Assembly (NCBI GenBank): GCA_963720755.1
Contig: CAVRGP010000014.1
Span: 1-21,725 of the forward strand
DNA length: 21,725 bases
DNA from: an uncultured Chloroflexia bacterium
Lineage (GTDB): Bacteria > Chloroflexota > Limnocylindria > Limnocylindrales > CSP1-4
Direction of reading: 5' to 3'
Shown here: one piece after another, positions 1 through 21,725 of the stretch
How positions within the stretch are numbered: the stretch's first letter is position 1
Layout: each line of letters opens with the position of its first letter
The notes under the pieces: generated by a model
Database searches by the model: none
The model's input: the letters and a program-made list of their open reading frames with translations, nothing else
Told to the model about the DNA's origin: nothing
Made by a program: the position numbers and the translations under genes

Positions 1-587
1 GGGCTGGATGATCTGCTTCCCAGGCGCTGATCGCGGCATCCTTCCGGACGAGGTAGTCGATCTCGTCGGTGCCAGCCGGTCATCTGCTGGCGGTGGATCG
101 AGCTCGAATCGATGGTCGTGCCGTCCGGCGGCGGACGCCTGCTCGGCGAGGTCGACCGTGAGGGTCGCATCAGGATCGGCCTCGAGAAGCTCGAACAGCC
201 AGCGTGGGTCGCTCGGTCGACGACGATCGGCAGCACGCGTTCTTCAACTGTTGTTCCGGAAATCTCGGCGTCGGACGTCGACAGGATCGCCCAGATGCCC
301 CACGCGGCGAGGGCCCATCGTCGTGCTCGCGCGAAGATCCGCGGCCGAAGTTGTCGCCGACCAGGAGGACCTTCCGGCCGCTCATGTCCGGACGTCGATG
401 ATTAATCGAGGCTCTTCAGCGACCCGTCCGACTCGAACCGCCAGTCGCGAAAGAGGGCGTCGGCAAGGCCCACCTTGTCGGTCACCTTGAGGTACCGGGC
501 GGGCACGATCTGGTCGGTATCCACGTTCTCGGCCGGCAAGGGGATGACCTGACTGCTGAACATCCTGAACGGTTCGGCCATGGTCAT
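1..587 (-). CDS. leuD: 3-isopropylmalate dehydratase small subunit; multiply frameshifted as given, 3' end runs off the window
   Basis: The N-terminus has [14 protein letters not shown]. LeuD motifs continue in shifting frames: [67 protein letters not shown] at 587 overlaps the leuC stop (ATGA); an alternative ATG is at 581. Confidence 0.9.
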
Positions 588-2029
588 CGTCCCCCGAGTG
601 CGGCCAGCGCCTCGATCCCCGGCAGTCGTCGTGGATCGGCGACGGCGCCGGCGATGGCGCTCGCGGCGGCGGTCAGCGGCGAGGCCAGGAACGTTCGGCC
701 GCCCTTGCCCTGCCGCCCCTCGAAGTTGCGGTTGCTGGTGCTGACGGCGTATTGGCCTGGCTCGAGTTGGTCACCGTTCATGGCGATGCACATCGAGCAC
801 CCGGCCTCGCGCCAATCCGCACCGGCCGCCTTGAAGATCTCGTCCAACCCCTCGCGCTCGGCCTCGCGCTTCACCTCGTCCGAGCCCGGCACGACCATCA
901 GCCGGACGCCATCGGCGATGTGGCGATCCTTGAGCACGGCCGCCGCGAGTCGAAGGTCGCTGATCCGGCCATTGGTGCAGCTCCCGACGAACACGACATC
1001 GACCTTTTGGCCGAGGATCGGCTGGCCGGGGTGAAGGTCCATGTAGTCGAGGGCGCGCTCGAGCGCCCGTCGTTGGCTGGGATCGTCCAGGTCCCCGGGC
1101 GAGGGGACCGGACTGGAGATCGGGATGCCCATCCCCGGGTTGGTGCCGTACGTCACCATCGGTTCGAGTTCGTCGGCGTCGATCGTGATCGACCGGTCAT
1201 ACGTCGCGCCATCGTCGGTCGGAAGGCTGCGCCAGCGGGCGACCGCGGCGTCCCAGGCGGCCCCGGCCGGTGCGTGCTTTCGGCCGTGCAGGTAGTCGAA
1301 GGTCGTGTCGTCGGGGGCGATCAGGCCAGCCCGGGCGCCGCCCTCGATGCTCATGTTGCAGATGGTCATCCGTTGTTCCATGGACAGGCCGCGGATGGCC
1401 GTGCCCGAGTACTCGAACACATGCCCGGTCCCACCGCCGATCCCGATCCGGGCGATGAGCGCGAGGATGATGTCCTTGGCGCTGACGCCTGGGGCCAGGT
1501 GGCCGTCGACCCGGACCTCGAACGACTTCGGGTCGCGCTGGAGGAGGGTCTGGGTGGCCAGGACCATCTCCACCTCGCTCGTCCCGATCCCGAAGGCCAG
1601 GGCGCCGAACGCGCCGTGCGTGCTGGTATGCGAGTCGCCGCACACGATGGTCATCCCCGGCTGGGTCAGCCCAAGCTGCGGGCCGATGACGTGGACGATC
1701 CCCTGGGCCGGATCGCCGATGCCATGAAGCGGGATCCCGAATTCGGCGCAGTTGGTCTCGAGCTGGTTCACCTGGGCCAGGGCCATCGCGTCGACGAACG
1801 GCAGGCTTCGGTCGGTCGTCGGGATGGAATGATCGGCGGTCGCGACGGTCTGTCCCGGGCGTCGGACCGTCAGGTCGCGCGCGCGCAACCCGGAGAAGGC
1901 CTGCGGACTGGTGACCTCGTGGACGAGATGGAGGTCGACGGCGAGGACCGCGGGTGCTCCAGGGTCCTGGGTCACCACGTGATCGGCCCAGATCTTGTCG
2001 ACGATGGTGCGTGGCTCGGTGGCGGTCAT
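584..2029 (-). CDS. leuC: 3-isopropylmalate dehydratase large subunit (4Fe-4S, aconitase family)
   Basis: Motifs [58 protein letters not shown]. Start placed at ATG 2029 (or 2032), where homology begins ([14 protein letters not shown]), not at 2104. Confidence 0.97.
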
Positions 2030-2035
2030 CATCGG

Positions 2036-2044
2036 AGCGTACCA
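2036..2044 (-). promoter_or_regulatory. Extended -10 promoter (TGG-TACGCT) for a probable leaderless leuCD mRNA
   Basis: The minus strand reads TGGTACGCT-CCGATG-ATG: a TGn+TAnnnT element ending 6 nt before ATG 2029, with no Shine-Dalgarno sequence. Confidence 0.6.
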
Positions 2045-2095
2045 GAGGCTCGGCCGAGACTCCGGAGGCGGTCGAACCAGGACCATCGAGTGCGG

Positions 2096-2123
2096 TTGAC
2101 GCATCGGCGAAGCCTGCTAGACT
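2096..2123 (+). promoter_or_regulatory. Sigma70-type promoter of the ilv-leu-cim operon
   Basis: TTGACG (2096-2101), a 16-nt spacer ending in TGc, then TAGACT (2118-2123). Predicted TSS is near 2130. Confidence 0.75.
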
Positions 2124-2170
2124 GCCGCCACGCCACGGGACGGCTGTGGCCGAACATCCTGGAGACCCGA

Positions 2171-2371
2171 TTGGGCTGGTTCGGATCCGAAGATCGCCGC
2201 AAGGTCGCCGTCGTCGTGACGTCGGATGGCCGGCGCGTCCACGTGCCGATCGATCCCGTCGATGTATCGCTCCTCGACCTTCTTCTCGCGCTTCCGGGGC
2301 TTGGCGGCCTTCTTGGGCTGATTACCGGCTCCCGGCGGGACCGAGGGACACGGAGGGACGAGCGGCGGTAG
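2171..2371 (+). CDS. Putative ilv/leu attenuator leader peptide, 66 aa: MGWFGSEDRRKVAVVVTSDGRRVHVPIDPVDVSLLDLLLALPGLGGLLGLITGSRRDRGTRRDERR
   Basis: GGAG (2161-2164) lies 6 nt before TTG 2171. The ORF has 8 Val, 10 Leu and 2 Ile codons, and 6 of the 10 Leu codons are CTT. TAG 2369-2371 lies 22 nt before a terminator hairpin. A shorter start at GTG 2243 is possible. Confidence 0.7.
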   Translation: MGWFGSEDRRKVAVVVTSDGRRVHVPIDPVDVSLLDLLLALPGLGGLLGLITGSRRDRGTRRDERR

Positions 2372-2409
2372 CTCGACACCACCGATCAACCTCAGGACCC
2401 TCGCCGGGA
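2330..2409 (+). promoter_or_regulatory. Putative antiterminator helix
   Basis: TCCCGGCGGG (2330-2339) can pair with CTCGCCGGGA (2400-2409): 10 bp with one G-U. This would sequester the 5' arm and loop of the terminator. Confidence 0.6.
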
Positions 2410-2431
2410 CGGCGGGGGTCTTTCGTTTTTT
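2394..2431 (+). terminator. Intrinsic terminator (attenuator) upstream of ilvB
   Basis: Stem AGGACCCTCGCCG / CGGCGGGGGTCTT (2394-2406 / 2410-2422) runs into TTTCGTTTTTT (2421-2431). It lies between the promoter and the ilvB RBS. Confidence 0.9.
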
Positions 2432-2459
2432 CCGGACACCACACGGAGGACCCGACCAG

Positions 2460-4334
2460 ATGACGATCGCCAAGGGAGATCCGACGGAACCGTCGCGGGT
2501 GACGGGGCGGTCGGCCACGCGGCGCAACCACGTGCCCAACGATGGGACGGCCGAAGCTGCCGCCGTCGAGCGCGCCCGAAAGAGCATGCTCCACGAGGGC
2601 CGCGACCTGAAGCGGACACGGATCGGGGCCGACGTGCTCTGCGAGGCGCTCCTTCGTCAGGGGGTCGATGTCTTCTTCAGCTATCCCGGCGGGGTGATCC
2701 TGCCGCTGTACGACATCCTGGCCGACTACCCGGAGTTGCGACACATCCTGGTCCGCCACGAACAGGGTGGCGCGCATGCGGCTGACGGGTATGCCCGGGT
2801 CACGGGCCGGGTGGGCGTGTGCATGGGGACGTCGGGACCGGGCGCCACGAACCTGGTGACCGGGATCGGGACGGCCATGCTCGATTCGATCCCGATGGTG
2901 GCCATCACCGGCAATGTCATGGCGGCGCTCATGGGCAAGGACGCTTTCCAGGAGATCGACATCAACGGCATCACCCTGCCGATGACCAAGCACAACTACC
3001 TGGTCCGCGATGCCGACGAGTTGCCGCGCGTCATCGCCGAGGCCTTCCACATCGCCCGGAGTGGTCGTCCCGGTCCGGTTCACATCGATATCGCCAAGGA
3101 CGCCCTCCAGCAGGAGACACGGATCAAGCACCCGAGCGAGGCGGAGGTGGTCGCGGGCCTGCCTGGGTTCAGGCCGAACCTGGATGGCCATCCACGCCAG
3201 CTCAAGCTCGCGGCGGCCGAGATCGCCGTGGCACAACGGCCGGTCATCCTGGCCGGGCACGGCATCCTCCACGCGGAGGCCTGGGACGACCTGGTCGCCT
3301 TCGCCGAGCGATCGCAGATCCCGGTCGCCTGGACGCTGCTCGGCATCGGCGCGATCGATGAGGACCACCCGCTTGCCTATGGCTACATGGGGATGCACGG
3401 CTGGAAACATGTCAACCGGGCGATCCAGACGGCCGACCTCCTGATCGCCGTCGGGATGCGCTTCGATGACCGGGTGACCGGCAACGTACGGACCTACGCG
3501 CCGTATGCCCGCATCATCCATGCCGACATCGACCCCGCCGAGATCGGCAAGAACGTCGCCGTCGAGGTCCCGATCGTGGGCGATGCGAAACGCGTGCTCC
3601 AGGCCTTGACCGGCCTGATCGACAAGGTCGATCCCTCGACACGCACCGGGTACTTCGCCCAGCTCGCGGAGTGGAAGCAGGACTCGGTGGCGTCGAGTTG
3701 GCACGGCTCCGGCGCCTGGCAGGCAGGGTTGTTGTCGGCCGATTATGTGGTCGAACGGATCGGAGCCCTGACCGACCACGAAGCGACCTACGTCGCCGAC
3801 GTCGGTCAGAACCAGATGTGGTTGGCCCGATACACCGGGTTCCGGAACCCCAACAGCCACGTCAGTTCCGGCGGCCTCGGGACCATGGGGTTCTCGGTCC
3901 CGGCGGCCATGGGCGCGGCGCTCGGCCGGCCCGATCGGGAGACCTGGGCGATCACCGGGGACGGCGGGTTCCAGATGACGTTCCAGGAGCTCATGACCCT
4001 CGTCGCCGACCATATCCCGGTGAAGATCGCCCTGCTCGATAACAAGAAGCTCGGGATGATCCGGCAATGGCAGGAGATCATCTACGCCGGCAACTACCAC
4101 TCATCCAGCCTGCCCGGACCGGACTTCGCCAAGCTTGCCGATGCGTTCGGGATCCCCGCCTTCCGGGCCAGGACCCCCGATGACGTGGACGGGGCGATAC
4201 GGGCCGCCCAGGCCGTCGACGGCCCGGCGCTCATCTGGTTCGAGATCGCCGAGGAGCAGAATGTCTTCCCGATGATGCCCGCGGGCAAGGGTTTGTCCGA
4301 CCTCATCGAGACGTGGGGCGGGCCGGACGAATGA
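2460..4334 (+). CDS. ilvB: Acetolactate (acetohydroxyacid) synthase large catalytic subunit
   Basis: YPGG, catalytic RHEQGG, TSGPGATN, GMHG, RFDDRVTG, and the ThDP motif GDGGFQM...DNKKLGMIRQWQ. RBS GGAGG at 2445-2449. Confidence 0.97.
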   Translation: MTIAKGDPTEPSRVTGRSATRRNHVPNDGTAEAAAVERARKSMLHEGRDLKRTRIGADVLCEALLRQGVDVFFSYPGGVILPLYDILADYPELRHILVRHEQGGAHAADGYARVTGRVGVCMGTSGPGATNLVTGIGTAMLDSIPMVAITGNVMAALMGKDAFQEIDINGITLPMTKHNYLVRDADELPRVIAEAFHIARSGRPGPVHIDIAKDALQQETRIKHPSEAEVVAGLPGFRPNLDGHPRQLKLAAAEIAVAQRPVILAGHGILHAEAWDDLVAFAERSQIPVAWTLLGIGAIDEDHPLAYGYMGMHGWKHVNRAIQTADLLIAVGMRFDDRVTGNVRTYAPYARIIHADIDPAEIGKNVAVEVPIVGDAKRVLQALTGLIDKVDPSTRTGYFAQLAEWKQDSVASSWHGSGAWQAGLLSADYVVERIGALTDHEATYVADVGQNQMWLARYTGFRNPNSHVSSGGLGTMGFSVPAAMGAALGRPDRETWAITGDGGFQMTFQELMTLVADHIPVKIALLDNKKLGMIRQWQEIIYAGNYHSSSLPGPDFAKLADAFGIPAFRARTPDDVDGAIRAAQAVDGPALIWFEIAEEQNVFPMMPAGKGLSDLIETWGGPDE

Positions 4335-4942
4335 CCGCCGATCCGACTTCCGTGCCCTCCGAACCGTCGACGCCTGCCGAGCGGCTGCCGGCCCACAGCG
4401 CGCCGCCGGACCGGGCCCTTCCCGGTGGCGGCGCGACCCGCCGACATGTCCTCGTGGCTGTCGTCCTCAACAAGCCGGGCGTCCTCAACCGCGTCGCCAG
4501 CCTGATGCGCGCCCGCAACTTCAACATCGACTCCCTGGCGGTCAGCCACACCGACCGTGAGGACATCAGCCGGATGACGATCACCCTCCACGGAGACGAT
4601 GTCGCCGTGGAGCAAGCCGCCAAGCAGCTCTACCGGCTGATCGACGTGCTCAAGGTCCAGGACGTCACGTCCGAGGCGACCATCCAGCAGGAGCTCGCCC
4701 TGGTCAAGATCCGGGCGACCGACTCGACCCGGGCCGAGGTCCTCAAGCTCGTGGAACTATCGCGCGGCCGGGTCGTGGATCTGGCCGACGGCTCGGTGAT
4801 CGTGGAGGTGACCGGGACCGAAACCGAGGTCGACGCGTTCGTCGCGCTGGTCCGGACCTATGGCATCAAGGAATTGGTTCGGACGGGCGCCGTCGTCATG
4901 GCGCGCGGATCCGGATCCATCGAGGAGGCGATCAAGCGATGA
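4331..4942 (+). CDS. ilvN: Acetolactate synthase small regulatory subunit (ACT domain)
   Basis: NKPGVLNRV...[31 protein letters not shown] 4331 overlaps the ilvB stop (ATGA). Confidence 0.95.
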
Positions 4943-5991
4943 CGGCGACGATGTACTACGACAACGATGCGGATCCGGCGGCGCTGGCCGGCCAGACCGT
5001 CGCGATCATCGGGTACGGCAGCCAGGGCCATGCCCACGCACTCAACCTCCACGAGTCGGGCGTCGATGTCGTGGTCGGGCTCGCTCCCGGGTCGAAGAGC
5101 CGCCAACTCGCCAGCGACGCGGGCCTCCGGGTGGCCGACGTGCGCGATGCCGTCAAGGCCGCGGACGTCGTGATGATCCTGGTCCCGGACACAGCCCAGA
5201 AAGCGGTCTACGACGAGGAGATCGCGCCCGAGCTGCGGCCCGGCCATCTGCTGATGTTCGCCCACGGCTTCAACATCCATTTCGGACGGATCGATCCGCC
5301 CGCCATCGTGGATGTCGGGATGATCGCGCCGAAGGGTCCCGGCCATCTGCTTCGATCGGTCTACCGGTCGGGCGGTGGCATCCCCGCCCTGTTCGCCGTC
5401 CATCGGGACCCATCGGGCACGGCGCGAGCTCGGGTCCTCGCCTACGGCCGGGCGATCGGATCGACCCGGGCGGGGGTCCTCGAGACGACGTTCGCGGAGG
5501 AGACCGAGACCGACCTGTTCGGCGAACAGGCCGTTCTGTGTGGCGGGACCGCCGCCCTCGTGAAGATGGGCTTCGAGACCCTCGTCGAGGCCGGTTACCA
5601 GCCGGAACTTGCCTACTTCGAGACGATGCACGAGCTCAAGCTCATCGTCGACCTGCTGTATCGCGGCGGCCTGAACTTCATGCGCTTCAGCGTCAGCGAC
5701 ACCGCCGAGTACGGCGATTACGTGTCGGGCCCGCGGATCATCGATGACCATGTCCGGGCGACGATGAAGCAGGTGTTGACCGAGATCCAGGATGGGACGT
5801 TCGCCCGGAACTGGATCGCCGAGAGCGAGTCCGGGCGCAAAGAGTTCGAGCGCCTGCGCGCGGCCGATCGCGACCATCTCGTCGAGCGCGTCGGGGCCCG
5901 GCTGCGCGGTCAGATGCCATTCCTCGATCCGATCGAGGTCACCGCCGGTCAGTCCCAGGCGTCCGCCACGACGCCCGGCGCGGCCCGGTGA
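4939..5991 (+). CDS. ilvC: Ketol-acid reductoisomerase (short class I)
   Basis: [59 protein letters not shown] overlap with ilvN. Confidence 0.97.
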
Positions 5992-7628
5992 GCACCGCCG
6001 TACCGCGGCCCGCCGGCCCATTCGTGGCGGCGGGCAGCGTCCGCATCTTCGACACGACCCTGCGCGACGGCGAACAGGCCCCCGGCGCGGGCCTGACCGC
6101 TGCCGAGAAGCTCGACGTAGCCCGCCAACTCGTGCGCCTCAAGGTGGACGTCATCGAGGCTGGCTTCCCGGCAGCATCGCCGGGCGACTTCGAAGCGGTC
6201 CGCCGGATCGCCCAGGAGACCCGCGGCGGCATCGCGGTCGCGGCCCTGGCTCGCTGCAAGGACGGTGACCCGCAACGGGCGATCGAGGCGATCAAGGTCG
6301 CCGAACGACCCCACCTGCATGTCTTCATCGCCACCAGCGACATCCACCTCAAGCACAAGCTTCGGATCGACCGTGAGACGGCCCTGGCCGAAGCCGTTCG
6401 GTGGGTCCGGCACGGTCGGGAGCGACTCGGCCGGGACGCCGAGATCGAGTTCTCCGCTGAGGACGCGTCCCGAACCGACCTCGACTACCTCCTCCAGGTC
6501 TACGAAGCGGTCGTGGAAGCAGGCGCATCCACGGTCAACATCCCCGATACGGTCGGCTACGCCATCCCGTCCGAGTTCGGGGCGCTCGTCGAACGCGTCG
6601 TCGGGCTGGTGGGGGACCAGGCCACGGTCAGCGTCCACTGCCACAACGACCTGGGGCTGGCGACCGCCAACACCCTGGCCGCCGTCCAGGCCGGCGCTCG
6701 CCAGGTCGAGGTCACGATCAACGGCCTTGGCGAGCGTGCCGGCAACGCGTCGCTCGAAGAGGTCGTGATGTCGTTGCGGACCCGTCCGACCCAGTTCCCT
6801 GACCTCGGCTCCGGTATCGCCACCGAGCAGCTCACCGCCGCCAGCCGGCTGGTCAGCTATCTGACCGGTTTCGCCATCCAGCCGAACAAGGCGATCGTCG
6901 GCGGTAATGCCTTCGCCCATGAGTCGGGGATCCACCAGGACGGCGTGATCAAGAACCCGCTGACCTACGAGATCATGACCCCGCAATCGGTCGGCCTGTC
7001 GGGCAGTCAGCTGACCATCGGCAAGCTGTCCGGCCGCCGTGGCCTGCAGGGCAAGCTCAAGGAGCTCGGATACGACTACGAGGGCGAAGCCCTCGACGAG
7101 ATCTATGCCCAGGCCGTGGCCCTCGCCGATGCCAAGAAGGAGGTCACCGACGCGGACCTCCACGCGCTGGTCGAACAGCGTTCCTCAGAGGTGCCTGCCT
7201 CGGTCGCCCTCGTCGGCTGGAGCGAGACCTCCTCGCACGGTGGGCATGCCACCGGATCGGTCACCGTGTCGATCGGCGGCGCGGAGCGGGCCGCCGAGGC
7301 GACCGGCAACGGGCCGGTCAACGCGCTCTTCGGTGCGGTCGATCAGGCGCTCCAGCCGGTCCTCGGCTGGCACCCGACGCTGACCGAATACGAGATCAAG
7401 GCGGTGACCGCCGGTGAGGATGCCCAGGGCCAGGTCCTGGTGCGCTGTCGACGCTCGTCCGATGAGGGACCTGGAGCGTTGGTCGTGACCGGACATGGGT
7501 TATCGACGAACATCATCGAGGCATCACTCGAGGCGTATCTCGTCGCCGTCAACAAGTTGCACGGTGCCGAGATCAACGGTGTCGCGGTCGCCTTCGTCGC
7601 GCCGCGGATCAACGAGTCCGCCCCGTGA
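5988..7628 (+). CDS. leuA: 2-isopropylmalate synthase
   Basis: [47 protein letters not shown], and a C-terminal regulatory domain (GNGPVNA...NIIEAS). GTGA overlap with ilvC. Confidence 0.96.
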
Positions 7629-8806
7629 CCACGGCTCGGCCCAGCTACCAGGTCGCCACGATCCCCGGCGACGGCGTCGGGCCCGAGGTGGTGTCCGCCG
7701 CACGACGCGTCGTCGATGCGGCGGGAGAGCGGTTCGATTTCGCCGTCGACTGGTCCGAGTACATCGTTGGCGGCGCGGCGATCGACACCTTCGGCGTCGC
7801 CATCCGAGGTGAGGACGTCACTGCCTGTGGCGCTGCCGATGCGATCCTGCTCGGGGCGGTCGGCGGTCCGCGATGGTCCGACCCGAACGCCGCCGTGCGG
7901 CCGGAACAGGCGCTCTTCGCCCTTCGCGGCGGACTCGGCCTGTTCGCCAACCTGCGCCCGATCCGAGTCTACGAAGCACTGGCCGGCGCCTCGCCGCTGC
8001 GTCCCGAGCTGCTTGCCGGGGTCGACATGCTCATCGTTCGTGAGCTCACCGGCGGCGTCTATTTCGGAGCCCGCCAGGAGGCCACCGGCGAACCGGGCGC
8101 ACGGACCGCCCTTGACACGTTGCCGTACGCGGAGGATGAGATCGCGCGGATCGTTCGCCTCGCCTTCGAGCAGGCCCGCAGTCGTGGCGGCCACGTCACC
8201 CAGGTCGACAAGGCCAACGTCCTCGCCACGTCGCGGCTGTGGCGGCGGGTGACCGATGAGATCGCTGCCGACTATCCCGACGTGCGCCTCAACCATCAAC
8301 TCGTGGATTCTTGCGCCATGCTGCTGGTCCGGCGCCCGGCCGACTTCGATGTCATCGTCACCGAGAACCTGTTCGGCGACATCCTGTCCGACGAGGCGGC
8401 GGTCATCGCCGGGAGTCTCGGCGTGCTGCCCTCGGCCTCGCTCGGAGAGCGGCGGACGGCCCATGGGATCTTCGGCCTGTACGAGCCGATCCATGGTTCC
8501 GCGCCGGATATCGCAGGGCAGGATATCGCCGACCCGATCGGCACGATCCTGTCGGCGGCGATGCTGCTCGAGACCTCGCTCGGTCGATCTGACGCGTCTG
8601 CCGCGATCCGATCGGCCATCGGCCAGACGCTCGACGATGGCTGGCGGACTGCCGACCTGGCCGACCCGGCCGATCCCACCGACGGGCTCGTCGTGCTCGG
8701 GACGACCGCCTTCGCGACCGCGGTGATCGAACGGATGTCAGGGGTCGAGCGCGGTCGGCGGGCTACCGGCAAGACCGCCCGGGCGACCATGGGGGCGGCG
8801 TCGTGA
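7625..8806 (+). CDS. leuB: 3-isopropylmalate dehydrogenase
   Basis: PGDGVGPEV, LLGAVGGP, ANLRP, RELTGGVYFG, DKANVL, NLFGDILSDEA, EPIHGSAPDIAG. GTGA overlap with leuA. Confidence 0.96.
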   Translation: MTTARPSYQVATIPGDGVGPEVVSAARRVVDAAGERFDFAVDWSEYIVGGAAIDTFGVAIRGEDVTACGAADAILLGAVGGPRWSDPNAAVRPEQALFALRGGLGLFANLRPIRVYEALAGASPLRPELLAGVDMLIVRELTGGVYFGARQEATGEPGARTALDTLPYAEDEIARIVRLAFEQARSRGGHVTQVDKANVLATSRLWRRVTDEIAADYPDVRLNHQLVDSCAMLLVRRPADFDVIVTENLFGDILSDEAAVIAGSLGVLPSASLGERRTAHGIFGLYEPIHGSAPDIAGQDIADPIGTILSAAMLLETSLGRSDASAAIRSAIGQTLDDGWRTADLADPADPTDGLVVLGTTAFATAVIERMSGVERGRRATGKTARATMGAAS

Positions 8807-10512
8807 CGACGGCACCGCCCGGCCCGCGCCCGGTCGTCCTCTACGACACGACCCTCCGCGACGGCACGCAGGGGGAGAACATCACGCTGTCCCTGGCCGA
8901 CAAGCTCCGGGTCGCCAGGATGCTCGATGAATACGGGATGCCATTCATCGAGGGTGGCTGGCCCGGCTCCAATCCCAAGGACATCGACTTCTTCGCCGCG
9001 GCCCGCAAGATCCCATGGGAGCAGGCCCGACTGGCAGCCTTCGGGATGACCCGCCATCGCTCCAACCGTCCCGAGGACGACTCGAACCTTCGCGAGCTGG
9101 TCGCCGCCGAAACTCCGGTCGTGACCATCTTCGGCAAGAGCTGGCTGCTCCACGTCACCGAGGTCCTGGGGGCCACAGCGCCGGAGAATCTGGACATGAT
9201 CGCCGACTCTGTCGCCTTCGTGGCAGAGCGAGGCCGCGAAGTGGTCTACGACGCCGAGCACTTCTTCGATGGCTACAAGGATGACCCCGCATACGCACTG
9301 GCGACCCTTCGAGCCGCTCGGCAGGCCGGTTCGCGGACGCTGGTCCTGTGCGATACCAATGGCGGGACCCTGACCGACGAGCTGGTCGAGATCGTCCACG
9401 ACGTGCGAACCGCCGTCGACGCGGACCGCGACGCACCCGAGGTCAGCTGGGGGATCCACACGCACAACGATGCCGATCTCGCGGTGGCCAACACGATCGC
9501 GGCGGTGGCCGCCGGCGTCCGGCATGTCCAGGCCACGATCAACGGGTACGGCGAGCGTGCCGGCAACGCCAACATGGTCAGCATCCTGGCCAATCTGGCC
9601 CTCAAGACCCCGCACGAGCTCGTGCCCGCCGGCGGCGGGACGTTGGCCGATCTGACCGAGCTCTCGCGCTCGGTGGCCGAGATCGCGAACGTCGTCCCCA
9701 ACGACTATCAGCCATACGTCGGGCGTTCAGCCTTCGCCCACAAAGGCGGCGTCCACGGCGCGGCCGTGGCTCGTGTCGAACGGAGCTATCAGCACGTTGA
9801 CCCGTCGTCCGTCGGGAATGCCGGCCGGCTCGTCGTCTCCGAACTCGGCGGTCGCGCCAATATCTCGATCCGCGCCCAACAGCTCGGGCATGAGCTCGAA
9901 GGGGTGGTGGATCCGCGCGAGTTGTCCATCTTGATCAAGGAACTCGAGGCCGATGGGCTGGCCTTCGAGGGCGCGGAGGCGAGCTTCGAACTGCTCATCC
10001 GGCGCCACGCCGCCGACTACGTCGCGCCATTCCGGATCGTGGACTACACCTGCCTGATCGAGCAGCGAGCCGGACAGGAACTGCTGGCGGAGGCGACCGT
10101 GAAAGTCGAGGTCGATGGCGAGATCCTGCATACCGCAGCCGATGGGAACGGGCCGGTCAACGCCCTGGATGCCGCCGTCCGCAAGGCGCTCCGAGCGTTC
10201 TATCCGGCGCTCGAACAGGTCCATCTGGTCGACTACAAGGTTCGGATCCTTGACGGCGGCGCGGCGACGGCGGCGCGGACCCGGGTCATCATCGACTCGA
10301 TGGACGGCGCGCGCACCTGGTCCACGATGGGAAGTGACACGAACATCATCGCGGCATCGGCGACAGCCCTTGCCGACTCCCTCGAATACGCGATCTGGAA
10401 AAGTGGTTCCGAGTTGCTCCGCCGCGACGAGCGCCACTTCACGACCGCACCGGAAACGGGCCCGACCGACCGAGCGGGGAGCCACGGCGCCACAGCCAAC
10501 CCACGGAGGTGA
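8803..10512 (+). CDS. cimA: (R)-citramalate synthase
   Basis: DTTLRDGTQGE, GGWPGSNPKD, YDAEHFFDGYK, LCDTNGG, HTHND, AFAHKGGVH, GYGERAGN, FEGAEASFEL, DYKVRIL. These motifs are characteristic of the bacterial CimA subfamily of DRE-TIM enzymes. Confidence 0.92.
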   Translation: MTTAPPGPRPVVLYDTTLRDGTQGENITLSLADKLRVARMLDEYGMPFIEGGWPGSNPKDIDFFAAARKIPWEQARLAAFGMTRHRSNRPEDDSNLRELVAAETPVVTIFGKSWLLHVTEVLGATAPENLDMIADSVAFVAERGREVVYDAEHFFDGYKDDPAYALATLRAARQAGSRTLVLCDTNGGTLTDELVEIVHDVRTAVDADRDAPEVSWGIHTHNDADLAVANTIAAVAAGVRHVQATINGYGERAGNANMVSILANLALKTPHELVPAGGGTLADLTELSRSVAEIANVVPNDYQPYVGRSAFAHKGGVHGAAVARVERSYQHVDPSSVGNAGRLVVSELGGRANISIRAQQLGHELEGVVDPRELSILIKELEADGLAFEGAEASFELLIRRHAADYVAPFRIVDYTCLIEQRAGQELLAEATVKVEVDGEILHTAADGNGPVNALDAAVRKALRAFYPALEQVHLVDYKVRILDGGAATAARTRVIIDSMDGARTWSTMGSDTNIIAASATALADSLEYAIWKSGSELLRRDERHFTTAPETGPTDRAGSHGATANPRR

Positions 10513-10516
10513 CTCG

Positions 10517-11047
10517 ATGAGCGATCCTGCGGGCGATGTCCTGCATCTAGCCCGATGGACAGCCGCGTCCGGCAGCAACACGCGCAGCCGCGGTGCGGTC
10601 GTGATCGCGTCTGGAGACCACGAATGGCGAGCGTCGGCTGAAGGCAACGGCCCGATCGACGCGCTGTATCGCGCCGTGGACGAGGCCGTCGACAGCGTCC
10701 TGACCGGCCATCCACGACTGCTCGCCTACGACATCCACGCCCTGGGCGAGGGAACCGATACGATCGGCGTGGTGGCCGTGCGGATCGCACCGCCGGATGT
10801 CGGCGGGCAGCGCGGCACTGGCGAATACGCCGGCGAGGCCCGTGGTCCGAACATCATCGCCGCGTCGATCGAGGCGTACGTCGCGGCGATCAACCTGATG
10901 TTGGCCGAAGCGCACTGGAAAGGTGCGACCGAGGCGGCCGGGAACCGTCGTGGCGCCTCCGTCCCGGCCGGCGTCGCCCGCGAGGAGCGGGCGGACCTCG
11001 ACGAGGACGAAGTGCCCCACGACACGACGGCCTGGTTCGAGCGGTAG
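10517..11047 (+). CDS. Stand-alone LeuA allosteric (regulatory/dimerisation) domain protein, 176 aa, with an acidic C-terminal tail
   Basis: Strong RBS GGAGGT (10505-10510) 6 nt before ATG 10517. Motifs GNGPIDALYRAV and NIIAASIEAYVAAIN align with the C-terminal domains of LeuA and CimA in this window. There is no catalytic TIM barrel. Confidence 0.88.
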   Translation: MSDPAGDVLHLARWTAASGSNTRSRGAVVIASGDHEWRASAEGNGPIDALYRAVDEAVDSVLTGHPRLLAYDIHALGEGTDTIGVVAVRIAPPDVGGQRGTGEYAGEARGPNIIAASIEAYVAAINLMLAEAHWKGATEAAGNRRGASVPAGVAREERADLDEDEVPHDTTAWFER

Positions 11048-11068
11048 GTCAGCCAGTCCTCACCCGAC

Positions 11069-11107
11069 CCGCGGTCGCGCACCGCGGTCGCGCACCGTGG
11101 TCGCTCG
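11069..11107. repeat. 13-bp tandem repeat CCGCGGTCGCGCA x2 plus one degenerate copy
   Basis: 11069-11081 and 11082-11094 are identical; 11095-11107 reads CCGTGGTCGCTCG. Confidence 0.85.
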
Positions 11108-11108
11108 G

Positions 11109-11114
11109 TAGCAT
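11109..11114 (+). promoter_or_regulatory. Possible -10 element (TAGCAT) for the lipoprotein/pheA genes
   Basis: A TAnnnT hexamer in an AT-richer patch 32 nt upstream of ATG 11147. There is no clear -35. Confidence 0.4.
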
Positions 11115-11146
11115 ATGGTTCACGACCAAACTCATTGAGGCTGACC

Positions 11147-11578
11147 ATGACCCGCATCTTCGCCGCCCTGGCCGCCCTGGCCCTCGTCCTCACCGCCTGC
11201 TCCTCGTCCGGTTCCGGCGTGTCCAGCGCCGATAGTGCTGCGTTCTGCACGACGCTCGCTCAGTACACCCAGTCACTGACCGACTTCAAACAACTCCCCG
11301 CTGACGCCACGGTCGCCGACTACCAGGCGGCCGCGACCGACGTGAAGGTCCAGCTGGCCGCGCTCACCGCCGCGTCGGGCGACTACGTCGGCGCGCAACT
11401 CCAGGAACTCCAGACGGCCCAGGACGACCTGGTCGCCGCGACCGAGGGGCTCACCGCCAATTCGACCCCGGCACAGTGGCAGGCCGCGACGTCGTCGGCG
11501 CTGGACGACGTGATCGCCGCAGCCGCAGGGCTCGAGCTGGCGGAATGCAACACGACACCGACACCGTCCGCGGGGTAG
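11147..11578 (+). CDS. Hypothetical lipoprotein, 143 aa
   Basis: Signal peptide MTRIFAALAALALVLTA followed by lipobox LTAC, a Ser/Gly linker, and an Ala/Thr/Gln-rich helical body with two more Cys. RBS GAGG at 11137-11140. Confidence 0.8.
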   Translation: MTRIFAALAALALVLTACSSSGSGVSSADSAAFCTTLAQYTQSLTDFKQLPADATVADYQAAATDVKVQLAALTAASGDYVGAQLQELQTAQDDLVAATEGLTANSTPAQWQAATSSALDDVIAAAAGLELAECNTTPTPSAG

Positions 11579-11602
11579 CCGCTGACCGGGCGACGGCCGA
11601 TC

Positions 11603-12460
11603 ATGGCTGCTGATCGCCGGACGCGATCGATCGCCTATGCGGGCGAACCGGGGGCCTTCGCGGAAGACGCGGTCCTCGCCGCGTTCGGCGACATCGAGCG
11701 CATCCCGCTCGCTGGCTTCCGGGCGGTCTTCGAGACCGTCGCGTCTGGTGGCGCCATGGCCGGGGTCGTCCCGATCGAGAACGTCATCCACGGCACGGTC
11801 CGTGAGAACTACGATCTGCTGCTCGAATACGACCTGACCATCCACGGCGAGGTGGTCGTGCCGATCCACCTTTGTCTTGCTGCGTTACCCGGCCAGGGCC
11901 TCGACGACATCGGTCGGATCTATTCGCACATCCAGGCACTCGGCCAGGCCGAGGGGTTCCTGCGTCGCCGGCCCTGGCAGCTGCTGACGACATACAACAC
12001 CGCGGGAGCGGGCAAGACGATCGCCGACACCGATGAGCGCGGTGCGGCCGCGGTCCTCTCGCCCCGGGCAGCCGGCCTGTTCGGGCTGGAGATCCTCGCC
12101 GACGAGATCGGTGACCTGCCAGACAACCGGACCCGGTTCCTGATCGTGGGGCGCGACGGCATCGACGAGCCGAGCGGGCTCCGGTCGCCGGGTGCCCAGC
12201 GGCGGACGACCCTCGTCGTTGCCGTGAGGAACGAACCCGGGGCGTTGCTCGCCGTGCTCACGGTCTTCGCGGACCATCGGCTCAACATGCGCAAGCTCGA
12301 GTCACGCCCGAGCCGCCAGCGCGCCTGGGAATACGTGTTCTGGATCGACCTGGACGCGGACACCGCCGACCCGTCCACGGCGGCGGCTCTCGATGCCCTG
12401 CGCGCGGTCACAACGACGACGCGCGTCCTCGGCAGCTACCTCGCCGCACCTGGAGCCTGA
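11603..12460 (+). CDS. pheA: Prephenate dehydratase (PDT + ACT, no chorismate mutase domain)
   Basis: AYAGEPGAF, VVPIEN..HGTV, SHIQALGQ, catalytic NRTRF, ACT-domain NEPGAL and LESRP. Confidence 0.93.
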   Translation: MAADRRTRSIAYAGEPGAFAEDAVLAAFGDIERIPLAGFRAVFETVASGGAMAGVVPIENVIHGTVRENYDLLLEYDLTIHGEVVVPIHLCLAALPGQGLDDIGRIYSHIQALGQAEGFLRRRPWQLLTTYNTAGAGKTIADTDERGAAAVLSPRAAGLFGLEILADEIGDLPDNRTRFLIVGRDGIDEPSGLRSPGAQRRTTLVVAVRNEPGALLAVLTVFADHRLNMRKLESRPSRQRAWEYVFWIDLDADTADPSTAAALDALRAVTTTTRVLGSYLAAPGA

Positions 12461-12498
12461 CGGCGATCGCGGCGCGGGTCGTTCTCTGGCAGGCCTGC

Positions 12499-12870
12499 CT
12501 AGACCGGTCGCTTGCGCAACTCGTCACGGATCTCGGCCAGGAGGGTCTCCTCAGCTGTCGGGCCGGGCGGTGGCGCCTCCTTGATGAAGACCCTGGCGAT
12601 GAGATAGACCACCAGCGCGACCACCGCGAAGACGATGAGCGCATTGATGAACTCGCCCCAGGCGATCACGACCGGTTGGCCGTCCGAGTCCGTACCGAGG
12701 ACGGTCTGGATCGAGGCGAAGTCGACCCCGCCGAGCGCCCAGCCGATGGGCGGCATGATGATCCCATTGACCAGGACGTCCACGACGTTGCCGAGGGCGG
12801 CGCCGATGATGACCCCGATCGCCAGGGCAAGGGCATTCGACTTGGTCAGGAACTCCCTGAAACCACTCAC
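12499..12870 (-). CDS. mscL: Large-conductance mechanosensitive channel
   Basis: FREFL.KSNALALAIGVIIGAA, IIMPPIG, WGEFINALIVF, LLAEIRDEL. Confidence 0.93.
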   Translation of the reverse strand: MSGFREFLTKSNALALAIGVIIGAALGNVVDVLVNGIIMPPIGWALGGVDFASIQTVLGTDSDGQPVVIAWGEFINALIVFAVVALVVYLIARVFIKEAPPPGPTAEETLLAEIRDELRKRPV

Positions 12871-12897
12871 GCTCGATGCTCGTCCTTCAGTTGGATC

Positions 12898-13302
12898 CTA
12901 GTGCTCGACGACCTTCGGCAGGTCCTTCGACTGGGCGATCCAGCCGGCGATCTCGCTTTCCGTCGGGACGCGACGGACGATCCCCGGACGGGCGGCCACG
13001 ACCTCTTCGAAGGTCGTCGCCAGGTTCAAGGCATTGCGGTTGGCGAGCTCAGCCGGTAAATCGACGCCGGCGGCCTCCAGCAGATCCGAGTACTCCGACC
13101 CGACCCCCTTGATCCGCATCAGGTCGACGTGGTTCACCCATTCGAGGATCAGCTTGCCGCTGATCCCCGTGGCCTTCTCGATGGCGGCCCGTCCGCCTGG
13201 CTTCGCGCCCTGTTCGAGCAGCGCGTCCGTCGTGGCGATCCCCGCCAGGCTGAGCTGCTCGGCATGGACCGGTCCGATCCCTTCGACTTCCTCGATGTTC
13301 AT
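12898..13302 (-). CDS. DUF4332-like helix-hairpin-helix protein, 134 aa
   Basis: IEEVEGIG and DLMRIKGVGSEYSDLLEAAGVD...ELANRN. RBS AGGAGGT upstream of ATG 13302. Confidence 0.85.
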   Translation of the reverse strand: MNIEEVEGIGPVHAEQLSLAGIATTDALLEQGAKPGGRAAIEKATGISGKLILEWVNHVDLMRIKGVGSEYSDLLEAAGVDLPAELANRNALNLATTFEEVVAARPGIVRRVPTESEIAGWIAQSKDLPKVVEH

Positions 13303-13349
13303 GGGAGACCTCCTGGTCGCGACATGCGCGGCGGTTCGTGACGGTCTCG

Positions 13350-13359
13350 ATGATACGCT
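13350..13359. promoter_or_regulatory. Overlapping back-to-back -10 elements (possible bidirectional promoter)
   Basis: The + strand has TGa-TACGCT (hexamer 13354-13359) and the - strand has TATCAT (13355-13350). They share one TA and sit midway between divergent start codons 13302 and 13404. Confidence 0.5.
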
Positions 13360-13403
13360 TGGCTCCGGTCCCACGACCACCCGGCAACCCCCAGGAGGGA
13401 TCG

Positions 13404-15065
13404 ATGGATCAGGCGTTCCGCGACGCGATGAAGGCCGGCTACGACTTGACCGAACCCGGTCTGGTGATCGGCAGCCCGATGCTCGGCGACGAGCTTGCCA
13501 ACGAGGCGCGGGTCCAGGTCGCGCTGTCGATGCTCAACCGGCATGGGCTGATCGCCGGGGCCACCGGGACGGGCAAGACCAAGACCCTCCAGTTGCTCGC
13601 CGGGCAGCTGTCGAAAGCTGGCGTCCCGGTCTTCGTGGCCGATATCAAGGGCGACCTGACCGGTCTGGCTGCGCCAGGCGACGCGACCAACAGCAGGCTG
13701 CTGGATCGGGTCCATTCGCTCGACTGGACGTTCGAGGCGTCGGGCCATCCCGTCGAATTCCTGTCGTTGACGGGCAAGCTCGGGGCACAGGTTCGGGCGA
13801 CGGTCCACTCGTTCGGCCCACTGCTCCTGGGCAAGGTGCTCGACCTCAACGACACCCAGACGTCGATCCTGGCCCTCATCTTCAAGTACTGCGATGACAA
13901 CGACCTGCCGCTCCTGGATCTGAAGGATCTGGTCGCGACCCTCAAGTACCTCGCCTCCGACGAGGGCAAGCCGTTCCTCGCCGAATACGGCGGGATGTCG
14001 AGCTCATCTGTCGGGGTCCTGCTCCGTTCGATCGTGGTCCTGGAGCAGGAGGGAGCCGACATCTTCTTCGGTGAACCCGAATTCGAGGTCGAAGACCTGA
14101 TGCGGACGAACGCCGAAGGGGAGGGGATCGTCAGCATCCTCGAGCTGTCGGACGTGATGGACAAGCCGCGGCTGTTCTCGACGTTCATGCTCTGGCTGCT
14201 CGCCCAGCTGTACGAGTCGTTGCCCGAGGCCGGCGACCTGCCGAAGCCGAAGTTGTGCTTCTTCTTCGACGAAGCTCACCTCCTCTTCGACGACGCATCA
14301 GAGGCGCTGATGGACCAGGTCGAGCGCACGGCCCGGCTCATCCGATCGAAGGGTGTCGGCATCTACTTCGTGACCCAGGCGCCGACCGACGTGCCGTCGC
14401 CGGTCCTGGCCCAGCTCGGCAACCGAGTCCAGCACGCCTTGCGCGTGTTCACACCCGAGGATTCGGACGCCCTGCGGAAGACCGCCCGGACCTTCCCGAT
14501 GACCGAGTTCTATGACGTGGAGAAGCAGATCACGTCGCTCGGCACCGGCGAGGCGCTGGTGACCGTCCTGTCACCGCGGGGCATCCCGACGCCGCTCGCG
14601 GCGACTCGACTGCTCGCTCCCGACTCGCTCATGTCGCCGATCGACGAGGTCCAGTTCCGGGGCCGGATCGCGATGAGTCCGATCCAGGCCAAGTACGGTG
14701 CGACGATCGATCGCGACAGTGCGTACGAACGGATCACCGCTCGGCTCGTGGCGGCGAAAGCGGCCACCGCCGAGGCGGCGGTGCAGGCCGGCGTCGACCC
14801 GACGACTGCGACAGCGATGAACACGATGACCGCGGCCCAGCAGCAGCGCGAGATCGCCCGTCAGGCCCGGGAACTCGCCGCGGCCCAGAAGGCGGCCGAG
14901 CGCGCGCGCAAGGTCGAGGCCAAGGCCAAGGCGGATGCGGCGAAGGCACACCAGCGCTCCATCGACAACGCGATCCGCACCGGTGGCAAGGTCGCCTCCT
15001 CGCGACTCGGCCAGGACGTCATCCGGGGCGTATTCGGGACCCTGTTCGGCGGCAAGGGTCGCTGA
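13404..15065 (+). CDS. DUF853/YjgR-family HerA-like P-loop ATPase, 553 aa
   Basis: NRHGLIAGATGTGKT (Walker A), FVADIKGD, FFFDEAH (Walker B), RLIRSKGVGIYFVTQ, QLGNRVQHALR. RBS AGGAGG precedes ATG 13404. Confidence 0.9.
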   Translation: MDQAFRDAMKAGYDLTEPGLVIGSPMLGDELANEARVQVALSMLNRHGLIAGATGTGKTKTLQLLAGQLSKAGVPVFVADIKGDLTGLAAPGDATNSRLLDRVHSLDWTFEASGHPVEFLSLTGKLGAQVRATVHSFGPLLLGKVLDLNDTQTSILALIFKYCDDNDLPLLDLKDLVATLKYLASDEGKPFLAEYGGMSSSSVGVLLRSIVVLEQEGADIFFGEPEFEVEDLMRTNAEGEGIVSILELSDVMDKPRLFSTFMLWLLAQLYESLPEAGDLPKPKLCFFFDEAHLLFDDASEALMDQVERTARLIRSKGVGIYFVTQAPTDVPSPVLAQLGNRVQHALRVFTPEDSDALRKTARTFPMTEFYDVEKQITSLGTGEALVTVLSPRGIPTPLAATRLLAPDSLMSPIDEVQFRGRIAMSPIQAKYGATIDRDSAYERITARLVAAKAATAEAAVQAGVDPTTATAMNTMTAAQQQREIARQARELAAAQKAAERARKVEAKAKADAAKAHQRSIDNAIRTGGKVASSRLGQDVIRGVFGTLFGGKGR

Positions 15066-15098
15066 CCTCGATGGTCGGCGCGGGCTGGGCCCGCTAGG

Positions 15099-15917
15099 TC
15101 ACTCGATGACGAGGTCGGCAGGCAGGTCTGGTTCCGGCGGGTAAGCGGGCTTCAAGCCGGCGATCGTGTCGGCCAGGATGGACGCGACCGCCAGGTTCCG
15201 GAACCACTTGTGGTTCGCCGGGATGACGTACCAGGGCGCCCAGGACGTGGATGTCTTGGTGAGGGCGTCGTCGAAGGCCTGCTGGTAGGCGTCCCAGCGC
15301 TTGCGTTCCTCCAGATCACCCATCGAGAACTTCCAGCGTCTGGTCGGGTCGTCGTAGCGCGCCTGGAAGCGCTCGCGTTGCTCGTCCCGGTCGATGGCCA
15401 GGAAGAACTTGACGATCGTGGTGCCAGCGTCGGCGAGCGTTCGCTCGAACTCGTTGATCTGCTCGTAGCGCCTGGACCAGACCCGCTTCGGGACGAGGTC
15501 GTGGACGCGAACGACGAGGACATCCTCATAGTGCGAGCGATTGAAGATGCCGATCTCGCCCTTGCCGGGGGTTCGCTTGTGGATGCGCCACAGGAAGTCG
15601 TGGGCGAGCTCCTCGGTCGTCGGGACCTTGAACGATGACACCACGCAGCCCTGCGGGTTGAACGCTTCCATGACCTTGCCGATCGTGCCGTCCTTGCCGG
15701 CGGCGTCGATCCCCTGGAGGACGACCAGGACGGATCGTCGGGACTCGGCCCACAGCCGGTCCTGGAGGTCCGCCAGTCGCTCGAGGCGGCGCTGGGTCGG
15801 CGGCGCCGCCGTCGCCTTGTCGAACCCGAACGTTGCGTTCGGATCGATCTTCGCCAGTCGCGCCCGCGTTCCCGGCTTGACCAGAAGGGCGGCGCGCAGA
15901 TCAGATGCGTGGGCCAT
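15099..15917 (-). CDS. ppk2: Polyphosphate kinase 2 family (class III-like) polyphosphate:nucleotide phosphotransferase
   Basis: Walker A QGIDAAGKDG, FKVPT.EELAHDFLWR, IFNRSHYEDVL, WKFS..D, APWYVIPANHKW. RBS GAGGT upstream of ATG 15917. Confidence 0.92.
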   Translation of the reverse strand: MAHASDLRAALLVKPGTRARLAKIDPNATFGFDKATAAPPTQRRLERLADLQDRLWAESRRSVLVVLQGIDAAGKDGTIGKVMEAFNPQGCVVSSFKVPTTEELAHDFLWRIHKRTPGKGEIGIFNRSHYEDVLVVRVHDLVPKRVWSRRYEQINEFERTLADAGTTIVKFFLAIDRDEQRERFQARYDDPTRRWKFSMGDLEERKRWDAYQQAFDDALTKTSTSWAPWYVIPANHKWFRNLAVASILADTIAGLKPAYPPEPDLPADLVIE

Positions 15918-15988
15918 CGTCGACCTCGGTTCGGGGTTGTCCGGGCGGTTGTACGATGCCAACCGTACCCCATGAGGAGATCCCTTCC

Positions 15989-17434
15989 ATGACCGTCGCC
16001 GCCGGCACCAAGCCGCACCCGATCTTCCTCGCCGGCCGTTGGGTCGATTCGCCCGACGTCCTCGTCGTCGAGAACCCGGCCGACGCGACGACCCCGGCCG
16101 GGGCCACCTACAACGCCAGTCCCGAGCAGTACGAGGAGGCCGTCGCCGCGGCGGTCGCGGCGTTCGACGTCACCCGTCGCATGCCAGCCTACGAGCGCGG
16201 TCGGATCCTCCGCGACATAAGCGCCGGCATCCGCGATCGCCGCGAGGAACTCGGTCGGCTCATCGCCCGTGAAGCTGGAAAGCCCATCCGCGATGCCCTG
16301 GTCGAGGTGGATCGAGCCGTGCTGACCTTCCGGCTGGGCGCGGAGGAAGCCGAACGCATGACCGGCGAGGTCATCCCGCTGGACCTGATGCCGTCGTCGA
16401 AGGATCGGGTCGGCATCACCCGACGCTTTCCGATCGGCCCGATCGCGGCAATCAGCCCGTTCAACTTCCCATTGAACCTGGCAGCCCACAAACTCGCTCC
16501 CGCGATCGCCTCCGGCAACCCGATCGTCCTGAAGCCGCCGTCGAAGGACCCGCTGACGATGCTGACCGTCGCGGAGATCATCGAGTCGGCGGGCGTCCCG
16601 GCCGGTTCGGTTTCGATCCTCCCGATGACGCGCGAGTCGGGCGATCGGATGGTCGCCGACGAGCGGTTCAAGTTGCTGACCTTCACCGGATCGCCGGCGG
16701 TGGGCTGGCGGATGAAGGAACGTGCCGGCAAGAAGAAGGTCGTTCTGGAACTCGGCGGCAATGCCGGTGTGATCATCGACAAGTCCGCGGATATCGACTG
16801 GGCCGTGCGGCGCAATCTTGTGGGCGCGTTCGCCTACGCCGGTCAGGTCTGCATCAGCGTCCAGCGGATGATGATCCACGAAGCGGTCTGGGACACGTTC
16901 ATGGATCGATTCGTCGAGGCTGCCGGGGCACTCAAGGTCGGCGACCCACTGGACCCGACCACCGATCTCGGGCCGATGGTCGACGCCGCGGCGGCCACCC
17001 GAACCCAGCAGTGGGTCGACGAGGCGGTCTCGTTGGGCGGGCAGATCCGGTTGGGCGGGCGCGCCGACGGCACGTTCTTCCCACCGACCATCCTGACCGA
17101 CGTTCCGGCCAGCGCGCACGTCTGCGCCGATGAAGCCTTCGCGCCATTGATCGTGGCCTCGAGGTTCAACGACCTCGATGCGGCCATCGCGATGGTCAAT
17201 GACTCCGCCTTCGGGCTCCAGACCGGGTTGTTCACCAACGATCTTGCGGGCGCCTGGCGCGCGTTCGGGGAACTCGAGGTCGGTGGCGTCATCGTCAACG
17301 ATGTGCCGACGTACCGGATCGACCACATGCCCTATGGCGGGGTCAAGGATTCCGGCCTGGGTCGAGAAGGTCTTCGGTGGGCGATCGAGGACATGACCGA
17401 AGTCCGGATCCTGGTCCTCGCCCAGCCCGCCTGA
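15989..17434 (+). CDS. NAD(P)-dependent aldehyde dehydrogenase, substrate unknown
   Basis: PFNFPLNL, FTGS, LELGGNA (catalytic Glu), AGQVCIS (catalytic Cys), EAFAP, PYGGVKDSGLGREG. RBS GAGGAG (15974-15979) precedes ATG 15989. Confidence 0.93.
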   Translation: MTVAAGTKPHPIFLAGRWVDSPDVLVVENPADATTPAGATYNASPEQYEEAVAAAVAAFDVTRRMPAYERGRILRDISAGIRDRREELGRLIAREAGKPIRDALVEVDRAVLTFRLGAEEAERMTGEVIPLDLMPSSKDRVGITRRFPIGPIAAISPFNFPLNLAAHKLAPAIASGNPIVLKPPSKDPLTMLTVAEIIESAGVPAGSVSILPMTRESGDRMVADERFKLLTFTGSPAVGWRMKERAGKKKVVLELGGNAGVIIDKSADIDWAVRRNLVGAFAYAGQVCISVQRMMIHEAVWDTFMDRFVEAAGALKVGDPLDPTTDLGPMVDAAAATRTQQWVDEAVSLGGQIRLGGRADGTFFPPTILTDVPASAHVCADEAFAPLIVASRFNDLDAAIAMVNDSAFGLQTGLFTNDLAGAWRAFGELEVGGVIVNDVPTYRIDHMPYGGVKDSGLGREGLRWAIEDMTEVRILVLAQPA

Positions 17435-17506
17435 CCGGACCGGCTCGTCCCGCGCCCCGCGACGGACCCGATGGCCGATGGTCCGGGTGGGGCATCCTTG
17501 ACGGCG

Positions 17507-18682
17507 ATGGACCTGACCCTGACCCCAGCCCAACTCGAACTCCAGGCCCGTGCCCGAACGTTCGTCCGGGACGTCCTCCAGCCGCTCGAAGTCGAGTTCG
17601 AGCGGGCAGGCGGTCGAGTCCCACGGCACTGGGGCGATCCCATCCGGGCGGCGGCGATCGACGCCCGTCTCCAGGGCGGTTCGTTCCCGGTCGAGGCCGG
17701 GGGCCAGGGCTGGTCGGCTCTGGAGCAGGTCCTCGTCCACGAACAGCTCGGCCAGGTGACCGGCGGCCTGTGGTCGTATATCCCGGGCGCCTACAACGTC
17801 CTGCTCCACGCCGACGCCGACCAGCGCCGGCGGTATCTCGAGCCGTCCCTCCGCGGGGAGCGGTCGGGCAGCTACGCCGTGACCGAGGACGGCGCCGGGT
17901 CGGACGCCAGGACGCTCAGCTCGACCGCCGTGCGCGACCCGGCGACCGGGGACTATCTCCTAAACGGCGAGAAGTGGTTCGTCACCGGACCCGACGACAC
18001 CGACTTCATGATCTTCCACTGCCTGGTCGTCGACGGTGATTCGCGCCGGCCGACCCTGTTCCTGGTCGACTACGACACGCCGGGACTGGCCGTCAAGCAC
18101 GATCCGGACTACACCCACACGTTCGCCGACCGGCATCCGCAGTTCGTCCTGACCGACGTTCGGGTGCCAGATGCGGCTGTCCTGGGCGGTGTCGGCCGGG
18201 CGGACGAGCTGACCAACGAGTGGTTCGTGGAGGAGCGGATCCATATCGGCGCTCGGTGTGCGGGGGCGATGGAGCGATTGCTCTCCCTCGCACTCGAATG
18301 GGCGACCGAGCGCATCCAGTTCGGCGAGCGGATCTACGACTTCCAGGGGGTCAGCTTCCCTCTGGCAGATTCCGCCGCCGATGCCTCCGCGGCACGTCTG
18401 CTCGCACGGGAGTGCGCCTGGCTCGCCGATACGGGGGCCGACCGGAAGGTCGTCCATGCCAAGGCGTCGCTCGCCAAGCTATTCGCTTCGGAAGCCGCCT
18501 GGCGGTGCGCCGATCGCGTGGTCCAGGTCTACGGCGGGCGAGGCTACATGCGGGAGTTCGCCCCCGAGCGCTTCCTGCGCGAGCTGCGCGTGGACCGGAT
18601 CTGGGAGGGCACCTCGGAGATCCAGCGGATGATCATCGCCCGGGCGCTCGAGAAGCGGGGCGTCGATCGGGTCGTCGGGTGA
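17507..18682 (+). CDS. Acyl-CoA dehydrogenase family protein
   Basis: YAVTEDGAGSDA, LNGEKWFVT, RIQFGERIYDFQGV, KLFASE, VQVYGGRGY, RIWEGTSEIQR. Start placed at MDLTLTP (17507); the upstream ATG 17471 is possible. Confidence 0.92.
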   Translation: MDLTLTPAQLELQARARTFVRDVLQPLEVEFERAGGRVPRHWGDPIRAAAIDARLQGGSFPVEAGGQGWSALEQVLVHEQLGQVTGGLWSYIPGAYNVLLHADADQRRRYLEPSLRGERSGSYAVTEDGAGSDARTLSSTAVRDPATGDYLLNGEKWFVTGPDDTDFMIFHCLVVDGDSRRPTLFLVDYDTPGLAVKHDPDYTHTFADRHPQFVLTDVRVPDAAVLGGVGRADELTNEWFVEERIHIGARCAGAMERLLSLALEWATERIQFGERIYDFQGVSFPLADSAADASAARLLARECAWLADTGADRKVVHAKASLAKLFASEAAWRCADRVVQVYGGRGYMREFAPERFLRELRVDRIWEGTSEIQRMIIARALEKRGVDRVVG

Positions 18683-20883
18683 CGTCGCCGAGCGACGATG
18701 CGCGGACCACGGCGGCCGGCACGATCGACCTTCGACCCCTGTTCGCGCCCCGAAGCGTCGCCGTCGTCGGAGCCTCGCCCCGATCCTGGATCGCCGAGAC
18801 CGTTCGAGACAACTTGCGCGTCCTGGGCAGCTCGACGCGCTGTCACTTCGTCAACCCGAAGTACGACGAACTGTACGGACAAGCCTGCCACCCATCGATC
18901 GAGGCGCTCCCGGAGCGGCCCGACGTCGTCGTCGTGGCTCTCAACCCGTTGCGTGCCGGATCGGTCACAGCCGCGGCGGCCGCTGCCGGCGTGCCGGCCG
19001 TCGTCATCCCCGGGGGCGGGGTCGTCGAGGGCGGTCCCGCAGCCGCCGCGATGCAGGCCGAGGTTGCCGGGATCGCCCGCGAGCACGGACTGGCGCTCCT
19101 CGGGCCGAATTGCATGGGCGTCATCGATCTGACCACGAATAGCGCGACCTACATCGGCGACGTCTCGCCATACCTGCCGCGAGGCGGCGTCGCGGGCATC
19201 GCCCAATCCGGGTCCGTGTCGGACGCGTTCGTCCACTCGGGTGATCGGATCGGCTTCTCGCGGATCATCAGCTGCGGATCGGAAGTCGTGCTCGACGTGT
19301 GCGACTACCTCGCCTACTGCCTCGATGACCCGCACACGAGCTCGGTGATCCTGTTCGTCGAGGGGTTCAAGCGCCCGGAACGCTTCCTGGCCCTTGCCGA
19401 CCGGGCCCTGGAACTCGGGAAGCCGATCATGACGGTCAAGGTCGGTCGGAGCGAGCAGGCGAAAACGGCCGCCATGGCCCATACCGGGTCACTGGCCGGC
19501 GAGGCGCGGGTCACCGATGCGGCGCTGGACGCCGCCGGGGTCATCCGCTGCCGCGACCTTGACGAACTGCTCGAGACCGCCGAACTCGTCGAGGGTATCC
19601 GGCGGACCGGCCGCCGTGTCGGCCGAGGCCGGACGGGGGTGGTGACGGTCTCGACCGGGGAAGCGTCGCTCATCGCCGACCTCGTGCCGACGACCGGCCT
19701 GGACTTGCCACCCATCCCCGCGAGCGCCAGGGCGGCGATCCTCGAGGCGCTTCCCACGATGGGGTACGTCGGCAACCCGCTCGACCCGTGGGGCGCGGAC
19801 GACCCCGGGGCTGCCTATGGCGCGGCGTTCGAGGCGATGGCCGCGTCGGCCGCCTACGACGTCCTGGTCATCGTCCATGACTTCCCGTACCGCTCACTCG
19901 TATCCGAGGTGGCGACCGCGAACGAGGTGACGGCCGGTCTGCTGGCGGCGACCCGCGACCGACCGGCCATCCTGCCCGCGTACGTGTCGCTCACCTCCGG
20001 CGAGCCACCGCCCGAGACGAAGGCGTTGCTCGACGGAGAGGGCGGCGGCGCGCCCCTGTTGCGTGGCGCCGTGCCGGCGTTCCGGGCGATCGCCCAGGTG
20101 GCCCGGTGGGAGGCTCACCACGAGCGTCGACGTTCGGGCGGGCCGTGGCGGACCGGGTGGCCTGAGCTGGCGGCCGACCGGACCAGCTACGGTGCCGACC
20201 CAGCGCCTTCTGCCGCCGCCCGACCGCCGATGTCCTTGTCCGAACGGGAGAGCCTGGCACTCGTCCGTGCGGCCGGGATCATGACCATCGAGGCCGTCGC
20301 GGTCAGCGACGCCGCTGCCGCGGTGGCGGCCGCCCGCACGATCGGTCAGCCCGTGGCGCTCAAGCTCGACGCGGTCGGCCTCACCCACAAGAGCGACCTG
20401 GGTGCCGTCGCTCTCGGCCTGCGCGGCGATGACGCGGTCTACGGGGCGGCCCTCACGCTGCTCGACACAGGCCGGCACCACGGTCTCACCATCCGGGGAT
20501 TGCTGGTCCAACCGATGGCGAGCCCAGGCGTCGAGTTGATCGTCGGCCTTCGTCGCGACCCGCAGTTCGGACCGGTCGTGATGGTCGGTCTCGGGGGCAT
20601 CCTGACCGAGGTCCTCGACGACGTCTCGATCAGGCTGGCGCCGCTCGATGCGAGCGCGGCAGACGCGATGCTCGACGATCTGAGGGGCGCGGCCCTGCTG
20701 CGCGGCGTTCGCGGTCGACTGCCGGTCGATCGTGGGGCGATCGTGTCGATGCTCGTCGCGCTCGGGCAGCTCGGCGTCGAGCGGTCCGACCTGCTCGAGA
20801 TCGACCTCAACCCGGTCATCGCCTCCACGTCCGGCGCGATCGCCGTCGATGCCCTGGTCGTGCTGGAAGGGCCCGCATCGTGA
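18679..20883 (+). CDS. ADP-forming acyl-CoA synthetase (acetate--CoA ligase family, fused alpha/beta)
   Basis: LFAPRSVAVVGAS, LLGPNCMG, AQSG, phospho-His motif AHTGSLAG, NPLD, and ATP-grasp HKSDLGAV...DPQFGPVVMVGLGG...EIDLNP. No GNAT domain. GTG 18679 overlaps the ACAD stop. Confidence 0.9.
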   Translation: MTSPSDDARTTAAGTIDLRPLFAPRSVAVVGASPRSWIAETVRDNLRVLGSSTRCHFVNPKYDELYGQACHPSIEALPERPDVVVVALNPLRAGSVTAAAAAAGVPAVVIPGGGVVEGGPAAAAMQAEVAGIAREHGLALLGPNCMGVIDLTTNSATYIGDVSPYLPRGGVAGIAQSGSVSDAFVHSGDRIGFSRIISCGSEVVLDVCDYLAYCLDDPHTSSVILFVEGFKRPERFLALADRALELGKPIMTVKVGRSEQAKTAAMAHTGSLAGEARVTDAALDAAGVIRCRDLDELLETAELVEGIRRTGRRVGRGRTGVVTVSTGEASLIADLVPTTGLDLPPIPASARAAILEALPTMGYVGNPLDPWGADDPGAAYGAAFEAMAASAAYDVLVIVHDFPYRSLVSEVATANEVTAGLLAATRDRPAILPAYVSLTSGEPPPETKALLDGEGGGAPLLRGAVPAFRAIAQVARWEAHHERRRSGGPWRTGWPELAADRTSYGADPAPSAAARPPMSLSERESLALVRAAGIMTIEAVAVSDAAAAVAAARTIGQPVALKLDAVGLTHKSDLGAVALGLRGDDAVYGAALTLLDTGRHHGLTIRGLLVQPMASPGVELIVGLRRDPQFGPVVMVGLGGILTEVLDDVSIRLAPLDASAADAMLDDLRGAALLRGVRGRLPVDRGAIVSMLVALGQLGVERSDLLEIDLNPVIASTSGAIAVDALVVLEGPAS

Positions 20884-21716
20884 CCTCGCCGAACGATCCG
20901 ATCCTCCTGACCGAACCGACGGGCTGGGGTGTCCGCCTGACCCTGAACCGCCCGGACAAGCTCAACGCCCTGTCGGCGGATCTGGTTCGGAGGTTGACCG
21001 AGGCGATCGACGCCGCGATCGCCGACGAGCGAGTCCGGGTCATCGTCCTCCAGGGGGCGGGCCGCGCGTTCTGCTCCGGGTACGACCTGACCGAGGAAGC
21101 CGACGGTGGGACGCCCGGTCCCGTCGAGTGGCGCGAGCTCCTCGCGACCGATGTCGCGGCCACGCTTCATGTGCTGGATTGTCCCAAGCCGGTCATCGCT
21201 CAGATCCATGGCTACGCGTTGGCCGGGGGCCTCGAACTGGCGATGGCCTGCGATCTGGTCATCGCGGCCGAGGGAACCAAGATGGGCGAGCCGGAGATCC
21301 GCTACGGGTCGGCGCCGGTGGCCCTGCTGATGCCCTTCCTCATCGGCCAGAAGAAGACCCGAGAGCTGCTCCTGACCGGCGACCTCATCGATGCCGCCGA
21401 GGCAGAGCGGATCGGGTTGATCAACCGGGTCGTCCCCGCGGAGGCCCTCGCCGCCGAGGTGGACGCCCTGGCGGACCGTCTGGCCCGGACGCCGCCCGAC
21501 GTCATGGCTCCGACCAAGCGGATGCTCAACCGGGCGATGGACGCGACCGGATTTCGCATCGCGGTCGAGGCTGGGATCGATCTCGGCGCCATCATCAACG
21601 CCGCGGATACCCCCGAGCAGCGGGAGTGGGATGCCATCGTCCGGCGCGATGGTCTCAAGGCGGCCCTCGCCTGGCGCGATGCGCGATACGAGGAACGACT
21701 GGGCGGCGAGGACTAG
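20880..21716 (+). CDS. Enoyl-CoA hydratase/isomerase (crotonase) family protein
   Basis: LNRPDKLNALS, GRAFCSGYDL, PKPVIAQIHGYALAGGLELAMACD, GEPEIRYG, ELLLTG. GTGA overlap with the upstream ligase. Confidence 0.92.
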   Translation: MTSPNDPILLTEPTGWGVRLTLNRPDKLNALSADLVRRLTEAIDAAIADERVRVIVLQGAGRAFCSGYDLTEEADGGTPGPVEWRELLATDVAATLHVLDCPKPVIAQIHGYALAGGLELAMACDLVIAAEGTKMGEPEIRYGSAPVALLMPFLIGQKKTRELLLTGDLIDAAEAERIGLINRVVPAEALAAEVDALADRLARTPPDVMAPTKRMLNRAMDATGFRIAVEAGIDLGAIINAADTPEQREWDAIVRRDGLKAALAWRDARYEERLGGED

Positions 21717-21725
21717 AGCTGAACG

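Follow-up and report, generated by a model that had tools for sequence, protein, structure and literature searches.

A probable multivalent attenuator ahead of ilvB in uncultured Ca. Limnocylindrales, with a protein-like N-terminal motif in its leader peptide

The locus studied here raises the question of how an uncultured Ca. Limnocylindrales bacterium (Chloroflexota) governs transcription of its BCAA genes. In the window, by which we mean the whole 21,725-nucleotide stretch of DNA analyzed, the + strand carries ilvB (2460-4334), ilvN (4331-4942), ilvC (4939-5991), leuA (5988-7628), leuB (7625-8806), cimA (8803-10512) and a stand-alone LeuA regulatory-domain gene (10517-11047), under names that pass NCBIfam cut-offs. 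Neighboring genes overlap or are separated by short gaps, which suggests that the whole run (2460-11047) is transcribed together. The attenuator elements all precede ilvB-ilvN-ilvC-leuA-leuB-cimA on the same strand, and the enzymes encoded downstream synthesize the amino acids that the leader would sense. The favored answer, to which we give a probability of about 0.88 from sequence and folding models, is a ribosome-mediated, multivalent transcription attenuator before ilvB; the genes would very probably be switched on when Leu, Ile or Val is scarce, via an upstream ORF and competing hairpins. The basis for this reading consists of sequence elements, their conservation, codon bias and modeled pairings, from which we infer leader translation, stalling, coupling, the termination site and a kinetic switch.

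Transcription probably starts at A2130, judging by its spacing from a sigma-70-type promoter, TTGACG-N16-TAGACT with an extended TG (2096-2123), which the first-pass annotation had recognized. The sequence scan found one promoter-like site in 1500-3000, versus 0.2 +/- 0.4 in shuffles. Conservation was assessed in 120 aligned homologous leaders, most of them gathered with a leader profile and the set therefore biased toward rows that keep the N-terminal motif described below. TAGACT lies 5' of 86 of these leaders, and a -35-like hexamer is present in 64 of the 73 homologues having the same spacing. The 5' hairpin noted earlier ahead of the leader Shine-Dalgarno sequence (2132-2150, -12.1 kcal/mol) is there as a putative element; its counterparts vary in sequence (median z -1.5, z < -1 in 45/73). 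The leader ORF (2171-2371) was also read correctly in the first pass: GGAG at 2161-2164 precedes a TTG start at 2171 (2161-2173), followed by 66 codons to TAG at 2369-2371. Among homologues the leader spans 52-76 codons, its Shine-Dalgarno sequence (GGAG/GAGG) is found in 113/120, and the start column holds TTG in 67, GTG in 38 and ATG in 14. The sense frame is open in 120/120 leaders, and every indel across them preserves it.

The codon content of this ORF is strongly skewed. The richest 20-codon window contains 12 Leu/Ile/Val codons, a count matched by 0/1000 dinucleotide shuffles (mean 6.6). The regulatory block covers codons 32-51 (2264-2323), with Val GTA at 2264, six Leu CTT codons (2279-2314) and Ile ATT at 2321. 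Across alignment columns 35-65 of the 120 homologues, GTA makes up 56% of Val, CTT 45% of Leu and ATT 63% of Ile codons, versus a genome background (1304 long ORFs) of 1.8%, 5.7% and 1.2%, respectively. These rare BCAA codons are kept exactly inside the stall window.

Downstream and partly overlapping lie the competing RNA arms. Protector arm 1 (2285-2299) can pair with 2330-2339, forming the inner part of a long hairpin at ~2265-2370 (-53 kcal/mol). The first-pass annotation had placed CCGGGG (2294-2299) within the Leu codons; the location holds, but the hexamer encodes Pro42-Gly43, flanked by Leu codons. The exact CCGGGG arm is not kept family-wide, the family's protector arm covering Arg-Ser-Leu...Gly codons, and arm 2 pairs upstream (at least 5/10 nt) in 89/120 homologues. 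Arm 2, TCCCGGCGGG (2330-2339), has an alternative partner in the terminator 5' arm and loop, CTCGCCGGGA (2400-2409), and this antiterminator, proposed earlier, forms 10/10 pairs in the window and at least 9/10 in 114/120 homologues. The suggested covariation analysis gave a compensated C-G to U-A double change at one antiterminator position in 4 rows from two genera, but also an uncompensated A-C mismatch in 7 rows. Covariation is sparse because the arms hardly vary: synonymous sites of arm 2 are nearly frozen (pS 0.046 vs 0.35 in ilvB). The predicted intrinsic terminator (2394-2431, -23.2 kcal/mol) consists of a 13-pair stem (2394-2422) and a U tract, TTTCGTTTTTT (2421-2431), which is interrupted, a detail to be added to the earlier description. 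One terminator was found, versus 0.2 +/- 0.4 in shuffles, and a terminator follows in 120/120 homologues, 22-44 nt past the leader stop; in the window that stop sits 10 codons beyond arm 2. The ilvB ribosome-binding site comes next, as previously annotated (GGAGG 2445-2449 with ATG 2460; 2445-2462). The stability of the whole 2130-2440 RNA is unremarkable (z -1.58, with 5/100 shuffles equally good).

In the proposed mechanism, RNA polymerase would start near 2130 and a ribosome would translate the leader. With Val, Leu and Ile tRNAs charged, the ribosome would clear Ile51, cross arm 2 and reach the stop; arm 2 would then be covered, or refolded into the protector behind the ribosome, allowing the terminator to form and transcription to end near 2427-2431 under amino-acid sufficiency. 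Shortage of any of the three amino acids would make the ribosome pause at GTA (codon 32), CTT or ATT (codon 51), hiding arm 1 and leaving arm 2 free; free arm 2 would grab the emerging 2400-2409, and the polymerase would continue into ilvB.

Folding with a ribosome mask extending 7 nt beyond the A-site codon is consistent with this scheme. Scoring the antiterminator as formed at >= 5/10 pairs in the 120 homologues, it appears in 41/120 without a ribosome, 37/120 with a stall in the N-terminal Val run, 79/120 at GTA, 116-119/120 at the Leu codons and 118/120 at Ile; three codons past Ile it falls to 0/120, a value partly built in, arm 2 being masked. In the folding model, a stall thus frees the antiterminator and passage blocks it, the geometry of classical attenuation. 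Since the antiterminator is freed by modeled Leu and Ile stalls but, in most homologues, not by those in the N-terminal Val stretch, sensing is probably multivalent, running from Val32 (GTA) via the CTT codons to Ile51 (ATT); the earlier proposal of stalling on Leu codons is borne out in the model but appears too narrow, as Val and Ile probably count too. Termination without a ribosome is predicted in just 79/120 homologues, and a model that lets RNA pair across a stop-codon ribosome retains the antiterminator in 41/120, as does the window's own scan. The masked folding that the first pass had called for does return a position-dependent switch, but even with a stall at Ile51 equilibrium prefers the full terminator when it is present (-46.7 vs -41.6 kcal/mol for the shorter RNA). 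The switch is taken as kinetic because the full terminator is the more stable at equilibrium.

The arrangement is widespread in the lineage. The leader profile matches 221/251 family genomes in 46/49 genera, and a leader ORF lies 5' of ilvB in 21/21 genus loci retrieved via ilvB, so that the conservation of BCAA-rich uORF and terminator anticipated by the first-pass annotation is found at orthologous loci. In a sister family the same arm-2/terminator pair stands behind 39-40-codon leaders (9/9 loci), and two further families of the class, read by eye, have short BCAA-rich leaders with a hairpin and U tract at 7/7 ilvB loci. Elsewhere in the phylum, a rough scan covering 27 loci beyond the class, 2 of them not anchored, gave a terminator in 7 and a BCAA-rich uORF nearby in 2. 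Taken together, the conserved uORF, terminator, antiterminator, rare codons and modeled switch fit the layout of ribosome-mediated attenuation that had been recognized at first sight. Separately, 8 public RNA runs had shares of 0.05-0.07, and the 4 of them that were mapped gave only contigs of relatives: a contig end falls at 2426 in two runs, apparently a single data set, and in another run leader contigs are deeper than adjoining bins; neither observation is counted as evidence.

While the mechanism is a textbook one, the leader peptide is unusually long; its N-terminal extension, which among the genomes searched is confined to the window's family, is the unusual part, and the protein-level conservation of its motif had been overlooked. 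Codons 9-27, RRKVAVVVTSDGRRVHVPI (2195-2251), encode this motif, VAVVVTxDGRRVxVP, a predicted beta-hairpin. Its Val codons are probably not sensing codons: the Val run was rejected as a classical sensor, having common codons (GTC/GTG) and no modeled switch. D19 is conserved in 118/120 homologues, G20 in 120/120, R21 in 115, R22 in 113 and P26 in 109, with 24-41 synonymous changes apiece on the tree, equal to invariant ilvB columns. Pairwise counts from 39 sister pairs give a dN/dS of 0.12 for codons 19-26 and 0.21 for codons 21-26, versus 0.72 in the adjacent linker and 0.84 in the tail; the motif as a whole ranges over 0.12-0.28, indicating conservation of the peptide. The non-synonymous rate of codons 21-26 differs from that of the linker (Fisher p 2e-8), and their changes show period 3 (10.8/6.0/29.7 at positions 1/2/3). 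An antisense or other-frame ORF was rejected as the source of the codon pattern (41 distinct octapeptides in sense, 82-115 antisense). Judged by these substitutions, the motif evolves like a protein, more than a passive leader requires.

One possible though tentative reading, compatible with the attenuator, is that the leader has a dual function, its residue 9-27 hairpin acting in cis or, as a released small protein, in trans. The ribosome exit tunnel is ~30-35 residues long, and 36-51 residues always follow P26, just above that length; in the cis version the hairpin would emerge from it at roughly the moment of the ribosome's arrival at the stop, where it could determine how long dwell or release takes, and through this the basal read-through. 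The protein-like conservation of D19-P26 favors a dual function, as does strand 2, where hydrophobic and polar residues alternate strictly and Met at position 25 in 29/120 homologues implies that hydrophobicity, not BCAA identity, is kept. AlphaFold2 places strands at 12-16 and 22-26 (block pLDDT 82 and 78), although the pTM of 0.29 gives no confidence in a tertiary fold, and the motif is retained in 6 near-leaderless versions but lost in genome G186. Other families attenuate via short motif-less leaders, the homologue set favors rows that keep the motif, and selection could act just on the solubility or degradability of a hydrophobic peptide.

Database searches with the peptide also weigh against a dual function: beyond the family they returned neither homologues nor matching folds. 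Pfam had no match for the window peptide (best E 0.042 over 120 members), NCBIfam and the ESM Atlas yielded no match and no usable match, respectively, and PDB profile searches gave none below E 0.03. Among 1.84 billion representatives there were 71 matches; the 19 inspected comprised 15 leader-like sequences or mis-called leader read-throughs, plus 4 repeat proteins unrelated to the leader. A fold search found no match at Z >= 2, which, with so weak a model, tells neither way. Likenesses to beta-grasp or the LeuA regulatory-domain hairpin-helix (HHalign probability 0.1 and 0.4) and to ferredoxin (E 0.87) were rejected, and partnership with the stand-alone LeuA-domain gene is not supported, that gene being missing in 6 hairpin-leader genomes and present in motif-less G186. 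Somewhat more doubtful is a bipartite leader, in which a Val/Leu/Ile codon sensor is joined to a protein-selected beta-hairpin that would add a further input or output to the attenuator, either tuning from the tunnel exit how long the ribosome dwells at the leader's end or, once released, acting upon a BCAA enzyme or other partner.

Alternatively, the peptide could be passive and the N-terminal constraint reside in the RNA, through a pause hairpin between GCCGUC (codons 13-14) and GAYGGY (codons 19-20) or through TCGCCG copies (codons 8-14) serving as a distal arm-2 protector; this we consider unlikely. D19-G20 can indeed pair with codons 13-14, whose nucleotides are frozen; 93% of the six pairs are canonical, and codons 19-20 over-use GAT and GGT. 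Codons 12-14 have only 10, 10 and 4 synonymous changes, versus 19-41 at ilvB Val/Ala columns, and 92/120 leaders contain TCGCCG, which is identical to the core of the terminator arm. But the pairs lack covariation: among the rows with Ile at codon 14, 9 have U as the partner and 12 have C, and Asp-Gly persists in 35/37 rows with broken pairs. The hairpin exceeds a probability of 0.5 in just 24/120 folds, ribosome-free folds show no arm 2 pairing with the 5' half, and the period-3 pattern of codons 21-26 is left unexplained. Terminator control by a riboswitch, T-box or RNA-binding protein, with the uORF incidental or only constitutively translated, is very improbable: a similar ilvB leader in Streptomyces coelicolor is described as unresponsive to changes in candidate regulatory codons (PMC1262725), which counts against the attenuator reading, and ppGpp riboswitches govern ilvB in some bacteria (PMC10272879), but T-box, ppGpp riboswitch and other Rfam leader covariance models gave no match in the window at the gathering score and only two chance matches at E <= 5, and the rare BCAA codons kept in the stall window and the in-frame indels of the 120 leaders count against such control as well.

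If the attenuator reading holds, classical attenuation also operates in a widespread uncultured lineage and over a gene run that contains citramalate synthase. The analysis also flags a 52-76-codon gene without annotation in most genomes of the family. Attenuator leaders are generally held to be non-functional in trans (PMC7298713). The surprise for specialists could be the peptide, in which a purifying-selected hairpin motif stands beside an RNA-constrained tail. With the short motif-less leaders of sister families as natural controls, the role of the leader peptide beyond its codons becomes directly testable.

Leader peptides of the Escherichia coli/Salmonella ilv and leu operons are ~28-32 aa long, and we know of no protein-level motif in them. 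The window would share multivalent sensing by biased codons with ilvGMEDA, ilvBN and leu, which are classed as ribosome-mediated attenuators whose codon choice sets sensitivity (PMC1183508). That such a peptide can have its own function has a precedent in peTrpL of Sinorhizobium meliloti, which acts in antibiotic-dependent ribonucleoprotein complexes (PMC7298713); for the window peptide such a function is only a candidate. Unlike the peptide here, peTrpL belongs to a trp operon and has 14 aa. Corynebacterium glutamicum ilvBNC (IlvL; ilvB-II motif) has in common a BCAA-rich uORF, anti-antiterminator, antiterminator and terminator (PMC11857589), a likeness of layout, not of demonstrated sequence homology. 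IlvL has 15 aa and begins one nucleotide after +1, and ilvB-II uORFs span 30-72 nt, in Corynebacterium 15-17 codons (range 10-24) inside the P1 stem, as described in PMC10272879; the leaders here have 52-76 codons, and that of the window has 66, a Shine-Dalgarno sequence and a stop that follows arm 2 by 10 codons, with leuA, leuB and cimA included in its gene run. In Mycobacterium tuberculosis ilvB1, likewise, a ribosome on regulatory codons including GUA permits the antiterminator and passage to the stop leads to a Rho-independent terminator (PMC13236596). There, the leader transcript measures ~120 nt, its regulatory codons number four (LVVI), and a stop-bound ribosome itself covers the antiterminator (PMC13236596), whereas in the window the leader is ~300 nt long, the sensing block extends over 20 codons and the stop lies beyond arm 2.

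The reading of the element upstream of ilvB as a real attenuator is well supported; its kind is known and the lineage is new. Every element named in the first-pass annotation was found where it had been placed, and the promoter and the terminator (2394-2431) are each the sole such site within 1500-3000 (0.2 ± 0.4 in shuffles for either). The leader (2171-2371, plus strand) encodes MGWFGSEDRRKVAVVVTSDGRRVHVPIDPVDVSLLDLLLALPGLGGLLGLITGSRRDRGTRRDERR, and its best 20-codon window holds 12 Leu/Ile/Val codons, equalled in 0/1000 shuffles; no Rfam family matched in the window. Downstream, ilvB, ilvN, ilvC, leuA, leuB and cimA all exceed curated NCBIfam cut-offs, and directly 3' of cimA lies a gene for a stand-alone LeuA allosteric (dimerisation) domain (10517-11047, plus strand; Pfam E 7e-22). 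Its 176-residue product, with an acidic C-terminal tail, is possibly a trans-acting regulatory subunit; close homologues occur in 26/40 family genomes, are missing in 6 that have LeuA, and were absent from 13/13 sister-family genomes. A lipoprotein-like ORF, labelled by inspection (11135-11578, plus strand), and a prephenate dehydratase gene (11603-12460, plus strand) follow the operon. Divergent from the leader is the leuC start region (2027-2044, minus strand), where TG-G-TACGCT stands six bases before the ATG at 2029; leuC looks leaderless, and the space is too small for it to have a separate attenuator. In 20 genus relatives, the 1.5 kb retrieved 5' of ilvB contained no leuC. Relatives whose IlvB is as much as 93% identical are recorded as Ca. 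Limnocylindrales or uncultured Chloroflexota. The tRNAs of the window's genome (G000, ARAGORN) include a selenocysteine tRNA, a single Ile tRNA (GAU), and five Leu and three Val tRNAs, one each.

Comparative analysis used 120 leaders retained from loci L001-L143, with nine sister-family loci (handled separately), five duplicates, one second copy, the diverged L133, the broken L142, four loci at contig ends and two with an unparsed ilvB segment excluded. The conservation of terminator and branched-chain-rich leader, on which the first-pass annotation had staked its proposal, holds in orthologous loci: a terminator follows 120/120 leaders (median -23.8 kcal/mol, 22-44 nt past the stop), and a 66-70-codon leader is present in 21/21 genus loci, the window's own included, from an ilvB search of 60 relatives. 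Of the ten positions in arm 2 (2330-2339), nine or ten are paired with the 5' arm and loop of the terminator in 114/120. The covariation proposed as a check is sparse, with C-G to U-A at position 3 in four rows and an uncompensated A-C in seven. The arm-2-bearing codons ITGSRRE are frozen at the nucleotide level (pS 0.046 vs 0.35 in ilvB) and the same nucleotides occur in another reading frame in L133, so arm-2 conservation reflects the RNA. In pre-terminator folds, arm 2 pairs upstream with Arg-Ser-Leu...Gly codons (at least 5 nt in 89/120); CCGGGG (2294-2299), the proposed protector arm, belongs to this pairing in the window but is variable in relatives. The terminator 5'-arm core sequence TCGCCG, complementary to arm 2, also appears twice at 2193-2213 (plus strand), with at least one copy in 92/120 homologues and two in 34; these copies were unused in ribosome-free folds.

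Codon choice marks out the 3' sensing block, where GTA, CTT and ATT make up 56% of Val, 45% of Leu and 63% of Ile codons, against 0%, 5% and 4% in the N-terminal half and 1.8%, 5.7% and 1.2% genome-wide; the 3' half contains GTA in 95/120 leaders and ATT in 110/120. Stalls were modelled as equilibrium folds of the truncated RNA 3' of the ribosome. The antiterminator formed in 37/120 leaders with a stall at the Val run, 79/120 at the GTA column, 116-119/120 at Leu columns, 118/120 at Ile and 0/120 three codons later, zeros that are partly by construction, compared with 41/120 with no ribosome. In the model, the stall window that would open the operon therefore runs from GTA to ATT; stalling on Leu codons, as first proposed, would free the antiterminator, but so would stalling at GTA or Ile. 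The sister family shows modelled switch-off at the same Ile (9/9). The complete terminator is favoured at equilibrium, and with a ribosome at the stop, antiterminator pairing across it is possible on paper in 41/120.

Codons 9-27 are conserved although they lie outside the sensing window. G20 is kept in 120, D19 in 118, R21 in 115, R22 in 113 and P26 in 109 of the 120 leaders, with 24-41 synonymous changes each; because the leader profile supplied most rows, this conservation is somewhat inflated. Among 22 further genomes collected by ilvB, 20 had an intact motif-bearing leader, and 21/22 already had a profile match. Across 39 sister pairs, dN/dS is 0.12 for codons 19-26, 0.28 for 12-27, 0.47 for both 2-8 and 9-18, 0.72 for the linker, 0.84 for the tail and 0.04 for ilvB. 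Hydrophobic positions tolerate Met, Phe, Tyr and Ala, and polar residues almost never. RNA pairing between codons 12-14 and 19-20 would account for part of this pattern: codons 12-14 are nucleotide-constrained and the pairing is possible, but covariation is absent and Asp-Gly is kept in 35/37 rows where the pairs are broken. Protein-level constraint on the motif is the preferred reading, with a probability of about 0.7. AlphaFold2 places a hairpin at codons 9-27 followed by two helices, with packing not confident (pTM 0.29). At least 36 residues follow P26 in every leader; set against the length of the ribosome exit tunnel, this is a hint, no more, that the hairpin would be outside the tunnel at the stop codon. 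Database, profile, structure and gene-presence comparisons found no homologue, fold match or partner for the peptide, and a regulatory or trans function is rather unlikely. The long leader with its hairpin motif, apparently selected as protein, is the feature worth experiment.

A profile of the 21 genus leaders matches 221/251 family genomes and 46/49 genera (three unpublished genomes counted, their sequence unused); the window's own genome carries one copy. In a class-wide draw, a larger profile matches 57/60 family genomes and 0/7 sister-family genomes. Three other families, represented by 133 genomes, gave nothing better than E 0.0019, and the weak matches there include one unpublished genome. 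Sister-family leaders are leaderless, 39-40 codons long and end in LI(Q/R)PR(R/Q)G-stop (9/9 loci), and two further families have leaders of about 24-46 codons by eye in 7/7 ilvB loci, from ilvB matches in 7/33 genomes. Since leaders in those lineages are short, the long leader is seen, among the genomes searched, in the window's family only. Six of the 120 long leaders (L070, L093, L106, L107, L120, L134) are near-leaderless, starting 5-11 nt past TAGACT, and retain the hairpin motif. The diverged L133 leader (genome G186; 2280-2500, minus strand) has 71 codons, with three GTA and several ATT among them, and lacks the DGRR motif. Other genomes of its genus mostly lack an ilvB match (present in 1/5) or a LeuA-type domain match (1/8), so auxotrophy may apply. 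A gene with a terminal motif like LFLHRNTVRQRL, a putative PucR-type regulator, precedes the ilvB-leader promoter at L173, L174, L175, L177 and L178, and a GTGCACAG(T/C)GCAC element lies 5' of the -35 box in all of these except L173.

Chloroflexi ilv attenuators may already have been predicted by Lopatovskaya et al. (2010). Full-text literature searches, whose coverage leaves out most subscription papers, returned no report of an ilvB attenuator specific to this lineage, and the matches listed included no case of protein-level selection on an attenuator leader. The S. coelicolor ilvB leader, unresponsive to changed candidate regulatory codons, is a caution (PMC1262725). Length excludes the window leader from the ilvB-II motif; three much longer uORFs are mentioned for ilvB-OMG (PMC10272879). 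At the sequence level, the window leader would belong with classical attenuators. The window attenuator would work like those of C. glutamicum ilvBNC (PMC11857589), M. tuberculosis ilvB1 (PMC13236596) and the enterobacteria (PMC1183508).

Follow-up and report, generated by a model that had tools for sequence, protein, structure and literature searches.

A probable detachable sensor or regulatory subunit derived from the LeuA allosteric domain in a branched-chain amino acid operon of Limnocylindria

Why should an operon with two synthases that each carry an allosteric domain encode a further copy of that domain, free of any enzyme? To our knowledge, in all cases studied in the LeuA/CimA/homocitrate synthase family the enzyme chain itself carries the feedback control. 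Here we describe a gene, referred to as X, whose product is probably a detachable sensor or regulatory subunit. The reading that we favor, with a probability of about 0.5, is that X encodes a small, functional protein that is translated on its own and derives from the leucine-binding allosteric domain of LeuA, and that this protein acts in trans as a dimer, a ligand sensor with a docking tail. A literature search of openly accessible main texts found no description of a LeuA regulatory domain that occurs naturally as a protein of its own. The original prediction had regarded the system as undescribed, which is right as to function, but the family has already been named automatically in databases. 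NCBI calls its members [quoted passage not shown] or "hypothetical protein". Entries labeled "LeuA allosteric (dimerisation) domain" in Chloroflexota MAGs belong to the same family, and these names are automatic and carry no attached function.

The window analyzed is an entire contig (C14) of 21,725 nucleotides from a genome of 3.0 Mb that is 93.6% complete. On its forward strand lies an operon with the order ilvB (2460-4334), ilvN (4313-4942), ilvC (4939-5991), leuA (5988-7628), leuB (7625-8806), cimA (8803-10512) and X (10517-11047, stop included). The 2-isopropylmalate synthase gene leuA matches model NF002086 at 650.8 bits, and its product has a regulatory domain at residues 385-524. The citramalate synthase gene cimA, directly 5' of X, matches TIGR00977 at 645.6 bits (cut-off 450) and encodes a LeuA_dimer domain of its own at residues 391-530. 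Downstream of X are a small ORF that matched no family, then pheA and a gene for a HerA-like ATPase. Two copies of a direct repeat, ccgcggtcgcgcac, immediately follow the X stop codon (11048-11134), and no terminator-like site was called there. A leuC gene (584-2104, reverse strand; NF004016, 751.7 bits) is divergent from the ilvB promoter region.

The X frame was predicted to be intact and to have a strong Shine-Dalgarno site, and the sequence bears this out. It runs from an ATG at 10517 to a TAG ending at 11047 and encodes 176 aa. The cimA stop (TGA, 10510-10512) lies 4 nt upstream of the X start, and the Shine-Dalgarno sequence GGAGG (10505-10509) is placed within the final cimA codons, 7 nt 5' of the ATG.

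LeuA_dimer (PF08502) is the sole Pfam family in X (77.5 bits against a cut-off of 24.9, E 1.1e-21), as had been anticipated. The match covers residues 7-128 and profile positions 20-130 of 131. In LeuA and CimA the same domain follows HMGL-like and HCS_D2 domains, which makes X the third copy in the operon as originally counted; Pfam found neither of these two domains in X. The protein falls far below the full-length LeuA models (NF002086, 56.3 bits against a cut-off of 532; TIGR00973, 48.8 against 598.7) and the CimA model (TIGR00977, 21.8 bits against 450). No ACT or ALS_ss_C domain was matched in X at E <= 0.01, and the operon's own ilvN does match. A search of 2107 word-indexed candidates of 96-308 aa returned 1777 proteins at E <= 1e-3, of which the best 120 are 172-192 aa long, 73-99% identical to X and carry PF08502 only. 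In the ESM Atlas the 30 nearest clusters likewise carry PF08502 only (30/30), and the few with known taxa are from Chloroflexota. A search with the LeuA regulatory domain gave nothing beyond C-terminal LeuA fragments from close relatives and is thus uninformative on other phyla.

The derivation from a LeuA-type rather than a CimA-type domain, part of the original prediction, is upheld by identities, by a shared segment and by a tree. The closest paralogue of X within the window is the LeuA regulatory domain (39% identity over 118 aa, E 4e-19), as against 28% over 102 aa (E 5e-4) for the CimA domain. A VLxxHPxL segment is common to X and LeuA and absent from CimA. The tree was a quick IQ-TREE analysis of 60 regulatory domains over 134 columns, with SH-aLRT as its only support measure; 90 domains were extracted and thinned by locus to 13 X, 3 X-like (from genus g17), 28 LeuA and 16 CimA sequences. 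The CimA domains separate from X and LeuA at an SH-aLRT of 100. X and the g17 form make up a single clade (95), whose placement among the LeuA groups is uncertain. Since the two forms are one clade, X is at least as old as the two families that hold them. The tree indicates that X arose once from a LeuA-type domain, before these families diverged.

The genomic neighborhood is strongly conserved. A locus scan in which each species was represented by a single genome confirmed 98 stretches, and 80 of them were retained. In all of these species-level Limnocylindria loci (80/80) cimA lies directly upstream of X on the same strand, the conserved position that the original prediction had looked for. 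The order ilvC-leuA-leuB-cimA-X is found in 80/80, and pheA lies downstream within the locus in 70/80. The X frames were delimited by script in 79 loci (L021 gave no start). In 76 of the 79 X begins at -4 to +16 nt from the cimA stop, and a GGAG or GAGG motif precedes the start by 4-16 nt in 77. The translation of X is coupled to that of cimA.

Two other readings of the junction were discarded. A programmed frameshift fusing CimA to X is contradicted by the relative frame, which varies among loci (41, 31 and 7 of 79), as well as by the variable first eight residues of X and the Shine-Dalgarno-like site in 77/79. Natural fusions were considered as clues to a partner (P0147, P0159, P0165, P0187, P0201, P0127, P0139, P0142, P0231 and P0244). 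These longer database proteins hold only patchy LeuA_dimer, PDT or HMGL-like pieces and appear to be frameshift products that read into pheA or out of cimA.

Selection on X was estimated from pairwise dN/dS (NG86, dS <= 1.2) in 460 pairs of 31 genomes, the pairs not being independent. The median is 0.263 for X, 0.145 for leuA, 0.151 for cimA and 0.228 for leuB. Purifying selection is thus seen (0.26), and these comparisons indicate that X is a real gene under such selection and not a remnant. Within X (3060 pairs of 79 sequences) the ratio is 0.22 in the core (residues 8-130), 0.33-0.36 in residues 131-154 and 0.48-0.55 in the tail (residues 155-176), where some positions are nonetheless fixed. 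The frame reaches the terminal W-F motif in 76 of the 79 ORFs, so that the motif, whose conservation had been in question, is retained. The ORFs of L032 and L079 look frameshifted, and that of L040 is truncated by the contig end.

These values bear on the view that X is left over from a duplication and slowly decaying, or that it simply buffers ligand and has no specific partner. The ratio for X is the highest of the four genes compared and the gene has been lost from some genera, both of which a relic could explain. The ratio is nevertheless far under 1, the frames are intact through the tail motif, the start site and Shine-Dalgarno sequence are conserved, the invariant tail residues lie outside the fold, and the clade with the g17 form dates X to at least the age of two families. 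We regard decay or simple buffering as very unlikely.

The distribution of X was surveyed in 401 Chloroflexota genomes, where tail-bearing full-length matches were scored at E <= 2.2e-58. In f1, the family to which the window belongs, 17 of 24 genomes have such matches, G000 among them. The gene is therefore neither absent nor degenerate in relatives at large, as a remnant was expected to be, yet it is missing from 7/24 genomes of its own family: six of genus g5 and one of g8. X-type matches were found in 19 of 24 same-genus relatives, and the remaining five genomes are 59-91% complete. In the sister family f3 a paralogue is present in 3 of 16 genomes, all three of genus g17 (E 1e-36 to 6e-39), and it matches X only up to about position 142. 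Outside f1 and g17 the 401 genomes gave matches at the LeuA or CimA level only. This includes G266, G309, G078 and G212 (unpublished), with LeuA-level matches only, and the conclusion is independent of these four. The X family is confined to one class, with losses in some genera.

Several observations on these relatives are recorded here. The g17 X-like gene encodes 174 aa, follows cimA-ilvE and ends in a different conserved tail, ...KDRIMSAYN[NSG] (L109 1414-1938, reverse strand; L110; L111). Two metagenomic relatives have the tails ...LMGAYNS and ...LMGLYNP. Three X-lacking genomes of g5 (G217, G244 and G276) each gave one weak match to the X profile (E 4e-8 to 1e-7), and in G217 a CimA query found cimA alone; these three genomes may have no LeuA that carries a regulatory domain. 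In three loci (L013, 1547-3157; L015; L018) leuA is only 77-79% identical to that of the window while ilvC there is 92-93% identical, and the leuA of other genomes that are similarly close reaches 92-95%. The pattern suggests that in a few close relatives leuA has recombined or been replaced inside the operon.

Can the isolated domain fold and bind a ligand? An AF2 model of X from a 39-row alignment (pLDDT 82.2, pTM 0.74) has two beta-beta-beta-alpha units in residues 10-129 and presents the complete LeuA_dimer fold. The first unit consists of strands 10-18, 23-32 and 35-44 with helix 46-62, and the second of strands 67-76, 83-91 and 104-110 with helix 113-129. This core (10544-10903, forward strand; block pLDDT 88-96) includes the GNGP (43-46) and NIIAAS (112-117) loops. 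In a Foldseek search of the PDB the ten best matches are all either Mycobacterium tuberculosis LeuA or the regulatory domain of the Leptospira interrogans citramalate synthase LiCMS, with E from 9e-8 (3fig_B) to 7.5e-7 and TM-scores of 0.76-0.80 on the small LiCMS target. Among the matches are the leucine-bound M. tuberculosis LeuA (3fig) and the isoleucine-bound isolated LiCMS domain (3f6g, 3f6h). The fold agrees with PF08502, the TM-score on 3f6g_B being 0.80. In searches by sequence, X as a single sequence matched no PDB sequence at E <= 0.01, and the family profile found 3f6g alone (E 0.0035).

Columns invariant across 53 X sequences are concentrated in particular elements of this fold. 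In the first hairpin they are R13, W14, T15, G19, S20 and N21, followed in the core by S24, R25, G26 and W37. The GNGP loop and first helix contribute G43, G45, D48 and L50. Further on are L68, D72, I73, H74, A75, P92 and P93, then N112, A115, A116 and S117 at the start of the second helix, and finally Y121, W134 and G136. The last two belong to a conserved H-W-x-G-A helix that, with a variable linker, occupies residues 130-154 (10904-10978, forward strand; dN/dS 0.33-0.36).

In LeuA, according to one report, two leucine pockets lie at the regulatory-domain dimer interface, and the leucine carboxylate is held between two helix N-termini (PMC11057210). The GNGP and NIIAAS loops of X are conserved and form the dimer interface in the model of the complex described below. 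From the AF2 helix positions, they are putatively the N-terminal ends of the two carboxylate-binding helices. The LeuA of the window could be aligned to M. tuberculosis LeuA only across the catalytic part, and leucine-contact residues are therefore not mappable residue by residue. Another report describes an isolated CimA regulatory domain that binds isoleucine well enough to drive a biosensor (PMC13381585). Because the pocket-assigned loops are conserved and an isolated domain of this kind can bind its effector, X likely retains ligand binding.

The X tail (residues 155-176; 10979-11044, forward strand), which ends in ...DLDEDEVPHDTTAWFER, is acidic as originally quoted, with a pI of 4.2. Its motif is R158-A159-[DE]-[LI]-D162-E163-x5-D169-T170-x2-W173-F174, in which R158, D169, T170, W173 and F174 are invariant in the 53 sequences. 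The AF2 pLDDT is below 50 across residues 145-176. The tail motif was found in no other protein of the same genome.

A complex of CimA (569 aa) and X (176 aa) was modeled from alignments matched row by row, with 53 rows for each protein. It scored 0.63 (runs of 0.62, 0.64 and 0.63), against 0.00 for the best of three controls. Of 80 solved complexes 58 attained this mark, as did 2 of 110 mismatched pairs; these counts apply here only roughly, since the alignments were our own. At least 76% of the contacts agree between runs and the partner pLDDT is at least 72. On the X side the contacts involve residues 11-21, 24, 44-48, 51, 68-75, 82 and 111-117, that is, the first strand, the GNGP loop, the Y-D-I-H strand and the start of the NII helix. 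On the CimA side they involve 412-423, 449-453, 477-491 and 513-520. The X elements face the equivalent elements of the CimA regulatory domain in the canonical two-fold LeuA-dimer interface. Residues of X in the interface are invariant in 17 of 33 cases, compared with 29 of 90 in the remaining core (Fisher p = 0.06). The heterocomplex that the original prediction had envisaged is supported to this extent, but a heterodimer is not told from a homodimer: a single CimA chain was modeled, with CimA's own partner domain absent, so the score shows no preference of X for CimA over itself. The high score may also reflect a memory of solved LeuA dimers.

Evolutionary distances offer a weak hint in the same direction. 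The distances of the X core correlate with those of the CimA regulatory domain at r 0.78 (partial 0.60) and with those of the LeuA regulatory domain at r 0.67 (partial 0.41), each over 406 pairs of 29 genomes. The closer correlation with CimA can be explained by linkage because the X and CimA segments adjoin. Against a pairing of X with an enzyme, the regulatory domains fused in a LeuA-type dimer are already paired together (PMC9860122), and a free X domain would have to displace that pairing.

The CimA of this operon has a conserved basic C-terminal extension (residues 528-569; window 10383-10512, forward strand) beyond the TIGR00977 profile, with the consensus AIWKSGxELRRRDERHFTT and a pI of 8.7. 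W532, G535, R540, R541, D542, E543, R544 and F546 do not vary among 53 sequences. The extension is loosely like the X segments H-W-K-G and H-D-T-T-A. It was considered as a feature dependent on X and rejected as such, since four inspected genomes that lack X keep it. In these genomes (three of g5, one of g8) cimA is directly followed by pheA, and X is therefore dispensable there.

The tight translational coupling to cimA and the pairing with the CimA regulatory domain in the model would also suit a structural or assembly subunit that serves the stability or activity of CimA (or LeuA) and that may have lost ligand binding. We consider this unlikely: CimA already has a complete regulatory domain, the four inspected own-family genomes without X keep cimA and its extension, and the conserved, putative pocket loops point to retained ligand binding. 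In the most far-reaching form of the sensor reading, X would heterodimerize with the CimA regulatory domain, as the aspartokinase beta subunit does with alpha, and install a leucine-type effector site there, and the W-F tail would clamp the enzyme, perhaps at the basic extension. We put this forward tentatively, as a possibility that is well short of probable.

The tail itself is absent (residues 145-176) from the confident contacts of the complex model. Being unplaced on CimA, it speaks for an alternative in which X senses amino acids as a homodimer and the tail reports outside the enzymes of the operon, to a transcription factor, to the machinery of transcription or translation at the ilvB leader, or to a protease. 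Some features upstream of ilvB are in keeping with this idea. A candidate leader or attenuator (2096-2459) includes a promoter-like site (2096-2123) and a 13-bp hairpin with a T run (2394-2422), the latter resembling a terminator, and the operon may thus be controlled at the RNA level. These pattern matches are the basis for a candidate attenuator, the other half of the two-tier control that had been proposed. X also has weak Foldseek matches to the dsRBD and to ribosomal protein S5 (E 1e-3 to 3e-2). Against nucleic-acid binding, the whole protein is acidic (pI 4.8), and the dsRBD matches have TM-scores of 0.18-0.28 and rmsd of 10-21 A. No regulator gene accompanies X across the 80 loci, and no Rfam family was matched in the window. 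A target outside the operon enzymes appears improbable on this balance. Between the promoter-like site and the hairpin lies an open frame that ends at 2371 and reads ...KVAVVVTSDGRRVHVPIDPVDVSLLDLLLALPGLGGLLGLITG..., with a high content of Val, Leu and Ile; it has a possible TTG start near 2172, with GGAG before it.

In the favored reading, a trans-acting sensor, X would form the canonical two-fold dimer, as a homodimer or by pairing with the regulatory domain of either CimA or LeuA. It would bind a branched-chain amino acid in the interface pockets, most likely leucine or a leucine-like ligand, and would relay the ligand state through protein contacts. The disordered, conserved acidic tail would serve as a tethered docking peptide. 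The likeliest target would be CimA, the entry enzyme of the isoleucine pathway, to which X would add a second, leucine-type input. Such an input could be expected because both pathways use LeuB and LeuCD in common. X may in this way explain how soil Chloroflexota with citramalate-derived isoleucine balance leucine and isoleucine over common enzymes.

We know of no heteromeric regulation in the LeuA/CimA family, and none was found in the same literature search. If X does pair with CimA and bring a leucine-type effector site to it, this would be the first known case in this (DRE-TIM) enzyme family of allostery that is heteromeric and crosses pathways. A natural, selected free sensor domain with a docking-like tail would show that the module can work in trans, and X would supply a ready-made small amino-acid-binding protein for biosensors.

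How does X compare with known systems? The C-terminal allosteric domain of LeuA (PF08502; M. tuberculosis 3fig and 1sr9) has the same fold and is its best structural match. X and the local LeuA domain have the motifs GNGP, Y-[DE]-I-x-A and NII-x-AS in common. Unlike the LeuA domain, X has no fused catalytic domain, and it bears a 46-residue C-terminal extension with the conserved acidic W-F tail. Its own invariants relative to the LeuA domain are R13, S20, R25, W37, P92-P93 and W134. The regulatory domain of the L. interrogans citramalate synthase was crystallized alone with isoleucine, as the entry titles of 3f6g and 3f6h state. Together with PMC13381585, these entries indicate that a domain of this kind folds and binds its ligand when isolated. 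The crystallized domain differs from X in being a laboratory fragment of a fused enzyme with no tail, and it is 16-21% identical to X.

Free regulatory subunits formed from the sensor domain of an enzyme are known from the aspartokinase beta subunit and from IlvN/IlvH, the small subunit of AHAS. Such subunits pair with or dock on the catalytic subunit and confer feedback control. They use the ACT fold and not LeuA_dimer. The aspartokinase beta subunit or IlvN is the closest working analogy for X, in which a different fold, LeuA_dimer instead of ACT, would play the corresponding part.
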